Shown here: positions 1 to 64,000 of the stretch, piece after piece | Numbering within the stretch: the stretch's first letter is position 1 | How the letters are laid out: every line of letters starts with the position of its first letter | Notes under the pieces: generated by a model | Database searches by the model: none | The model's input: the letters and a program-made list of their open reading frames with translations, nothing else | What the model was told of the DNA's origin: nothing | NCBI RefSeq assembly: GCF_003334765.1 | Contig: NZ_QOWT01000013.1 | Reading direction: 5' to 3' (one strand) | From: Escherichia coli | Lineage (GTDB): Bacteria > Pseudomonadota > Gammaproteobacteria > Enterobacterales > Enterobacteriaceae | Length of the DNA stretch: 64,000 nt | Program-made: the position numbers and the translations under genes

Positions 1-13735: not shown

Positions 13736-15480
13736 TGGCCAAACTGCATTTTGTGAAGTTGCGCGTAAACGCCGCGGTGCTCAAGCAAATCGTTATGCGT
13801 ACCGCGTTCCACAATGACACCATCCTCGACGACCACGATTTCGTCTGCCTTTTCAATGGTAGACAAGCGGTGGGCAATCACCAGAGAGGTACGGTTTTTC
13901 TGCAACTCATCCAGTGCCGCCTGAATCGCACGTTCGGATTCGGTATCCAGAGCCGAGGTAGCTTCGTCCAGAATCAGAATCGGGCTATCACGCAACAAGG
14001 CTCGAGCGATAGCAATACGCTGACGCTGACCGCCAGAGAGCAGCACGCCGTTTTCACCAATCACTGTATCGAGACCGTTATCCATCTTATTGATGAAGTC
14101 CATGGCGTAGGCCATACGCGCCGCTTCTTCAATTTGCTCACGGCTGTACTGTTCAGTCCGTGCGTAAGCAATGTTGTTAGCAACCGTATCGTTAAACAGA
14201 TGGACATTCTGCGACACCAGAGCAACCTGGTTACGTAACGACGCCAGGGTATACTCGCGCAGATCGTGACCATCCATCAGGATTTCGCCTTCATCAATAT
14301 CGTAAAAACGCGTGATCAGGCTGGCGATGGTTGATTTACCCGAACCAGAGCGTCCAACCAGAGCAACCGTCTTCCCTGCCGGAATTTTCAGGTTGATGTT
14401 ACGCAATGCAGGTACGTCACGTCCCGGATAAGTAAAGGTGACATTGCGGAATTCCACGTCGCCAGTCGCACGCTCGATCACGCGCTTACCTTCATCTTTC
14501 TCCTGCTCACTGTCCAGAATGGTAAACAGCGTCTGACAAGCCGCCATACCGCGCTGGAACTGGGCGTTAACGTTGGTCAGCGATTTCAGCGGACGCATCA
14601 GTGCAATCATTGAAGAGAAAACAACGGTAATCGTACCGGCAGTCAGGCTATCCATGACACTTGGGAAGCTCGCCGCATACAGAACAAACGCCAGCGCCAA
14701 AGAGGCGATCAGCTGAATGATCGGATCAGAGATGGAAGAGGCTGAAACCATTTTCATCCCCTGAAGACGCATTCGGTTGCTGACTTTATCAAAGCGTTTC
14801 GTTTCCACTTCCTGACCACCGAAAATCAATACTTCTTTGTGGCCCTTCAGCATTTGTTCTGCGCTGGTGGTCACCTGCCCCATGGTGTTCTGCATGTTTT
14901 TACTGATGTTGCGAAAACGCTTCGATACAACGCGAATCGCAATCGAAACAATCGGTGCCAGCACAATCAAAATGATCGACAGTTGCCAACTGTAATAGAA
15001 CATCATGATGAACAGGCCGATGATCGACGCACCTTCACGCACAACAGTAATCAGTGCGCCGGAAGAAGAAGAAGCAACCTGTTCGGAATCGTAGGTAATA
15101 CGTGACAACAGCGTACCCGTTGACTGTTTGTCAAAGAATGAAACTGGCATTCCCATCATGTGACCAAACAGGCGGCGACGCATGGTCATTACCACCTTTC
15201 CTGATACCCAGGAGATACAGTAGCTGGAGACATAGCTGGTGATACCACGTAAAATCATCAGCCCGATCACCACCAGCGGCATCCACACCAGCACGGAGCG
15301 ATCTGTTTTACCAAAGCCATCATCAAGAAGTGGCTTAAGGAGCGATAACATGAAGGTATCGCTGGCTGCGTTGAGGATTAACGCTACGCCCGCCACGATC
15401 AGACCCGCTTTGAAAGGCGCAATGGTTGGCCACAGTCGGCGGAATGTCTGCCACGTAGAGAGATCTTTGTCGTTATGCAT
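13732..15480 (-). CDS. msbA: Lipid A/LPS flippase MsbA (ABC transporter, fused TMD-NBD)
   Basis: 582-aa ORF; Walker [13 protein letters not shown] signature LSGGQRQR, Walker [13 protein letters not shown]. Confidence 0.97.
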
Positions 15481-15516
15481 TCAAAAAACCAGCATTTGTT
15501 GAAATAGCCGCATATT

Positions 15517-17781
15517 CTACCCGTTATCCACTGGCACGCCAAACCACTGATGATACCAACGAGGTAAAATTTGCTCCCTGAGGCTGCTAATCCGCCAGCC
15601 TTGCGCTGAAAAATTGACCGTTGTTTGACCTTGATGTGGAGTATCAATCCATTGATATCCTTGCAGTTGATAGCGATGCTTAACTTTGTTAGAGGGCAGT
15701 CGCCATGCGTTATAGCGCGATGCCGATGCGAGTGCCACTTTTCCATTCACTCGCTGAATTAATGGCAACGATGATGAGGTATTACTGCCATGGTGAGGTA
15801 CCTGAAGCAATGTTGCCTGCACTTGCTGCCAGTAACGGCTTAGCATCTTTTGTTCAGCTGGGGCTTCAATATCACCGGTTAGAAGAATGCTATTCGTCCC
15901 GTCATCAACCTTAACCACACAGGAATGGTTATTTCCTTTATCGTTGCTACCTTGTAAAGGCCAGTGCGCGCTGAAACGCAATCCTTGCCATTGCCACGCT
16001 TCGCCACGCACACAGGGCTGATGATGTTCCCAGTTTAACGGACTTCTGATCCATAACATCGGCCATATATGCAATATTGAATCCAGCCCTCCCCGGTGAT
16101 CCAGATGTTCATGGCTCAGAATAACGCCTTCCGGTTCAAGATTATGCCAGTGGAGCCAGGGGATAATCAGTTGTTGCCCACTATCCCCTTCAGGCCAGGC
16201 CAGTCCTGTGTCATAGAGAATCGCTTTGCCGTTTCTGGCTATCACCATTGCCAGCCCTTGCCCGACATCAAGCATGTACAGCTGCCACTCGTCAGGTCGA
16301 GGTTTTTGCCACAGCGGCCAGCACATCAGCAAGCCTCCAGCCACACACATTGCTGGCAACGTTCGCCAGGCGTTTAATCGCCATACCACCAGTAAGAACC
16401 ATGGGGAAAATGATAGCCATTGCCAACATTCAGCAATGTTGATCCACCCTTCCGGCAAACTCTTTAACCCCCAGAAAAGTAAAGCCAAAGACCGGTCGGC
16501 AAGAAACCATAACCCTTGCTCCAGGATTAACGGCCCGCTTAAATGCACAACCATCGCGGCGAGGATCAACGGAACCGTGATAAATGTCACCAAGGGAATT
16601 GCTAATAGATTTGCAATAAACGAGGTCAGACTAATGCCATGAAATATGACGATTTGCACGGGCATAAGCAGAAGTGTGATTCCCAGTTGCAGATGGATGA
16701 GGGAAACAACTGCACGCAATACCGGCGGCAGTTGCCACTCAGGACAGGGAAACCACTGATACCAAAATATCAATGCCGCGACCGCAGCGGCAGAGAGCCA
16801 TAAACTTTGCGAGAGAATGGCAACAGGATCCATCAGCAAAATTGCCGCCAGACAACATATCCATACATCCCAGCCACTCCACTGTCGCCCACTTAACTTA
16901 AGCATTCCCCACGTAGCAAGCGCCACCATGGTACGCAATGCAGGAGGTTGCATTCCCGTCAACCAGGCATAAAAAGCAGCACAGCAGATTCCGCCAATTA
17001 ATGGTATTTGCCAGTGGATCCAGCGCCCAGGCAGAAAAATTTGTCCACTGCGAATGAGTCCGGCAGCCAGCAACGCCGCAAAAGCGATGTGCAATCCCGA
17101 TATCGCCATTAAATGCGCCGTTCCAGTATCGCGCATGATATTTTTGATTTCTTTGGGGACGGATAACCGTTCCCCCATACCTAAACCAAGAATAACCGCA
17201 TTCCACGGATAGGGTTGCAGCGTTGTTTGTAGTGACGCCAGATACTGTGCACGCAGGCTACAATTCGGTTCAATGACACTTGCCTGCAGAAAACGGCCGG
17301 TGAGCGGCTGATGCTGGGCAATGGCATAACGCTGGCTATCAAAGCCGCCATCATTAAGTTGGCCATGAACTGCACGAACTTTGAGTTTCATTGACCATTG
17401 TTGTCCAGCACAAACCGCTTGCGGAAGATATTCGCCATACATCACGAGACCTGACGCAGGGAATATACGTCGACCTTGTAGATGAGTAATTTGACCGTAA
17501 TGAGTGGTCATGCCGTCAGTTGCAGTGATCTCAACAATTGCATCCTGCGTCGCGCCAGTTAAGGTTTCTCCTGCCCACAAAATTTGCTTTGCTGATAATA
17601 TGCCCCAAACGAAAAACAGCAACGTCAGCGCGATATAACGGACGGTTTTAACAGGGATAAATGCCAGTACGCAGGCGAAGAGAGTCAGAAACGCAAGGGT
17701 TAATGTCCCAGGCAATTGGGGCAAAATCAGCAACGGAAAAATTCCGCTAATTATGCATACACCGACTGTCGTTATTTTCAT
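15517..17781 (-). CDS. ycaI: ComEC/Rec2-family competence-like inner membrane protein YcaI
   Basis: ORF track 15517..17859; preferred start MKITTVGVCIISG... at 17781 (754 aa); polytopic membrane region plus C-terminal metallo-beta-lactamase-like HxHxDH motif (SHEHLDHRGG). Confidence 0.88.
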   Translation of the reverse strand: MKITTVGVCIISGIFPLLILPQLPGTLTLAFLTLFACVLAFIPVKTVRYIALTLLFFVWGILSAKQILWAGETLTGATQDAIVEITATDGMTTHYGQITHLQGRRIFPASGLVMYGEYLPQAVCAGQQWSMKLKVRAVHGQLNDGGFDSQRYAIAQHQPLTGRFLQASVIEPNCSLRAQYLASLQTTLQPYPWNAVILGLGMGERLSVPKEIKNIMRDTGTAHLMAISGLHIAFAALLAAGLIRSGQIFLPGRWIHWQIPLIGGICCAAFYAWLTGMQPPALRTMVALATWGMLKLSGRQWSGWDVWICCLAAILLMDPVAILSQSLWLSAAAVAALIFWYQWFPCPEWQLPPVLRAVVSLIHLQLGITLLLMPVQIVIFHGISLTSFIANLLAIPLVTFITVPLILAAMVVHLSGPLILEQGLWFLADRSLALLFWGLKSLPEGWINIAECWQWLSFSPWFLLVVWRLNAWRTLPAMCVAGGLLMCWPLWQKPRPDEWQLYMLDVGQGLAMVIARNGKAILYDTGLAWPEGDSGQQLIIPWLHWHNLEPEGVILSHEHLDHRGGLDSILHIWPMLWIRSPLNWEHHQPCVRGEAWQWQGLRFSAHWPLQGSNDKGNNHSCVVKVDDGTNSILLTGDIEAPAEQKMLSRYWQQVQATLLQVPHHGSNTSSSLPLIQRVNGKVALASASRYNAWRLPSNKVKHRYQLQGYQWIDTPHQGQTTVNFSAQGWRISSLREQILPRWYHQWFGVPVDNG

Positions 17782-17935
17782 GCACCCCTCCCTGTTTATG
17801 GAAAGTGTGCAACTTTGTTGAGCGGTTGTCTGGTGGGAATTTTGCGTTCCCCGAGGCATATTCAGAAGAATTTAACGAAAGGGTGAAAACTGTTCAAAAC
17901 TCTGCGAGGCAGCTTCCAGTTCCAGATTAGAGAAA

Positions 17936-17960
17936 TGAAAAAAGCACCCGACAGGTGCTT
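17936..17960 (-). terminator. Intrinsic terminator downstream of ihfB
   Basis: Hairpin AGCACC-loop-GGTGCT at 17943-17959, followed on the minus strand by a T6 run (A-run 17938-17943 on +). Confidence 0.65.
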
Positions 17961-17988
17961 TTCTCTCGTTCAAGTTTGAGTAAAAAAC

Positions 17989-18273
17989 TTAACCGTAAAT
18001 ATTGGCGCGATCGCGCAGTTCTTTACCAGGTTTAAAGTGAGGAACGTATTTTCCTTCCAGTTCTACTTTATCGCCAGTCTTCGGATTACGTCCGGTACGT
18101 GGTGCGCGGTAGTGCAAAGAGAAACTGCCGAAACCGCGGATTTCAATACGCTCGCCCTGCGCAAGAGTCGAGGCCATATGCTCCAGCATCTCTTTTACTG
18201 CATCTTCAACCGTCTTGGCGGGAATGTGCGATTGCTGGGTGGCAAGTCTTTCTATCAATTCTGACTTGGTCAT
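17989..18273 (-). CDS. ihfB: Integration host factor beta subunit
   Basis: 94-aa [97 protein letters not shown]. Confidence 0.98.
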
Positions 18274-18327
18274 GATTCCTCCGGTTCCTTAAAGGCAAAT
18301 TAAGCGGCTGCTGTTGCTGCATTGATT

Positions 18328-18349
18328 AAGGGCGGCCGTAGCCGCCCTT
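18328..18349 (-). terminator. GC-rich hairpin downstream of rpsA (possible terminator)
   Basis: Perfect inverted repeat AAGGGCGGC-CGTA-GCCGCCCTT; no clear U-tract, so terminator function is uncertain. Confidence 0.4.
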
Positions 18350-18432
18350 AGTGCTTGATTACAGGACGAAACCTGCAATCTGTCAAGTAAACTCAACAAA
18401 CTTCGGAATAAAAATCCCGAAGAGTCAGAGAA

Positions 18433-20106
18433 TTACTCGCCTTTAGCTGCTTTGAAAGCTTCAGCCATTGCGTTGTTGGAGAAGTTTGCATCTTCCTGTT
18501 TGTTAACAGTTGCGATTGCATCTTTCTCGTCAGCTTCGTCTTTCGCACGAACAGACAGGCTGATTGCGCGGTTTTTACGATCAACGCCGGTGAATTTAGC
18601 TTCAACTTCGTCGCCAACGCTCAGAACCAGGGTAGCGTCTTCAACGCGGTCACGGGATGCTTCAGAAGCACGCAGGTAACCTTCAACGCCGTCAGCCAGT
18701 TCTACGGTTGCGCCTTTAGCGTCAACTGCAGTTACTTTACCGGTTACGATAGCGCCTTTCTTGTTCAGAGCAACCCAGTTGTTGAACGGATCTTCTGCGA
18801 GCTGTTTAACGCCCAGGGAGATACGTTCACGTTCTGCGTCAACCTGCAGAACAACTGCAGCGATTTCGTCGCCTTTTTTGTATTCACGAACTGCTTCTTC
18901 GCCTGCAACGTTCCAGGAGATGTCAGACAGGTGAACCAGGCCGTCGATGCCGCCGTCCAGGCCGATGAAGATACCGAAGTCAGTGATAGACTTGATTTTA
19001 CCTTCAACACGGTCGCCCTTGTTGTGGGTTTCCGCGAACTGCTGCCACGGGTTAGCTTTGCACTGTTTCAGACCCAGGGAGATACGACGACGTTCTTCGT
19101 CGATATCCAGAACCATAACTTCCACTACATCGCCAACGTTAACAACTTTGGACGGGTGGATGTTTTTGTTGGTCCAATCCATTTCGGAAACGTGTACCAG
19201 GCCTTCAACGCCTTCTTCGATTTCAACGAAGCAGCCGTAGTCGGTCAGGTTGGTCACGCGACCAGTCAGTTTGGTACCTTCCGGATAACGTTTAGCGATA
19301 GCTACCCACGGATCTTCGCCCAGCTGTTTCAGGCCCAGGGATACACGGGTACGTTCGCGGTCGAACTTCAGCACTTTAACAGTGATTTCGTCGCCCACGT
19401 TGACGATTTCGCTCGGATGCTTAACGCGTTTCCAGGCCATGTCAGTGATGTGCAGCAGGCCGTCAACGCCGCCCAGATCAACGAATGCACCGTAGTCAGT
19501 GAGGTTCTTAACGATACCTTTAACTTCCATGCCTTCCTGCAGGTTTTCCAGCAGCTGATCGCGCTCTGCGCTGTTTTCGGATTCGATAACGGCACGACGA
19601 GAAACAACAACGTTGTTGCGCTTCTGATCCAGCTTGATTACTTTAAATTCAAGCTCTTTGCCTTCCAGGTGCAGAGTGTCACGCACCGGACGAACGTCTA
19701 CCAGAGAACCTGGCAGGAACGCACGAATACCGTTCAGCTCAACAGTGAAGCCGCCCTTAACTTTGCCGTTGATAACACCGGTAACAGTTTCAGCATCTTC
19801 GTAAGCTTTTTCCAGCGTGATCCAGGCTTCGTGACGTTTAGCTTTCTCACGGGACAGCAGAGTTTCACCGAAGCCGTCTTCTACTGCGTCCAGAGCAACG
19901 TCAACTTCGTCACCTACCTGGATTTCCAGCTCGCCCTGGGCGTTTTTGAACTGCTCAGCCGGGATGGCGGACTCAGATTTCAGACCAGCGTCAACCAGTA
20001 CTACGTCTTTGTCGATAGCAACAACAACGCCACGAACGATAGAACCCGGGCGGGTTTCGATTTCTTTTAAGGACTCTTCAAAGAGTTGAGCAAAAGATTC
20101 AGTCAT
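18433..20106 (-). CDS. rpsA: 30S ribosomal protein S1
   Basis: 557-aa [35 protein letters not shown]... with repeated S1 domains. Confidence 0.98.
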
Positions 20107-20216
20107 GTTTAATCTTCAGGTTTATATTTAACGTCCACCTGGCTCCATGCCGGATGGGGTTGTTTAACATACCCGCTGTCATTCCATTGCAACGGGGGTA
20201 CTGCAAATTCGGTCGC

Positions 20217-20900
20217 TTATGCGAGAGCCAATTTCTGGCGCGCGTATTGTAGCGCTTTTTCAATCACTTGCTCAATGCTTAAGGTGGTGGAATCCAACAC
20301 TAAAGCATCGGCTGCCGGAACCAGTGGCGCTACCGCTCGGTTACGATCGCGGTCGTCGCGTTCTTTGATCTCGGCCAAAAGGCGCTCAAAGTTAACACTA
20401 AAGCCCTTCTCCTGCAACTGTAGCATGCGGCGATGCGCACGTTCTTCCGAGGAGGCGTCAAGGAAAATTTTCACTGGTGCATCAGGGAATACCACCGTTC
20501 CCATGTCGCGGCCATCGGCAATCAGACCTGGTAATTCGCGAAACGCGCGTTGGCGACGCAATAATGCTTCACGAACGCGTGGGAATGCCGCGACTTGTGA
20601 AGCTGCATTCGCCACTTCCTGAGTACGAATTTCGCCGCTGACATCTTCCCCTTCGAGGATCACTTCCAGATTGCCATTGGTCGACACAAAACGTACATCC
20701 AGATGGGATGCCAGCGGTACCAGCGCATCTTCCGACGCAACATCAACATGGTGATGTAATGCCGCCAATGCCAGTACGCGATAAATTGCACCCGAGTCCA
20801 GCAGATGCCATTGCAACGCTTCCGCCATAGCCTTACACAAGGTGCCTTTCCCTGCACCGCTTGGGCCATCAATGGTAATAACCGGGGCAATTGCCGTCAT
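20217..20900 (-). CDS. cmk: Cytidylate kinase
   Basis: 227-aa ORF with P-loop [13 protein letters not shown]. Confidence 0.96.
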
Positions 20901-21072
20901 CTTTATCTCCTTAAAACAGGCGTACCGTTAACATAACCGCGCGCATTATACGCGCCGACGCCACAAATCGTTAACGTTGTGTGCAAAAACCAGTTTTGTC
21001 TGTATTCAGATGGGGATTTATTGCGCAATTATAGCGGGCTGGCAGAAGACCAGCCCGAAAGATGACAATGAT

Positions 21073-21837
21073 TTACTTACCAGAGGAGATACGATCACGG
21101 ATGTGTTGCGCACGCTCTGTTGATGGTGGGTGAGAGTCAAACATGGACTGGGTGCGACCGCCATCCAGGCTAGCCAGTTTTTCAAAGCTGCCAACCAGCC
21201 CCTGGGTGCTGATGCCACGTTTCTTCAACAGATCAAAGGAGAAATCATCTGCTTCGGACTCTTTATCACGGGAGTATTTAGCATTGATAGCGCCTTCTGC
21301 GATATCACCTAATTGTGAGCGGGAAAGCTGGGAAGCCACACCGCTGGTAGCTGAAATGGCATCGCGTGCGGCAACGATCGCATAAGAAGCTTTCATTTCA
21401 GCCAGCGAGTGACCCAACGCGACGTGGCCCAGTTCATGGCCCAGAACGCCTTCAATTTCGTTGTCATTCATCATGTCCATCAGGCCACTGTAGACACGAA
21501 CACAGCCGTTCGCCATCGCCCATGCGTTGACGTCGCTGGTCATATAAACCTTATAGTTGACCGGCGTGCCATTAATATTGTTACCCAATGCTTTGGCGAT
21601 TTTTGCCAGACGTTTACCGTACTTGCTGGATTTACTTGCGACTTGATTGCCGCTGTCCATTTCGGCACAGCCCTGATTGGCAATCGCTTTTGCATCGGCA
21701 TCGCTTAATGTTGCTGCTTTATAGGCATTTAAACCGGAGCTGATAGCCATATTGGTATCAATACCGTGGGTATTTTGACACCCTGTCAGTAATGCTGCAG
21801 AGGTCGCAATCGCCAGCAGTAATTTAGTATTCTTCAT
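21073..21837 (-). CDS. ycaL: M48-family metallopeptidase lipoprotein YcaL
   Basis: ORF 21073..21861; start at MKNTKLLLAIATSAALLTGC (lipobox); HExxH motif HELGHVALGH. Confidence 0.88.
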   Translation of the reverse strand: MKNTKLLLAIATSAALLTGCQNTHGIDTNMAISSGLNAYKAATLSDADAKAIANQGCAEMDSGNQVASKSSKYGKRLAKIAKALGNNINGTPVNYKVYMTSDVNAWAMANGCVRVYSGLMDMMNDNEIEGVLGHELGHVALGHSLAEMKASYAIVAARDAISATSGVASQLSRSQLGDIAEGAINAKYSRDKESEADDFSFDLLKKRGISTQGLVGSFEKLASLDGGRTQSMFDSHPPSTERAQHIRDRISSGK

Positions 21838-22005
21838 GTGAATCATCCGTTGATTAATCATATATAAATATTATGTATCAACAACTTACATTGACAAGCG
21901 ACGCTACCATTAATCAAAATGACTCACAAGGTCCGAAAAAAAACGCCGACAATGTGCCGACGTTTTGATAAAGAAAGATTTGGCTATTTATTGCCCGTTG
22001 TTCAT

Positions 22006-23289
22006 TCAGGCTGCCTGGCTAATCCGCGCCAGCTGCTCGAAATAATCCGGAAATGTTTTGGCCGTGCATTTGGGATCAAGAATCGTCACTGGTGTATCTG
22101 ACAACGCCACCAGCGAGAAACACATCGCCATCCGGTGATCATTGTATGTCGCGATCTCGGCAAAGTTCAGTTTTTCCGGAGGAGTGATACGAATGTAATC
22201 GTGCCCCTCTTCCACTTCCGCGCCGACTTTACGCAGTTCTGTTGCCATCGCAAACAGGCGATCGGTCTCTTTAACACGCCAGTTATAGATATTGCGCAGC
22301 GTGGTGGTGCCTTTTGCAAATAACGCCGCCGTGGCAATGGTCATCGCCGCATCAGGAATATGGTTCATATCCATATCAATAGCGTTCAGTTCACCACGCG
22401 TGCAGGAAATATAATCATCGCCCCAGCAAATGGTCGCGCCCATTTTTTCCAGCACATCAGCAAAGCGAATATCACCCTGCATACTGTTACGTCCAATACC
22501 GGTCACTTTTACAGTGCCGCCTTTGATTGCTGCTGCTGCCAGAAAGTAAGAAGCCGAAGATGCATCGCCTTCGACCAAATAAGTACCCGGAGACTGATAA
22601 GACTGCCCGCCTTTTACGACAAATTGTTGATAGTGCTGATTTTCAATTTCAACACCAAACGTCTTCATCAGATTGAGTGTGATGTCGATATAAGGTTTAG
22701 AAACCAGATCGCCTTTAATACGAATCACCGTATCTTCCGGCGCAAGAGGCGCAGTCATTAACAGTGCGGTGAGGAATTGGCTGGAAACGGAGCCATCAAC
22801 GTCAACGTTGCCGCCAGTAAAGCCGCCCTGTAAACGCAACGGCGGATAATTTTCTTGTTCCAGGTAAGTGATCTTCGCCCCGCCCAGGCGCAGCGCATCC
22901 ACCAGATGACCAATCGGGCGTTCTTTCATACGCGGCTCACCGGTCAGCACAATATCATTGCTACCCAGACAAAGAGCTGCCGCCAGCGGACGCATTGCCG
23001 TTCCGGCGTTACCGAGGAACAACTCCAGGGCACCTTCTGCGTGTAATGGACCGCCGTTACCGATAATTTCGCAACGCGTACGATCGGCTGAAAGCGTATA
23101 GCTTACCCCTAACGCTGTTAATGCATTCAGCATATGGCGCACGTCATCGCTATCCAGCAGATTGGTTAATACTGTTTTGCCGTGTGCTAATGCCGCCAGC
23201 AATAAAGCGCGGTTAGAAACGCTCTTGGAACCGGGCAGATTAATAGTGCCATCGACACGAGCGATGGGTTGTAACGTCAGGGATTCCAT
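22006..23289 (-). CDS. aroA: 3-phosphoshikimate 1-carboxyvinyltransferase (EPSP synthase)
   Basis: 427-aa [38 protein letters not shown]... Confidence 0.97.
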
Positions 23290-23359
23290 GAACTCAACTC
23301 TCTACAACAGAAATAAAAACCCCACAGGCTGGCTGTGGGGATTAAGCAAAATTTCGGCA

Positions 23360-24448
23360 TTAACCGTGACGGCGTTCGAACTCAACCATGAAGTCTGTCA
23401 GCGCTTTAACGCCTTCCAGCGGCATGGCGTTATAAATAGAAGCGCGCATTCCGCCGACCACACGGTGACCTTTCAGTGCATGAAGGCCAGCAGCAAAAGA
23501 CTCTTCAAGGAACAATTTGTCAAGCGCACTGTCCGCCAACTGGAACGGCACGTTCATCCGCGAACGGTTAGCTTTCGCCACGTCATTGCGGTAGAAATCG
23601 CTGTTATCAATCACCCCATATAGCAGTTCTGCTTTTTGCTGATTGATTTTATCCATTTCAGCTACACCGCCGTTCGCTTTCAGCCATTTAAAGACCAGAC
23701 CAGATAGATACCAGGCAAATGTCGGCGGCGTGTTAAACATGGAGCCGTTATCGTTGAGGATGGAATAATCCAGAATCGACGGACACGCGATATTCGCTTT
23801 GCCCAGCAAATCTTCACGAACGATGACGATTGTCAGGCCAGCCGGGCCGATATTTTTCTGCGCGCCAGCGTAAATTACACCATAACGGCTGACGTCAATC
23901 GGACGGGAAAGAATGGTTGAAGAGAAGTCAGCGGCGACCACCACATCTGCGCCGAAGTCTGGCGTTTCGTCGATGGCGATACCATCGATGGTTTCATTCG
24001 GGCAATAATGCATATAAGCAGCATTATCAGAGAGTTGCCATTCACGCATTGGCTTAACCGCGCGCAGACCATCAACAGTCACTTTGGCGTCAAAGACATT
24101 AGGCGTGCAGTATTTTTTCGCTTCTTTAATGGCACTTGCCGCCCAGTAACCGGCATCAACATAATCTGCGGTGGTTTTATCACCGAGAATATTCAGCGGT
24201 ACCGCAGCAAACTGACCGCGACCACCGCCATGGCAGAATAATACCTTGTAGTTGGAGGGGACATTAAGAAGATCGCGAAAATCCTTCTCGGCTTCCTCTG
24301 CAACCTGAATGAACTCTTTGCCACGGTGACTCACTTCCATCACCGACGTACCAAGACCGTTCCAGTCGCGCAGTTCCTGTTGAGCCTGTTTAAGCACCTC
24401 TGCCGGTAGCATTGCCGGACCAGAACTAAAATTGAAGATTTGAGCCAT
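23360..24448 (-). CDS. serC: Phosphoserine aminotransferase
   Basis: 362-aa [49 protein letters not shown]...; upstream of aroA (serC-aroA operon). Confidence 0.97.
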
Positions 24449-24646
24449 TTCCCCTCACCACGTTGCGTTGCTATTAACCCGCGGTCAATCGATTGCGACC
24501 ACAGGTAATACATTATTCCTGTGGCTATCGGTTTTATCATTCAGTGACACACATCGCAATGAGTAAAACCGTTGAGGGCAAAAATGTGGCTTGCATCACA
24601 CAAAAGAATCTCTCGGATTATTAGCAAAAAGCCGATGTTTTTACTG

Positions 24647-25339
24647 TCAGGTCACCCGTTTTGCCCGACTTGCCTTCGTCCATTCTGGATTTGCACAGCG
24701 CGGACATAATTGTTTTTCCCCCGCTTTCATATGAATGATTTCACTACAACGAATACAGGCATAGTCCGCCGACTCCGGCACCACTTTGTAACGCTGCGTA
24801 CAATCACTGGGTAAAATAAGTAAACCCGGTTTCACCTTGTCATCTTCAAAGAAATAGACACTGATTTGCCCGTTGGTTTCGAGAATCGCCAGACGTACCT
24901 GCCCCAGCTGCTCCACGCCACGCAATCGTAGCTCCATAAAGAACTCAAATTCCGTCATGTTGGAGTTATTGAGTTTCGACCAGGCCAGCTCGCCATCTTC
25001 AATAATGACAACTGGCTTGCCTTCCAGAAGATCTTCCAGTTTTTCACTGTGCGCCATCAACCACATTACCAGGCGGTATAACAACGCCAGAGTAATAAAG
25101 ACGATAAGTACCGGGACCATCGGCACATCATCATAAAACGCCACATCTCCCGCCGCTGATCCCAGCGTCAGAATGATTAAAACTTCAAACAGCGACATCT
25201 GCCGCACACCGCGTCTTCCGGTCATTTTGAGGAACAAAAAGACCAGTACAAAGGTATAAAGACTACGTAGTGCAACTTCGCCAAGGAAATCAAAAGGCAC
25301 TTTATCAAATGCCATACGGTGGAGATCGAACGCCTTCAT
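24647..25339 (-). CDS. ycaP: DUF421 inner membrane protein YcaP
   Basis: 230-aa ORF with N-terminal transmembrane helices; divergent from ycaO. Confidence 0.85.
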   Translation of the reverse strand: MKAFDLHRMAFDKVPFDFLGEVALRSLYTFVLVFLFLKMTGRRGVRQMSLFEVLIILTLGSAAGDVAFYDDVPMVPVLIVFITLALLYRLVMWLMAHSEKLEDLLEGKPVVIIEDGELAWSKLNNSNMTEFEFFMELRLRGVEQLGQVRLAILETNGQISVYFFEDDKVKPGLLILPSDCTQRYKVVPESADYACIRCSEIIHMKAGEKQLCPRCANPEWTKASRAKRVT

Positions 25340-25468
25340 TTTTATGCTCTTAACGTGGTTTATCCGCTAAAAGCATAGTCAACAGTTCATCGGCATGGCG
25401 GCGGTGATAGCGCCTTTGAGATAAAACCCGTATTATTGCGCGCTTTCCGTACGACTAAAGTGATTTTC

Positions 25469-27229
25469 ATGACGCAAACATTTATCCCCGGCAAAGATGC
25501 CGCTCTGGAAGATTCCATCGCTCGCTTCCAGCAAAAACTTTCAGACCTCGGCTTTCAGATTGAAGAGGCCTCCTGGCTGAATCCCGTGCCTAACGTCTGG
25601 TCTGTACATATTCGCGACAAAGAGTGCGCACTGTGTTTTACCAACGGTAAAGGCGCAACCAAGAAAGCGGCGCTGGCTTCTGCACTCGGTGAATATTTCG
25701 AGCGTCTCTCAACCAACTACTTTTTTGCGGACTTCTGGCTGGGCGAAACCATCGCCAACGGTCCGTTCGTGCATTATCCCAACGAAAAATGGTTCCCACT
25801 GACCGAAAATGACGATGTGCCAGAAGGGCTGCTCGATGACCGTCTGCGCGCGTTTTATGATCCGGAGAATGAACTGACCGGCAGCATGCTGATTGACCTA
25901 CAATCCGGTAACGAAGATCGTGGTATTTGCGGCCTGCCGTTTACGCGTCAGTCCGACAATCAGACCGTTTATATTCCGATGAATATCATTGGTAACCTGT
26001 ACGTCTCCAACGGTATGTCCGCAGGTAATACCCGCAACGAAGCACGCGTTCAGGGATTGTCTGAAGTTTTCGAACGCTACGTGAAAAACCGCATTATTGC
26101 TGAAAGCATCAGCCTGCCAGAGATCCCGGCAGACGTGCTGGCGCGTTACCCAGCAGTAGTTGAAGCCATCGAAACGCTGGAAGCGGAGGGTTTCCCAATC
26201 TTCGCTTATGACGGTTCGCTTGGCGGCCAGTATCCGGTGATTTGCGTGGTACTGTTCAATCCTGCTAACGGTACCTGCTTTGCCTCTTTCGGTGCGCATC
26301 CTGATTTTGGCGTAGCACTGGAACGTACCGTGACCGAGCTGCTGCAAGGTCGTGGCCTGAAAGATTTGGATGTGTTTACTCCGCCAACCTTCGATGATGA
26401 AGAAGTCGCTGAACATACCAACCTCGAAACGCACTTTATCGATTCCAGCGGTTTAATCTCCTGGGACCTGTTCAAGCAGGATGCCGATTATCCGTTTGTG
26501 GACTGGAATTTCTCCGGCACCACGGAAGAAGAGTTCGCCACACTGATGGCTATCTTCAACAAAGAAGATAAAGAAGTTTATATTGCCGATTACGAGCATC
26601 TGGGCGTTTATGCTTGCCGTATTATCGTGCCTGGCATGTCCGATATTTATCCGGCTGAAGATCTGTGGCTCGCGAATAACAGTATGGGCAGCCATTTACG
26701 TGAAACGATTCTTTCGCTACCAGGCAGCGAGTGGGAAAAAGAAGATTACCTGAACCTCATCGAGCAACTGGATGAAGAAGGTTTTGATGACTTTACCCGC
26801 GTGCGTGAGCTGTTGGGTCTGGCGACCGGGTCGGATAACGGTTGGTACACCCTGCGTATCGGTGAATTAAAAGCCATGCTGGCGCTGGCTGGTGGCGATC
26901 TGGAACAGGCTCTGGTCTGGACCGAATGGACGATGGAGTTTAACTCATCAGTATTTAGTCCGGAACGCGCCAACTATTATCGCTGCCTGCAAACGTTGTT
27001 ATTACTGGCACAGGAAGAAGATCGCCAGCCGCTGCAATATCTGAATGCGTTTGTTCGCATGTACGGCGCAGATGCCGTAGAAGCCGCCAGTGCGGCAATG
27101 AGCGGCGAAGCGGCGTTTTACGGCCTGCAACCGGTAGATAGCGATCTGCACGCGTTTGCTGCACATCAGTCGTTGTTGAAGGCCTACGAAAAGCTGCAGC
27201 GCGCCAAAGCAGCATTCTGGGCAAAATAA
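25469..27229 (+). CDS. ycaO: YcaO (ribosomal protein S12 methylthiotransferase accessory factor, YcaO-domain protein)
   Basis: ORF 25436..27229; start at MTQTFIPGKDAALEDSIARF... (586 aa). Confidence 0.92.
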   Translation: MTQTFIPGKDAALEDSIARFQQKLSDLGFQIEEASWLNPVPNVWSVHIRDKECALCFTNGKGATKKAALASALGEYFERLSTNYFFADFWLGETIANGPFVHYPNEKWFPLTENDDVPEGLLDDRLRAFYDPENELTGSMLIDLQSGNEDRGICGLPFTRQSDNQTVYIPMNIIGNLYVSNGMSAGNTRNEARVQGLSEVFERYVKNRIIAESISLPEIPADVLARYPAVVEAIETLEAEGFPIFAYDGSLGGQYPVICVVLFNPANGTCFASFGAHPDFGVALERTVTELLQGRGLKDLDVFTPPTFDDEEVAEHTNLETHFIDSSGLISWDLFKQDADYPFVDWNFSGTTEEEFATLMAIFNKEDKEVYIADYEHLGVYACRIIVPGMSDIYPAEDLWLANNSMGSHLRETILSLPGSEWEKEDYLNLIEQLDEEGFDDFTRVRELLGLATGSDNGWYTLRIGELKAMLALAGGDLEQALVWTEWTMEFNSSVFSPERANYYRCLQTLLLLAQEEDRQPLQYLNAFVRMYGADAVEAASAAMSGEAAFYGLQPVDSDLHAFAAHQSLLKAYEKLQRAKAAFWAK

Positions 27230-27560
27230 AATCAAATAGCCTACGCAATGTAGGCTTAATGATTAGTCTGAGTTATATTACGGGGCGTTTTTTTAATGCC
27301 CCGCTTTACATATATTTGCATTAATAAAATAATTGTAATTATAAGGTTAAATATCGGTAATTTGTATTTAATAAATACGATCGATATTGTTACTTTATTC
27401 GCCTGATGCTCCCTTTTAATTAACTGTTTTAGCGGAGGATGCGGAAAAAATTCAACTCATTTGTTAATTTTTAAAATTTATTTTTATTTGGATAATCAAA
27501 TATTTACTCCGTATTTGCATAAAAACCATGCGAGTTACGGGCCTATAAGCCAGGCGAGAT

Positions 27561-27574
27561 ATGATCTATATCAA
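27561..27574 (+). promoter_or_regulatory. FNR-type binding site in the focA-pflB promoter region
   Basis: aTGAT-CTAT-ATCAA matches the TTGAT-N4-ATCAA FNR consensus; a TATAAT hexamer lies at 27584-27589 in an AT-rich region upstream of focA. Confidence 0.55.
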
Positions 27575-27634
27575 TTTCTCATCTATAATGCTTTGTTAGT
27601 ATCTCGTCGCCGACTTAATAAAGAGAGAGTTAGT

Positions 27635-28492
27635 GTGAAAGCTGACAACCCTTTTGATCTTTTACTTCCTGCTGCAATGGCCAAAGTGGCCGAAGAGGCG
27701 GGTGTCTATAAAGCAACGAAACATCCGCTTAAGACTTTCTATCTGGCGATTACCGCCGGTGTTTTCATCTCAATCGCATTCGTCTTCTATATCACAGCAA
27801 CCACTGGCACAGGCACAATGCCCTTCGGCATGGCAAAACTGGTTGGCGGCATTTGCTTCTCTCTGGGGCTGATTCTTTGTGTTGTCTGCGGAGCCGATCT
27901 CTTTACTTCCACCGTGTTGATTGTTGTTGCTAAGGCGAGTGGGCGCATCACCTGGGGTCAGTTGGCGAAAAACTGGCTAAATGTCTATTTTGGCAACCTG
28001 GTCGGCGCACTGCTGTTTGTACTTTTAATGTGGCTTTCCGGCGAGTATATGACCGCAAATGGTCAATGGGGACTAAACGTCCTACAAACCGCCGACCACA
28101 AAGTGCACCATACTTTTATTGAGGCCGTCTGTCTTGGTATCCTGGCAAACCTGATGGTATGTCTGGCAGTATGGATGAGTTATTCTGGCCGCAGCCTGAT
28201 GGACAAAGCGTTCATTATGGTGCTGCCGGTCGCGATGTTTGTTGCCAGCGGTTTTGAGCACAGTATCGCAAACATGTTTATGATCCCGATGGGTATTGTA
28301 ATCCGCGACTTCGCATCCCCGGAATTTTGGACCGCAGTCGGTTCTGCACCGGAAAATTTTTCTCACCTGACCGTGATGAATTTCATCACTGATAACCTGA
28401 TTCCGGTTACGATCGGCAACATTATCGGTGGTGGTTTGTTGGTTGGGTTGACATACTGGGTCATTTACCTGCGTGAAAACGACCACCATTAA
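27635..28492 (+). CDS. focA: Formate channel FocA
   Basis: ORF 27461..28492; real start is the GTG at 27635 giving (M)KADNPFDLLLPAAMAKVAEEAGVYK... (285 aa). Confidence 0.93.
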   Translation: MKADNPFDLLLPAAMAKVAEEAGVYKATKHPLKTFYLAITAGVFISIAFVFYITATTGTGTMPFGMAKLVGGICFSLGLILCVVCGADLFTSTVLIVVAKASGRITWGQLAKNWLNVYFGNLVGALLFVLLMWLSGEYMTANGQWGLNVLQTADHKVHHTFIEAVCLGILANLMVCLAVWMSYSGRSLMDKAFIMVLPVAMFVASGFEHSIANMFMIPMGIVIRDFASPEFWTAVGSAPENFSHLTVMNFITDNLIPVTIGNIIGGGLLVGLTYWVIYLRENDHH

Positions 28493-28546
28493 TGGTTGTC
28501 GAAGTACGCAGTAAATAAAAAATCCACTTAAGAAGGTAGGTGTTAC

Positions 28547-30829
<2,283 letters not shown>

Positions 30830-30871
30830 TTAGATTTGACTGAAATCGTACAGTAAAAAGCGTACAATAAA

Positions 30872-30897
30872 GGCTCCACGAAAGTGGGGCCTTTTTT
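30872..30897 (+). terminator. Intrinsic terminator of pflB
   Basis: Hairpin GGCTCCAC-GAAA-GTGGGGCC followed by TTTTTT. Confidence 0.85.
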
Positions 30898-31020
30898 AGC
30901 GCGAGAGCCTTTTTTGTCAGCTATCTATACTTTAAGGTGACTGCCAAAACAGACTCGACGTAGCCTTCGAGCTGCGCACCAACACGGCCTCAGATGGGCC
31001 ACATCTGGAGAAACACCGCA

Positions 31021-31761
31021 ATGTCAGTTATTGGTCGCATTCACTCCTTTGAATCCTGTGGAACCGTAGACGGCCCAGGTATTCGCTTTATCACCTTTTT
31101 CCAGGGCTGCCTGATGCGCTGCCTGTATTGTCATAACCGCGACACCTGGGACACGCATGGCGGTAAAGAAGTTACCGTTGAAGATTTGATGAAGGAAGTG
31201 GTGACCTATCGCCACTTTATGAACGCTTCCGGCGGCGGCGTTACCGCATCCGGCGGTGAAGCAATCCTGCAAGCTGAGTTTGTTCGTGACTGGTTCCGCG
31301 CCTGCAAAAAAGAAGGCATTCATACCTGTCTGGACACCAACGGTTTTGTTCGTCGTTACGATCCGGTGATTGATGAACTGCTGGAAGTAACCGACCTGGT
31401 AATGCTCGATCTCAAACAGATGAACGACGAGATCCACCAAAATCTGGTTGGAGTTTCCAACCACCGCACGCTGGAGTTCGCTAAATATCTGGCGAACAAA
31501 AATGTGAAGGTGTGGATCCGCTACGTTGTTGTCCCAGGCTGGTCTGACGATGACGATTCAGCGCATCGCCTCGGTGAATTTACCCGTGATATGGGCAACG
31601 TTGAGAAAATCGAGCTTCTCCCCTACCACGAGCTGGGCAAACACAAATGGGTGGCAATGGGTGAAGAGTACAAACTCGACGGTGTTAAACCACCGAAGAA
31701 AGAGACCATGGAACGCGTGAAAGGCATTCTTGAGCAGTACGGTCATAAGGTAATGTTCTAA
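31021..31761 (+). CDS. pflA: Pyruvate formate-lyase activating enzyme (radical SAM)
   Basis: ORF 30994..31761; start at [23 protein letters not shown]... (246 aa); radical-SAM CxxxCxxC motif ([10 protein letters not shown]). Confidence 0.96.
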
Positions 31762-31770
31762 TTTCCCCGT

Positions 31771-31805
31771 AAAGCGGCAACTTTATTGAGTTGCCGCTTT
31801 TTTAT
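31771..31805 (+). terminator. Intrinsic terminator of pflA
   Basis: Hairpin GCGGCAAC-loop-GTTGCCGC followed by TTTTTTATT. Confidence 0.85.
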
Positions 31806-31842
31806 TCCGCGCTTCATTCTGCTACAGCGTTTTTAACACATC

Positions 31843-32433
31843 TTATAGTGCATCTACCATATCCCGTACCTGAGATAATAACGACTGATAATAGCTCGCG
31901 TGAAGTTCTTCCCCATCGAATACCACTGTATTACACAAGAAAGTGACATCGGCATCTTCAATACCAAGATAACTGCACATATTTTTTAAATAATCGCTTA
32001 TATTTTTTTCCCAGCCCATCTGGACAAATGATTCTTTGTCTCCTCCAACCAGCGCCACCCAACGAACTTTATTGAATGGTAATTTGTGCCCATCTCCATA
32101 AGCCAGCCCATTATTCCATACTCTGTCAATATATCCTTTTAGCATTGCCGGGAAGCTGTACCACCAGAGAGGAAAAACCACCACTAACGTGTCATGTTCA
32201 AGCAGCTCTGAATAAAGCTGATGAACCTCTGGAGAATAACGTTTATCCATATTCTTCCAGTCTGGTTCATCTTCCGGCGTCATCACTGGGTTGAAATTAC
32301 GCCGATATAAATCGAGTTCCGTCACCTGTATTTTCCGCTCCATTGCCCGCTGATGGATCGCATCAGCAATATGTGCGGTCAATGAATCATGACGAGGATG
32401 GGCCCATACCAAATAAATACGTTCAGACTGCAT
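31843..32433 (-). CDS. ycaK: NAD(P)H-dependent oxidoreductase YcaK (KefF/MdaB-like flavodoxin fold)
   Basis: 196-aa ORF MQSERIYLVWAHPRHDSLTAHIADAIH... Confidence 0.85.
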   Translation of the reverse strand: MQSERIYLVWAHPRHDSLTAHIADAIHQRAMERKIQVTELDLYRRNFNPVMTPEDEPDWKNMDKRYSPEVHQLYSELLEHDTLVVVFPLWWYSFPAMLKGYIDRVWNNGLAYGDGHKLPFNKVRWVALVGGDKESFVQMGWEKNISDYLKNMCSYLGIEDADVTFLCNTVVFDGEELHASYYQSLLSQVRDMVDAL

Positions 32434-32532
32434 AATTTTACCTCCACGTTAAGTTCTGGAGCGCACTTTACGCAGGCGGCATAATCCTGTAAACGTGATG
32501 ATTCAGGATGAGTTAATGAAGGATTTTCACTA

Positions 32533-33441
32533 ATGCGGATGAATATGTCTGACTTTGCCACTTTCTTTGCCGTGGCCCGTAATCAAAGCTTTCGTGCAGC
32601 GGGCGATGAGTTAGGCTTATCCTCGTCCGCCATTAGCCATAGTATTAAAACACTGGAACAACGTCTTAAAATTCGCTTATTCAATCGGACAACCCGAAGC
32701 GTATCGTTAACGGAAGCGGGTTCTAATCTCTATGAACGATTGCGCCCAGCTTTCGACGAAATTCAGATCATGTTAGATGAGATGAATGATTTTCGTCTGA
32801 CACCGACAGGAACGCTCAAAATCAATGCCGCCCGGGTAGCTGCACGTATATTTTTAATGTCTTTACTGGTTGGTTTCACACGTGAATATCCTGATATTAA
32901 AGTCGAGCTCACAACTGACGACTCTCTTGTCGATATCGTCCAACAGGGCTTTGACGCTGGCGTTCGACTTAGTTGCATCGTCGAAAAAGATATGATCAGC
33001 GTGGCGATCGGCCCGCCAGTGAAATTATGTGTAGCAGCAACGCCAGAGTACTTTGCAAGATATGGCAAACCCCGCCATCCTCATGATCTGCTTAATCATC
33101 AATGTGTTGTTTTTCGTTATCCCAGCGGCAAACCTTTCCACTGGCAATTTGCAAAGGAGCTGGAAATTGCTGTCGCAGGAAATATCATTCTGGATGATGT
33201 TGATGCTGAACTGGAGGCCGTTTTGATGGGTGCTGGTATCGGGTATCTGCTCTATGAACAGATCAAGGAGTACCTTGATACTGGTCGTTTAGAATGTGTA
33301 CTGGAAGACTGGAGCACAGAGCGTCCAGGCTTCCAGATCTATTATCCAAACCGCCAGTATATGTCCTGCGGCTTGCGCGCATTTCTCGATTATGTAAAAA
33401 CGGGTCAGATCTGCCAGAGTCAGCGTCACCGACCACAATAA
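32533..33441 (+). CDS. ycaN: LysR-family transcriptional regulator YcaN
   Basis: 302-aa ORF with N-terminal helix-turn-helix (FRAAGDELGLSSSAISHSIKTLEQRL) and LysR substrate-binding domain; divergent from ycaK. Confidence 0.88.
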   Translation: MRMNMSDFATFFAVARNQSFRAAGDELGLSSSAISHSIKTLEQRLKIRLFNRTTRSVSLTEAGSNLYERLRPAFDEIQIMLDEMNDFRLTPTGTLKINAARVAARIFLMSLLVGFTREYPDIKVELTTDDSLVDIVQQGFDAGVRLSCIVEKDMISVAIGPPVKLCVAATPEYFARYGKPRHPHDLLNHQCVVFRYPSGKPFHWQFAKELEIAVAGNIILDDVDAELEAVLMGAGIGYLLYEQIKEYLDTGRLECVLEDWSTERPGFQIYYPNRQYMSCGLRAFLDYVKTGQICQSQRHRPQ

Positions 33442-34872
33442 TTATTTACTATTCGCTTTACGCGCCAGCAGCGGGAATATCAGTCCTAATCCTACCAGCA
33501 CAAACGGCGTTGCAACATTCAGCGCCAACTGGAAGGTCCACTCTGCAGTGAAGGCTTCCATTTTCGGGAAGATCCCCGTCAAACAGGCAAAGGCGGTAAA
33601 GGCAAAACACCAAATCCCGACGGTCATTGCCAGAGGCTTATTACGAATAAAGACATATTCTGGTTTATATTTCTGCGCCAAGCGAACGACTGCAATAAAT
33701 GCAACAAATACCCATAAATAACGCAGCGGCATCACTACCGAATTAAGGTTCAACAGCCATTTATAGAGATTGTTCATATCACCAATGCCGAGAGTCGGCA
33801 GCATAATCAGAATCGCCACCAGTACCAGGGTCAGAAAATAGCCATTAACGGGCGTACCAGAAGCGTTGGTACGACATAAACTGGCTGGAATATATTTGCT
33901 GTCAGCATCACCTAATAGCACTTTAAGCGGGGCATCAATCGAGAATACCAGCGCCGCTACTTGTCCCAGGGTATTCGCAATGGCGTAAATCACCATTAAA
34001 GTATTACCCATGTTGTAATACTCGCCCAGCTTCTGAAAGGCGTAATACTGACCGTTGGTCATTAAGTCATCCGGGATATTACGCGAATCAAACATCATCC
34101 CCATCGCCAGCGAGCCCAGAATGGCACAAACCGCAACCATCACCGCCAGGCATAACATCCCTTTTGGAAATTCTTTTCCTGGGTTGCGCGTTTGATTAAC
34201 GTAAGGAGAAATCTTCTCTGCTCCGCCAACCGCGAAAACCAGCATTGAAATAGTGGTAATGTAGGTAAAGTCGATATGAGGAATGAACGTTTCCCAGGTA
34301 ATGTTTGTGGTCGCAATATGCACTTCAGTAATTGCAGGCGCGGTTACCGCCATCGCCACATACAGGAGCGACATAACAAACATAGCAATCCCTGCCACAG
34401 AACCGACGATTTTCAGCGATTTCATACCGCGTGAAGCAACCCACATAAAGAAGATAAACAGCACCAGCGTTAACCCCTGTAACGCTACGACTGAATATTC
34501 TTTGATTAGCGAACCGTCGCCTTTCATCGCCCAACCGAGCGCAATCAGAATTGCCTGGGGTTTTTGTGCCAGATAGGGAATATGCACCACCCAGTAGGTC
34601 CACGCGGCGAGATAAGCCAGTCCGGGTCCCATCGTGTGTTTAATCCAGGTACTGACCCCGCCCTTCCCATCTTTGAAGGTCGAGCCTAACTGACCAACAA
34701 TTAGCGCATAAGGTGTGAAATAGAGTGCAAAGATAAACACCCATGAAAAAACAACCACCAGCCCCTGGTTGGCATAGTTATTAACAACGTTGCCAAAACC
34801 CCAGACAGTGATAAAAGACATCAGCGCAATGTTGTACCATCGCAACTGTTTTTCCTGAACATTCCCAGCCAT
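33442..34872 (-). CDS. ycaM: APC-superfamily amino acid transporter YcaM
   Basis: ORF 33442..35064; preferred start MAGNVQEKQLRWYNIALMSF... (476 aa); polytopic membrane protein. Confidence 0.88.
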   Translation of the reverse strand: MAGNVQEKQLRWYNIALMSFITVWGFGNVVNNYANQGLVVVFSWVFIFALYFTPYALIVGQLGSTFKDGKGGVSTWIKHTMGPGLAYLAAWTYWVVHIPYLAQKPQAILIALGWAMKGDGSLIKEYSVVALQGLTLVLFIFFMWVASRGMKSLKIVGSVAGIAMFVMSLLYVAMAVTAPAITEVHIATTNITWETFIPHIDFTYITTISMLVFAVGGAEKISPYVNQTRNPGKEFPKGMLCLAVMVAVCAILGSLAMGMMFDSRNIPDDLMTNGQYYAFQKLGEYYNMGNTLMVIYAIANTLGQVAALVFSIDAPLKVLLGDADSKYIPASLCRTNASGTPVNGYFLTLVLVAILIMLPTLGIGDMNNLYKWLLNLNSVVMPLRYLWVFVAFIAVVRLAQKYKPEYVFIRNKPLAMTVGIWCFAFTAFACLTGIFPKMEAFTAEWTFQLALNVATPFVLVGLGLIFPLLARKANSK

Positions 34873-35081
34873 AGACAAATCCTTCGCCAAAATTAAAGGG
34901 GCATCTGTAAAACGAGGGATTATGCGCGGCAAATAAGAAGTGCGGAAATAGCGAAATGCGAAATTATAACCTGCTGCACATTTTATTTTTAAACGAATAA
35001 AATTTGGAATAAAGCAAGTCAGATAGAAGAAACAAAAAAGCAGAGTGTGAAACAGTAAGTTCACACTCTGCTTGAATTCAT

Positions 35082-36230
35082 TTACACGTGAGCAACGGGT
35101 TTCGGCGTATGACCGGCGTTGCGCAGCAGCATCAGCAAATAGATAAACGATACGCTGGCGATCATGATAAACAATAAATTATCGGAGAAATTCTGCATTA
35201 GCATAGCGGTAAATGACGGGCCAAGCAGACTTCCCACAGTATAGCTCAACAGTAAGGCCTGGTTCATCGCCACCAGTTGATGATGTTCAACTTTCTCGCA
35301 AGCCCATGCCATCGCCACCGGATATAGCGTAAAGCCAGCGGCACCGAGGATGAATAACGCTGGGGCCATCGCCGCCTGGCTAAGCATCGCGATACTGCCG
35401 AGAATGACGACAAAGACCTGAACACGCAACACCAGCAGTCGACCAAACTTATCCGCCAGACGTCCAATCGGCCATTGTCCAAGGATACCCGCACTGACCA
35501 GTACCGCCATCCAGAAACCAATGCTGGCATTGCTCACCCCTTTGTGATTGAGGTACAGCGGCATCAGGCCATATAGAGATCCCAGAACGATTCCTGAGAT
35601 AATGCAGCCATTCACGCCAAGCCGCGCCTGACGGAGTTTTAGCATTGACGTAATTGACGTCGAATCATGGTTTTCAGCCTGCTGATTCAGCACACGCGTA
35701 AACAACAGCGGTAAGATCCCTGCCAACGTCAAACCTGTAACCCACGGCAATACGGACATCAGCTCGGTTGAAACTTTGCTGACCAGTAACTGGCCTAAAA
35801 ACGTTCCCACGTAATAAACCATCATATACGCAGCAAGCAAACGCCCACGGTTACGTGACGTCCCACTGCACATCAGCGCGCTCTCAACAACCACCCAAAT
35901 CATGGCACAGCCGACGCCCGCGACAAAACGCCAAGCCAACCAGCTCCAGAATCCAATCATCAGGCCAAGGCCGGCACAGCCAGCGGCAAAAATGAAGGAG
36001 GCCAGATAATAGCTGCGGTTAAAGCCAATGCGCTTAATGACATACCCTGTCAGCAATGTACCGACAAGGTTGCCGGTAAAATAGGATGAGCTGACAACGC
36101 CTACCTGCCATGTGGACATGTGTTCCTGGGCGAGCCAAAGCGGCACGAGTGTATTTAACACCGCAATCGCCAGAGTCAACAAAAGCAGGCCAGACAGCAA
36201 AAGCATGACAGGCTGGGTATACGTGGACAT
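35082..36230 (-). CDS. ycaD: MFS transporter YcaD
   Basis: 382-aa ORF with about 12 hydrophobic segments. Confidence 0.9.
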
Positions 36231-36543
36231 GAATTAAAACCGTGAGGAAGTTCAAATTTCATGCGCATCATGCCACCGCCAAAAACATTGTCAATGGGTG
36301 AAAATACGCGATATCCCAGCGGCGGTATTATCGATTTATATTACTCATTCATAACGCTAATGCTGAAGAGATGATTAGTCTCATCTGATTGTTTTTATTG
36401 AACTAACACAAATTTCATACGCTTCGTTCAGTCGAAAAATTTCATGGTCACAGCAAACTCATATTTCCCGTCTATGCTTTCAGAGCAATGCATCGCGTCT
36501 GATCGATTTCAGACGTACCACTGACTCTCGAAAGGAGAAGAGG

Positions 36544-37170
36544 ATGACCAAACCGTATGTTCGTCTTGATAAAAATGATGCTGCCGTTTTGCTTGTTGAT
36601 CACCAGGCTGGTTTACTTTCCCTTGTACGGGATATCGAACCCGATAAGTTTAAAAATAACGTGCTGGCGCTGGGTGACCTGGCTAAGTATTTCAACTTAC
36701 CAACTATTCTTACCACCAGTTTTGAAACCGGTCCTAACGGCCCATTAGTTCCAGAACTGAAAGCACAATTCCCCGATACACCTTACATTGCTCGCCCGGG
36801 AAATATTAACGCCTGGGATAACGAAGATTTTGTAAAAGCTGTCAAAGCGACAGGTAAAAAACAGTTAATTATTGCCGGTGTGGTAACCGAAGTTTGCGTG
36901 GCATTCCCGGCGCTTTCAGCCATTGAAGAAGGGTTTGACGTCTTTGTCGTGACTGACGCGTCAGGGACCTTTAATGAAATTACCCGGCATTCGGCATGGG
37001 ATCGCTTGTCGCAAGCTGGTGCGCAATTGATGACATGGTTCGGCGTGGCGTGCGAGCTGCATCGCGACTGGCGTAATGATATTGAAGGACTGGCGACGTT
37101 GTTCTCTAACCACATTCCTGATTATCGTAATTTGATGACCAGTTATGACACGTTAACGAAGCAGAAATAA
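36544..37170 (+). CDS. ycaC: Isochorismatase-family hydrolase YcaC
   Basis: 208-aa ORF MTKPYVRLDKNDAAVLLVDHQAGL... with the catalytic Cys context VVTEVCVAFP. Confidence 0.92.
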   Translation: MTKPYVRLDKNDAAVLLVDHQAGLLSLVRDIEPDKFKNNVLALGDLAKYFNLPTILTTSFETGPNGPLVPELKAQFPDTPYIARPGNINAWDNEDFVKAVKATGKKQLIIAGVVTEVCVAFPALSAIEEGFDVFVVTDASGTFNEITRHSAWDRLSQAGAQLMTWFGVACELHRDWRNDIEGLATLFSNHIPDYRNLMTSYDTLTKQK

Positions 37171-37175
37171 AAGAG

Positions 37176-37198
37176 AACCGGGGCCGAAACCCCGGTTG
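37176..37198. terminator. Hairpin between convergent ycaC and dmsC (probable bidirectional terminator)
   Basis: AACCGGGG-CCGAAA-CCCCGGTT perfect stem; T-rich tract on the minus-strand side. Confidence 0.65.
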
Positions 37199-37204
37199 TT
37201 ATGA

Positions 37205-38068
37205 TTAGCTTGCGACGGCCATCCCCACGGTCATATGCAAACCATAGAATACGCCGCGACCGATTAATTCCCCTGCCAGAAGCAGAATGAATGATACAGA
37301 AAGTAGCGGAACCGCAGGCTGATAACCTTTTAGCTGTGGTGCAATCCACAAGCACAGGGCAACGGCCAAAAGCACGATCCGCCAGGACATCAGCGCACCA
37401 TAGTCCGGCACCAGCGCTGCGGCCTGCTGCACAGAACTATGAATAGTCGCCAGCTCTGCGCCCTGCATCACTGACACCACGCCAGTCACTACCAGTGCCA
37501 GTACAGAAATTGCTGGCAGCAGACGCATCGCCCAGCCATCGACGCCAGCCAGACTCAACAACAGGTAACCCAGTAACGGGCCGCCCATAAACATCGTCAG
37601 GAAGAAGCCCATCGGCGTCCAGATGCTGTACCAGGTCGGAACGGTATCAATGCTGTTATACACACGCACCATCATCCAGACAAAGATGACGCCAAGAACC
37701 ATCGTCACTATCAGCCACAGCGTACGCAATGCCGGTGACAGCTTTTTCAGCATTGCCAGCAACCAGCCGATGCCGCCTACGGCAAAAAAGATCGAACCGC
37801 TGGCGATTTCGTTACTGAGTGCTGAAGCCCCTACCCGGTTGAGCGAGTTAAAAGCGCGCATTGGTGAACCAAGATGGAGCATAGAGGCGATAAAGCCAAT
37901 GCCCATCAGCACCCATAAACCAAACATGCAGGCGATAACACGCTGCTGGGCTTCTGCTCGCAGGTCGCCTTTGAGCAGCGCCAAAGCCAGAACGATAAAA
38001 CCACCTGCTACACATTGCCCGAAGACCGTGAAGATCATCAGCGGCCATTCATGCCATCCACTTCCCAT
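37205..38068 (-). CDS. dmsC: DMSO reductase membrane anchor subunit DmsC
   Basis: ORF 37205..38131; start at MGSGWHEWPLMIFTVFGQ... (287 aa). Confidence 0.93.
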   Translation of the reverse strand: MGSGWHEWPLMIFTVFGQCVAGGFIVLALALLKGDLRAEAQQRVIACMFGLWVLMGIGFIASMLHLGSPMRAFNSLNRVGASALSNEIASGSIFFAVGGIGWLLAMLKKLSPALRTLWLIVTMVLGVIFVWMMVRVYNSIDTVPTWYSIWTPMGFFLTMFMGGPLLGYLLLSLAGVDGWAMRLLPAISVLALVVTGVVSVMQGAELATIHSSVQQAAALVPDYGALMSWRIVLLAVALCLWIAPQLKGYQPAVPLLSVSFILLLAGELIGRGVFYGLHMTVGMAVAS

Positions 38069-38069
38069 C

Positions 38070-38687
38070 TCACACCTCCTTCGGGTTTGCCAGATAGCCA
38101 GTGGTATCCCCGGTCGGGCGGCTATTGGCATTGGGTTTGATCACAATATTCGGTTTGGTAAAGTGAGCTCGCGGCAACGGCGCAACGGCCGCCAGATCGC
38201 CATGTTTTTTACGCAGCTCGTCGATAGGGCCGAAATCCAGCGCCCGCAGCGGACAAGATTCAACACAGATCGGCTTTTTACCCTCCGCAACACGGTCATA
38301 ACAACCATCGCATTTGGTCATATGGCCTTTCGTTTCGTTATATTGCGGTGCGCCATACGGGCAAGCCATATGGCAGTAGCGGCAGCCAATGCACACATCT
38401 TCATCGACCACAACAAAACCATCTTCACGTTTATGCATCGCACCGCTCGGGCAGACTTTAGTACAAGCCGGATCTTCGCAGTGGTTACATGAAATCGACA
38501 GATAGTAGGCAAACACGTTCTGGTGCCAGACACCGTTATCTTCCTGCCAGTCGCCGCCAGCATATTCATAAATGCGGCGGAAGCTGACTTCTGGCGTCAA
38601 ATCTTTGTAGTCTTTACAGGCCAGCTCGCAGGTTTTGCAACCGGTGCAACGGCTGGAATCAATAAAAAATCCATACTGGGTTGTCAT
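38070..38687 (-). CDS. dmsB: DMSO reductase iron-sulfur subunit DmsB
   Basis: 205-aa ORF with four CxxCxxCxxxC ferredoxin motifs. Confidence 0.96.
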   Translation of the reverse strand: MTTQYGFFIDSSRCTGCKTCELACKDYKDLTPEVSFRRIYEYAGGDWQEDNGVWHQNVFAYYLSISCNHCEDPACTKVCPSGAMHKREDGFVVVDEDVCIGCRYCHMACPYGAPQYNETKGHMTKCDGCYDRVAEGKKPICVESCPLRALDFGPIDELRKKHGDLAAVAPLPRAHFTKPNIVIKPNANSRPTGDTTGYLANPKEV

Positions 38688-38697
38688 CGGTTACTCC

Positions 38698-41142
38698 TTA
38701 CACCTTTTCAACCTGAACAAGGTTTGTATGTGACGGATTCCCCTTAGCGAGAGGAGACGGACGTTGAGTGGTCAGTACGTTAATACAACCACCCTTATCG
38801 ACACGTTTTGCATCCGGGTCATACCAGGCACCTTCACCCAGTGCGACCACACCCGGCATCATTCGTGGCGTCACTTTCGCCTCAATATGAACCTCACCAC
38901 GATCGTTAAAGATCCTGACTTTATCGCCGTTGTGGATACCGCGTTTTTGGGCATCAAGCGGGTTGATCCACATTTCCTGACGGCAAGCCGCTTTCAGCAC
39001 ATCAACGTTGCCGTAAGTTGAGTGAACGCGAGATTTATAGTGGAAACCTGTAAGCTGCAGCGGATACTGTTTGTTCAGCGGATCCTGATAACTTTCAAAG
39101 CCCGGCGTGTAGATCGGCAGTGGATCGATCACATCGCCTTCAGGCAATTCCCAGGTAGCGGCAATGTCAGCCAGCGCCTGCGAATAAATCTCAATTTTGC
39201 CCGATGGCGTAGTCAGTGGGTTTGCCTGCGGATCTTCACGGAAGGCTTTATAAGCAACGTGATGCCCTTGTGGGTCGCGCTTTTTAAAGATCCCCTGCTT
39301 GCGGAACTCTTCAAACGTTGGCAGTTCAGGAATCGCTTCCCGCGACTGGGCATACAGATGCCGCATCCACTCTTCCTGGGTACGGCCTTCAGTAAACTGT
39401 TGCTCAACGCCAAGACGTTTTGCCAGTTCGCTGGTCATTTCATAGATGGTCTTACATTCAAAGCGCGGTTTAATCACCTGATCGTTGAAAATCACGTAAG
39501 ACATATTCCCGCAGGATGCATCCAGCGCAAAGTCCATCTGTTCGGAAGCGGTGCAGTCAGGCAGCAGGATGTCAGCATATTTCGCCGATGAGGTCATGTG
39601 GCAGTCGATAACCACAATCAGCTCGCACTTCTTATCATCCTGAAGGATTTCATGGGTACGGTTGATTTCAGAATGCTGGTTAATCAGGCAGTTACCGGCA
39701 TAGTTCCAGATCATTTTGATCGGCACATCCAGCTTATCTTTCCCGCGTACACCATCACGCAGCGCCGTCATTTCCGGGCCACGTTCAATGGCATCGGTCC
39801 ACATAAACATCGAAATGCTGGTCTGGATCGGGTTTTCCAAGGTCGGCATACGGACAAACGGTAAGCTGTATGAACCTTCACGCGCGCCGCTGTTGCCTCC
39901 GTTAATACCAACGTTACCGGTCAGAATCGCCAGCATCGAGATAGCACGGGTTGCGATTTCACCGTTAGCGTGACGCTGCGGGCCCCATCCCTGGCTGATA
40001 AACGCCGGTTTGGTACTACCGATTTCACGAGCCAATTTGATGATTTTGTCTGCCGGAACACCAGTGATTTGCGAGGCCCATTCCGGCGTTTTAGCCACGC
40101 CATCTGGCCCTTCACCCAGAATATAAGCTTTATAGTGGCCATTTTTCGGCGCACTGGCTGGCAGGGTTTTCTCATCGTAGCCAACGCAATATTTATCGAG
40201 GAATGCCTGATCCACCAGGTTTTCAGTGATCATGACGTACGCCAGACCGTTAACCAGTGCGGCATCTGTTCCCGGACGAATAGGGATCCACTCATCTTCG
40301 CGCCCGGCACCGGTGTCGGTATAGCGCGGATCGATGATGATCATGCGGGCATTAGATTTCTGGCGTGCCTGTTCAAGATAGTAAGTCACCCCACCGCCAC
40401 TCATTCGCGTTTCGCCAGGGTTATTACCAAACAGCACTACCAGCTTACTGTTTTCGATATCCGACGGGCTGTTGCCATCTGCCCAGCCGCCGTAGGTATA
40501 GTTCAAACCTTCCGCAATTTGCGCGGAGGAGTAGTCGCCGTAATGGTTCAGATAGCCGCCGCAGCAGTTCATCAGCCGCGCGACCAGGGTATTTCCCGGC
40601 GGCCAGGAGCGGGTCATGGTGCCGCCCAGCGTACCGGTGCCATAGTTCAGATAGATAGACTCGTTGCCGTACTCTTTGATCAGGCGCTGCATATTGGTCG
40701 CGATGATGTCGTAGGCTTCTTCCCAGCTAATGCGCTCGAATTTGCCTTCACCGCGCGCCCCGACTCGTTTCATCGGATATTTCAGGCGGTCCGGATTGTA
40801 GACACGGCGACGCATGGAACGCCCACGCAGGCAGGCGCGAACCTGGTGCAGGCCGTCGTAATTGTCATCGCCGGTATTGTCCGTTTCGACATATTTGATT
40901 TCACCGTCCACGACGTGCATACGTAGCGGGCAGCGACTACCACAGTTAACTGTACAGGCGCTCCAGATAACCTTTTCGTCTGATTTTGTTGGAATGGCGC
41001 TATCGACAGCGTGCGCAATCCGACTAAAAGGTAATGTTAATGCGCTGCTGGCCATTGCCAGGCCGCCGATCGCTGTCGTTTTTACCAAACCACGGCGACT
41101 CACCTCAGCAGCCAATACCGCATCAGGGATTTTCGTTTTCAT
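38698..41142 (-). CDS. dmsA: DMSO reductase catalytic subunit DmsA (molybdopterin, Tat signal)
   Basis: 814-aa ORF; twin-arginine signal (SRRGLVKTTAIGGLA) and N-terminal Cys cluster. Confidence 0.97.
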   Translation of the reverse strand: MKTKIPDAVLAAEVSRRGLVKTTAIGGLAMASSALTLPFSRIAHAVDSAIPTKSDEKVIWSACTVNCGSRCPLRMHVVDGEIKYVETDNTGDDNYDGLHQVRACLRGRSMRRRVYNPDRLKYPMKRVGARGEGKFERISWEEAYDIIATNMQRLIKEYGNESIYLNYGTGTLGGTMTRSWPPGNTLVARLMNCCGGYLNHYGDYSSAQIAEGLNYTYGGWADGNSPSDIENSKLVVLFGNNPGETRMSGGGVTYYLEQARQKSNARMIIIDPRYTDTGAGREDEWIPIRPGTDAALVNGLAYVMITENLVDQAFLDKYCVGYDEKTLPASAPKNGHYKAYILGEGPDGVAKTPEWASQITGVPADKIIKLAREIGSTKPAFISQGWGPQRHANGEIATRAISMLAILTGNVGINGGNSGAREGSYSLPFVRMPTLENPIQTSISMFMWTDAIERGPEMTALRDGVRGKDKLDVPIKMIWNYAGNCLINQHSEINRTHEILQDDKKCELIVVIDCHMTSSAKYADILLPDCTASEQMDFALDASCGNMSYVIFNDQVIKPRFECKTIYEMTSELAKRLGVEQQFTEGRTQEEWMRHLYAQSREAIPELPTFEEFRKQGIFKKRDPQGHHVAYKAFREDPQANPLTTPSGKIEIYSQALADIAATWELPEGDVIDPLPIYTPGFESYQDPLNKQYPLQLTGFHYKSRVHSTYGNVDVLKAACRQEMWINPLDAQKRGIHNGDKVRIFNDRGEVHIEAKVTPRMMPGVVALGEGAWYDPDAKRVDKGGCINVLTTQRPSPLAKGNPSHTNLVQVEKV

Positions 41143-41312
41143 AATGGCTCACTCAAGCTTGCTCACGATTGATTCCAGTAACAAACCGTATTGTGTAATT
41201 ATTTCTATAGCAGTTCGCTATATAGGCTTGTATACATCGAATAATTTGAAAATCAAAGAGATAGGTAGATTTTCACTCGAAAGTAGTATTACGTGTAAGT
41301 GAGGAGTAATTA

Positions 41313-41326
41313 TTGTTCGGTATCAA
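41313..41326 (-). promoter_or_regulatory. Candidate FNR site upstream of dmsA
   Basis: Minus-strand sequence TTGATACCGAACAA matches the TTGAT-N4-ATCAA class; about 170 bp upstream of the dmsA ORF start, so a long leader is implied. Confidence 0.5.
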
Positions 41327-41333
41327 AGGGAGA

Positions 41334-41360
41334 CAAAAAAAGCGCCCGCAGGCGCTTTTT
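41334..41360. terminator. Bidirectional intrinsic terminator downstream of serS
   Basis: A-run, then AGCGCC-CGCA-GGCGCT hairpin, then T5. Confidence 0.8.
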
Positions 41361-41380
41361 AGATTCAGAAAAATTGGGTA

Positions 41381-42694
<1,314 letters not shown>

Positions 42695-42763
42695 TTAAAT
42701 GGGAGATGTGGCCACAGCCTGCGACCACAGGGATACAGTAACAACATTACCGCAACGATAACA

Positions 42764-44107
42764 TTAACGGTAGCGTTTTATGGGGCTATTTTGATCCTGT
42801 TCAGCCAGCCAGGCGAGCTTTTCGCCAATCTTGCCTTCAAGGCCCCTGTTTGTCGGGAAATAATAGCGTGTTTGTGCTATTTCCGGCGGGAAGTAAACCT
42901 CACCGGCAGCATAAGCGTTTGCTTCATCATGAGCGTAACGATATTCCTGCCCGTAGCCCATTTCCTTCATTAATTTCGTCGGCGCATTACGCAAATGAAC
43001 CGGCACGTCATAATCCGGGCGTTCGCGAGCATCGGCCAGCGCGGCTTTAAACGCAGTGTAGACAGCGTTGCTTTTTGGCGCGCAGGCCAGGTAAACAATC
43101 GCCTGAGCAATGGCGCGTTCACCTTCCGCCGGGCCAACGCGAGTAAAGCAATCCCAGGCCGCAATTGCCACCTGCATCGCCCGTGGATCGGCATTACCGA
43201 CGTCTTCAGACGCAATCGCCAGACAGCGACGCGCGACATATAACGGATCGCCACCAGCGGTAATAATTCGCGCATACCAGTACAGCGCCGCATCGGGTGC
43301 GCTACCACGTACCGACTTATGCAGTGCGGAAATCAGATCGTAAAAGCGATCGCCTTTGTTATCAAAGCGGGCGCTACGTTCACCGGCGATTTCGGTCAGT
43401 AATTCAGGCTTCAGGACCCGCTTACCGCTATCATCGACTTCGGCCATATCCGCCATCATTTCCAGCGTATTTAACGCCCGGCGCGCGTCGCCATTCACCA
43501 GTTCAGCAATGGCGCGTCGTGTTTCATCTGGCAGAACAATATCCTGACCACCATAGCCACGGGTTTTGTCTTCCATCGCCTGAGTTAGTACTTGCTCAAT
43601 ATCCTCTGTACTCAGGGATTTCAACAGATAGACACGGGCACGGGAAAGCAGTGCCGAATTAAGCTCAAACGACGGGTTTTCAGTGGTTGCGCCAATAAAA
43701 GTGATGGTGCCGTCTTCAATATGTGGCAGAAATGCATCCTGCTGGCTTTTGTTGAAACGGTGAACTTCGTCAACAAAAAGAATAGTGCGGCGACCTGCAT
43801 TGCGGTTTTGCCGGGCGCGCTCGATCGCCTCGCGAATCTCTTTCATGCCAGAGGTGACGGCAGAAATACGTTCCACATCAGCGTTCGCATAGCGGGCAAT
43901 CACTTCAGCGAGAGTTGTTTTGCCGGTACCCGGCGGCCCCCAGAGGATCATAGAATGTAAATGCCCGGCTTCGATAGCGCGCGGCAACGGCTTCCCCGCA
44001 GCCAGCAAATGTTGCTGGCCGATATACTGTGCTAAATTTTCTGGCCGCATACGCGCGGCCAGAGGTTGAAAAGTATTATCCGAAAAATCGAGCGACAGAT
44101 TGCTCAC
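42764..44107 (-). CDS. rarA: Replication-associated recombination protein RarA (MgsA/YcaJ), AAA+ ATPase
   Basis: 447-aa ORF with Walker [12 protein letters not shown] and Walker [10 protein letters not shown]. Confidence 0.96.
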
Positions 44108-44117
44108 TCAGGTGCCT

Positions 44118-44729
44118 CTACTTACGTTGATCATCTACCGTGACGCCTTGCGGCGGGGTGAAGGTAAATTTCGCTGCATCCACAGCCCCATTTTGCTGGG
44201 ATTTCAGTTGATAACTGCTGCGCTGATCGTCCTGCTCCACCGCGCTAAACTGATGGATTGTGCCATCACGTCCCACGTTAATGGTGAACTGCTTCAGATT
44301 GCCATTGCTGGCTTTCGGCGTCAGGACAAAGTCATCGCCATTCTGTTTGATATTGTACTGCTGCCAGTCGCTGGACTGGTTGCGGGCAATCAGCATAAAC
44401 GGCGTATTACCGGTGGCATCTTTCAGCCAGGTTGCCGTAGCTTGCTCAACGAACGGGTTATAGAACCACAGTGTTTTACCGTCAGAAACCAGAATGCTTT
44501 CATCAGGTTGTGTCATATGCCAGTTGAATAAGTTTGGACGTTTCACCCACAGATCGCCCTGACCTTCCTGCACCGCCGCGCCGCTACCGTCAGTCACTTT
44601 TTGTGTGAAGCTGGCGTGGAAGCTGCTGACTTTATCCAGGCGGCTTTTCAGATCGCTTGCGGCATCAGCCCAAACGCTGCTTGCTACTAAGCTTGAGAGT
44701 AATGCACAGGTGATGGCAATTTTTTTCAT
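44118..44729 (-). CDS. lolA: Outer-membrane lipoprotein carrier protein LolA
   Basis: ORF 44118..44732; start at [21 protein letters not shown] (signal peptide), 203 aa. Confidence 0.95.
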
Positions 44730-44839
44730 CATTATTCCTCAAATTACGTCACTCCCGATCGGGAGTTCCCTCTACTCTCTATTCCAGGCTAATAATCAGC
44801 TTGAGGAAAGAAGAAAATACTGAATTTTCAGTTGATAGA

Positions 44840-44878
44840 GTGCCGGATGCGACGCTACCGCGCCTTATCCGGCATACG
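44840..44878. repeat. REP (repetitive extragenic palindromic) element
   Basis: GTGCCGGATGCGACGCTACCGCGCCTTATCCGGCATACG: imperfect palindrome of the E. coli REP class, between ftsK and lolA. Confidence 0.75.
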
Positions 44879-44887
44879 ATGCATTAG

Positions 44888-47800
44888 TTAGTCAAACGGC
44901 GGTGGGGCCAGCACTTCACGATTACCGTTGTGCCCCTGTTCGCTGACAATCCCCTGCGCTTCCATCTGTTCGATAATACGCGCTGCACGGTTATAACCAA
45001 TGCGGAACTGACGCTGTACGCCAGAAATTGACGCTTTGCGTTTTTCAGTGACAAACTGCACCGCCTGATCGAACAACGGATCCAGTTCTTCAGCGCCATC
45101 GAAACCACCCGCACCACCTTCGCTTTCGCTGTCGGAGGTGATGCCATCAACATACTGTGGGCGACCACGCGCTTTCCAGTCCTGCACCACGGCATGAACT
45201 TCCTGATCGCGAACAAAAGCACCATGGACACGTACCGGCAACGTGGAGTTCGGCCCAGAGTAGAGCATATCCCCCATACCCAGCAGTGATTCCGCGCCAG
45301 CCTGATCAAGAATGGTACGTGAGTCAATCTTACTGGATACGGTAAAGGCGATACGGGTCGGAATATTCGCTTTAATCAGACCAGTAATAACATCAACCGA
45401 TGGACGCTGAGTTGCCAGTACGAGGTGGATACCCGCGGCACGGGCTTTTTGCGCCAGACGTGCTATCAGCTCTTCCACTTTTTTACCTACCGTCATCATC
45501 AGGTCGGCAAATTCGTCAACCAACACCACAATGTATGGTTCTTTTTTCAGCACCGGATGCTGGGCATCCATACTGTCACCCGGCTTCCAGTACGGGTCTG
45601 GAATCGGACGCATCATGCGATCGGCTTCAGCAATTTTTTCGTTATAACCCGCCAGATTACGCACACCCAGCGCAGACATCAGTTTATACCGACGCTCCAT
45701 CTCGTTAACACACCAGCGCAGCGCGTTGGCGGCATCTTTCATATCAGTAACGACTTCCGTTAACAGATGCGGAATGCCTTCATAAACCGAAAGCTCCAGC
45801 ATTTTCGGGTCGATCATGATGAAACGCACATCTTCTGGCTGTGCTTTATAAAGCATGCTCAGGATCATCGCGTTCACACCGACAGATTTACCGGAACCGG
45901 TAGTCCCCGCAACCAACAAGTGCGGCATTTTCGCCAGATCGGCAACCACCGGCTCACCGGCGATATCTTTACCCAGCACCACGGTTAATGGCGACGGATT
46001 ATCGCGGAATTTGGCGTTATCCAAAACTTCGCGCAGATAAACGGTTTGTCGTTTTTTATTCGGTAACTCCAGACCTACATAGGGTTTGCCAGGAATAACT
46101 TCAACGACACGCACCGCCACCGTCGAAAGTGAACGGGCAAGGTCCCGTGACAAGTTAGAAATGCGCGCCGCTTTTACGCCCGGTGCCAGGTTCAATTCAA
46201 AGCGAGTGATAACCGGCCCCGGAGAGTAATTGACGACATCGGCTTTAATACGGAAATCAGCCAGACGCGCTTCCACCAGGCGAGCCATTTGTTCAAGCGC
46301 AAAGGTATCTACCGGCTCCACTTCGCTCGGCGGCGGTGTCAGCAAATCCAGAGAAGGCAGCGGCGTCGTCGGTTTATGCAACGGACGGCTGTCGCCATTA
46401 CGCATCAACAGCGGATGAAGCAGGGTATCCTGCGGTTGTGGCGCAACTGGCTGTTGTGGCTGCTGATACTGCTGCTGCGGCGCAACCGGTTGTTGCGGCT
46501 GCTGATATTGCTGCTGTGGCGCAACCGGTTGTTGCGGCTGCTGATATTGTGGCTGCGGCGCAACCGGCTGTTGTGGCTGCTGATACTGCGGCTGCGGCGG
46601 AACTGGTTGTTGCGGCTGCTGATATTGCTGCTGCGGTGCAACCGGTTGTTGCGGCTGCTGTACAGGTTCAACAATTGGCGTAAACAACGGTTCGTGTGGA
46701 CCATCATCCAGCAACGCTTTCATTGGCGAAAATTCAAAATCATCCAGCGAGAACGGATTCGCCCCAGCCGGTTGTTCGCCGGAATAACGTTGTTGTTGAG
46801 TTTGCGCAAACTGACGAGCCAGTTCAGCCTCTGCCGCAGCATCTGCATCTTCTGCGTTTACGGGCACATCATGTTGATACTGTTCGCCATAGCGTTGCTG
46901 CTGTGTCTGGGCGAACTGACGTGCCAGTTCATCCTGCTGCATCGCATCGATTTCATCATCGTTGTACTGATCGCCAGAATCGTACTGATTGCGCTGGGCT
47001 TCACGGGCTTTTTCTTCCGCCGCACGCTGTGAGGGCAGCTTAATACCGTAAGACGCCAGTTCACGACGAGTTGGCACGCGGATACGTTTCGGTCGTGGCA
47101 ACTGCGGACCAATCCCCTCTTTGACCTGAGGACGCGGTCCACCGCTATTTGCCAGACTGAAGACTGGCGCGGCAACGGTTGCGGCAGCCCCCGTCGCCAG
47201 TGTCGCTTTTTTCACGCCAGATGCCAGCGGGGAAACAGCGGCAGCGGCTTCTACTGGAGGTACTGCTGCAACAGAAGGTGCTTTCAGCGAAGATTTGATC
47301 GGTTCTGGTTCTTTAACCGGTTCTGGAATCGGTTGATACCAGGCCGCAAGTTGTTCACGTTCACGGGCTCGCTTCTCTTCAACTTCTTCAAAGTAGTAAA
47401 GCGGCGGACGCGCGGGTTTTGTCTCTTCTACAACGGGTTCAGGCTCCACAACAGGCTGCTGTTCAACGGGTTGCGGCTGTTGGTACAACGGCTCCTGAGC
47501 GGCTGGCTGCTGATAAGTTTGCTCAGTCTGGTATGTAGACTGTGGAGCAAAAGTGGATTGCTGCTCTTCGGCTTGCCAGGCGTTACCTGCCACCGGTTGT
47601 TCTGGCGCAGGGGCATAATACGGCTGTTGCGCAGGTTGTTCAGCTGCAGGTGCATAATACGGCTGCTGCGGCTGTACTGGTTGTTGCAGCGGCTCATTAT
47701 ATTGCACTGCAGGCTGCGCATATTGTGACTGCTGTGGGTAACCTTCCGGTGCAGGAGCAATAACCGGCTCTCCCGTTTGTGGACCCGGTACAGGCTGCCA

Positions 47801-48877
47801 GGCTACTGTAGGTTGCGCAGGTGGAACATCAACAGAGGCAACAGGCGGCGTCTGAGTCACAGGTTCAACCGGCGCAGCCCAGCTTTGTGTCGCCGTGGTA
47901 GCAGCAGCTGCTACAGCGACAGGTTCGGTAATTGGCGCACCGTTTAATAATGGATCGTATTCGTCATATTCTGGCTGCGTTGCACGATTGCCCGAAAATA
48001 GGACGTCGTCCGGGTCGGCAGCCACACCGCGTGCAGTGTAGGTAATCTCTTCGTCATCATCCATCCGCTTACCGGAGAACAACGCAGCGTCTGTTTGCCG
48101 CCCCATCGGATTAATGAATTTTTCCGCCAACCGTTTACGACGCGCTAGCGCGCCGCGAAGAATACGGGCACGGCGTGATTCATGCTGTTTGCCGTGATTT
48201 TCATCTTCATACTCTTCGTCGTCTTCATACTCATCTTCATCGACCCAGGTATCATCGCGACGGGTACGATTACTGGCGAAGGTGAGAATGTTTAAAATCC
48301 AGCCGCCGAGTTTTTCAGCAATGGTCACCCATGACCAACCGGTGAACAACGTCAGGCCCGCTGCCCAAACGCAGAGCAGCGCAATAGTTCCCCCGCTACT
48401 GTGTAGCAGTGGTTGTAGCGTAGTGCTTAGTAAGCTGCCAATGACGCCACCGGAGGCAAAATACCAGATATCGTCAGCGTTGATTGCCGCCAGACCACAG
48501 GAGGTAAGGATGAGCGCCAAAACGCCAATGATGCGTAGCGAAACGGCAAAATAATCAATGTATTCGTCGCTGGACTGATGACGCCAGGCAAACCAACAAC
48601 CGCCGACAATAATGACGGGAATGGTGTAAGCCATCACGCCAAAAATAAAGAACAGCGTATCTGCCAACCACGCACCGGGCATCCCACCTAAATTATGGAT
48701 AGGTTCATGCCAGGCCGTTTGCGACCAGCTGGGGTCCGAAGGGTTAAAGCTTAGTAAGGCAGCCATCAACCAGACGGCAAACAGGACAATAAGGATCAGC
48801 AACGCCTCCAGAAGGCGGCGGCCGCTACTTAACTTTGTCAATGTGACTTCTTTGTCTTCAGTGTATTCCTGGCTCAA
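44888..48877 (-). CDS. ftsK: DNA translocase FtsK
   Basis: 1329-aa ORF; N-terminal membrane domain, long Pro/Gln-rich linker, C-terminal motor with Walker A GTTGSGKS. Confidence 0.97.
46432..46668. repeat. Tandem ~39-bp direct repeats inside ftsK (encode the PQ-rich linker)
   Basis: About six tandem copies of GGCTGCTGATATTGCTGCTGYGGCGCAACCGGTTGTTGC with minor variation, encoding ([13 protein letters not shown])n. Confidence 0.85.
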
Positions 48878-49011
48878 GAAAGGCTCTCCAGGTTACAGGC
48901 TTTTCCTGCCCGATGCTAAAACGGACAACAGTACCAGGTTACCCCAGTACTGTTGCTGTATGGATTAACAGGAGTGTAATCAAAATACGCCGATTTTGCA
49001 CCTGTTCCGTG

Positions 49012-49506
49012 TTAGCGCGTCTTAATAACCAGACGATTACTCTGCTTGACTTCTTCCATAACAACGTATGTCCGTGTGTCATTGACGCCAGGCAGACGCA
49101 GCAGGGTTTCCCCCAGCAACTTACGGTAGGCTGACATATCCGGCACGCGTGTTTTCAACAGGTAGTCGAAATCACCGGATACTAAATGACACTCCTGAAT
49201 TTCTTCAAGTTTTTGTACAGCGGTATTGAATTGTTCAAACACATCCGGTGCGCCACGATTCAGAGTAATCTCAACGAATACCAGAAGTGATGCATCCAGA
49301 TAATGGGGGTTAAGCAGCGCCGTATAGCCCTGAATAAACCCTTGTCTTTCCAGCCGACGCACACGCTCAAGGCACGGCGTTGGGGAAAGTCCCACACGTT
49401 TAGAAAGCTCGACGTTAGAAATACGCCCATCCTTTTGCAACTCATTAAGAATGTTACGATCGATACGGTCGAGATCTTTGCCAGGGCGCTTCTTGCTATC
49501 TACCAT
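49012..49506 (-). CDS. lrp: Leucine-responsive regulatory protein Lrp
   Basis: ORF 49012..49560; start at MVDSKKRPGKDLDRIDRNILNELQKDGRISNVELSKRVGLSPTPCLERVRRLERQG... (164 aa). Confidence 0.97.
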   Translation of the reverse strand: MVDSKKRPGKDLDRIDRNILNELQKDGRISNVELSKRVGLSPTPCLERVRRLERQGFIQGYTALLNPHYLDASLLVFVEITLNRGAPDVFEQFNTAVQKLEEIQECHLVSGDFDYLLKTRVPDMSAYRKLLGETLLRLPGVNDTRTYVVMEEVKQSNRLVIKTR

Positions 49507-49933
49507 TATTATTGTCTCTCTGTATTCCTTCCCTACTCCTGTCTGACCCTGAAACATCACTGTTCAGAGTCGCTACCCGTCACGATAGACCGAAATCATG
49601 AAGATTCACGGCGCGCAATGCCTGGGTCTACGGTGAGAAGACCGTTGCCTTGTGGCAGCTATCGACATCACGAATGGCGTCTGTCCACGCCATACGTAGA
49701 TTTCACTAGCACGGTAAACATGGTATTTACATGCATGGTTATGCGCATATAAGAATACTGTTTTTTTTCTTCCTCGAATGTTTTCGCAAAACACCAGGGG
49801 ATTGTCAAAGCAAAACATCGATTTTTAGTACAACATGCCAGATATTCATTAACAGGGGCGTTTATTCATCATTTAATCGGCTTATAAAGCGGGAAATTTA
49901 AGTAGCAGAGGTGATAATGACGGGAGAATTTGA

Positions 49934-51016
<1,083 letters not shown>

Positions 51017-51043
51017 TTTTACAAATCAGTAACAAAAGTAAAG

Positions 51044-51082
51044 AAGGCGACACCATGCGACTATGGGTCGCCTTTATTTTTT
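51044..51082 (+). terminator. Intrinsic terminator of trxB
   Basis: Hairpin GGCGACACCAT-loop-ATGGGTCGCC followed by TTTATTTTTT. Confidence 0.8.
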
Positions 51083-51138
51083 CCCCGTTGTAACATTGCT
51101 CTGCAAATAATTCTGATAACTCACCTGCTAAGCGTGCA

Positions 51139-52905
51139 ATGAATAAATCTCGTCAAAAAGAGTTAACCCGCTGGTTAAAACAGCAAAGCGTCATCTCCCA
51201 ACGTTGGCTGAATATTTCTCGTCTGCTGGGCTTTGTGAGCGGCATATTGATCATTGCCCAGGCCTGGTTCATGGCGCGAATTCTGCAACATATGATTATG
51301 GAGAATATTCCCCGTGAAGCCCTGCTGCTTCCCTTTACGTTACTGGTTCTGACCTTTGTACTGCGCGCATGGGTGGTCTGGTTACGCGAACGGGTGGGTT
51401 ATCACGCCGGGCAGCATATCCGCTTTGCCATCCGCCGTCAGGTTCTCGACCGTCTGCAACAAGCAGGGCCAGCGTGGATTCAGGGTAAACCTGCGGGGAG
51501 CTGGGCGACGCTGGTACTCGAGCAAATTGACGATATGCATGATTACTATGCACGCTATCTGCCGCAAATGGCGCTGGCAGTGTCGGTGCCGTTGCTGATT
51601 GTGGTGGCAATCTTCCCCTCTAACTGGGCTGCGGCGCTCATTCTGCTGGGCACTGCACCGTTAATTCCGTTGTTTATGGCGCTGGTTGGAATGGGGGCTG
51701 CCGATGCTAACCGACGTAACTTTCTCGCTCTTGCTCGCTTAAGTGGGCATTTCCTCGATCGCCTGCGCGGCATGGAAACATTGCGTATTTTTGGTCGTGG
51801 TGAAGCTGAAATTGAAAGTATTCGTTCTGCTTCGGAAGATTTCCGCCAACGGACAATGGAAGTGCTACGGCTGGCGTTTTTATCCTCCGGCATTCTCGAA
51901 TTTTTTACCTCGCTGTCAATTGCTCTGGTGGCGGTCTACTTTGGTTTTTCCTATCTCGGCGAGCTGGATTTTGGTCACTACGATACCGGTGTGACGCTGG
52001 CTGCGGGTTTTCTGGCCCTGATCCTTGCGCCAGAGTTTTTCCAGCCATTACGCGATCTCGGTACGTTTTATCATGCTAAAGCCCAGGCTGTTGGCGCAGC
52101 TGACAGTCTGAAAACGTTTATGGAAACCCCGCTCGCCCATCCGCAACGTGGTGAGGCGGAATTAGCATCGACCGATCCGGTGACCATTGAGGCCGAGGAG
52201 CTGTTTATCACGTCGCCGGAAGGTAAAACGCTGGCCGGACCGCTGAACTTTACTTTGCCAGCAGGCCAACGTGCGGTGTTGGTTGGTCGCAGCGGTTCAG
52301 GTAAAAGCTCACTGCTGAACGCGCTTTCTGGTTTTCTCTCATATCAGGGATCGCTACGAATCAACGGGATAGAATTACGCGATTTATCACCAGAATCATG
52401 GCGTAAACATCTCTCCTGGGTTGGGCAAAACCCACAATTACCGGCAGCAACATTGCGGGATAACGTACTACTGGCGCGACCTGATGCCAGCGAACAAGAA
52501 TTACAAGCAGCGCTGGATAACGCCTGGGTCAGCGAGTTTCTACCGCTCCTCCCACAAGGCGTTGATACGCCTGTTGGCGACCAGGCTGCCCGCCTTTCCG
52601 TGGGGCAGGCGCAGCGCGTGGCGGTGGCCCGTGCGTTACTAAATCCCTGTTCGCTATTACTGTTGGATGAACCCGCTGCCAGCCTTGATGCTCACAGTGA
52701 ACAGCGCGTAATGGAGGCGCTGAATGCCGCCTCTCTGCGCCAGACAACGTTAATGGTCACCCACCAGTTAGAAGATCTTGCTGACTGGGATGTCATTTGG
52801 GTTATGCAGGATGGCCGGATTATTGAGCAAGGACGTTACGCGGAATTAAGTGTGGCTGGTGGCCCATTCGCCACATTACTGGCCCATCGTCAGGAGGAGA
52901 TTTAA
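51139..52905 (+). CDS. cydD: Cysteine/glutathione ABC exporter CydD (required for cytochrome bd assembly)
   Basis: 588-aa fused TMD-NBD ABC protein with Walker [10 protein letters not shown]. Confidence 0.96.
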   Translation: MNKSRQKELTRWLKQQSVISQRWLNISRLLGFVSGILIIAQAWFMARILQHMIMENIPREALLLPFTLLVLTFVLRAWVVWLRERVGYHAGQHIRFAIRRQVLDRLQQAGPAWIQGKPAGSWATLVLEQIDDMHDYYARYLPQMALAVSVPLLIVVAIFPSNWAAALILLGTAPLIPLFMALVGMGAADANRRNFLALARLSGHFLDRLRGMETLRIFGRGEAEIESIRSASEDFRQRTMEVLRLAFLSSGILEFFTSLSIALVAVYFGFSYLGELDFGHYDTGVTLAAGFLALILAPEFFQPLRDLGTFYHAKAQAVGAADSLKTFMETPLAHPQRGEAELASTDPVTIEAEELFITSPEGKTLAGPLNFTLPAGQRAVLVGRSGSGKSSLLNALSGFLSYQGSLRINGIELRDLSPESWRKHLSWVGQNPQLPAATLRDNVLLARPDASEQELQAALDNAWVSEFLPLLPQGVDTPVGDQAARLSVGQAQRVAVARALLNPCSLLLLDEPAASLDAHSEQRVMEALNAASLRQTTLMVTHQLEDLADWDVIWVMQDGRIIEQGRYAELSVAGGPFATLLAHRQEEI

Positions 52906-54627
52906 ATGCACGCTTTGCTACCCTATCTGGCACTGTATAAACGTCATAAATGGATGTTAAGTCTTGGTATTGTGCTGGCAATTGTGACGCTGCTCGCCAG
53001 TATCGGTCTGTTGACACTTTCCGGCTGGTTCCTCTCGGCCTCAGCGGTTGCGGGGGTTGCCGGACTGTACAGCTTCAACTATATGCTACCCGCTGCGGGC
53101 GTGCGTGGCGCAGCAATCACCCGTACTGCCGGGCGCTATTTTGAACGTCTGGTAAGTCACGACGCGACTTTCCGCGTGTTGCAGCATCTGCGCATTTACA
53201 CCTTCAGCAAATTGCTGCCCCTCTCCCCTGCCGGACTGGCGCGCTATCGTCAGGGCGAATTGCTCAATCGCGTGGTGGCGGATGTTGATACGCTCGATCA
53301 TCTTTACCTGCGCGTTATCTCGCCGCTGGTGGGCGCTTTTGTGGTGATTATGGTGGTGACAATCGGGTTAAGTTTCCTTGATTTCACCCTCGCCTTTACG
53401 CTGGGCGGCATTATGTTACTGACGCTTTTCCTGATGCCACCGCTGTTTTATCGTGCGGGAAAAAGCACCGGGCAAAATCTGACTCATCTTCGCGGACAGT
53501 ATCGCCAACAACTGACGGCCTGGCTGCAAGGGCAAGCTGAGCTGACCATTTTTGGTGCCAGCGATCGTTATCGCACGCAACTAGAGAATACAGAAATTCA
53601 ATGGCTGGAAGCGCAACGCCGTCAATCTGAACTGACCGCATTGTCGCAAGCGATAATGCTGCTCATTGGCGCGTTAGCGGTGATCCTGATGCTGTGGATG
53701 GCGTCTGGCGGCGTTGGCGGCAATGCTCAACCCGGCGCGTTAATTGCCCTGTTTGTCTTCTGCGCGTTAGCCGCGTTTGAAGCACTGGCACCAGTAACGG
53801 GTGCATTTCAGCATCTGGGGCAAGTCATTGCCTCTGCCGTACGTATCTCTGACTTAACGGATCAAAAACCGGAGGTCACCTTTCCTGATACCCAAACTCG
53901 TGTTGCCGATCGCGTTTCGCTGACGTTACGGGATGTTCAGTTCACTTATCCGGAGCAATCTCAACAGGCACTTAAAGGGATTTCTCTTCAGGTAAACGCC
54001 GGGGAACATATAGCGATTCTCGGGCGAACCGGATGCGGCAAATCAACACTGTTACAACTGCTGACCCGCGCATGGGACCCGCAACAGGGCGAGATTTTGC
54101 TTAACGATAGCCCCATAGCCAGCCTGAATGAAGCGGCTCTACGACAGACCATCAGCGTTGTTCCTCAGCGAGTGCATCTGTTTAGCGCCACGCTGCGTGA
54201 TAATCTTTTACTCGCCTCGCCTGGCAGTAGTGATGAGGCTCTGTCGGAGATCTTGCGTCGCGTTGGCCTGGAAAAGCTGCTCGAGGATGCAGGTCTCAAC
54301 AGTTGGTTAGGTGAAGGCGGACGCCAGCTCTCCGGTGGTGAACTGCGCCGTCTGGCTATCGCCCGTGCGCTGTTACATGATGCGCCACTGGTGTTGCTGG
54401 ATGAACCTACCGAAGGCTTAGATGCCACAACCGAAAGCCAGATCCTTGAATTGCTTGCAGAAATGATGCGTGAGAAAACGGTGTTAATGGTCACCCATCG
54501 ACTTCGCGGACTCTCTCGTTTCCAACAAATAATAGTGATGGACAACGGGCAAATTATTGAGCAAGGTACTCACGCAGAACTGCTTGCCAGACAGGGGCGT
54601 TATTACCAGTTCAAGCAGGGTTTGTAA
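52906..54627 (+). CDS. cydC: Cysteine/glutathione ABC exporter CydC
   Basis: 573-aa ABC protein (GRTGCGKST, LSGGELRR); start abuts cydD stop. Confidence 0.96.
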   Translation: MHALLPYLALYKRHKWMLSLGIVLAIVTLLASIGLLTLSGWFLSASAVAGVAGLYSFNYMLPAAGVRGAAITRTAGRYFERLVSHDATFRVLQHLRIYTFSKLLPLSPAGLARYRQGELLNRVVADVDTLDHLYLRVISPLVGAFVVIMVVTIGLSFLDFTLAFTLGGIMLLTLFLMPPLFYRAGKSTGQNLTHLRGQYRQQLTAWLQGQAELTIFGASDRYRTQLENTEIQWLEAQRRQSELTALSQAIMLLIGALAVILMLWMASGGVGGNAQPGALIALFVFCALAAFEALAPVTGAFQHLGQVIASAVRISDLTDQKPEVTFPDTQTRVADRVSLTLRDVQFTYPEQSQQALKGISLQVNAGEHIAILGRTGCGKSTLLQLLTRAWDPQQGEILLNDSPIASLNEAALRQTISVVPQRVHLFSATLRDNLLLASPGSSDEALSEILRRVGLEKLLEDAGLNSWLGEGGRQLSGGELRRLAIARALLHDAPLVLLDEPTEGLDATTESQILELLAEMMREKTVLMVTHRLRGLSRFQQIIVMDNGQIIEQGTHAELLARQGRYYQFKQGL

Positions 54628-54668
54628 GCTATTATTGAACGATCCGACTTGCGTGGAGTTTTGCGGTC

Positions 54669-55373
54669 ATGCGCCTGGTTCAGCTTTCTCGCCATTCAAT
54701 AGCCTTCCCTTCCCCGGAAGGCGCATTACGTGAGCCTAACGGCCTGCTGGCACTTGGGGGCGATCTTAGCCCTGCGCGCCTGTTAATGGCTTACCAGCGT
54801 GGTATTTTTCCGTGGTTTTCTCCAGGCGACCCCATCCTCTGGTGGTCGCCCGATCCCCGCGCGGTGCTATGGCCAGAATCACTGCATATCAGCCGTAGTA
54901 TGAAGCGATTTCATAAACGCTCGCCCTATCGTGTCACGATGAATTACGCTTTTGGTCAGGTCATTGAAGGCTGTGCCAGCGATCGCGAAGAAGGAACCTG
55001 GATCACGCGTGGCGTGGTCGAAGCCTACCATCGCCTTCACGAACTCGGCCATGCCCACTCCATTGAAGTCTGGCGTGAAGATGAGCTTGTCGGCGGTATG
55101 TACGGCGTGGCCCAGGGAACGCTATTTTGTGGCGAGTCCATGTTCAGCCGGATGGAAAATGCGTCTAAAACGGCGCTTCTGGTATTCTGTGAGGAATTTA
55201 TCGGTCATGGCGGTAAGCTTATCGACTGCCAGGTCCTTAACGATCACACAGCATCGCTTGGTGCCTGCGAAATTCCCCGCCGGGATTACCTTAATTATCT
55301 CAATCAAATGCGCCTCGGACGATTGCCGAATAATTTCTGGGTACCACGATGCTTGTTTTCACCACAAGAATGA
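54669..55373 (+). CDS. aat: Leucyl/phenylalanyl-tRNA--protein transferase
   Basis: 234-aa [53 protein letters not shown]... Confidence 0.96.
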
Positions 55374-55654
55374 ATGTTTTCGGCACATTTCTCCCCAGAG
55401 TGTTATAATTGCGGTCGCAGAGTTGGTTACGCTCATTACCCCGCTGCCGATAAGGAATTTTTCGCGTCAGGTAACGCCCATCGTTTATCTCACCGCTCCC
55501 TTATACGTTGCGCTTTTGGTGCGGCTTAGCCGTGTGTTTTCGGAGTAATGTGCCGAACCTGTTTGTTGCGATTTAGCGCGCAAATCTTTACTTATTTACA
55601 GAACTTCGGCATTATCTTGCCGGTTCAAATTACGGTAGTGATACCCCAGAGGAT

Positions 55655-55876
<222 letters not shown>

Positions 55877-55914
55877 TTGTTTTACCGCCTGATGGGCGAA
55901 GAGAAAGAACGAGT

Positions 55915-55947
55915 AAAAGGTCGGTTTAACCGGCCTTTTTATTTTGT
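55915..55947 (+). terminator. Intrinsic terminator of infA
   Basis: Hairpin AAGGTCGG-TTT-AACCGGCCTT followed by TTTATTTT. Confidence 0.75.
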
Positions 55948-56057
55948 GATATGTATGAAGTACTTTGGAAGTATAAGTCCGTAACTTGTCTCGATGTAGA
56001 TATACTGCACAACTTGTTTACAGTATGAGCAAACAATAATTATCATTAAAATTCTTC

Positions 56058-56086
56058 TTGACCGTTTTACTCCAACTCCCTATAGT
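56058..56086 (+). promoter_or_regulatory. Sigma70 promoter of the tRNA-Ser gene
   Basis: -35 TTGACC (56058-56063), 17-bp spacer, -10 TATAGT (56081-56086), then a GC-rich discriminator (GCGCCCCG) typical of stringently controlled stable-RNA promoters. Confidence 0.7.
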
Positions 56087-56129
56087 AGCGCCCCGTTGCC
56101 ACCCATGAGGTTTGGTAGCAAAACAATTT

Positions 56130-56217
56130 GGTGAGGTGTCCGAGTGGCTGAAGGAGCACGCCTGGAAAGTGTGTATACGGCAACGTATCGGGGGTTCGAA
56201 TCCCCCCCTCACCGCCA
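56130..56217 (+). tRNA. serW: tRNA-Ser (anticodon GGA)
   Basis: 88-nt sequence GGTGAGGTGTCCGAGTGGCTGAAGGAGCACGCCTGGAAAGTGTG...GGTTCGAATCCCCCCCTCACCGCCA: acceptor stem, long variable arm, T-loop GGTTCGAATCC and encoded CCA; anticodon loop CUGGAAA. Confidence 0.95.
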
Positions 56218-56367
56218 GATTATAAGCGTATATTATTGTTTGACATGCGCTTTTTTATTCTCCCTTCCAGACAGTATGCCACCGGGTATGCCATCTGAAA
56301 CCGGTTTATATAAGCCGCGATCACATCTTATCGGACTATTTCCGATCTTTGAGCATACCGGGCAAAG

Positions 56368-57213
56368 CTATACTGCCAGCATGCCAGGATAGTGTCTGGC
56401 AATAATATCATTAAGCCTGTCAACCAGTTCTGGTTTTCTGAACGTGATATGCGCGGAGCCCTTCTTAAAGTATCTGATGCTGAACATCTCATCTTCATAG
56501 CACGCTTTACCCTGAACAGACCGGATATGGTCATCCAGATGAATGATGATATTTTCCCGGTTGTCGGGGACTGGTTTGCCACTGAACAGATGCAGCATTC
56601 TTTCCAGGTCGGCAAGTCGGTCGGTCTGTTGTCCGCTGTTCAGATGAATCCCCCACCGGTCCCACCTCACCAGATTGTTGACGATAATTTTACTGCCAAA
56701 TTTACAGGGTGAGTTGGTTTTGTAATTCCAGCTCAGCACTCTGAAGACGTTGATCACTCCTCGCTCAAACACGTCATCCTTATTCTGGTGCAGTTGCTCA
56801 AATGTGCTCCAAATGTTCGCTTCACTGATTTCCGGAAAGTTATCGTACTCCAGTGAGCGGTACCATGTATCACGGGCCTGCGCATCCATTAATGACAGCA
56901 TCCCGGAACGTTGCATCAGGTCACGCCAGATTTCGCGATCGAGATTGCGGGTGATGGCTTTCATTGCGGTTTCCGGTTTCTCCATGAGCCAGCAGCCGCA
57001 GCGAAAATCCTGTTTCATGGCCCAGTCCCGGGCGGTTTTACCGCCAATGCTTTCCGTCAGTACCGAGATTTCAGCCAGTTGCCGGATAAGTGTGTCGATT
57101 TGCAGCAGCGCACTCTTTCGTACAGCCAGAATGTGGCGGATACTGGTTGAGCAGATAACGTCCGTATGTCCGTTGACCAGTTCCGGGCGGGAGATTGTGA
57201 TATCTGACATCAT
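56368..57213 (-). CDS. Island-encoded hypothetical protein, resembling DUF4942-family proteins found at the toxin-proximal end of CP4-type islands
   Basis: 281-aa ORF with protein-like composition. Family assignment is from memory of annotations, not from a search. Confidence 0.65.
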   Translation of the reverse strand: MMSDITISRPELVNGHTDVICSTSIRHILAVRKSALLQIDTLIRQLAEISVLTESIGGKTARDWAMKQDFRCGCWLMEKPETAMKAITRNLDREIWRDLMQRSGMLSLMDAQARDTWYRSLEYDNFPEISEANIWSTFEQLHQNKDDVFERGVINVFRVLSWNYKTNSPCKFGSKIIVNNLVRWDRWGIHLNSGQQTDRLADLERMLHLFSGKPVPDNRENIIIHLDDHIRSVQGKACYEDEMFSIRYFKKGSAHITFRKPELVDRLNDIIARHYPGMLAV

Positions 57214-57294
57214 CGTTTTTCCTTTTGGTTTATAAACGAAAACGCCAGCCGTATTCAGGCTGGCGTCAGTGGAATGAAGTCTGGTGAGTAAGAC

Positions 57295-57492
57295 TCACCT
57301 GTTCTGTTGCAGAAGCTGCTGTTGGCGCAGGGTACGGATATCTTCCCTGGCCTGTTCAATGCAGGGCAGCAGTGCTGCTGAATCCGTTTTATCCTCATCG
57401 GTGTCGAAGATAATCCCTGATTCGCAGTCAATATTGTCCTGCATCCACGCAATCAGAATATCCAGCGCCGTTTCTGTGGTTAATGATTTCAT
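57295..57492 (-). CDS. YeeW-like small protein
   Basis: 65-aa segment MKSLTTETALDILIAWMQDNIDCESGIIFDTDEDKTDSAALLPCIEQAREDIRTLRQQQLLQQNR inside ORF 57295..57723; matches the YeeW-type protein found downstream of CbtA-type toxins. Confidence 0.7.
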   Translation of the reverse strand: MKSLTTETALDILIAWMQDNIDCESGIIFDTDEDKTDSAALLPCIEQAREDIRTLRQQQLLQQNR

Positions 57493-57508
57493 GTTGTGAA
57501 TTTCCGGG

Positions 57509-57760
57509 TTACCAGTCGAAAGTGGGGAACCCCGGCAGACATTCTGCGCCGGCGTCCAGATGAATGAGACTGACGCCATAACGCCGGGTGAGAGTGACGA
57601 CCAGACGACGGAACGTTCTTGACAGGCCCAGGCGTTTAAGCCGCAGAACCGGGTACGACCATGCATCGGTACGTAACAGATACCAGTCGCGGGCTTTTTC
57701 CCGTACGGTGGAGGATAGCTCATGCAGTGTATACACGGTGGTGGTGATAATTCTGCTCAT
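57509..57760 (-). CDS. 83-aa hypothetical protein in the slot where CP4 islands carry the CbeA/CbtA-type antitoxin-toxin pair; weak resemblance to the CbtA/YkfI toxin C-terminus
   Basis: ATG start, TAA stop; contains YLLRTD (compare YALVRTD / YELVRID in CbtA-family toxins); too short for either partner. Confidence 0.4.
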   Translation of the reverse strand: MSRIITTTVYTLHELSSTVREKARDWYLLRTDAWSYPVLRLKRLGLSRTFRRLVVTLTRRYGVSLIHLDAGAECLPGFPTFDW

Positions 57761-57778
57761 CTGAATGCCCTTACTGAC

Positions 57779-58000
57779 TCAGTTCAGGGTGACGTTCATC
57801 AGCCGGACATACGGGCCAAAACTGTCCTTACGGCGTTCAGCAAACACGGCCAGCACACCGGGAATATCCTGCACTTCACGACCGGTATACGTCTCAGCAC
57901 TGCCGTGCCAGCGGTACTTACCGGTGCAGAACGGAAATAGACGGGGTGCAGGATGCTGTTGGTGAATACGCATGGCTTCACCACGGGTGATAATTTTCAT
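57779..58000 (-). CDS. DUF987-family protein (YeeT/YpjJ-like)
   Basis: 73-aa ORF MKIITRGEAMRIHQQHPAPRLFPFCTGKYRWHGSAETYTGREVQDIPGVLAVFAERRKDSFGPYVRLMNVTLN. Confidence 0.85.
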   Translation of the reverse strand: MKIITRGEAMRIHQQHPAPRLFPFCTGKYRWHGSAETYTGREVQDIPGVLAVFAERRKDSFGPYVRLMNVTLN

Positions 58001-58062
58001 AATGGGATACCTCTGAAGACAGAAGATAAAAGTGAAAACAGGTGTGATGTGGTTGTGACGGG

Positions 58063-58539
58063 TTAAAGCAGACCATGTTCGGCAAAGGAGAAAACCTGGT
58101 TGCCACCGACTATCAGATGGTCCGGCACCCGGATATCCACCAGGCCCAGTGCCTGTACCAGACGTTCGGTGATAAGCCGGTCTGCCTTACTGGGTGTGAC
58201 TTCACCGGACGGGTGATTGTGTGCCAGTACCACGGCAGCGGCATTGTGGTACAGGGCGCGTTTAATCACTTCCCGGGGATGGACTTCCGTGCGGTTGATG
58301 GTGCCGGTGAAGAGGGTTTCACCGGCAATCAGCTGATTCTGGTTGTTCAGATACAGCACCCGGAATTCTTCACGCTCCAGTCCCGCCATGTTCAGAATCA
58401 GCCATTCCCGTGCTGCACGGGTGGAGGTGAAGGCCACGCCGGGTTCATGAAGATGGCGGTCCAGGGTTTTCAGGGCCCGTTGAATGAGGCTGCGCTCGCC
58501 GGGCGTCATCTCTCCGGGCAGAAAGGAAAGTTGTTGCAT
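58063..58539 (-). CDS. RadC-like JAB/MPN-domain protein (YeeS/YfjY/YkfG-like)
   Basis: ORF 58063..58554; probable start MQQLSFLPGEMTPGERSLIQRAL...; JAMM motif HNHPSGEVTPSKAD. Confidence 0.88.
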   Translation of the reverse strand: MQQLSFLPGEMTPGERSLIQRALKTLDRHLHEPGVAFTSTRAAREWLILNMAGLEREEFRVLYLNNQNQLIAGETLFTGTINRTEVHPREVIKRALYHNAAAVVLAHNHPSGEVTPSKADRLITERLVQALGLVDIRVPDHLIVGGNQVFSFAEHGLL

Positions 58540-58554
58540 TGTCCCTGCCTCCAT

Positions 58555-59028
58555 TCAGTCGATGATGCGCATAATGGCGCTGCATTCCGGATGCTGCAGG
58601 GCGTAATCCCGCAGCCGGTAATAATGAACCGTCATGGCATAATTCTCTGTACGACAGGCGTGATGGCTGTACGCCATCAGACAGGCGGCAATGCCGGCGG
58701 CTTCCGGGCTCATTTCAGCGCGGTTACCGTTCATGACGTTAAACAGCACCCATGTTTCGTCATCATCGTCATCCGGTTCGGGTGCCATAAATGCGCCACC
58801 GTTGTTCAGGGTGTACAGATTCCAGATACCACCGCAGTAGTCTTCGCACAGACGGTCCATCCAGCCGAAGACACGGGGCTCCAGGGTCACCCACTGTGGA
58901 ATGAGGCCAAAGTGCTGCGGCCAGAAGCTGATGCGCTGTTCATCAGGGACGAGGGTGGCAACCAGTTGTTGCAGGTCAGTCTCCGGTGCACAGGCCGAAG
59001 AGGTGGTGTTCTGAGACAATGTTTTCAT
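58555..59028 (-). CDS. Antirestriction protein (YfjX/YafX/KlcA-like)
   Basis: 157-aa segment starting MKTLSQNTTSSACAPETDLQQLVATLVPDEQRISFWPQHFGLIPQWVTLEP... inside ORF 58555..59409; the upstream in-frame extension is not supported by homology. Confidence 0.85.
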   Translation of the reverse strand: MKTLSQNTTSSACAPETDLQQLVATLVPDEQRISFWPQHFGLIPQWVTLEPRVFGWMDRLCEDYCGGIWNLYTLNNGGAFMAPEPDDDDDETWVLFNVMNGNRAEMSPEAAGIAACLMAYSHHACRTENYAMTVHYYRLRDYALQHPECSAIMRIID

Positions 59029-59369
59029 GTATGAAATCCTTGTAATGTGAATAAATGAGAGGGAGTAAAGGTCGGGAGCTGGCAACATCACGTTCATCAC
59101 TGACCGTGATGACCCGGTAATATCAGGGATGAATGATATTCGGCTGAAATTCCGGACAGCCGTACGCGTAACCGTTCCGGTCACAGACGGATGGCCAGAT
59201 GCCATTGCCTGTATACTCAGTCTGCACAGACTGATTTCTCCGGGACGGTAAAACAGACGGGTACACCAGGCGCACAGGTCATCATCAGAAATGGAACGAC
59301 ACCCCGGCAGCGCCTCCGGGGCGTCGGGTGATTCTGGTGCCTGAATCACGCCTTCAGGGACATGCTGCA

Positions 59370-60188
59370 TCAGCGCAGGCTCTCCAGCAGCATTTCTGCC
59401 ATTACCCACAATGCGCGGTTGAGCTTAATATCGGTGTCGATGTTGTGAATGGCACGGGTGTGGATACGTTTTCCTTTTGCACTGCGGCCGGAAATCCCGC
59501 CTTTCAGCATATTCTCCTGGATGGTCTGATAAGTACTCCACAGGTCCTTACCGTAATCCTCCCGGCGTCGTGGCGTCAGAATGTCGGCGGTGGTGACGGG
59601 CCGATGTTCGTCACCATAACGGTAAGTCAGTGCCGCCTGTGCCAGCTCCTGGCGTTCCGGTGGCGGCAGGACCAGCGACTGCATGGCATCACGCTTCTCC
59701 TCTATCCGGTCAAACACGCCCACCACCTCGTAAGCCCCTTCGATAACTTTCTCCACTACATTTCCCCGGTGTGGAACACGCACTTCCCCCAGAGACTGGC
59801 CACAGACGCACCCGTTCTGGCAGACGAACCTGAAGTAACCCGGCAGCATCTGGTAGCTGGAGGTACCGTCATGAGAGTTGAGCAGAATAATTTCAGGGAC
59901 ATGTTCTCCGTTTATCTCTCCGGCCCGCCGCAGACGCAGCATGTGTTTTGTGTATCCCCGGCGGCCCGGGTCGCGCACGCGGGTCTGGCAGGCGAAGAAT
60001 GGCTGAAAACCTTCCTGCTGCAGGCTTTCCAGTACGGTGATGGTGGGAATGTACGCATATCGTTTACTGCGGGAAGTATGCCGGTCTTCACCGAAAATAC
60101 TGGGAACATAGTGCATCAGTTCTTCGTGTGTCAGCGGACGGTCACGGCGTATCTGGTTCGTATAACCAAAACGACTGGCTAGTCGCAT
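59370..60188 (-). CDS. DUF932-family protein (YfjQ/YafZ-like)
   Basis: 272-aa ORF MRLASRFGYTNQIRRDRPLTHEELMHYVPSIFGEDRHTSRSKRYAYIPT... Confidence 0.8.
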   Translation of the reverse strand: MRLASRFGYTNQIRRDRPLTHEELMHYVPSIFGEDRHTSRSKRYAYIPTITVLESLQQEGFQPFFACQTRVRDPGRRGYTKHMLRLRRAGEINGEHVPEIILLNSHDGTSSYQMLPGYFRFVCQNGCVCGQSLGEVRVPHRGNVVEKVIEGAYEVVGVFDRIEEKRDAMQSLVLPPPERQELAQAALTYRYGDEHRPVTTADILTPRRREDYGKDLWSTYQTIQENMLKGGISGRSAKGKRIHTRAIHNIDTDIKLNRALWVMAEMLLESLR

Positions 60189-60305
60189 AATTTGCTCCTT
60201 ATCGGTGGTTAAGATTTACTGGTGTAATAAATGAAAAAGCCACGTCTCCCGGAGAAGACGCGGCCTGACAGATGAAATGAATGACGTTTATTGTCTGAGA
60301 AGCCC

Positions 60306-60530
60306 TTAACTGGCGAGCCGCGTATTAAGCTGTGTTCCGGTATCGGGCTCAAAATTCCGGCAGCACCAGCGCAACTGACCTCCAGCATTACGGATAACCA
60401 GCCGGAAATGTGTTCCCAGGTCATCTTCCGTAAACACATTGCTGTAAGTTGTTGTGACGGCAACCACCTGTTCGCATGAGAAAGGGCCTTCGGGAAATAA
60501 GAGTAATGTACAGCCCTCATGTATTTTCAC
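60306..60530 (-). CDS. Hypothetical small protein (74 aa, GTG start)
   Basis: Only protein-like ORF in the 60189-60625 gap; no clear Shine-Dalgarno; overlapped by a 103-aa ORF in another frame with less protein-like composition. Confidence 0.3.
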
Positions 60531-60625
60531 CTGAAAATAAAAGTCGCTGTAATCATGGCAGGGCCGTATTTATTTTTGATATTAATAAATTAATAACGCG
60601 AAAATGAACCGCATAACTTACTCCT

Positions 60626-61108
60626 TTAATTTGTTTTGTTTACGTAGTCCTTGACCAGGTACGCGAATTCGTGAACGCCAATTTCACCAAACCAAATCAG
60701 GTAACCAGGGTCGATGTTGTAATAGTAACCAACGACTTTATGTGTTTTTGGGTTATAGAGTGTTATGATAAAGTTCCACCCGCAAGCGTGAGCTTTACAA
60801 CCACCACCTTCTACCCAGGTCGTTCCGTTAATGTTTACAGGATATGCACCACCGCCAGGACCATCCATATAGCCGTCTTTACCGAACATCCCGTCCAGTC
60901 CGACGGGATTTAGTGTTTTGTCGATAGCTACTCTGTAGGTAGCGTCACCTTCGTATAACTCGTACGTTGTTGGACATGCACCAGGCTGGCCAGACCAGGC
61001 TTTTGAGTCGCATTTAAGGGTCTGATTTACAGTGGCGGCGTTTGTGTCAGGACTTACACCAATAAACAGGAAAACCAGAAAGAACATCAGAGTATGTAAA
61101 CGTTTCAT
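60626..61108 (-). CDS. Exported Ivy-family-like protein (putative lysozyme-inhibitor paralog)
   Basis: 160-aa ORF with signal peptide (MKRLHTLMFFLVFLFIGVSPDTNA), good RBS (AAGAAGGAA) upstream, and a CKAHACG motif aligning with the Ivy CKPHDCG loop; downstream segment ...KTHKVVGYYYNID resembles Ivy ...KSNQMTGLFSTID. Confidence 0.6.
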   Translation of the reverse strand: MKRLHTLMFFLVFLFIGVSPDTNAATVNQTLKCDSKAWSGQPGACPTTYELYEGDATYRVAIDKTLNPVGLDGMFGKDGYMDGPGGGAYPVNINGTTWVEGGGCKAHACGWNFIITLYNPKTHKVVGYYYNIDPGYLIWFGEIGVHEFAYLVKDYVNKTN

Positions 61109-61550
61109 TATAAATTCCTTCTTAGGTTATTTAGCACTGCGATTTAAAGTAATACGGCCGATTAACTCAGTGCTATGAAAGAAGTCCACAGCGGTATAAT
61201 TACCGACCGCTAATGGATATTGCCGGACATTACCTTCGCTTGCCCACAGACAATATCATTGAGTCGTTGATAAACATACGTGTCGGGATCGGCAATAATC
61301 AGCCCTGCACAATTGTCATCATGCATTAAACGATAAATTTCCAATTTACTGAAATTTCGCATTAGTTCAGGGACTTCATCAGGATTGATAATGGATGAAT
61401 ATAGAGCCGGGTTGTAATAGTGAATATCCGGCTCGCCGAAAGTATAAGTGTGCTGATACCAACAATACAGACAATAGCGATGGTATAAAGTATCAAGTGC
61501 TTTTTAAAATAGACTGGAAACCAGATCCCCCTTTTTACTTACCTGTGTTA

Positions 61551-64000: not shown

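Follow-up and report, generated by a model that had tools for sequence, protein, structure and literature searches.

The FNR-like sequence between serS and dmsA in the window (the whole 64,000-nucleotide stretch of Escherichia coli DNA that was analysed) is almost certainly the operator through which FNR activates dmsA P1, a class II sigma70 promoter that depends on FNR and drives dmsABC, the operon for anaerobic DMSO reductase. The promoter has an inverted repeat centred at about -41.5 and a poor -35 element, and published data add in vivo occupancy by FNR and the dependence of sigma70 binding and expression on FNR and on anaerobic growth. The sequence, its conservation, the promoter geometry and the agreement of coordinates come from the present analysis, while the occupancy by FNR, the dependence on FNR and on anaerobic growth and the placement at -41.5 are taken from the literature. 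dmsA P1 is already known and has mutagenesis, footprints and ChIP data behind it, and there is little new in this site. Earlier work on the promoter reportedly includes that of Eiglmeier (1989), McNicholas (1998), Lamberg & Kiley (2000) and Bearson (2002).

The serS-dmsA spacer and its FNR box

The minus strand of the window carries the gene order rarA-serS-dmsABC of E. coli, with dmsB next after dmsA on that strand. The genes and the spacer that separates them are as follows.

41381..42673, minus strand: serS coding sequence, seryl-tRNA synthetase, upstream of dmsA on the same strand (list of open reading frames; annotated as serS in identical E. coli records)
41383..41381, minus strand: serS stop codon
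41380..41143: serS-dmsA spacer, 238 bp
38698..41142, minus strand: dmsA coding sequence, DMSO reductase subunit A, with a Tat signal peptide at its start (list of open reading frames; annotated in identical records)
41326..41313, minus strand: FNR box TTGATaccgAACAA, matching TTGATN4ATCAA at 9 of 10 positions, -48 to -35 with its centre at -41.5

A 501-bp stretch with the FNR box was 100% identical to many complete genomes in which the flanking serS and dmsA are annotated, and the 238-bp spacer was 100% identical to positions 940,721-940,958 of K-12-type records. Among 5426 complete E. coli genomes, 5422 carried the spacer at an identity of at least 95%, and in 4273 the 63-bp promoter core was 100% identical. 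In the Escherichia variants examined, changes were confined to the 4-base spacer of the box (ACCG, ACCA or ATCA) or to the stretch between the box and the -10, with both half-sites and the -10 hexamer unchanged. The E. coli genome searches also returned seven matches to the spacer or core promoter on plasmids, and some genomes carried two to four copies. For comparison with published coordinates an offset of 777 at dmsA was used between NC_000913.3, where dmsA starts at 940,959, and NC_000913.2, where it starts at 940,182 (Kim 2012 supplement).

Positions 41313-41326 read TTGTTCGGTATCAA on the plus strand and TTGATACCGAACAA on the minus strand, with a single mismatch to TTGATN4ATCAA. The original prediction had named an FNR-like site at this position on the minus strand, about 170 bp upstream of the dmsA open reading frame, and the window sequence bears out its coordinates, strand and letters as well as its distance, the promoter-proximal edge of the box lying 171 bp and its centre 177.5 bp from the first base of the dmsA start codon (41142). 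Mapped by us onto NC_000913.2, the box occupies 939,998-940,011. In a pattern scan of the spacer that allowed up to two mismatches the box was the only FNR-like sequence, and a CRP site at the same position was rejected because the half-sites are of the TTGAT type and not GTGA. The wild-type dmsA site is said to be given in Bearson 2002 as TTGATaccgAACAA. A full-text literature search for this exact 14-mer returned no match, as did a search of the Myers 2013 supplements for the coordinates of the box.

Taken as a bare motif, the box does no better than chance in the window. When a single mismatch was allowed, TTGATN4ATCAA matched four times in 64 kb against 2.56 expected, a count equalled in 24 of 100 shuffles, and about 0.01 such matches are expected by chance in the 238-bp spacer. 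What raises the box above chance is its conservation, its fixed place in the promoter and its published occupancy in vivo. Among the other matches in the window, one with a single mismatch (ATGATCTATATCAA, 27561-27574) is located 67 bp ahead of the focA start codon and coincides with a published FNR ChIP peak at focA-pflB (953,746, U00096.2); the remaining two, at 35277 and 60576, are without an FNR ChIP peak in the published data.

Promoter geometry and NarL heptamers

Downstream of the box, the following elements were placed on the minus strand relative to a predicted start.

41290..41285, minus strand: -10 hexamer AATACT, -12 to -7, at a fixed ungapped offset from the FNR box
41278, minus strand: inferred start of dmsA P1 (G), from the position of the -10 and the published -41.5 assignment
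41302..41308, minus strand: NarL heptamer TACTCCT, -30 to -24, an exact match to TACYYMT in a pattern scan
41261..41267, minus strand: second NarL heptamer TACCTAT, +12 to +18, an exact match to TACYYMT in a pattern scan

Positions -35 to -30 read ATAATT, and a recognisable -35 element is absent. With the final T of AATACT set at -7, the centre of the box would fall at -41.5 from 41278, a predicted start base that corresponds to 940,823 in NC_000913.3 and to 940,046 in NC_000913.2. This register is supported by a secondary table (Myers 2013) and by the geometry computed here. A consensus promoter scan returned no promoter in the class II register. Its single promoter-like match, on the minus strand at 41336..41309 (TTGTCT-16-AATAAT), was rejected as a second promoter, as one match equals chance expectation and its -35 is not conserved.

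Conservation across Enterobacteriaceae

Eighty Enterobacteriaceae loci encoding DmsA were fetched, with serS immediately upstream of dmsA in essentially all of them, and 77 of their spacers could be anchored on the box. All 77 carried TTGA[TC]-N4-NNCAA at 7-11 nt after the T-run of the terminator, and in 74 of the 77 the same six columns of the ungapped stack held [A/G/C]ATACT or AATATT, while the distance from box to ATG varied between 118 and 185 bp. The conservation of TTGA and CAA in a stack anchored on the box is partly circular, and the spacers were therefore also aligned with MAFFT without reference to the motif. In that alignment, identity to the window was 0.93 for the terminator, 0.93 for TTGAT, 0.81 for AACAA and 0.95 for AATACT, against 0.45 for the gap between terminator and box, 0.46 for the stretch from box to -10 and 0.44-0.54 for the leader. 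Such a pattern is the classic phylogenetic footprint of a protein-binding site with a -10 element at constant spacing.

The two half-sites of the box are not equally preserved. The promoter-proximal one was never ATCAA in the 77 species, in which it read AACAA, GACAA, AGCAA, GGCAA, CGCAA or CTCAA, and this absence distinguishes dmsA from narG-type promoters. Within this half-site (41313-41317) only CAA is fixed, and the TA that directly follows it is also highly conserved. The non-consensus form suggests that there may be selection for a weakened, sub-maximal half-site, or for a composite contact between FNR and the -35 region.

The dmsA leader

The predicted start and the annotated ATG together define a long leader, in which one palindrome stands out.

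41143..41278, minus strand: dmsA 5' leader, 136 nt from the predicted start to the annotated ATG
41239..41216, +40 to +63, centre +51.5: palindrome CGATGTATAcaagccTATATAGCG, candidate ModE operator, a conserved island with per-base identity mostly 0.8-0.9

In other species the equivalent of this leader measures 77-144 nt. Its fold is unremarkable (z = -0.96) and an Rfam search of its dmsA strand gave no match, and on these grounds a structured leader or riboswitch was rejected. The main conserved island of the leader is CGATGTATAcaagccTATATAGCG, which resembles what we take to be the ModE consensus, TATAT-N7-TAYAT, and is a candidate ModE operator lying downstream of the start. PMC12096835 cites ModE as a regulator of dmsA.

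Immediately 5' of the dmsA start codon, the strings GTGAGCAA (41166..41159) and GAGTGAG (41154..41148) were nearly invariant in the 77 species. Their conservation exceeds what a Shine-Dalgarno sequence needs, and they could form a site for sRNA pairing or for translational control; dmsABC is a reported or predicted target of RyhB (PMC4676285). In species with shorter leaders, sequence has been lost between the CGATGTATAcaagccTATATAGCG island and the GTGAGCAA...GAGTGAG island. A further palindrome, TTTGATTTTCAAA at 41245-41257 (+22 to +34), was present only in Escherichia sequences and was rejected as an FNR box because its TTGA and TCAA half-sites are 3 bp apart and not 6.

The serS terminator

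Upstream of the box, folding and conservation together define the terminator of serS.

41335..41360, minus strand: serS intrinsic terminator, composed of A5, GCGCC (41355..41351), loop tgcg, GGCGC (41346..41342) and T7 (41341..41335)

The terminator begins 21 nt past the serS stop, and its hairpin and T7 occupy -77 to -57 relative to the dmsA start, with T7 at -63 to -57. On the serS strand the hairpin folds at -16.3 kcal/mol (z = -3.6), and its 5-bp GC stem is extended by A-U pairs and followed by U7, the structure of an intrinsic terminator. The stem was invariant in 77 of 77 species, and the T-run measured 6-9 nt in all 77 and 7 nt in 63 of them. A consensus terminator scan reported none at 41335-41360 despite the GC hairpin and U7, which we attribute to the loss of the T-run into the A/U-extended stem; scanners may systematically miss terminators in which an A-run and a T-run can pair. 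The 3'-end tables of Adams 2021 list internal ends only for serS, with no end at the U-tract of the terminator. The terminator probably insulates an oxygen-regulated operon from constitutive serS transcription.

The original prediction had set the FNR site just inside a bidirectional serS terminator, with signals for termination and anaerobic activation tightly packed. The packing holds, since only the 8 bases gtctccct separate the T-run from TTGAT here and 7-11 bp separate them in the 77 related species, and the constancy of this gap fits, but does not prove, a positional constraint that may act on the two elements. The placement has to be corrected: the box lies outside the terminator and downstream of it, 8 bases past the T-run. 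The term bidirectional is apt for the symmetric shape of A-run, hairpin and T-run, and goes too far in other respects, as there is no convergent gene, the transcript of a predicted antisense RNA, STnc130, has gone undetected and the run in the plus direction is the less constrained. Bidirectional terminators between convergent genes have the same shape, a GC hairpin with an A-run and a T-run that can fold on both strands, whereas serS and dmsA are co-directional and the two runs are under unequal constraint, the A-run 5' of the stem (the U-run of the plus direction) measuring 3-7 nt and being reduced to 3-4 nt in 18 of the 77 species. This A-run may strengthen the serS terminator. An opposite-strand transcript ending at the hairpin, by which a bidirectional terminator is defined, was absent from the data examined, and other growth conditions might yield one.

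In E. coli JNEC-KY203 a P2-like prophage (ogr, late control gpD and two hok/gef genes; locus L083, 2501-5044) starts right after spacer position 44, at the T-tract, and the remaining spacer, including the FNR box, was not found there by megablast. The serS terminator may serve as a phage attachment site.

A predicted antisense RNA over the promoter

The same block of sequence is matched on its opposite strand by an Rfam family.

41233..41367, plus strand: Rfam RF02084 'STnc130', predicted sRNA, full-length match of 140.1 bits against a gathering score of 55, antisense to dmsA P1

Read in the plus direction, the match spans the leader from +46 upstream, the -10, the FNR box and the terminator, and an antisense STnc130 match was also found in 18 of 19 other loci from other genera. 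The conserved block might accordingly be, or also be, an antisense sRNA whose transcription would begin near 41233 on the plus strand and end at the hairpin (U5), which would make the terminator truly bidirectional and would allow interference with dmsA P1. STnc130 is the one published proposal under which the hairpin, read on the plus strand, has a function. Besides the full-length match and its recurrence in other genera, such an RNA is favoured by the hairpin and U-run, which fold on the plus strand at -14.9 kcal/mol, and by the A-run of at least 3 nt that precedes the stem in all 77 species. We nevertheless regard it as improbable. In Table S3 of Sittka 2008, STnc130 (serS/dmsA, -> <- ->) is listed in class V, 'previously predicted', with 0 reads in the control library of Salmonella and 0 in the Hfq co-IP library, and its one Northern test is entered as 'nd', no detectable transcript, with a probe (TACCGGACAATAATCCCTAC) that overlaps the FNR box; in Barquist 2013 it is still a 'putative sRNA'. 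A consensus scan of 40900-41600 found no plus-strand promoter-like site, the sole -10-like string, TATATA (41219-41224), being without a -35 and forming half of the ModE-like palindrome, and Kim 2012 lists no start on either strand from 939,708 to 944,839. The U-run in the plus direction is short and variable next to the 6-9 nt of the serS direction, and the Rfam structure consists of a 2-bp helix and the invariant terminator hairpin, whose stem is uninformative on covariation.

All of the conservation in the block can be put down to three elements, the promoter of dmsA, the ModE-like site and the terminator of serS, and the conserved columns of the family fall on the dmsA -10, the FNR box, the ModE-like palindrome and the terminator. 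STnc130 and the dmsA block are the same 135 bp on opposite strands, and the family rests on computational prediction; on the simplest reading, STnc130 is these three elements read from the wrong strand and not an RNA gene. The match is worth flagging to annotators, as automated pipelines will label this region an sRNA.

A second use of the serS terminator was also considered, in which T7 acts both as the U-tract of serS and as an UP-like contact for alpha-CTD at dmsA, and/or the hairpin ends a conditional antisense STnc130 that interferes with P1. The UP-like contact comes to mind because T7 lies directly upstream of bound FNR, where alpha-CTD docks at class II promoters. We hold dual use, in either form, to be unlikely.

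Occupancy in vivo and the position from which FNR acts

Using start sites from EcoCyc or Kim, Myers 2013 (PMC3688515) describe dmsABC as directly activated by FNR through one FNR motif at -41.5. Their FNR peak, mapped to U00096.2, has its centre near 939,992 according to Table S5, where it is credited to each of the four peak callers and to earlier ChIP-chip with a PWM ln(p) of -10.34, and at 940,035 according to Table 1. The same study (PMC3688515) gives a sigma70 peak at 940,050 flagged 'Anaerobic' (values 30.77 and 447.51) and scores dmsABC as 'Activated' in all three expression data sets. In an aerobic-versus-anaerobic table, the ratio for dmsA is 0.018. Federowicz 2014 report an Fnr-bound region at 939,760-940,277 upstream of dmsABC, classed as 'Activation, Known'. 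After coordinate mapping, this region and the Myers 2013 peaks bracket the box at 939,998-940,011; the distance between the predicted start and the anaerobic sigma70 peak is 4 bp, and the FNR peaks are centred 12-30 bp away from the box, an agreement within ChIP resolution and not base-precise.

Older sources point the same way as far as their quoted text goes: a sentence quoted from Bearson 2002 states that the dmsA promoter prefers -41.5, the title of Lamberg & Kiley 2000 names dmsA as a class II promoter, and a further quoted sentence has NarL protecting a dmsA region that contains the FNR and RNA polymerase sites, with repression as the outcome. The aerobic start-site table of Kim 2012 has no P1 start, as expected for an FNR-dependent promoter, and so lends P1 no positive confirmation; only starts of 2-3 reads inside serS are assigned to dmsA in it.

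The original prediction had put the site at about -41.5 from the dmsA start, with a long leader to follow, and had named FNR ChIP and mapped start sites as the data to compare it with. The conserved spacing to the -10, the -41.5 of Myers 2013, the FNR ChIP and the anaerobic sigma70 peak agree on this position. FNR is found where it was expected to be, with peaks within 12-30 bp of the box (Myers 2013) and the box inside the bound region of Federowicz 2014 (939,760-940,277), and the leader comes to 136 nt from the predicted start. By all available evidence there is no start site incompatible with -41.5, a figure for which the start is predicted from the sequence and the position comes from a secondary table and from geometry.

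FNR could in principle bind the box and act from another position, as a class I activator (-61.5 or further) of a start downstream, or as a repressor of, or roadblock to, serS read-through. ChIP, with a resolution of 12-30 bp, is too coarse to set the register, and the AT-rich leader holds other -10-like strings that might be used. The hexamer at class II spacing is the only element at a fixed distance from the box, however, and the sequence downstream of it is poorly conserved and tolerates indels; moreover, -41.5 is the position listed by Myers 2013 (PMC3688515) and preferred in the sentence quoted from Bearson 2002, and the anaerobic sigma70 peak falls 4 bp from the class II start. An action from elsewhere is, in our judgement, very improbable. 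A chance FNR-like sequence without function, a reading allowed by a motif count in the window that equals random expectation and by the matches at 35277 and 60576 that have no FNR ChIP peak, is effectively refuted by conservation in 77 species whose flanking sequences diverge, by the constant distance to the -10, by FNR ChIP in three studies and by FNR-dependent expression.

A model for dmsA P1 and its relation to known promoters

With the box as the class II operator of dmsA P1, regulation would proceed as follows, by steps that are well established at other promoters of this class. In anoxia, a [4Fe-4S] FNR dimer would bind TTGATaccgAACAA at -41.5 and, taking the place of the absent -35, would recruit RNA polymerase to AATACT. 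At class II FNR promoters the downstream subunit of the dimer touches sigma70 region 4 and the upstream subunit touches alpha-CTD, and activation needs the FNR activating regions AR1 and AR3. Transcription from about 41278 would then yield the 136-nt leader ahead of dmsA. In the presence of nitrate, phospho-NarL on the heptamers that overlap the core promoter would bring about repression, and ModE would add a dependence on molybdate, the leader carrying the ModE-like palindrome. The serS terminator, ending 8 bp upstream of the box, would keep serS transcription out of dmsABC.

Compared with the dmsA P1 already described in E. coli, the site in the window is at the same locus and has the same sequence, with a box at -41.5, FNR activation, NarL repression and ModE dependence, and no difference was found. 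With the class II FNR promoters of narG, nirB, ydfZ and ynjE it shares a -41.5 box, a weak or absent -35 and sigma70 (Myers 2013 Table 1, PMC3688515). It departs from narG in its use of NarL, which at narG co-activates from upstream with IHF, whereas at dmsA the NarL heptamers overlap the core promoter and repress. What the comparison of species brings out is a module of terminator, FNR box and -10 that is kept in one rigid register across the Enterobacteriaceae.

Follow-up and report, generated by a model that had tools for sequence, protein, structure and literature searches.

Papers using the MLVA panel of Gorge et al. for Shigella and Escherichia coli describe two tandem repeats with 39-bp units, ms07 and ms06, with reported alleles of 1–12 and 2–4 units, respectively. 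A Shigella sonnei MLVA paper equates ms07 with CVN001 of the generic E. coli MLVA. In Salmonella, the marker STTR7, identical to SENTR2, is a 39-bp ftsK repeat, of which S. Enteritidis NCTC 13349 has 9.3 copies. An indel in the ftsK repeat region of S. Enteritidis (84 bp, described as 'two of 9 repeats') has been swapped between two strains, and egg-white survival, which was the only phenotype assayed, was unchanged. The literature describes the FtsK linker itself, which comprises ~650 residues, as a Pro/Gln-rich, unstructured segment whose length varies between species and which FtsK requires for its normal activity, and different parts of it reportedly contact the divisome proteins FtsQ, L, I, and Z, according to a review.

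We analyzed a 64-kb stretch of E. coli DNA (64,000 nucleotides, hereafter the window) that carries two 39-bp repeat arrays in ftsK, designated arrays A and B. Array B is the known VNTR ms07/CVN001, a routine strain-typing marker, and is thus already known. The two published primers delimit an amplicon at 46334–46920 with a size of 587 bp, corresponding to 353 + 6 × 39, and the expression 353 + 39n reproduces the published ms07 range of 392–821 bp for 1–12 units. The flanking primers, the 39-bp unit with its fit to this size ladder, and the copy-number polymorphism all agreed with ms07/CVN001, and we found no evidence against the identification. The published alleles span the 4–11 units found here. 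The ms07 papers score only the amplicon length, while the sequences compared here reveal homoplasy; at the level of the locus there is no difference.

Array A corresponds to ms06, and the ms06 amplicon in the window, 301 bp with two units, has the smallest size reported for that marker. The two arrays are alike in lying in the linker of the same gene, in their unit length, and in being in frame and polymorphic. They differ in their peptides and in their ranges, which is smaller for array A, and array A is located 0.9 kb upstream of array B within ftsK. The Salmonella marker STTR7/SENTR2 is the orthologous array: the units of S. enterica subsp. arizonae, also of 13 residues, occupy the same position in FtsK. 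It differs from array B in the genus, in the flanking residues (PGVMPE.. and SLIHPLL), and in the copy-number range. The 45-bp tolA repeat (SENTR1/SE-10) is likewise a coding, in-frame minisatellite used for MLVA, in another protein and with another repeat sequence. The tolA repeat sits in an extended linker region.

Repeat structure of array B and its place in FtsK

The gene was identified as ftsK by the NCBIfam equivalog NF007615, which matched residues 1–1329 with a score of 3049 bits (cut-off, 1566). Every one of the 5426 complete E. coli genomes contained the locus and had ftsK annotated there, and the 637 bp around array B were 100% identical to those of K-12-type strains. The positions of the arrays, primers, and domains are listed in Table 1.

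Table 1. Features of ftsK and its repeat arrays in the window (coordinates of the window; residues numbered in FtsK).
Feature	Position	Strand	Remarks
ftsK CDS	44888..48877	-	1329 aa, TTG start
ftsK start codon	48875-48877	-	TTG
FtsK linker	46361..48277	-	residues 201-839; no Pfam domain; rich in Q, P, A; holds both arrays
FtsK_alpha (PF17854)	46058..46360	-	residues 840-940; Pfam; DNA-translocase motor begins here
FtsK_SpoIIIE ATPase, beta (PF01580)	45395..46036	-	residues 948-1161; Pfam
FtsK_gamma (PF09397)	44906..45088	-	residues 1264-1324; Pfam
Array A	47591..47668	-	two in-frame 39-bp units; residues 404-429; = MLVA locus ms06
ms06 forward primer site	47759..47778	-	exact match
ms06 reverse primer site	47478..47497	+	exact match
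Array B	46427..46660	-	six units; residues 740-817; = MLVA locus ms07 = CVN001; primer mapping
Array B unit 1	46660-46622	-
Array B unit 2	46621-46583	-
Array B unit 3	46582-46544	-
Array B unit 4	46543-46505	-
Array B unit 5	46504-46466	-
Array B unit 6	46465-46427	-
ms07/CVN001 forward primer site	46901..46920	-	exact 20/20, unique in window
ms07/CVN001 reverse primer site	46334..46353	+	exact 20/20, unique in window
14-residue segment, first copy	46889-46930	-	residues 650-663
14-residue segment, second copy	46784-46825	-	residues 685-698
Open reading frame opposite ftsK	46336-46683	+	overlaps array B
Open reading frame opposite ftsK	46289-47032	+	overlaps array B

At 46440–46660, Tandem Repeats Finder reported 5.7 copies of a 39-bp period, with 88% matches and without indels; in the coding phase, array B consists of six whole units. 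Each encodes 13 residues, the last three being [Q/P]QY, except that the sixth and last unit ends with D instead of Y. The identity at a lag of 39 was 0.872. When the 78 codons of the stretch were permuted 10,000 times, the same measure had a mean of 0.50 (sd 0.03) and a maximum of 0.64. The periodicity of array B is therefore genuine and far above chance, and the CAG/CCG-rich composition alone is not its source. Pairwise, the six units are 77–95% identical; 11 of the 39 columns vary, and 8 of these 11 are third codon positions.

A higher-order period of 117 bp, corresponding to three units, was also detected (1.9 copies, 94% matches, Tandem Repeats Finder). Units 1 and 4 are 94.9% identical, units 2 and 5 92.3%, and units 3 and 6 84.6%. 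This three-unit periodicity suggests that the K-12 allele may have descended from the duplication of a three-unit block. Across the 64-kb window, arrays A and B were the only tandem repeats scoring at least 80. The unit peptide of array A is QQPYYAPA[A/P]EQP[A/V].

The Pfam scan covered residues 201–1329, whereas the NCBIfam match extends over the N-terminal membrane domain as well. No Pfam domain was detected in residues 201–839. Array B is composed of 50% Gln and 28% Pro (78% P+Q) and ends 22 residues before the motor domain. With no folded domain and an extreme P/Q composition, the region belongs to the Pro/Gln-rich linker. As far as is known, only the N-terminal ~200 residues of FtsK are required for viability; although the gene is essential, array B would thus be in a part of it that is dispensable.

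An earlier sequence-only reading of this DNA had placed tandem 39-bp repeats at 46432–46668 and attributed them to the Pro/Gln-rich linker of FtsK. The repeats, the gene, and the placement in the linker were all borne out, with the ends displaced by 5–8 bases from those determined here. Its description of the repeats as near-perfect was too strong in view of the unit identities given above. It had also located them inside an essential gene, which holds for the gene, while the array itself would occupy the dispensable part. The sister array upstream was missed in that reading.

A different repetition was observed elsewhere in the linker, where a 14-residue segment occurs twice, 35 residues apart. 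The two DNA copies are identical at 34 of 42 positions, and this similarity points to a probable older internal duplication. The first copy contains the ms07 forward primer site.

Copy-number variation and the footprints of change

To describe the variation across the species, we took 60 rows spaced evenly down the ranking of the 5426 complete E. coli genomes. From 27 of them the record was fetched and the annotated ftsK extracted, giving 28 alleles together with that of the window. Array B and both of its flanks aligned in one piece in 2354 of the 5426 genomes (43%). The copy number was determined in 48 of the 60 rows, the other 12 all lying outside the six-unit class: 25 rows had six units, 15 had seven, and four had eight, and there was one row each with 4, 5, 9, and 11 units. 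Accordingly, 44 of the 48 determined rows carried 6–8 units. Among the six-unit rows, 21 gave ungapped 637-bp alignments, two of which were fetched and confirmed, one lacked a single CAG codon, and three had an extra 15-bp partial unit. An assembly artefact was rejected as the origin of the repeats, since independent complete genomes with unrelated origins contain the identical 637-bp stretch and many laboratories have sized the locus by PCR.

The 28 alleles comprised arrays of 4, 5, 6, 7, 8, 9, and 11 units, with H10407 (4 units) and F5656C1 (11 units) at the extremes, and no allele without array B was seen among those examined. Array A had 2, 3, or 4 units in the same alleles. All 28 alleles were in frame and free of stop codons. 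FtsK ranged from 1316 to 1407 aa, and after removal of both arrays its length was 1217 residues in 27 of the 28 alleles and 1218 in one; essentially all of the FtsK length polymorphism in E. coli thus comes from arrays A and B. The 1218-residue case is strain 23CRST013, which has a single extra codon outside both arrays and is the sole such case among the 28.

Changes smaller than a unit were found in array B in only two of the 28 alleles, both in frame. In ABU 83972, a 15-bp partial unit (QQPQY) lies between units 3 and 4; H25 and H26 gave the same alignment length as ABU 83972. In TUM9812, one CAG codon is missing from unit 5.

To compare the internal structures, one letter was assigned to each distinct 39-bp unit. 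Strain 492 carries 'ititukvlh', and strains 779, WP2-S18, and EC16 carry 'itukvlh'; in the 3678 bp of ftsK outside the arrays, 3 SNPs separate strain 492 from strain 779. An even closer pair, F5656C1 ('abcdlobcdlh', 11 units) and H10407 ('abgh', 4 units), differs by seven units and by 1 SNP in the same 3678 bp. Unit g of H10407 is a chimera, with its 5' part from unit c and its 3' part from unit l. This is as expected if g were the footprint of one misalignment deletion, in which c at position 3 would have paired with l at position 10 and seven units would have been lost. Such block duplications and the chimeric unit, set in a near-identical gene background, support the view that misalignment of one unit with another causes array B to gain or lose entire units, singly or in blocks. 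Misalignment itself we infer; its footprints are compatible with either slippage or RecA-dependent exchange.

The same structures bear on the tempo of change and on typing. Unrelated isolates of one lineage share their alleles unchanged, as seen among K-12 derivatives, including laboratory-evolved lines, between two O157:H7 isolates, and between D10 and EC31, indicating that array B is not hypermutable on outbreak time scales. The seven-unit class alone contained 11 distinct DNA structures, and the amplicon length therefore masks strong size homoplasy.

The sequence-only reading had anticipated much of this. Copy number does vary between strains, with no sign of the invariance that it named as contrary evidence, and the arrays are, apart from one codon, the origin of the linker-length polymorphism that it had proposed. 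Its suggestion of proneness to slippage or recombination is in keeping with the block duplications and the chimeric unit. The typing locus that it recommended exists already, as the exact primer matches on both sides attest.

Conservation of the unit peptide and competing explanations

The 28 alleles of array B contain 176 units, which fall into 54 distinct sequences and encode just 15 peptide variants. Among the 54 distinct unit types, pS was 0.41 and pN was 0.042, giving a pN/pS of ~0.10. For comparison, pN/pS among alleles was 0.013 in the N-terminal domain, 0.016 in the motor, and 0.05–0.08 in the non-repeat linker. Q1, Q2, Q4, and Q5 were invariant in all 176 units, and V7 and Y13 were nearly so. 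The unit peptide is thus under purifying selection, and the exchange of units inside the array (concerted evolution) could add to the picture of conservation.

We also scanned one genome per species with a degenerate DNA pattern encoding a ten-residue motif. Multi-copy matches at 39-bp spacing were found only in Escherichia (coli, whittamii, and sp.), Salmonella enterica subsp. arizonae, and Citrobacter (sedlakii, amalonaticus, and sp.). These arrays have 4–9 units and occupy the same site in FtsK, between GPHEPLFTP and a segment that begins with L[L/I]. This shared position in three genera indicates that array B is older than Escherichia, Salmonella, and Citrobacter, with its peptide constrained. 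Eight single matches in unrelated phyla (Streptomyces, Bifidobacterium, Phycisphaeraceae, and others) were discarded, as they were isolated and lay in other PQ-rich proteins and not in FtsK arrays.

Array B is very probably an in-frame coding minisatellite that lengthens and shortens a flexible tether in FtsK through unit misalignment. Each 39-bp unit adds 13 Pro/Gln-rich residues, and the array B peptide would form part of the tether that connects the membrane-anchored N-terminal division domain with the hexameric DNA-translocase motor. Units would be gained or lost, singly or in blocks, by misalignment while the DNA is replicated or recombined. Such changes keep the frame, since the unit length is divisible by three, and they are tolerated, since the spacer is unfolded and no folded domain is touched; the length of the FtsK linker accordingly differs between strains. 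We infer the spacer role from the literature and the composition. One finding fits a pure spacer poorly: the unit peptide is more conserved than neutral drift would allow. Together with the occurrence of the motif at this site in both Salmonella and Citrobacter, this hints at a possible constraint on the unit beyond length and composition.

The tether reading has to be weighed against the view that array B is neutral low-complexity DNA, with no selection on its length or sequence. The wide copy-number range, the block changes in near-identical backgrounds, and the Salmonella allele swap without a phenotype in egg-white survival would all be compatible with neutrality. However, the differences between units are overwhelmingly synonymous, the array has been kept at one position in three genera, and the range is bounded, as the predominance of 6–8 units and the presence of the array in every allele indicate; we therefore regard full neutrality as doubtful. 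The opposite view is that the array consists of repeated short linear motifs, with a regularly spaced Tyr, that bind a divisome or envelope partner, with copy number tuning avidity. The purifying selection on the unit, its four invariant Gln residues, the conserved position in the three genera, and the reported interactions of linker parts with FtsQ, L, I, and Z could be read in this way. Against it, natural isolates tolerate 4–11 units, the Salmonella swap left egg-white survival unaffected, concerted evolution can mimic conservation of a peptide, and this sub-region of the linker has no known partner; our literature search returned nothing beyond the review on a finer dissection of the PQ sub-region. 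We consider the binding of a partner improbable. A broader formulation, in which the 13-residue unit would be either a conserved Tyr-punctuated motif engaging a divisome or envelope partner or an element of extended, polyproline-II-like geometry, with the natural variation of 4–11 units tuning the distance and the firmness with which the motor is held from the closing septum, is a long shot. If it were true, there would be heritable differences between strains in when chromosome dimers are resolved with respect to division.

Two further explanations concern the reading frame. A phase-variable contingency locus that switches ftsK by frameshift would bear only a general resemblance to array B, in that both are tandem repeats within a coding sequence. 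The unit of 39 bp is 3 × 13, all 28 alleles are intact, and even the sub-unit variants (+15 bp and -3 bp) are multiples of three; on the strength of the unit length and the intact alleles, phase variation was ruled out, the repeat lacking what characterizes a contingency repeat. The periodicity might instead reflect a gene or an RNA encoded opposite ftsK, and open reading frames do exist on the plus strand (Table 1). The CTG/CGG-rich complement of a CAG/CCG repeat is, however, stop-free by composition, and the plus-strand translation is a low-complexity string of Ala and Val. Moreover, the variation among the units follows the third positions of the ftsK frame, which argues that selection acts in that frame, and an origin on the opposite strand is hardly credible.

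Array B is ordinary, given that it is an established typing marker and that a variable PQ-rich FtsK linker is textbook knowledge. The modest points are that the length polymorphism of FtsK in E. coli maps to two 39-bp arrays and that length-based MLVA hides extensive homoplasy in sequence. A third is the purifying selection on the repeat peptide and its three-genus conservation, in view of which this part of the linker may conceivably have a role besides setting a distance.

Genomic context of ftsK

In the window, ftsK is flanked by lrp upstream and by lolA and rarA downstream, and the same neighbors were found in all fetched strains but one. In E. coli IAI39 (NC_011750.1), an IS3-family element (IS1397 transposase) lies directly downstream of ftsK, at the usual place of lolA. 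All 27 fetched alleles share the TTG start codon of the ftsK in the window.

In the comparison with complete E. coli genomes, 25 matching places were on plasmid-labelled records. One such record, NZ_CP194962.1 ('plasmid pEC16-AU-EG1', 243 kb), carries the core chromosomal genes rarA-lolA-ftsK-lrp and is probably a mislabelled or misassembled piece of the chromosome.

Follow-up and report, generated by a model that had tools for sequence, protein, structure and literature searches.

The integrase-free tRNA side of a CP4-like island at Escherichia coli serW most probably reflects native polarity

The closest described counterparts of the locus analyzed here are the genomic islands OI-43 and OI-48 of Escherichia coli O157:H7 EDL933. 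Both islands carry a putative P4-family integrase and a cryptic ser'W or ser'X at the clpA/ycdU end, and intact serW/infA or serX/ycdW at the end opposite to the integrase (Bielaszewska et al., 2011; PMC3064760). They are flanked by perfect 14-bp repeats (TGGCGGTGAGGGGG) that are identical to the repeats of the Shigella SRL island, and their integrase gene and the SRL integrase gene share 99% identity (PMC3064760). OI-43 and OI-48 excise via these repeats at about 2e-3 and 2e-4, and O157 derivatives are found that have lost large internal parts of OI-43/48, one of which lost clpA too (PMC3064760). The insertion site of the SRL island is serX, with serW described only as a strongly suspected alternative (PMC7545054).

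We analyzed a 64-kb stretch of DNA (the window, 64,000 nucleotides) from contig NZ_QOWT01000013.1 of assembly GCA_003334765.1. ARAGORN identified one tRNA gene within the window, an intact tRNA-Ser(GGA) at 56130-56217 on the plus strand that matches K-12 serW to its final base. The upstream neighbors are trxB, cydD, cydC, aat, and infA, which identifies the gene as serW. The chromosomal backbone around serW is that of E. coli, and the core chromosome of the source strain is 99.956% identical to that of strain SW071611 across 20.5 kb. The final 14,631 nt of the window match the end of this draft contig exactly, and the contig stops at window base 64000, inside a YeeP-like GTPase gene whose sequence is repeated among CP4-like islands.

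A three-way alignment of the empty K-12 serW-clpA site (attB), the window (attL), and the integrase-side junction of a relative (attR) defines the point of insertion. The window follows K-12 attB without a difference as far as the sequence ending in CCCCCCTCACCGCCA and departs from it at 56218, where it enters island DNA. The integrase-side junction of the relative is unrelated until the 14-mer and is thereafter identical to K-12 downstream of serW. This pattern is as expected for a crossover inside a 14-bp core and constitutes a clean att site. The core, CCCCCTCACCGCCA, is the final 14 nt of serW (56204-56217, plus strand), occurs as a single copy in the 64-kb window, and is the same repeat as in OI-43/48 and the SRL island (PMC3064760). 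The island is thus inserted exactly at the serW 3' end, with the crossover within CCCCCTCACCGCCA and with serW on the attL side. A consensus terminator scan of 56218-56262 returned no new serW terminator supplied by the island after the core.

All genes directly after serW lie on the minus strand, and the DUF4942 gene comes first, in place of the integrase that lies directly 3' of the intact tRNA or tmRNA in the canonical P4/CP4-57 layout. A tblastn search with two alleles of the serW/serX-island integrase found no tyrosine recombinase in the 64-kb window (best E = 0.8).

The DUF4942 gene (56368-57213) is intact, reads toward the tRNA as the last gene of the island, and matches Pfam DUF4942 (E = 2.5e-68, positions 1-189 of the 190-position model); its 280/281-aa product occurs widely in E. 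coli as the identical, intact protein. It is separated from the DUF957 gene by a terminator-like minus-strand hairpin at 57241-57267 (10 pairs, seven of them G-C, followed by a T run; consensus scan only), and this strong hairpin suggests that DUF4942 may be transcribed separately. The YeeW-like/DUF957 gene (57295-57492) encodes 65 aa, 64 of which are identical to a protein annotated by PGAP as 'DUF957 domain-containing protein' in strain LSN03-016011/A. The longer, 142-aa ORF that contains it (57295-57723) has no Pfam match and, as described below, is the by-product of a deletion. An NCBIfam scan of the DUF proteins of the window gave no matches.

Further inward, also on the minus strand, lie a C-terminal remnant of DUF5983 (57509-57682; identified by blastn, with Pfam DUF5983 recorded for its 83-aa product), a DUF987 (YeeT-like) gene (57779-58000; precomputed Pfam PF06174 on an identical gene), a RadC/JAB (YeeS-like) gene (58063-58539; Pfam RadC, and NCBIfam TIGR00608 with 149 bits, above the cut-off), a KlcA/ArdB-like antirestriction gene (58555-59028; Pfam PF03230 on an identical gene), a DUF932 gene (59370-60188; Pfam PF06067), and a DUF905 gene (60306-60524; Pfam PF06006). 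Two small ORFs separate the DUF905 gene from a C-terminal fragment of a patatin-like phospholipase (62228-62701; blastn against LSN03-016011/A and cluster names). This is followed by an N-terminal Ag43/Cah fragment with an ESPR signal peptide and the first repeats (62655-63176; blastn, Pfam ESPR/AIDA) and by the C-terminal part of the YeeP-like GTPase, cut by the end of the window and contig (63548-64000). The CP4-like backbone YeeP-Ag43-DUF932-antirestriction-RadC-DUF987-YeeU/CbtA-DUF5983-DUF957-DUF4942 is found here in order and with 98.6-99.1% identity to the serX island of LSN03-016011/A, and the only backbone modules absent from the window are those taken by two deletions (cbtA, yeeU, most of DUF5983, and the patatin-to-Ag43 block).

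These deletions were defined by blastn against the sister serX island of LSN03-016011/A (NZ_CP035884.1) and its annotation. The first, at 57681/57682, where the DUF5983 remnant ends, accounts for 1,761 bp relative to the LSN03-016011/A island and removed most of DUF5983, the cbtA toxin, the yeeU/cbeA antitoxin, and most of a pseudogene, producing fusion ORFs at 57295-57723 and 57509-57760. The second, at 62679, accounts for 6,374 bp and removed most of patatin, rdcB, a dynamin-like gene, and most of Ag43, fusing the patatin C-terminal fragment to the Ag43 N-terminal fragment. In both deletions, the overlap at the breakpoint is just 1-2 nt. None of the complete RefSeq E. coli genomes carries the exact island of the window, no record covering at least 80% of 55600-64000, and the deletion-1 junction was intact in none of the records searched. 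An earlier note on this DNA had reported that no integrase lies beside the tRNA and that DUF4942 and then a YeeW-like gene occupy this position, which ARAGORN, Pfam, and tblastn bear out with exact coordinates. It had also described this side as the toxin/YeeW end of the island: the YeeW-like end does adjoin serW, but the 1,761-bp deletion has taken cbtA, and the 'toxin end' of this island is now without a toxin.

A different kind of change affects the DUF932 gene. Over 16.7 kb, the only differences between the window and Escherichia sp. 4_1_40B are 11 substitutions within 133 bp of DUF932 (59742-59874). The exact DUF932 protein of the window was found on one contig only, and the substitution patch is unique to GCA_003334765.1. 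The patch has the look of a tract converted from a paralogous copy of the island, or of paralogs collapsed in the draft assembly.

We asked where the integrase lies in related islands by inspecting four relatives, two of them end to end and two at the tRNA-proximal part alone. In the ~90-kb serW island of NZ_CM136163.1, which was read end to end, DUF4942 adjoins serW, and a 400-aa tyrosine recombinase that reads inward is the final gene before clpA, with the 14-mer located between int and clpA. The ~45-kb serX island of LSN03-016011/A, the closest to that of the window, has the order ghrA, serX, DUF4942 ... int, ycdU, again with the integrase at the far end and reading inward. In SW071611 at serW and in an O26:H11 strain at serX, DUF4942 likewise adjoins the intact tRNA in the tRNA-proximal part read. 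A P4-family integrase is present in every relative whose integrase end was read, and a second copy of the core (attR) marks the far boundary in relatives. Junction anatomy, polarity, and the position of integrase and core could be read directly, attL in the window and the rest in these relatives.

This arrangement is common. A search of 5,426 complete E. coli genomes gave 262 with the infA-serW-DUF4942 junction (at least 80% coverage) and, as a separate count, 224 with the clpA-core-int junction, such that this form of the clpA-int junction may be missing from some serW islands. We inspected the exact 400-aa integrase in 10 different genomic contexts, in all of which the core reads TGGCGGTGAGGGGG on the int strand, 160 bp upstream of the ATG, and in none of which a tRNA gene lies within 3 kb of the integrase. 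Its domains (Arm-DNA-bind_3, Phage_int_M, and Phage_integrase) and its 34% full-length identity with K-12 IntA assign the protein by sequence to the P4 family.

In some strains, the chromosomal side of attR holds a 179-bp unit, matched by Rfam RtT, in two or three tandem copies (L050 2424-2840; L043 23785-24160; L045, L047, and L053). Each unit starts with tRNA 3'-end sequence, and the 14-bp core therefore occurs two or three times upstream of the integrase. The clpA-serW intergenic region, the location of the E. coli type I-F CRISPR locus, contains a single match to Rfam CRISPR-DR4 (L055 354-381 in K-12; L050 2339-2366).

The geometry of core and integrase suggests how the island polarity would arise. 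A P4-family tyrosine integrase would recombine the 14-bp attP core with its exact counterpart, the 3'-terminal 14 nt of serW or serX. The excised form would have the core just ahead of int, a placement shared with P4-type elements, but in antisense orientation to int, and in this family at a distance of ~160 bp. Integration would join the int side of attP to the chromosome downstream of the tRNA, giving attR beside clpA, while the other side of attP, with its DUF4942/DUF957/CbtA-type genes, would join the intact tRNA to give attL. Since the asymmetric core would fix the orientation of insertion, the DUF4942/toxin end is predicted to be tRNA-proximal in every insertion by this integrase. The catalytic steps of the proposed integration are those established for tyrosine recombinases.

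Sequence from Escherichia sp. 4_1_40B extends the view of this island beyond the window. This strain provides the nearest longer sequence, with both deletion scars and with the clustered DUF932 substitutions as the only differences, and we traced its island by exact-protein matches to 36 kb beyond the tRNA. After YeeP come two small genes, an HTH gene, hsdM-hsdS-darT-darG-hsdR, a YgjP-like gene, and an IS21 copy, followed by iutA-iucDCBA, shiF, an IS3 copy, and PerC-region genes known from EHEC islands. No integrase or second core copy was found in these 36 kb, and the YgjP-IS21-iutA junction was present in no record searched. Within the type I restriction-modification operon, the darT-darG toxin-antitoxin pair sits between hsdS and hsdR (L011 5558-14182). 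The IS21 copy includes a 695-aa ORF that joins the IS21 transposase (rve, Mu-transposase C) and IstB domains in one frame (L011 15473-17560); this ORF lies between the hsd/YgjP block and the aerobactin operon, at a mosaic junction of the island.

The island with both deletions occupies serW in 4_1_40B and serX in GCA_028864005.1, the two copies being 99.99% identical over 20.5 kb, and a second deletion variant of the island likewise occurs at both serW and serX. To judge from these sequences, the occurrence of the same variants at both genes suggests that the island moved recently and site-specifically, which would require a functional integrase in its lineage. Recent integrase-mediated insertion into the two identical tRNA genes would produce just this picture, an indirect argument that int and attR are probably still at the island's far end in the source strain itself. 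There is perhaps an even chance that the island keeps hopping between the identical tRNA-Ser(GGA) genes, or between strains, after having lost the CbtA/CbeA module. If so, this module would be dispensable for both island maintenance and mobility.

Taken together, the window very probably contains the tRNA-proximal (attL) end of a CP4-like island of the SRL-PAI/OI-43/OI-48 (SpLE1) family at the serW 3' end, with the integrase-free tRNA side representing native polarity and no rearrangement. The earlier note had read the layout as a sign of rearrangement or decay, and it is true that int immediately follows the tRNA or tmRNA gene in many P4-family islands, CP4-57 at ssrA among them. Derivation of this island by inversion or other rearrangement from an ancestral form with a tRNA-side integrase is nevertheless extremely unlikely. 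The attL junction is a clean core crossover without extra sequence, the same polarity recurs in hundreds of genomes and at two tRNA genes, and the core keeps its antisense orientation and fixed 160-bp distance from int in 10/10 contexts. Inversion of a whole island between direct repeats is, moreover, not a product of tyrosine recombinases, and the layout with DUF4942 next to the tRNA has been published as normal (PMC3064760). The clean att crossover, shared polarity, fixed core-int geometry, and published layout led us to reject inversion or rearrangement. For this integrase family, the tRNA-distal position is native, the polarity being set by which way the att core points with respect to int. 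The decay that the earlier note suspected is real, in the form of the two deletions, but has no bearing on the integrase position, and the layout itself is native to an integrase family represented in hundreds of genomes.

Nor does the mosaic structure of the 4_1_40B island, whose right part resembles the LSN03 serX island, whose left part resembles the aerobactin island of O26/O103 strains, and whose two parts meet near the IS21 copy, make it anything but very unlikely that the tRNA-proximal module is a separate integrase-less element in tandem before a second, integrase-owning island. Such stacking is contradicted by the lack of an internal 14-bp core in the window or in the 36 kb read further in 4_1_40B, and by the YeeP-to-DUF4942 modules forming one continuous unit with int in complete relatives; we rejected it on both grounds. 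Unlikely, though to be taken more seriously, is that the polarity is native and that a deletion has taken the integrase/attR end in this strain and left the rest immobile at serW. The island has undergone at least two deletions, a sign of erosion that makes further loss elsewhere conceivable, O157 derivatives have suffered large OI-43/48 losses, one including clpA (PMC3064760), serW-DUF4942 genomes outnumber clpA-int genomes (262 vs 224), and the visible sequence of the source strain ends with the contig at 64000, short of the far end. Against such a loss, the identical deleted island at serW and serX is most simply explained by recent integrase-mediated integration, and int is kept in 2/2 relatives followed to the far end. 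The integrase, which the earlier note had placed either beyond the window or among lost genes, is thus at the far end in all relatives whose int end was read and in the literature (PMC3064760), and for the source strain itself its presence there is the probable case.

The native polarity favored here has already been published for this well-described family of islands. An integrase next to the tRNA, the premise from which the earlier note proceeded, is a rule of thumb that is not universal for P4-family islands; it holds for one class only, and CP4-6 and OI-43/48 have the opposite arrangement. Island finders or readers that expect a tRNA-side integrase would wrongly flag serW/serX islands as degraded or rearranged.

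Comparison with known systems places the island closest to OI-43/48, the tellurite-resistance/adherence island (SpLE1) of O157:H7 strains EDL933 and Sakai. Both use the serW (OI-43) or serX (OI-48) 3' end with the same 14-bp repeat, and both have the backbone YeeP, Ag43/Cah, DUF932, antirestriction, RadC, and DUF987 through to DUF4942. The cargo differs, with ter, ure, and iha in OI-43/48 versus hsdMSR with darTG and the aerobactin operon in the 4_1_40B proxy, in which no ter, ure, or iha occurs in the part read. Unlike OI-43/48, the window island also has deletions of the cbtA/cbeA pair and of the patatin-rdcB-dynamin-Ag43 block. The Shigella SRL island has the same 14-bp flanking repeats (PMC3064760) but carries resistance genes and fec, none of which were seen here; its gene-level polarity is taken here from secondary sources only.

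The two K-12 islands illustrate both sides of this comparison. CP4-6, at thrW, has the same polarity as the window island, with the ykfI toxin end after thrW and intF at the far end, reading inward. Its order from the tRNA (toxin, antitoxin, DUF987, RadC, antirestriction, DUF905, then DUF932 and a GTPase) is also that of the window family; its tRNA differs, and IntF is essentially unrelated to the serW/serX integrase. CP4-57 has the opposite polarity, with intA directly after ssrA and the toxin end distal; together with satellite phage P4 it represents the canonical layout, and both have a P4-family integrase and backbone modules in common with the serW/serX islands. K-12 itself thus holds both polarities, that of CP4-6 and that of CP4-57.

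Follow-up and report, generated by a model that had tools for sequence, protein, structure and literature searches.

The closest described counterparts of the locus studied here include the CbeA/CbtA (YeeU/YeeV) type IV toxin-antitoxin module of the island CP4-44, which has the paralogues YafW/YkfI and YfjZ/YpjF. This module occupies the same slot in intact sibling islands and in the CP4-44 island of K-12. The intact relatives used for comparison (n = 3) are all located at serX: L001 (NZ_CP025892), L012 (NZ_CP116411) and L013 (NZ_CP035884). They share the gene order DUF932, antirestriction, JAB/RadC, DUF987, a 214-227-aa 'hypothetical protein', YeeU-family antitoxin, CbtA-family toxin, DUF5983 (162 aa), DUF957 (65 aa), DUF4942 and tRNA-Ser.

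In many islands, the gene for the 214-227-aa protein separates DUF987 from the antitoxin gene (L001 2151-2834; L012 5301-5945; L013 5301-5944). Its product (WP_000086768.1 / WP_021522037.1) has no match in Pfam, NCBIfam, PADLOC or the PDB. At full length it matches phrog_5162 (function unknown) over residues 2-211 with an E value of 8e-36, and in one RefSeq record it is named 'antitoxin of toxin-antitoxin stability system'. The CP4-44 island of K-12 (L003) lacks this gene and keeps approximately 25 nt of its start after yeeT, indicating that the content of the slot varies among sibling islands.

We analysed a stretch of 64,000 nucleotides of Escherichia coli DNA (contig NZ_QOWT01000013.1), referred to below as the window. 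Its island adjoins a tRNA-Ser(GGA) gene at the serW position, next to infA, aat and cydC, and similarity to the serX-borne islands ends at 56122/56123, a few bases past the tRNA gene. Between the DUF987 gene and the 65-aa gene lie 286 bp filled by a single 83-aa ORF (Table 1). The first-pass annotation had noted one 83-aa ORF and no toxin-antitoxin pair in this slot, and both the ORF list and the 286 bp found at these coordinates bear this out. The DUF957 gene directly downstream of the ORF, across a 16-nt spacer, is a conserved neighbour; upstream, cbtA is gone.

Table 1. Features of the toxin-antitoxin slot and its surroundings, in window coordinates
Feature	Position	Strand	Basis
RadC/JAB (YeeS-like) gene, intact	58063..58539	minus	TIGR00608, 149 bits, above cutoff; PF04002
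DUF987 (YeeT-like) gene, intact	57779..58000	minus	PF06174 on the identical gene in L004-L011; RefSeq name of the exact protein
Spacer of 18 nt after the DUF987 stop codon	57761..57778	minus	Shine-Dalgarno-like AAGGG 7 nt before the ATG; same element in L001
83-aa chimeric ORF	57509..57760	minus	ORF list; PF19419 DUF5983_C match
5′ segment of the 83-aa ORF, codons 1-26	57683..57760	minus	Start of the 214-227-aa gene (phrog_5162 family)
3′ segment of the 83-aa ORF, codons 27-83 and stop	57509..57682	minus	DUF5983 / YeeW-like / Aec77 codons 106-162
Putative deletion junction, 2-nt microhomology 'TA' inside the Tyr27 codon	57681..57682	minus	Three-way alignment with left and right parental sequences
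65-aa DUF957 (Aec78) gene, intact	57295..57492	minus	Public name of the exact protein; 98.5% identical to the DUF957 of L013
Terminator-like hairpin 3′ of DUF957	57241..57267	minus	Consensus scan only
DUF4942 gene, last gene of the island	56368..57210	minus	PF13708 on the same gene in L004-L011; RefSeq annotation of relatives
tRNA-Ser(GGA), serW position, island boundary and attachment site	56130..56217	plus	ARAGORN

The two halves of the 83-aa ORF align to different parents, and we read it as a chimera of the start of the 214-227-aa gene and the last 57 codons of the DUF5983 gene. At the protein level, residues 1-27 are identical to the 214-aa protein of L012 at 24 of 27 positions (89%, E 2e-13), and residues 27-83 are identical to residues 106-162 of the L013 DUF5983 protein at 54 of 57 (95%, E 1e-40). 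At the DNA level, the 5′ segment aligns collinearly to L001 2151-2230 and, up to position 5379, to L013, and the 3′ segment is 99.4% identical to L001 4001-4174 and 99.1% identical to L013 from 7141. The ORF starts at the ATG of the 214-227-aa gene, with the same AAGGG Shine-Dalgarno sequence 7 nt upstream and the same place 18 nt after DUF987, and it ends at the stop codon of DUF5983; only 26 of the 214-227 residues of the former protein are left. Within Pfam, its only match is DUF5983_C (PF19419, model positions 33-90 of 90, E 4.5e-9). Because both halves match known proteins at these E values, the 83-aa ORF is not a chance ORF. NCBIfam holds no family for it or for its small neighbours, PHROGs gives no match for it, and PADLOC finds no defence-system match for the ORF, for either parental protein, or for DUF957 and DUF4942.

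We located the switch between the two parents by alignment to the closest intact island, L013. The window is collinear with it from 62679 to 57681 (98.6% identity over 5 kb); collinearity resumes at 57682 and extends to 56123 (99.1% over 1.56 kb). The intervening 1761 bp of L013, positions 5380-7140, are absent from the window, and comparison with L001 and L012 gives the same breakpoint. Aligned base by base with both parents, the switch sits on a shared dinucleotide, TA, at 57682/57681: the left parent reads ...GCGACTGGTA and continues past the breakpoint with CCGTCAG, the right parent reads ...GCAGCGGCTA before it and TCTGTTACG after it, and the window reads GCGACTGGTATCTGTTACG across the junction. 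Codon 26/27 of the 214-227-aa gene is thereby joined in frame to codon 105/106 of DUF5983. The 1761-bp stretch comprises the rest of the 214-aa gene, a YeeU/CbeA-family antitoxin gene, a CbtA-family toxin gene and DUF5983 codons 1-105, and collinearity together with the junction mapping thus assigns all four to the deletion, with the antitoxin and toxin genes removed in their entirety. The 214-aa gene of L013 is itself a pseudogene, and the exact parent was not found.

Together, these findings make it highly likely that the ORF is the in-frame scar of a deletion of approximately 1.76 kb that took the toxin-antitoxin pair in a CP4-44-like tRNA-Ser island. In the scheme we propose, such an island, sitting at tRNA-Ser, would have undergone a single illegitimate-recombination event at the TA microhomology. 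The event would have removed the DNA from codon 27 of the 214-227-aa gene, just downstream of DUF987, through codon 105 of DUF5983, so that the antitoxin gene (YeeU/CbeA family) and the toxin gene (CbtA family) would have been lost together and in full. The two ends would then have happened to join in frame, leaving an 83-aa ORF between DUF987 and DUF957 in the same operon. In-frame joining has a one-in-three chance and neither supports nor excludes selection for the product. Simultaneous loss of both genes would be a viable route out of a toxin-antitoxin module, since the toxin is never left without its antitoxin, and the locus would offer a clean example of a type IV pair removed in one step by a microhomology-mediated deletion spanning both genes. 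A literature search found no paper on this particular deletion. The first-pass annotation had listed a deletion-derived fusion among its readings; it had the kind of event right and the implied partners wrong, as the fused genes are the 214-227-aa gene and DUF5983 and no antitoxin or toxin sequence survives.

The same annotation had also raised an orphan or divergent toxin, noting at best weak CbtA-like similarity (YLLRTD), and we weighed an orphan or highly divergent CbtA-like toxin acting without a cognate antitoxin. What speaks for it is a short likeness, Y(A/L)L(V/L)RTD, to CbtA residues 70-76, within a BLASTP alignment to K-12 CbtA that has 8 of 35 identities and, as a single pairwise comparison, a non-significant E value of 0.23. 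However, YLLRTD is native DUF5983 sequence (the CbtA counterpart is YALVRTD), and it lies within the 57 residues that match DUF5983 106-162 at 95% identity. Pfam finds DUF5983_C in the ORF and no CbtA_toxin domain (PF06755), NCBIfam and PADLOC find nothing, and the halves of the ORF map to two parental genes, neither of them cbtA. Against YeeU/CbeA, the ORF gives no BLASTP alignment at E values up to 100 and no Pfam match, and immediately upstream of it there is no YeeU/CbeA-family antitoxin gene, the neighbour being DUF987, 18 nt away. Nor are there CbtA or CbeA homologues elsewhere: the 64-kb window was searched by tblastn with the CbeA and CbtA proteins of K-12 and with the corresponding pair from the closest relative, and the best E value was 0.08. 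Unlike in its intact siblings, the CbeA/CbtA module is therefore wholly absent from the window, with no residue of either gene surviving. We accordingly give an orphan toxin next to no credence. The further suggestion of a different small module finds no support either, as the Pfam match is to DUF5983_C only and PADLOC has no match. Judged by these comparisons, the ORF appears to fall outside CbtA, CbeA and complete DUF5983 membership as a fusion of fragments, and its product would be neither toxin nor antitoxin. For annotation, the ORF deserves the label of a gene remnant (a DUF5983 C-terminal fragment with a foreign leader) in place of hypothetical protein or candidate toxin.

The repetition of sibling islands within a genome can confuse short-read assemblies, so we also weighed whether the arrangement could be an assembly or sequencing artefact, either through collapse of a repeat or through a frameshift that conceals two normal genes, the latter having been named at the outset as an observation that would overturn the reading of the slot. 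In all eight independent assemblies that we examined (L004-L011, contigs of 209-242 kb), however, the surrounding genes are the same and the alignment runs without gaps across an identical junction, and from the junction region to the tRNA seven of these assemblies show no difference from the window. The exact 83-aa protein is already recorded as 'hypothetical protein [Escherichia coli]' on 176 contigs, and the index places it in 295 blocks of the collection. Identical junctions in eight assemblies and the exact protein on 176 contigs rule out an assembly error. A frameshift that would restore two normal genes is excluded in the same way, as what is missing is 1761 bp and not a single base, and both flanks continue unbroken into unique chromosomal DNA. 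An artefact is thus extremely improbable, and the deletion remains our preferred explanation.

The distribution of the junction suggests when it arose relative to the intact arrangement. When 5,426 complete E. coli genomes were searched with the region by megablast, 4,910 gave matches, and the contiguous arrangement was found in none. The 3′ part (57682 downwards) matches many of these genomes at 99.3%, under the names 'DUF5983 family protein' and 'DUF957 domain-containing protein'. At 90% identity, full-length DUF5983 proteins form more than 1,000 clusters, whereas the cluster of the 83-aa protein holds one further sequence only, a one-residue variant. A chimera that is nearly monomorphic, and rare against this background of DUF5983 clusters and matching genomes, represents the derived state, and its uniformity points to one recent deletion event.

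The deleted island (window 56123-63760), with the identical junction and approximately 99.8% identity, is found at serW (infA-aat-cydC) in the window, L005 and L006, and it adjoins serX (ghrA-ycdX-csg) in L004 and L007-L011. The two tRNA-Ser genes are identical, and the pair-less island has reached both either by integrating at each or by being copied from one to the other. It persists in many isolates, and its presence at both serW and serX would indicate persistence, and perhaps spread, without the addiction module.

Loss of the pair is not confined to this lineage. In the degraded sibling NZ_CP115351 (L002), which carries several pseudogenes, DUF987 is followed directly by a 144-aa DUF5983 and there is no toxin-antitoxin pair. 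Its breakpoints differ from those of the window, however, with DUF5983 nearly full length and no chimera formed, which marks it, as far as the alignments tell, as an independent loss of the pair. The siblings have lesions of their own (L012 5995-6370 and 7584-8427; L013 5301-5944; L002): in L012 the YeeU antitoxin gene is frameshifted next to a CbtA toxin gene that is intact, a DUF4942 gene is frameshifted as well, L002 has an IS21 insertion, and the 214-aa gene of L013 is a pseudogene. The island family is decaying along many independent routes. CP4-like islands commonly bear deletion scars, and the one described here is nothing new in kind.

The gene map of the slot also required correction on its downstream side, where the 65-aa gene had been called YeeW-like. 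This name does not hold: the protein gives no BLASTP alignment to K-12 YeeW, its RefSeq name is 'DUF957 domain-containing protein', and public records list the identical sequence as DUF957/Aec78, although the current Pfam-A library has no match to it. K-12 YeeW (64 aa) overlaps the end of cbtA and aligns to residues 5-64 of full-length DUF5983 with 58% identity (E 8e-22). 'YeeW-like' therefore denotes the N-terminus of DUF5983, exactly the part deleted here, and K-12 YeeW is a truncated N-terminal piece of the DUF5983 family; the 65-aa gene is DUF957. A 2026 bioRxiv paper argues that AntiFam entry ANF00264, which adjoins DUF5983, is a real dimeric protein (10.64898/2026.06.09.728211). This entry is probably the 65-aa DUF957 gene.

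In the window, the frame of DUF957 stays open over the 88 codons that precede its ATG, giving a 142-aa ORF (57295..57723, minus strand) that overlaps the 83-aa ORF, and we considered a programmed frameshift or extension of DUF957. In L001 and L013 this frame is already closed 3 codons before the ATG, so the 142-aa ORF is a chance one and lends no support to a programmed frameshift.

We then asked how much of DUF5983 the scar retains. Full-length members of this family (Aec77) consist of an N-domain (PF25638) and a C-domain (PF19419). The ORF resembles the 162-aa member over its last 57 residues and in its place directly upstream of DUF957, and differs from it in lacking the N-domain and the first ~40 residues of the C-domain, with a foreign 26-aa N-terminus instead. 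In an alignment of 31 diverse DUF5983 homologues, including stand-alone C-domain versions of ~100 aa, the invariant residues are H74, D79, G105, S126 and W162. The scar lacks three of these five (H74, D79 and G105) and retains S126 and W162; it also lacks the near-invariant S71 and W98, and the conserved STAHIT...D motif is lost. AlphaFold2, run on the 31-homologue alignment, predicts the C-domain of full-length DUF5983 (65-162, ~98 residues) with pLDDT above 90 and with seven elements: β67-71, α77-87, β99-101, β105-109, α116-123, α127-140 and β144-148. By this prediction, the scar lacks the first three (two strands and one helix) and keeps the strand-helix-helix-strand half, residues 106-162. 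The chimera is unlikely to fold or act like DUF5983.

With its start codon, ribosome-binding site, DUF5983 stop and operon place retained, the ORF is probably transcribed and translated, and its product would probably be inert, with no function of its own. Several observations favour the opposite view, that the chimera has gained a new function in which, for instance, its C-terminal DUF5983 half still binds the partner of full-length DUF5983 or modulates the CbtA/CbeA paralogues of sibling islands in the same genome. The ORF is in frame and keeps its Shine-Dalgarno sequence and operon context, DUF5983 is consistently encoded beside cbtA, and other C-terminal DUF5983 fragments recur in databases. 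In addition, E. coli genomes that match the region carry a median of 4 matching places, so partners in trans probably exist. We consider a new function very unlikely. One specific version, in which the chimera is made, keeps the binding surface of the DUF5983 C-half and acts in trans on the CbtA/CbeA/DUF5983 of sibling islands as a dominant-negative or decoy, would be a shade less probable still. An inert remnant of the deletion is the reading we retain.

In many database ORFs, all that is left of DUF5983 is its final 50-60 aa, preceded by an unrelated N-terminus (P0178, P0182, P0184, P0189, P0190, P0200, P0204). Examples are ORFs with an IS110-like or an Ag43-like leader and a CbtA(1-83)::DUF5983(109-162) fusion, and the breakpoints of such C-terminal chimeras cluster at residues 101-114. 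This recurrence could hint at preferential retention of the segment. The pattern of fragments and breakpoints is, however, probably one of ascertainment, as clustering a library at 50% identity tends to leave short fragments in clusters of their own. Such clustering bias is the simpler explanation, with a preferred break region or hot spot around codons 100-115 as the alternative.

Elsewhere in the island, the DUF932 gene carries a local cluster of differences at 59742-59874, with 11 substitutions in 133 bp between the window and every sibling copy covering the stretch (L004-L009). Across the rest of the island, the window differs from the L004-L009 copies at 0-8 further positions. The pattern suggests that a paralogous island donated a short patch by gene conversion.

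Follow-up and report, generated by a model that had tools for sequence, protein, structure and literature searches.

The 64,000-nucleotide stretch of Escherichia coli DNA analysed here (the window) encodes a putative exported protein resembling Ivy, the inhibitor of vertebrate lysozyme (Table 1). Positions 60626..61108 correspond to exactly one intact open reading frame (ORF), on the minus strand and 160 aa long, with an ATG start at 61108-61106 and a TAA stop at 60628-60626. The 20 nt upstream of the ORF are AACCTAAGAAGGAATTTATA, and a GAAGGA lies 7 nt before the ATG. A preliminary description of this locus had claimed a signal peptide, and inspection and hydropathy agree: K2 and R3 precede a hydrophobic stretch (residues 6–18, with a Kyte-Doolittle mean of 2.8), and the predicted cleavage site, MKRLHTLMFFLVFLFIGVSPDTNA/ATV, before Ala25, has T at -3 and A at -1. 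Within this segment, M1-K2-R3-L4, L7, and M8 are invariant across the E. coli alleles. On the same basis, we infer that the protein is exported to the periplasm by the Sec pathway. Two N-terminal cysteines, C33 and C45, do not vary among the E. coli alleles, reach a conservation of at least 90% in a wider family of 36 sequences (described below), and probably form a disulfide.

Table 1. Features of the Ivy-like gene and its surroundings in the window.
Feature	Position	Strand	Basis or remark
tRNA-Ser(GGA), island insertion site	56130..56217	+	ARAGORN
Ivy-fold exported protein (predicted), complete ORF (160 codons + TAA)	60626..61108	-	ORF list, dN/dS, Ivy homology, fold
Mature domain, residues 25–160	60629..61036	-	AlphaFold2 model, Foldseek; exchanged as an allelic cassette in other strains
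Loop CKAHACG, residues 104–110	60779..60799	-	Homolog of CKPHDCG, the loop that Ivy inserts into lysozyme
N-terminal Cys pair C33...C45 (C-x11-C-P)	60974..61012	-	Extra module, absent from canonical Ivy
Sec-type signal peptide (predicted), residues 1–24 (MKRLHTLMFFLVFLFIGVSPDTNA)	61037..61108	-	Inspection and hydropathy
Shine-Dalgarno-like GAAGGA, putative ribosome binding site	61116..61121	-	7 nt upstream of the ATG; inferred from sequence
Upstream neighbour, 180-aa orphan with a signal-peptide-like N-terminus	61551..62093	-	Shares a low-GC pocket with the Ivy-like gene

The gene is a low-GC passenger of an integrative island of the CP4 type linked to tRNA-Ser, and the accessory location given in the preliminary description is correct. 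Downstream of tRNA-Ser(GGA) and past the core genes ftsK, serS, and aat, it sits among RadC, DUF932, antirestriction, and Ag43 genes. The island backbone is alignable to that of L001 from position 56123 onward, and the island in the window carries two deletions. The slot occupied by the gene, between a DUF905/DUF932 side and a patatin-RdcB-dynamin side, has the same neighbourhood in the loci L001, L002, L007, L014, and L016–L020.

The 180-aa neighbour has no family match in Pfam, NCBIfam, PADLOC, or PHROGs and was found by megablast in 40 of 5426 genomes. In most strains, the first 65 codons of this neighbour remain, fused in frame to the Ivy-like ORF. The RefSeq "missing N-terminus" flag arises from comparison with 223–227-aa references, which are in-frame fusions with this 65-codon remnant. 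One suggestion made for the gene, immunity against a neighbouring muramidase effector, is disfavoured; the only adjacent secreted gene is without a recognisable domain and occurs in those 40 genomes, versus 2333 of the 5426 for the Ivy-like gene by the more sensitive blastn (132 of 5426 by the stricter megablast). No peptidoglycan hydrolase is a consistent neighbour, either here or beside distant homologs. A toxin/immunity pair with the upstream gene was also rejected, given the lack of a recognisable domain and the absence of this gene from most carriers, as was a T6SS-type effector-immunity pair, for which no adjacent, co-inherited peptidoglycan hydrolase effector gene was found. A phage origin was rejected as well: neither a tblastn search of 50,697 phage records nor a structural comparison with BFVD produced a match. 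No model in PADLOC-DB 2.0 matches the Ivy-like protein or its neighbour, the patatin and dynamin genes of related islands gave weak PADLOC matches only, and PHROGs gave a single weak match, to a family of unknown function.

Remote homology to Ivy

E. coli Ivy (YkfE, b0220; PDB 1GPQ, 1XS0) is the canonical periplasmic inhibitor of c-type lysozyme. The window protein had been called highly divergent from it, and direct matches in Pfam, NCBIfam, and PDB all fell below threshold. Searched alone, the protein matched Ivy (PF08816) in Pfam at an i-E of 0.0053 and the Ivy equivalog NF007443 in NCBIfam at 19.3 bits (E 8e-4), short of the curated cutoff of 180 bits, while a PDB phmmer search returned Ivy only, at a non-significant E of 0.19–0.35. 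Ivy was the sole Pfam family reported at E ≤ 10, a level at which MliC/PliC, PliG, and PliI gave no match. Pairwise alignment with E. coli Ivy (13/46 identities, 28%; E 1e-6 for a single comparison) sets CKAHACG in register with CKPHDCG, amid the flanking similarity that had been claimed for it, and profile alignments give the same register.

Comparison of profiles bore out the proposed relationship. Aligned by hhalign, 13 E. coli alleles matched 20 canonical Ivy sequences with a probability of 93.5% (E 2.2e-7, 89 columns). With the family profile widened by scanning a complete set of 1.8 billion representative proteins, which yielded 59 relatives at E ≤ 0.001, the 36-sequence family matched canonical Ivy with a probability of 99.0% (E 2.5e-18, 115 columns). 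Searched against PDB, the same family profile retrieved Ivy chains at E values of 2e-12 to 2e-9 (E. coli Ivy, E 1.9e-12; Pseudomonas aeruginosa Ivy, E 1.9e-9), and 26 of the 36 members match PF08816 at E ≤ 0.001. By tblastn, the window protein also aligns over its full length with P0162 (30% identity, 164 aligned positions, E 5.6e-15), which itself matches PF08816. In the PDB search with the narrow 13-allele profile, a mannanase ranked first (E 0.017) and Ivy had an E of 1.2.

The AlphaFold2 model of the window protein, built on the deep alignment (pLDDT 89.4, pTM 0.81), has a mature domain of two helices, a five-stranded sheet, and a C-terminal helix. When this model was compared with PDB using Foldseek, Ivy chains took the first eight places, each with a probability of 1.00, before a drop to 0.09 for the ninth match, as would be expected from the fold put forward in the preliminary description. 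The target-normalised TM-score was 0.63–0.70 for seven of the eight chains and 0.46 for one shorter alignment. The loop lies between strands 96–104 and 112–119 of the model, with a pLDDT of 94 for residues 101–110. According to this model, the window protein has the Ivy fold, an antiparallel sheet flanked by helices. An earlier AlphaFold model on a narrow alignment (pLDDT 66), of which the top seven Foldseek matches were Ivy at E 0.16–0.57, was replaced by the present one.

Judged by sequence profiles and predicted fold, the window protein is a remote homolog of Ivy (PF08816), and we are highly confident in its description as an Ivy-fold periplasmic homolog. Chance resemblance to Ivy is excluded by the profile-profile, family-profile-versus-PDB, and fold tests. 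The sequence also indicates that the protein is not an Ivy ortholog, given that it has neither the Pro and Asp of the Ivy loop nor the conserved C-terminus of Ivy, and that it carries an additional Cys pair near its N-terminus. It shares with E. coli Ivy a predicted periplasmic export, a similar size, the fold (target-normalised TM-score ~0.64), and, on the homologous hairpin, a loop of six residues bounded by two Cys, with Lys and His kept. The Ivy C-terminal segment (SIDGKTVL...GSL.NHP), invariant in 20 Ivy sequences, has no counterpart in the window protein; the hhalign alignment stops near Ivy residue 127, and the window protein ends, in the model, in a helix. Relative to Ivy, the window protein further carries an 18-residue insert in addition to the extra Cys pair, and the C33...C45 stretch was left unaligned by hhalign.

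The best structural match was to P. aeruginosa Ivyp1 (PA3902; PDB 1UUZ, 4PS6; E 1e-4), with a target-normalised TM-score of 0.68–0.70 over 130 aligned columns at 16–18% identity. Together with Ivyp2 (PA5481), Ivyp1 provides a case of Ivy paralogs coexisting in one genome and acting on a lytic transglycosylase in addition to lysozyme (PMC10139938, PMC10746161); both genes are chromosomal and belong to another genus.

Beyond E. coli, the closest relatives are found in Salmonella enterica (314 aa) and Pectobacterium (316 aa), at an E of ~1e-21 to the E. coli profile and 34% identity, and are named "Ivy family c-type lysozyme inhibitor" by NCBI. They have the N-terminal C...CP motif in common with the window protein; their loop reads CEA[HN]NC, with Glu in place of the loop Lys, and their C-terminus is extended by a domain of ~150 aa whose function is unknown and which, in the Salmonella two-domain relative, gave no informative match. 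The Pectobacterium copy lies in the same type of island, with GTPase, DUF932, RadC, CbtA/CbeA, DUF4942, and integrase genes. Contexts of the distant homologs vary (EAL/SrfB, DUF1176, cytochrome c, a CP4-type island), and some relatives fuse the Ivy-like domain to unrelated modules, including a caspase domain.

The Ivy-like reading has thus been noted before, in the NCBI names of the Salmonella and Pectobacterium relatives and, for an apparent allele, in a 2024 preprint (discussed below). In E. coli, annotation nearly always gives the gene as a hypothetical protein or mistakes it for a truncated pseudogene, and its recognition as encoding a putative Ivy-fold periplasmic protein gives it a testable function.

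Loop conservation and allelic exchange

The six-residue Cys-x4-Cys hairpin loop is kept at the place where Ivy plugs the active site of lysozyme. [quoted passage not shown] In the window allele (nt 60799-60779: TGT AAA GCT CAC GCT TGC GGG), Lys and His are also kept (CKAHAC), while Pro and Asp of CKPHDC are both replaced by Ala. Other E. coli alleles read CKANAC, CKANTC, CKSNAC, or CKSDAC. Conservation of the Cys-Lys-x-His-x-Cys pattern, which the preliminary description had singled out, therefore holds in part: across the 36 sequences of the family, no columns other than C104 and C109 are invariant, and these two presumably close the loop with a disulfide, but the His is not conserved among E. 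coli alleles, being replaced by Asn or Asp in most allele clusters. Among the distant relatives, 24 of 28 have His at the homologous position. The loss of His in most E. coli alleles means that either this residue is dispensable or many alleles work differently. The loop position, its length, the two Cys, and the family-wide His are, however, the most conserved features, which argues that the ancestral loop-insertion mode has been retained.

Members of the family occur in 2333 of 5426 complete E. coli genomes (~43%; blastn), with up to four copies per genome; the E. coli copies number roughly 2,800. Core ivy, by contrast, is present at ≥95% identity in 5425 of the 5426 genomes. It lies in K-12 between yafV and fadE, so the island gene is indeed, as had been stated, far from the chromosomal locus. 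No family member is present in K-12 CP4-57, and the CP4-57 proteins YfjT and YfjS were rejected as members, with no similarity found.

The window protein shares 63–92% protein identity over 160 aa with 12 allele clusters. Among alleles, dN/dS is 0.12–0.45, typically ~0.2, with dS up to 1.7. The intact ORF, the ribosome binding site, the signal peptide, and dN/dS together show that the gene is genuine and that purifying selection acts on it. Constraint is strongest in the loop (pN/pS 0.10, nine alleles), and the highest pN/pS, 0.49, was seen in strands 89–103 beside it; no positive selection on the loop was seen, pN/pS being below 1 everywhere in these nine, evidently recombining, alleles.

A cassette pattern is seen between L016 and L018, which differ at 116 nucleotides within codons 26–160, compared with 1 difference in 986 nt of downstream flank and 1 in ~500 nt of upstream flank. 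The mature domain is thus swapped like a cassette between near-identical flanks, with a boundary at codon 26. The gene is accessory, island-borne, and hypervariable, unlike the conserved core ivy, and the contrast between an invariant core ivy and a mature domain swapped between identical island backbones points to a variable, and probably foreign, target.

Candidate targets of the loop

We propose that the window protein, by inserting its loop, inhibits an enzyme that cleaves the glycan of peptidoglycan, a reading to which we give a probability of roughly 0.55. After export by Sec and cleavage of the signal peptide following Ala24, a soluble Ivy fold would reside in the periplasm, where the C104-C109 loop would project from its beta-hairpin and place residue 107 (His here) in the active-site cleft of the target. 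The target would be a cutter of peptidoglycan glycan strands, either a lysozyme or a lytic transglycosylase, blocked stoichiometrically, as by Ivy. Known Ivy proteins inhibit enzymes of both kinds (PMC10139938, PMC10746161). A foreign, variable enzyme is likelier to be this target than host c-type lysozyme, which core ivy already covers. Our best guess, a tentative one, is an enzyme of phage origin that works in the periplasm, for instance an endolysin, or a lytic transglycosylase or muramidase associated with the virion.

The alternative that stays closest to canonical Ivy is a second inhibitor of vertebrate c-type lysozyme, working alongside core Ivy and MliC in gut or extra-intestinal colonisation. 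The Ivy fold, the Lys and His kept in the loop of this allele, and the activity of Ivy itself on c-type lysozyme all fit this reading, as does the NCBI name of the relatives, although that name derives from family membership and not from an assay. It is nevertheless unlikely, since virtually all E. coli already have core ivy, CKPHDC is not kept and its His is gone from most alleles, and a conserved host enzyme fits poorly with the allelic diversity and cassette exchange described above. Similar objections make it quite improbable that the protein regulates the cell's own lytic transglycosylases to damp autolysis, as proposed for P. aeruginosa Ivy. MltB is an in vitro target of both Ivyp1 and Ivyp2, and E. 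coli Ivy has a partial inhibitory effect on MltA and MltB (PMC10139938, PMC10746161), but the E. coli protein is a weak inhibitor of lytic transglycosylases in vitro, without an in vivo effect (PMC10139938). Moreover, the island gene is missing from 57% of genomes and from K-12 CP4-57, and conserved housekeeping enzymes would not explain hypervariable alleles.

A different possibility is that the Ivy fold has been re-used to bind something other than a glycosidase, be it a periplasmic enzyme, a colicin or effector, another phage protein, or a client in a chaperone-like role; EcoCyc-style annotation also calls Ivy a "periplasmic chaperone". The altered loop chemistry across alleles (CKAHAC, CKANAC, CKANTC, CKSNAC, CKSDAC), the extra Cys-pair module, the 18-residue insert, the missing Ivy C-terminus, and the relatives fused to a caspase domain or to a C-terminal domain of unknown function would all accord with such re-use. 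We consider it somewhat unlikely, the best-conserved features of the family being precisely the loop position and length, its two Cys, and its His. Finally, PGAP flags an ORF of identical length as a partial pseudogene in several genomes (RefSeq "incomplete; missing N-terminus"), and this flag, the two deletions in the window's island, and the sub-threshold direct Ivy matches could be taken as signs of a decaying remnant or a chance Ivy resemblance. This is extremely improbable for an intact ORF with its own ribosome binding site and signal peptide and with a dN/dS of ~0.2 across alleles at dS >1, the flag itself stemming from the fusion-form references of 223–227 aa.

Returning to the proposed inhibitor of a glycan-cleaving enzyme, a phage connection has been reported for hypo_04657, a hypothetical protein of E. 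coli O121 with an Ivy-like region and the loop CKANTC (PHAGEPACK preprint, bioRxiv 10.1101/2024.04.20.590424). Its CRISPRi knockdown raised T7 fitness and plating efficiency, and the protein was put forward there as an inhibitor directed against the lysozyme of phages (bioRxiv 10.1101/2024.04.20.590424). By its loop and description, hypo_04657 is apparently an allele of the window's family. The CKANTC loop is that of P0007, P0008, L016, and L017, which are ~70% identical to the window protein; relative to the window allele, it has Asn for His and Thr for Ala, and hypo_04657 is annotated as a 225–227-aa fusion form. The T7 phenotype is accordingly one reported for the O121 allele only.

Some observations weigh against the proposal. 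The T7 phenotype comes from a preprint and a different allele, and CRISPRi may have polar effects on downstream genes. The loop is without the Pro and Asp of CKPHDC, its His is replaced in most E. coli clusters, the Ivy C-terminus is absent, and direct HMM scores lie far below family thresholds. The lack of a consistently neighbouring peptidoglycan hydrolase, the absence of a PADLOC match, and the weak in vitro action of E. coli Ivy on lytic transglycosylases count against it too. T7 lysozyme is a cytoplasmic amidase, so that a periplasmic protein of the Ivy type would not be expected to act on it.

A precedent for an anti-phage role is provided by T4 Spackle (gp61.3), a small Sec-exported periplasmic inhibitor of the virion-associated lysozyme gp5, thought to give cells resistance to later infection by T4-like phages (PMC7650644). 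The analogy is functional only; Spackle is phage-encoded, has an unrelated fold, and is an allosteric inhibitor that stays out of the active-site cleft (PMC7650644).

It is conceivable, though short of probable, that island Ivy-fold proteins provide many E. coli with an as yet uncatalogued barrier to phages, located in the periplasm and encoded by a single gene. Such a barrier would neutralise the peptidoglycan-cutting enzymes with which virions cross the wall, or phage endolysins, and the exchange of cassettes and the toggling of the loop tip between His, Asn, and Asp would be the record of an arms race, with a phage spectrum for each allele. Were host lysozyme inhibited instead, the gene would be a strain-variable colonisation factor. 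With a phage cell-wall enzyme as the target, it would provide a simple periplasmic defence, acting before or after genome entry, as a host-encoded counterpart of T4 Spackle, and its alleles would constitute a natural library of inhibitor specificities.

The Ivy-like gene and its island

The exported protein with a CKAHACG loop put forward in the preliminary description corresponds to exactly one minus-strand open reading frame, preceded by AACCTAAGAAGGAATTTATA-ATG, with a Shine-Dalgarno sequence (GAAGGA) readable 7 nt ahead of the start codon. Inspection and hydropathy predict a signal peptide at its N-terminus, MKRLHTLMFFLVFLFIGVSPDTNA|ATV: two basic residues precede a strongly hydrophobic stretch (2.8 on average), and positions −3 and −1 are Thr and Ala. 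The protein contains four cysteines (C33, C45, C104, and C109), the last two of which delimit the loop.

The gene lies, as described, in an accessory island, here of the CP4 type and next to tRNA-Ser(GGA), remote from the canonical ivy, which is located between yafV and fadE in K-12. From the tRNA gene inward, the island comprises DUF4942, DUF957, DUF987, RadC/JAB, antirestriction, DUF932, and DUF905 genes. These are followed by the Ivy-like gene and an orphan encoding 180 aa, and finally by patatin and Ag43 remnants. The closest complete genome was that of strain LSN03-016011/A (99.8% identity over window 60400–62300), relative to whose island the window carries two deletions; the second joins the C-terminal part of the patatin-like gene to the N-terminal ~170 residues of Ag43. 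We also noted that the allele of this strain (99.6% identical) differs from ours by a single amino acid, G103D (codon 103, window 60800–60802), directly before the first loop cysteine.

A low-GC pocket (window 60300–62200; 39–46% GC vs 53–60% in the island backbone) extends over the DUF905 and Ivy-like genes and the orphan, including 442 nt of unannotated spacer that separates the last two. No promoter-like site turned up on the minus strand in a simple scan of the pocket; on this strand, terminator-like hairpins at 62208–62192 and 60266–60237 could, judging from sequence, border a single transcription unit. The spacer contains two small minus-strand ORFs (window 61210–61496), one encoding 50 aa and the other, which starts at TTG, a hydrophobic product of 44 aa; the reference genome annotates neither. 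None of Pfam, NCBIfam, PADLOC, and PHROGs returned a match for the orphan, and megablast located it in only 40 of 5426 genomes of E. coli.

Features of the window and of the comparison loci
Feature	Sequence	Position	Strand	Detail
ftsK, serS, aat	window			core genes ahead of tRNA-Ser(GGA)
tRNA-Ser(GGA)	window	56130–56217		followed by CP4-type island
Deletion 1	window	57681–57682		~1.8 kb; CbtA/YeeU toxin-antitoxin module lost vs L001 (island of LSN03-016011/A)
Ivy-like ORF	window	60626–61108	minus	160 aa; ATG at 61108, TAA at 60628–60626
CKAHACG loop	window	60799–60779	minus	residues 104–110
Orphan neighbour	window	61551–62093	minus	180 aa, upstream of Ivy-like gene; signal-peptide-like N-terminus, four cysteines
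Remnant ORFs at deletion 2	window	62228–62701; 62655–63251	minus
Deletion 2	window	62679		~6.4 kb; most of patatin gene, RdcB, dynamin-like gene, most of Ag43 lost vs L001
Fusion form	L007	3986–4663	minus
Fusion form	L016	4986–5669	minus
Fusion form	L017	4986–5663	minus
Fusion form	L018	2986–3663	minus
Intact 160-codon gene	L001	8227–8715		flagged partial pseudogene by RefSeq/PGAP
Intact 160-codon gene	L002	6090–6578		flagged as above
Intact 160-codon gene	L014	4001–4489		flagged as above
Intact 160-codon gene	L020	3001–3489		flagged as above

Homology to Ivy and predicted fold

Queried with the single sequence, every library returned Ivy alone and below significance: PF08816 was the only Pfam match (i-E 0.0053), NF007443 in NCBIfam scored 19.3 bits (cutoff, 180), and all four PDB matches at E ≤ 10 were Ivy chains (E 0.19–0.35), in keeping with the high divergence first described. 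The proposed alignment of CKAHACG with the CKPHDCG loop of Ivy, with flanking similarity, was recovered by BLASTP with Ivy of K-12 (13 of 46 residues identical in the loop region) and extended by profile comparison: hhalign of 13 E. coli alleles (63–92% identical) against 20 canonical enterobacterial Ivy sequences gave a probability of 93.5% (E 2.2e-7, 89 columns), in a match that took in the helix before the loop and the strands after it as well as the loop itself.

When 1.8 billion representative proteins were scanned exhaustively with an HMM of the E. coli alleles, 59 relatives emerged at E ≤ 0.001. Common to the full-length distant ones are an N-terminal C...CPY motif and a loop of the form C-[EQK]-x-H-x-C. 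Compared with the Ivy alignment, the 36-sequence family alignment that resulted reached 99.0% (E 2.5e-18, 115 columns), and it matched the sequences of the Ivy crystal structures at E 1.9e-12 (E. coli) and 1.9e-9 (P. aeruginosa), with 26 of the 36 members individually matching PF08816 at E ≤ 0.001. Mere profile drift can be discounted because the window protein aligns directly, over its full length, to one relative (P0162; 30% identity, E 5.6e-15 in a small database) that itself matches PF08816.

Structure modelling on the narrow alignment gave a poor model (pLDDT 66, weak Ivy matches) and on the deep alignment a confident one, at pLDDT 89.4 and pTM 0.81 (pLDDT 87–89 across all five models). 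The latter places helices at residues 27–32, 48–54, 56–69, and, C-terminally, 145–159, and five strands within residues 89–140, with the C104...C109 loop between strands 96–104 and 112–119. Against 350,542 PDB chains, the first eight Foldseek matches to this predicted fold were all Ivy chains (probability 1.00, E 1e-4 to 1e-2, 121–130 aligned columns; target-normalized TM 0.63–0.70 for seven of the eight), the next match having a probability of 0.09. The profile and Foldseek matches thus speak against both a lack of significant Ivy similarity and an unrelated fold, and the Ivy-like reading is supported at the family and fold level.

Judged by its sequence, the protein is nevertheless not an Ivy ortholog, reaching one tenth of the NCBIfam equivalog cutoff; the gene is a divergent, island-borne branch of the known Ivy family. 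[quoted passage not shown] There is no counterpart of the invariant Ivy C-terminus (SIDGKTVL...GSL.NHP). Further differences are an extra Cys pair near the N-terminus and a stretch inserted at roughly residues 71–88.

The closest relatives outside E. coli, two-domain proteins of 314–316 aa in Salmonella (P0155) and Pectobacterium (P0154), are named 'Ivy family c-type lysozyme inhibitor' by NCBI. Unlike the window protein, both end in a further cysteine-rich domain of ~150 aa, for which no informative match was found (weak DUF7908). The Pectobacterium gene (L008, 3795–4745) likewise lies in a CP4-type island, which also holds DarT/Macro (DarTG) and two integrases. In a metagenomic protein of 439 aa (P0190), an Ivy domain with loop CKAHDC and a Pfam E of 9.2e-11 is fused to a caspase domain (Peptidase_C14, E 3e-41) at the C-terminus.

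Distribution, annotation, and allelic exchange

Among 5426 complete E. coli genomes, the Ivy-like gene was found in 132 by megablast and in 2333 (43%) by sensitive blastn, in up to four copies and at ≥80% coverage in 1930 of these carriers. It is hypervariable, whereas the core ivy occurs in 5425 of the genomes, always at ≥95% identity. The annotation is almost always 'hypothetical protein', and the form commonly annotated in most E. coli is 225–227 aa long, its first 65 codons being a remnant of the orphan neighbour joined in frame just ahead of the Ivy-like ATG (...AIYNGRIFT|MKRLH...) by a deletion of ~0.8 kb, as estimated from window coordinates. Alleles with Ivy domains 20–35% apart have almost the same 195-nt remnant, and those of its few differences that were translated change amino acids. 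The remnant probably plays no functional role in the protein, and translation probably begins at the internal ATG. The intact gene is flagged by PGAP as 'incomplete, missing N-terminus', sometimes under the name 'Ivy family c-type lysozyme inhibitor', apparently because the reference protein is the longer fusion form, and the flag looks like an annotation artefact. Three predicted proteins (P0015, P0016, and P0023) are chimeras of a dynamin N-terminal or DUF932 part and an Ivy-like C-terminus, a pattern suggesting that deletions fusing adjacent genes arise readily in this part of the island.

Pairwise dN/dS among alleles was 0.12–0.45 (typically ~0.2), with dS up to 1.7; the gene is under purifying selection and, in the evolutionary sense, functional. 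Loop residues 104–111 were the most constrained (pN/pS 0.10) and the adjoining strands 89–103 the least (0.49), with no region of the gene exceeding 1. Two alleles in the same island architecture (L016 4986–5474 and L018 2986–3468) differ at 116 nt within codons 26–160, compared with one difference in 986 nt downstream and one in ~500 nt upstream; thus, the mature domain has been swapped as an allelic cassette, bordered by the predicted signal-peptide cleavage site and the last codon. Since synonymous sites are also saturated, old alleles were imported by recombination rather than generated by local hypermutation.

Conservation of a Cys-Lys-x-His-x-Cys loop held for the constrained Cys...Cys frame and, in 24 of 28 distant relatives, for the His, and failed for the His within E. 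coli, where four clusters, that of the window allele included, have His at the loop tip, most have Asn, and one has Asp. The switch also separates close alleles, with that of L020 (87% identical to the window protein) having Asn.

Candidate targets

An Ivy-like nature had already been noticed for the relatives in other genera and for hypo_04657 of E. coli O121, called Ivy-like with the loop CKANTC (2024 preprint, bioRxiv 10.1101/2024.04.20.590424). CKANTC is the loop of common alleles here, and hypo_04657, assigned by loop and description, appears to be a sister allele. The 43% prevalence, the pseudogene and fusion mis-annotation, the cassette hypervariability of the mature domain, and the His/Asn/Asp toggling are apparently new. 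CRISPRi knockdown of hypo_04657, a method that can be polar on downstream genes, is reported to have raised T7 fitness and plating efficiency, and the authors of the preprint proposed a lysozyme inhibitor against phage lysozyme (bioRxiv 10.1101/2024.04.20.590424).

Ivy proteins act as inhibitors of c-type lysozyme and, under in vitro conditions, also of lytic transglycosylases (PMC10139938, PMC10746161). Beyond the established export features, Ivy homology, predicted Ivy fold, conserved Cys...Cys loop, purifying selection, and cassette exchange, the loop would enter the active-site cleft of an enzyme cleaving the glycan of peptidoglycan and thereby block it, although the loss of His in most alleles puts a strictly Ivy-like contact in question. 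We tentatively favor a foreign, variable target, namely phage enzymes acting in the periplasm (probability of about 0.3), because a conserved core Ivy is already present, the island paralog is mobile and hypervariable, the apparent allele has a reported phage phenotype, and T4 Spackle, a periplasmic protein neutralizing the virion lysozyme, may serve as a precedent by analogy (PMC7650644). Counting against a phage target are the lack of a PADLOC match, the lack of phage homologs among 50,697 phage records (tblastn) and BFVD structures, and the limit that polarity places on the T7 phenotype. The suggested immunity against a muramidase effector, taken as an effector-immunity pair with the upstream orphan, is disfavored, as the orphan has no recognizable domain and is absent from most carriers of the Ivy-like gene. 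Also counting against the favored reading, T7 lysozyme is a cytoplasmic amidase, so that a target in T7, if any, would more likely be gp16 through its transglycosylase domain, as a candidate only.

Follow-up and report, generated by a model that had tools for sequence, protein, structure and literature searches.

The 442-bp gap between two minus-strand genes at positions 61109-61550 very probably holds an ordinary, unannotated pseudogene of the family phrog_9424, in which alignment and profile matches point to two frameshifts and a lost start codon. In the window, that is, the whole 64,000-nucleotide stretch of Escherichia coli DNA that was analyzed, this gap is bounded by the ATG of an Ivy-like gene at 61108 and by the stop side of an upstream 180-aa ORF at 61551, and the program-made ORF list holds no minus-strand ORF of at least 60 aa within it. 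In this respect, the sequence-only reading that had singled out the gap as ORF-poor is confirmed, including the boundaries it gave, and its remark that the gap is too long for an operon spacer proves sound as well, the true spacers being only 42 and 18 nt long. These spacers become visible upon alignment with p98232, a plasmid-labelled circular replicon in E. coli (NZ_CP173450.1, 221,873 bp), in which an annotated and uninterrupted 128-aa ORF (WP_311383466.1) lies directly upstream of an Ivy-like gene. The parts of the three-gene unit are the following.

62192-62208, minus strand: terminator-like hairpin that follows the patatin-like gene and precedes the three-gene unit (terminator scan).
61551-62093, minus strand: upstream 180-aa gene, first cistron, with an N-terminal signal-like segment (ORF list).
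61509-61550, minus strand: true spacer of 42 nt, from the upstream stop codon to the ancestral start position (alignment to the p98232 gene).
61127-61508, minus strand: footprint of the putative phrog_9424-family pseudogene, ancestrally about 128 aa (alignment to p98232, profile match).
61451-61508, minus strand: N-terminal fragment with a hydrophobic signal-peptide core, ILYTIAIVCIVGIS, in a frame that differs from the rest.
61450-61451, minus strand: site of a 1-bp deletion in ancestral codon 20 (alignment).
61210-61362, minus strand: central fragment, the 50-aa ORF with its ATG at 61362, which holds the 38-aa ORF.
61213-61214, minus strand: site of a 4-bp deletion in ancestral codon 99, where ATCCATCCG has become ATCCA (alignment).
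61127-61213, minus strand: C-terminal fragment, LAVGNYTAVDFFHSTELIGRITLNRSAK, in the third frame, ending at the ancestral TAA (61127-61129).
61109-61126, minus strand: true 18-nt spacer with the SD of the Ivy-like gene, AAGAAGGAA, at 61115-61123.
60626-61108, minus strand: Ivy-like gene of 160 aa, last cistron, preceded by an SD of its own and signal-like at its N-terminus (ORF list).
60596-60614, minus strand: terminator-like hairpin shortly after the stop codon of the Ivy-like gene (terminator scan).

The gap has a G+C content of 39.1%, against 51% for the whole window, and the three-gene stretch (60626-62093) has 41%, with flanks at 55%. The longest minus-strand ORFs that it contains are 50 aa (61210-61362), 44 aa (61362-61496, from a TTG start), and 31 aa. 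The 38-aa ORF that had been picked out by hand is real, with its ATG (61324-61326), its TAG (61210-61212), and its peptide as quoted, but it is only the 3' part of the 50-aa ORF, whose true start is the ATG at 61362. The frame of this 50-aa ORF, which is stop-free over 97 codons (roughly 61213-61503), is also a meaningful one, as it appears to be that of the central fragment of a once-real gene. On the opposite strand, a 98-aa ORF (61395-61691) runs antisense to the 5' part of the pseudogene and to the 3' end of the 180-aa gene; this ORF is probably spurious, since an 8-bp indel of the commonest variant of the locus falls within it.

Once corrected for its frame, the window copy is homologous over its full length to phrog_9424, a family of unknown function in PHROGs v4 to which UGO35906.1 of Escherichia phage vB_EcoM_Lh1B belongs, with an E-value of 2.9e-34 over positions 5-126 of the 128 in the profile, the intact p98232 protein itself matching at 8.9e-42. 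Taken alone, the 50-aa ORF matches positions 51-96 (E 1.8e-11) and the 38-aa ORF positions 66-96 (E 1.4e-7). The three minus-strand frames hold successive parts of the protein, namely ILYTIAIVCIVGIS, then YTFGEPDIHYYNP...KVMSGNI, and finally LAVGNYTAVDFFHSTELIGRITLNRSAK followed by the ancestral TAA, and the family-invariant residues P43, E45, C67, L83, D85, C88, and T122 are all still encoded, the stretches INPDE, NCAG, QRLNDIVC, and RITLNR being found in the ancestral frame. The footprint accounts for 382 of the 442 bp of the gap (~86%) and shares 70.5% nucleotide identity with the intact copy of p98232. The ancestral stop sits 18 nt before the Ivy-like ATG, a layout that matches the 17-18 nt spacer found before the Ivy-like gene in phage-like elements of 222-228 kb (loci L005, L008, L011, and L013). 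No family was retrieved with NCBIfam for the 97-codon stop-free translation or with Pfam for the intact protein. A repeat or mobile-element remnant was also considered as the source of the gap DNA and rejected, this DNA being found once per genome.

The lesions can be placed to the base. Opposite the ATG of the intact p98232 gene, the window reads TTT (61506-61508), and the sole start codon left in the N-terminal region is a TTG (61494-61496) devoid of an SD. A first deletion, of 1 bp, lies in codon 20 between 61451 and 61450; a second one, of 4 bp, lies in codon 99 between 61214 and 61213, resembles the product of slippage, and places the TAG at 61210-61212 in frame. Where family members have an uninterrupted ORF of ~124-144 aa that opens with a start codon and encodes a signal-like segment at its N-terminus, the window thus has minus-strand ORFs of at most 50 aa. 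Given the missing ATG and the two deletions, the window copy would be a pseudogene of phrog_9424 rather than a functional member of the family: intact members make a protein, whereas this copy, without a start codon and with two frameshifts, cannot.

The gap DNA was detected by BLAST in 41 of 5426 complete E. coli genomes, one of the 41 being the replicon p98232 itself. The 40 genomes with a chromosomal copy fall into four variants, each of which was inspected through one representative, the scores being identical among the members of a class. The lost ATG and the 1-bp deletion are common to all four inspected variants, to which each adds its own damage. The 4-bp deletion is specific to the variant of the window and of strain LSN03-016011/A; the IAI39 type carries a further 1-bp deletion and an in-frame TGA; the CFSAN064036 type carries a 4-bp deletion, PGAP still calling a 79-aa remnant there; and in the AF5 type, which is the most frequent, a 79-bp deletion takes out both ATGs (61362 and 61326) together with 26 codons. 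Gene callers also report a 114-aa ORF in an IAI39-like variant, and some residual expression of fragments may therefore occur. In IAI39 (L003 2945-3503) and in CFSAN064036 (L004 2945-3451), the upstream 180-aa gene is broken as well, into two annotated ORFs, which implies that the whole three-gene unit, and not the middle gene alone, is decaying in these genomes.

Selection differs between the two groups of copies. When measured in the ancestral frame by the Nei-Gojobori method, dN/dS ranges from 0.02 to 0.10 among four intact copies, and intact phrog_9424 members are thus under strong purifying selection. Among the broken copies, it ranges from 0.29 to 0.55, on small counts of 8-17 synonymous and 12-29 non-synonymous differences per pair; this is 5-10 times the value of the intact copies, yet below 1. 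Constraint on the broken copies is relaxed, and a dN/dS below 1 on such small counts falls short of proving neutrality.

These observations bear directly on the suggestion, made from the window alone, that the gap could hold a small protein. That the 50-aa (or 38-aa) minus-strand ORF be a functional small protein, either newly exapted or truncated but still active, is in our view highly unlikely, even if this ORF lies in the ancestral frame and retains both conserved cysteines, if PGAP annotates a longer, 79-aa version of it in the CFSAN064036 variant, and if the dN/dS of the broken copies is below 1. Unlike the flanking genes, neither of the two candidate starts (ATG 61362 or 61326) has a purine-rich SD within 25 nt upstream; the 180-aa gene, for comparison, has a good one, AAGGAGAG, before its ATG at 62093. 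Without the signal-like N-terminus, the fragment would be cytoplasmic, and it would also lack the C-terminal strands of the predicted domain. The conservation of the small ORF across homologous loci, which had been put forward as a check, was examined and not found: the commonest variant has lost both ATGs to its 79-bp deletion, IAI39 has gained the in-frame TGA, and the stop at 61210-61212, created by a lineage-specific 4-bp deletion that cuts the ORF short, exists only in the variant of the window. Moreover, most E. coli genomes with an Ivy-like gene lack the gap region. What had been read as a small-protein gene would rather be an internal piece (66-96 of 128) of a ~128-aa gene, devoid of an SD of its own.

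Conversely, one could suppose that the ~128-aa gene is in fact intact, its frameshifts being either assembly errors or bypassed by programmed recoding, and frameshifted genes in assemblies are at times sequencing artefacts. We consider this barely credible here. The 1-bp deletion and the loss of the start recur in the separate assemblies of all four chromosomal variants, and LSN03-016011/A is 98.6% identical to the window over 5 kb but 100% identical across the gap, on which ground the lesions can be held to be real rather than erroneous. Neither deletion falls in a homopolymer run, no slippery heptamer is present at 61450/61451, a 4-bp gap is beyond standard +1/-1 frameshifting, and the ATG would still be absent. 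Neither sequencing error nor programmed frameshifting is therefore likely, and a decayed phrog_9424 gene remains the reading that we retain.

The gap had also been proposed to hold an sRNA or an independent promoter for the Ivy-like gene. A regulatory element of this kind, be it an sRNA, a structured 5' leader, or such a promoter, seems to us very unlikely. It is true that ~380 nt of probably untranslated RNA before the Ivy-like gene could expose this gene to Rho-dependent polarity, which would favor an internal promoter, and that the gap is AT-rich (39% G+C). However, the sRNA is not borne out: a search of Rfam over 60000-62600 at E <=1 returned only a chance match to a eukaryotic snoRNA (21.5 bits against a gathering score of 35), there is no terminator-like site on the minus strand of the gap, and the z-scores of RNA folding on the two strands (-1.42 and +0.15) are not significant. 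As for the predicted promoter, the minus strand of the gap has no 9/12 match to a sigma-70 promoter, and its 8/12 matches occur at the rate expected by chance (4 observed vs 3.6 +/- 2.0 in shuffles) and all lie more than 280 nt upstream of the Ivy-like ATG. The large indels between variants also argue against a conserved RNA or promoter, and in the representative inspected for the majority form of the Ivy-like gene this interval is missing altogether. On the minus strand, the terminator scan found nothing between the hairpins at 62208-62192 and 60614-60596, and hairpins on both flanks with none within fit a single transcription unit for the three genes.

With regard to the neighbors of the pseudogene, the upstream 180-aa gene retrieved no Pfam, NCBIfam, or PHROG family in profile searches, and an equivalent 543-nt CDS is annotated by PGAP in the gap-bearing locus L001. 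The Ivy-like gene matches Pfam PF08816 weakly (E 0.0053 over 43 residues) and NF007443 with 19.3 bits for a cut-off of 180, that is, below the family threshold. A CKAHAC loop is visible in its sequence, which we take to resemble the CKPHDC inhibitory loop of Ivy. "Ivy-like" hence denotes here a resemblance, as judged from sequence, and not an established membership of the Ivy family of C-type lysozyme inhibitors. Homologues of 160-161 aa are found in E. coli and in phage-like elements, and the 160-aa gene of the window is itself probably intact, because it has its own SD, an ATG, and a signal-like segment, and because it has these 160-161-aa counterparts in phage-like elements. The SD AAGAAGGAA is kept in every inspected variant of the alignment.

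In all the gap-bearing genomes examined (L001 3127-3615, L002 3090-3578, L003 and L004 2018-2506, L005 2516-3016), the Ivy-like CDS carries the PGAP flag "incomplete; missing N-terminus". This flag probably arises since the reference protein is a deletion fusion of 223-227 aa that is common in E. coli. Indeed, the Ivy-like gene is present in 2333 of the 5426 complete genomes, in most cases 60-80% identical in nucleotides to that of the window, and O157:H7, the inspected representative of this identity class, encodes a 227-aa fusion protein. Residues 1-63 of this protein match the first 63 residues of the 180-aa protein of the window (49% identity), and residues 66-227 align with the complete Ivy-like protein at 71% identity, signal-like segment included, which implies that a deletion took the remainder of the upstream gene together with the whole of the middle gene. 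The fusion (WP_000775497.1 in O157:H7) occupies the same slot of CP4-type islands as the genes of the window, between the patatin-like and DUF932 genes; in the fusion form, the first ~63 upstream codons are joined to the Ivy-like gene and the interval is gone, whereas the window keeps the older three-gene layout, its middle gene decayed. In O157:H7 (L014 2060-3169), the fusion is accompanied by a 136-aa protein, which shares 64% identity with its 136-aa counterpart in a phage-like element.

Intact relatives of the middle gene are few. A word-indexed search returned 16 clusters, and an exhaustive profile search for phrog_9424-like proteins over 1.84 billion representatives likewise found only 16 clusters, which makes this a small family. 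Its intact members occur in two settings. The first consists of 53 jumbo-phage genomes, from Seoulvirus/SPN3US-like phages of Salmonella and E. coli (~240 kb), Erwinia phages, and one Proteus phage. The second consists of circular replicons of 222-228 kb and of metagenome contigs: besides p98232, an Enterobacter ludwigii replicon (unnamed1, NZ_CP134650.1, 222,441 bp, "non-mobilizable") carries the same pair of 128-aa and Ivy-like genes, with WP_311383466.1 again as the phrog_9424 member, and so do four further inspected loci from metagenome and sequencing-run contigs, where the two genes are adjacent. In these elements, the genes follow one another in the order 128 aa, Ivy-like 160-161 aa, 136, 129, 158, and 202 aa, up to an 834-aa SMC_N protein, and signal-bearing proteins of the YfjT family (PF27224) are often encoded just upstream of the 128-aa gene (as at L011/L012, 1977-2943). 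The pseudogene of the window thus immediately precedes the Ivy-like gene, as do its intact counterparts in the 222-228-kb elements, whereas in Seoulvirus the downstream neighbor is an unrelated signal-bearing protein of 163 aa. p98232 and the Enterobacter ludwigii replicon are syntenic with the Seoulvirus vB_EcoM_Lh1B over a block of at least 6 genes that ends at the SMC-domain gene, and nearly all of their genes in the stretches shown are hypothetical. Both replicons are probably jumbo-phage genomes or phage-plasmids that were filed as plasmids.

The AlphaFold model of the intact protein (pLDDT 84) comprises a seven-strand all-beta domain preceded by an N-terminal helix, which we interpret as a signal peptide. 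Its structural neighbors are only generic propeller-blade fragments (Z <=7.6) and uncharacterised Erwinia-phage proteins, Foldseek against viral models retrieving uncharacterised proteins of Erwinia jumbo phages only, and a literature search on SPN3US, signal peptide, and periplasm returned nothing relevant. Because of its signal-like N-terminus, its two invariant cysteines, and its signal-bearing neighbors, the ancestral phrog_9424 protein was presumably periplasmic, beside the other small signal-bearing proteins of the jumbo-phage block.

On this basis, a probable history of the locus can be proposed. The ancestral unit would have consisted of three minus-strand cistrons, encoding the signal-bearing 180-aa protein, the ~128-aa phrog_9424 protein, and the Ivy-like protein. 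The middle gene would have lost its ATG and gained the 1-bp deletion in codon 20 in the lineage that passed into the CP4-type islands of E. coli, after which the variants would have gathered lesions independently, among which the slippage-like deletion of 4 bp in codon 99 that introduced the TAG at 61210-61212 here. The end state would be three out-of-frame fragments, of which the middle one appears as the 50-aa and 38-aa ORFs, so that the interval today is probably an untranslated stretch of mRNA between the upstream gene and the Ivy-like gene, the latter retaining its own SD within the 18 nt that follow the ancestral stop. Pseudogene decay in a prophage-like island is ordinary: like other pseudogenes of such islands, this one combines a shared lesion with lineage-specific ones, a relaxed dN/dS, and eventual deletion in most genomes, and nothing sets it apart from them except that PGAP leaves the window-type pseudogene unannotated and flags its neighbor instead.

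The slot that follows the patatin-like gene in CP4-type islands houses differing subsets of the signal-bearing block of jumbo phages, a link that includes relatives of the K-12 protein YfjT. In a metagenome-derived variant of the island (L017), for instance, the patatin-like gene is followed by a gene for a YfjT-family protein and a 209-aa gene, then by a phrog_9424 gene that a frameshift splits into 82 + 39 aa, and by a 150-aa gene. In the window, the patatin-like phospholipase gene itself (62228-63251, minus strand) is truncated. The window follows LSN03-016011/A only up to ~62679, beyond which the 5' half of the patatin-like gene gives way to sequence for the initial ~167 residues of an Ag43/Cah autotransporter (NF033177, E 3e-99); this junction suggests a deletion or recombination that joined the two.

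More speculatively, and with rather low confidence, the YfjT-family, phrog_9424, Ivy-like, and 136-aa proteins could be viewed as a periplasmic cassette for superinfection exclusion or against lysozymes, which islands would have captured and then trimmed to the Ivy-like gene. If so, the Ivy-like protein would block incoming muralytic enzymes, and the window would represent an intermediate stage of the trimming down to the Ivy-like gene alone.

The main value of the present analysis lies in a correction of annotation: the 442-bp gap can be explained without a new small gene, sRNA, or promoter, and the RefSeq annotation of related genomes both misses what is very probably a real pseudogene and labels an apparently intact Ivy-like gene as a pseudogene. 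Beyond this locus, such a cassette would be shared between Seoulvirus-like and Erwinia jumbo phages, ~222-kb phage-like "plasmids", and the CP4-type islands of E. coli. The existence of intact relatives of the island slot genes in jumbo phages shows that jumbo phages and chromosomal islands exchange genes, and it singles out the Ivy-like gene as what E. coli keeps.
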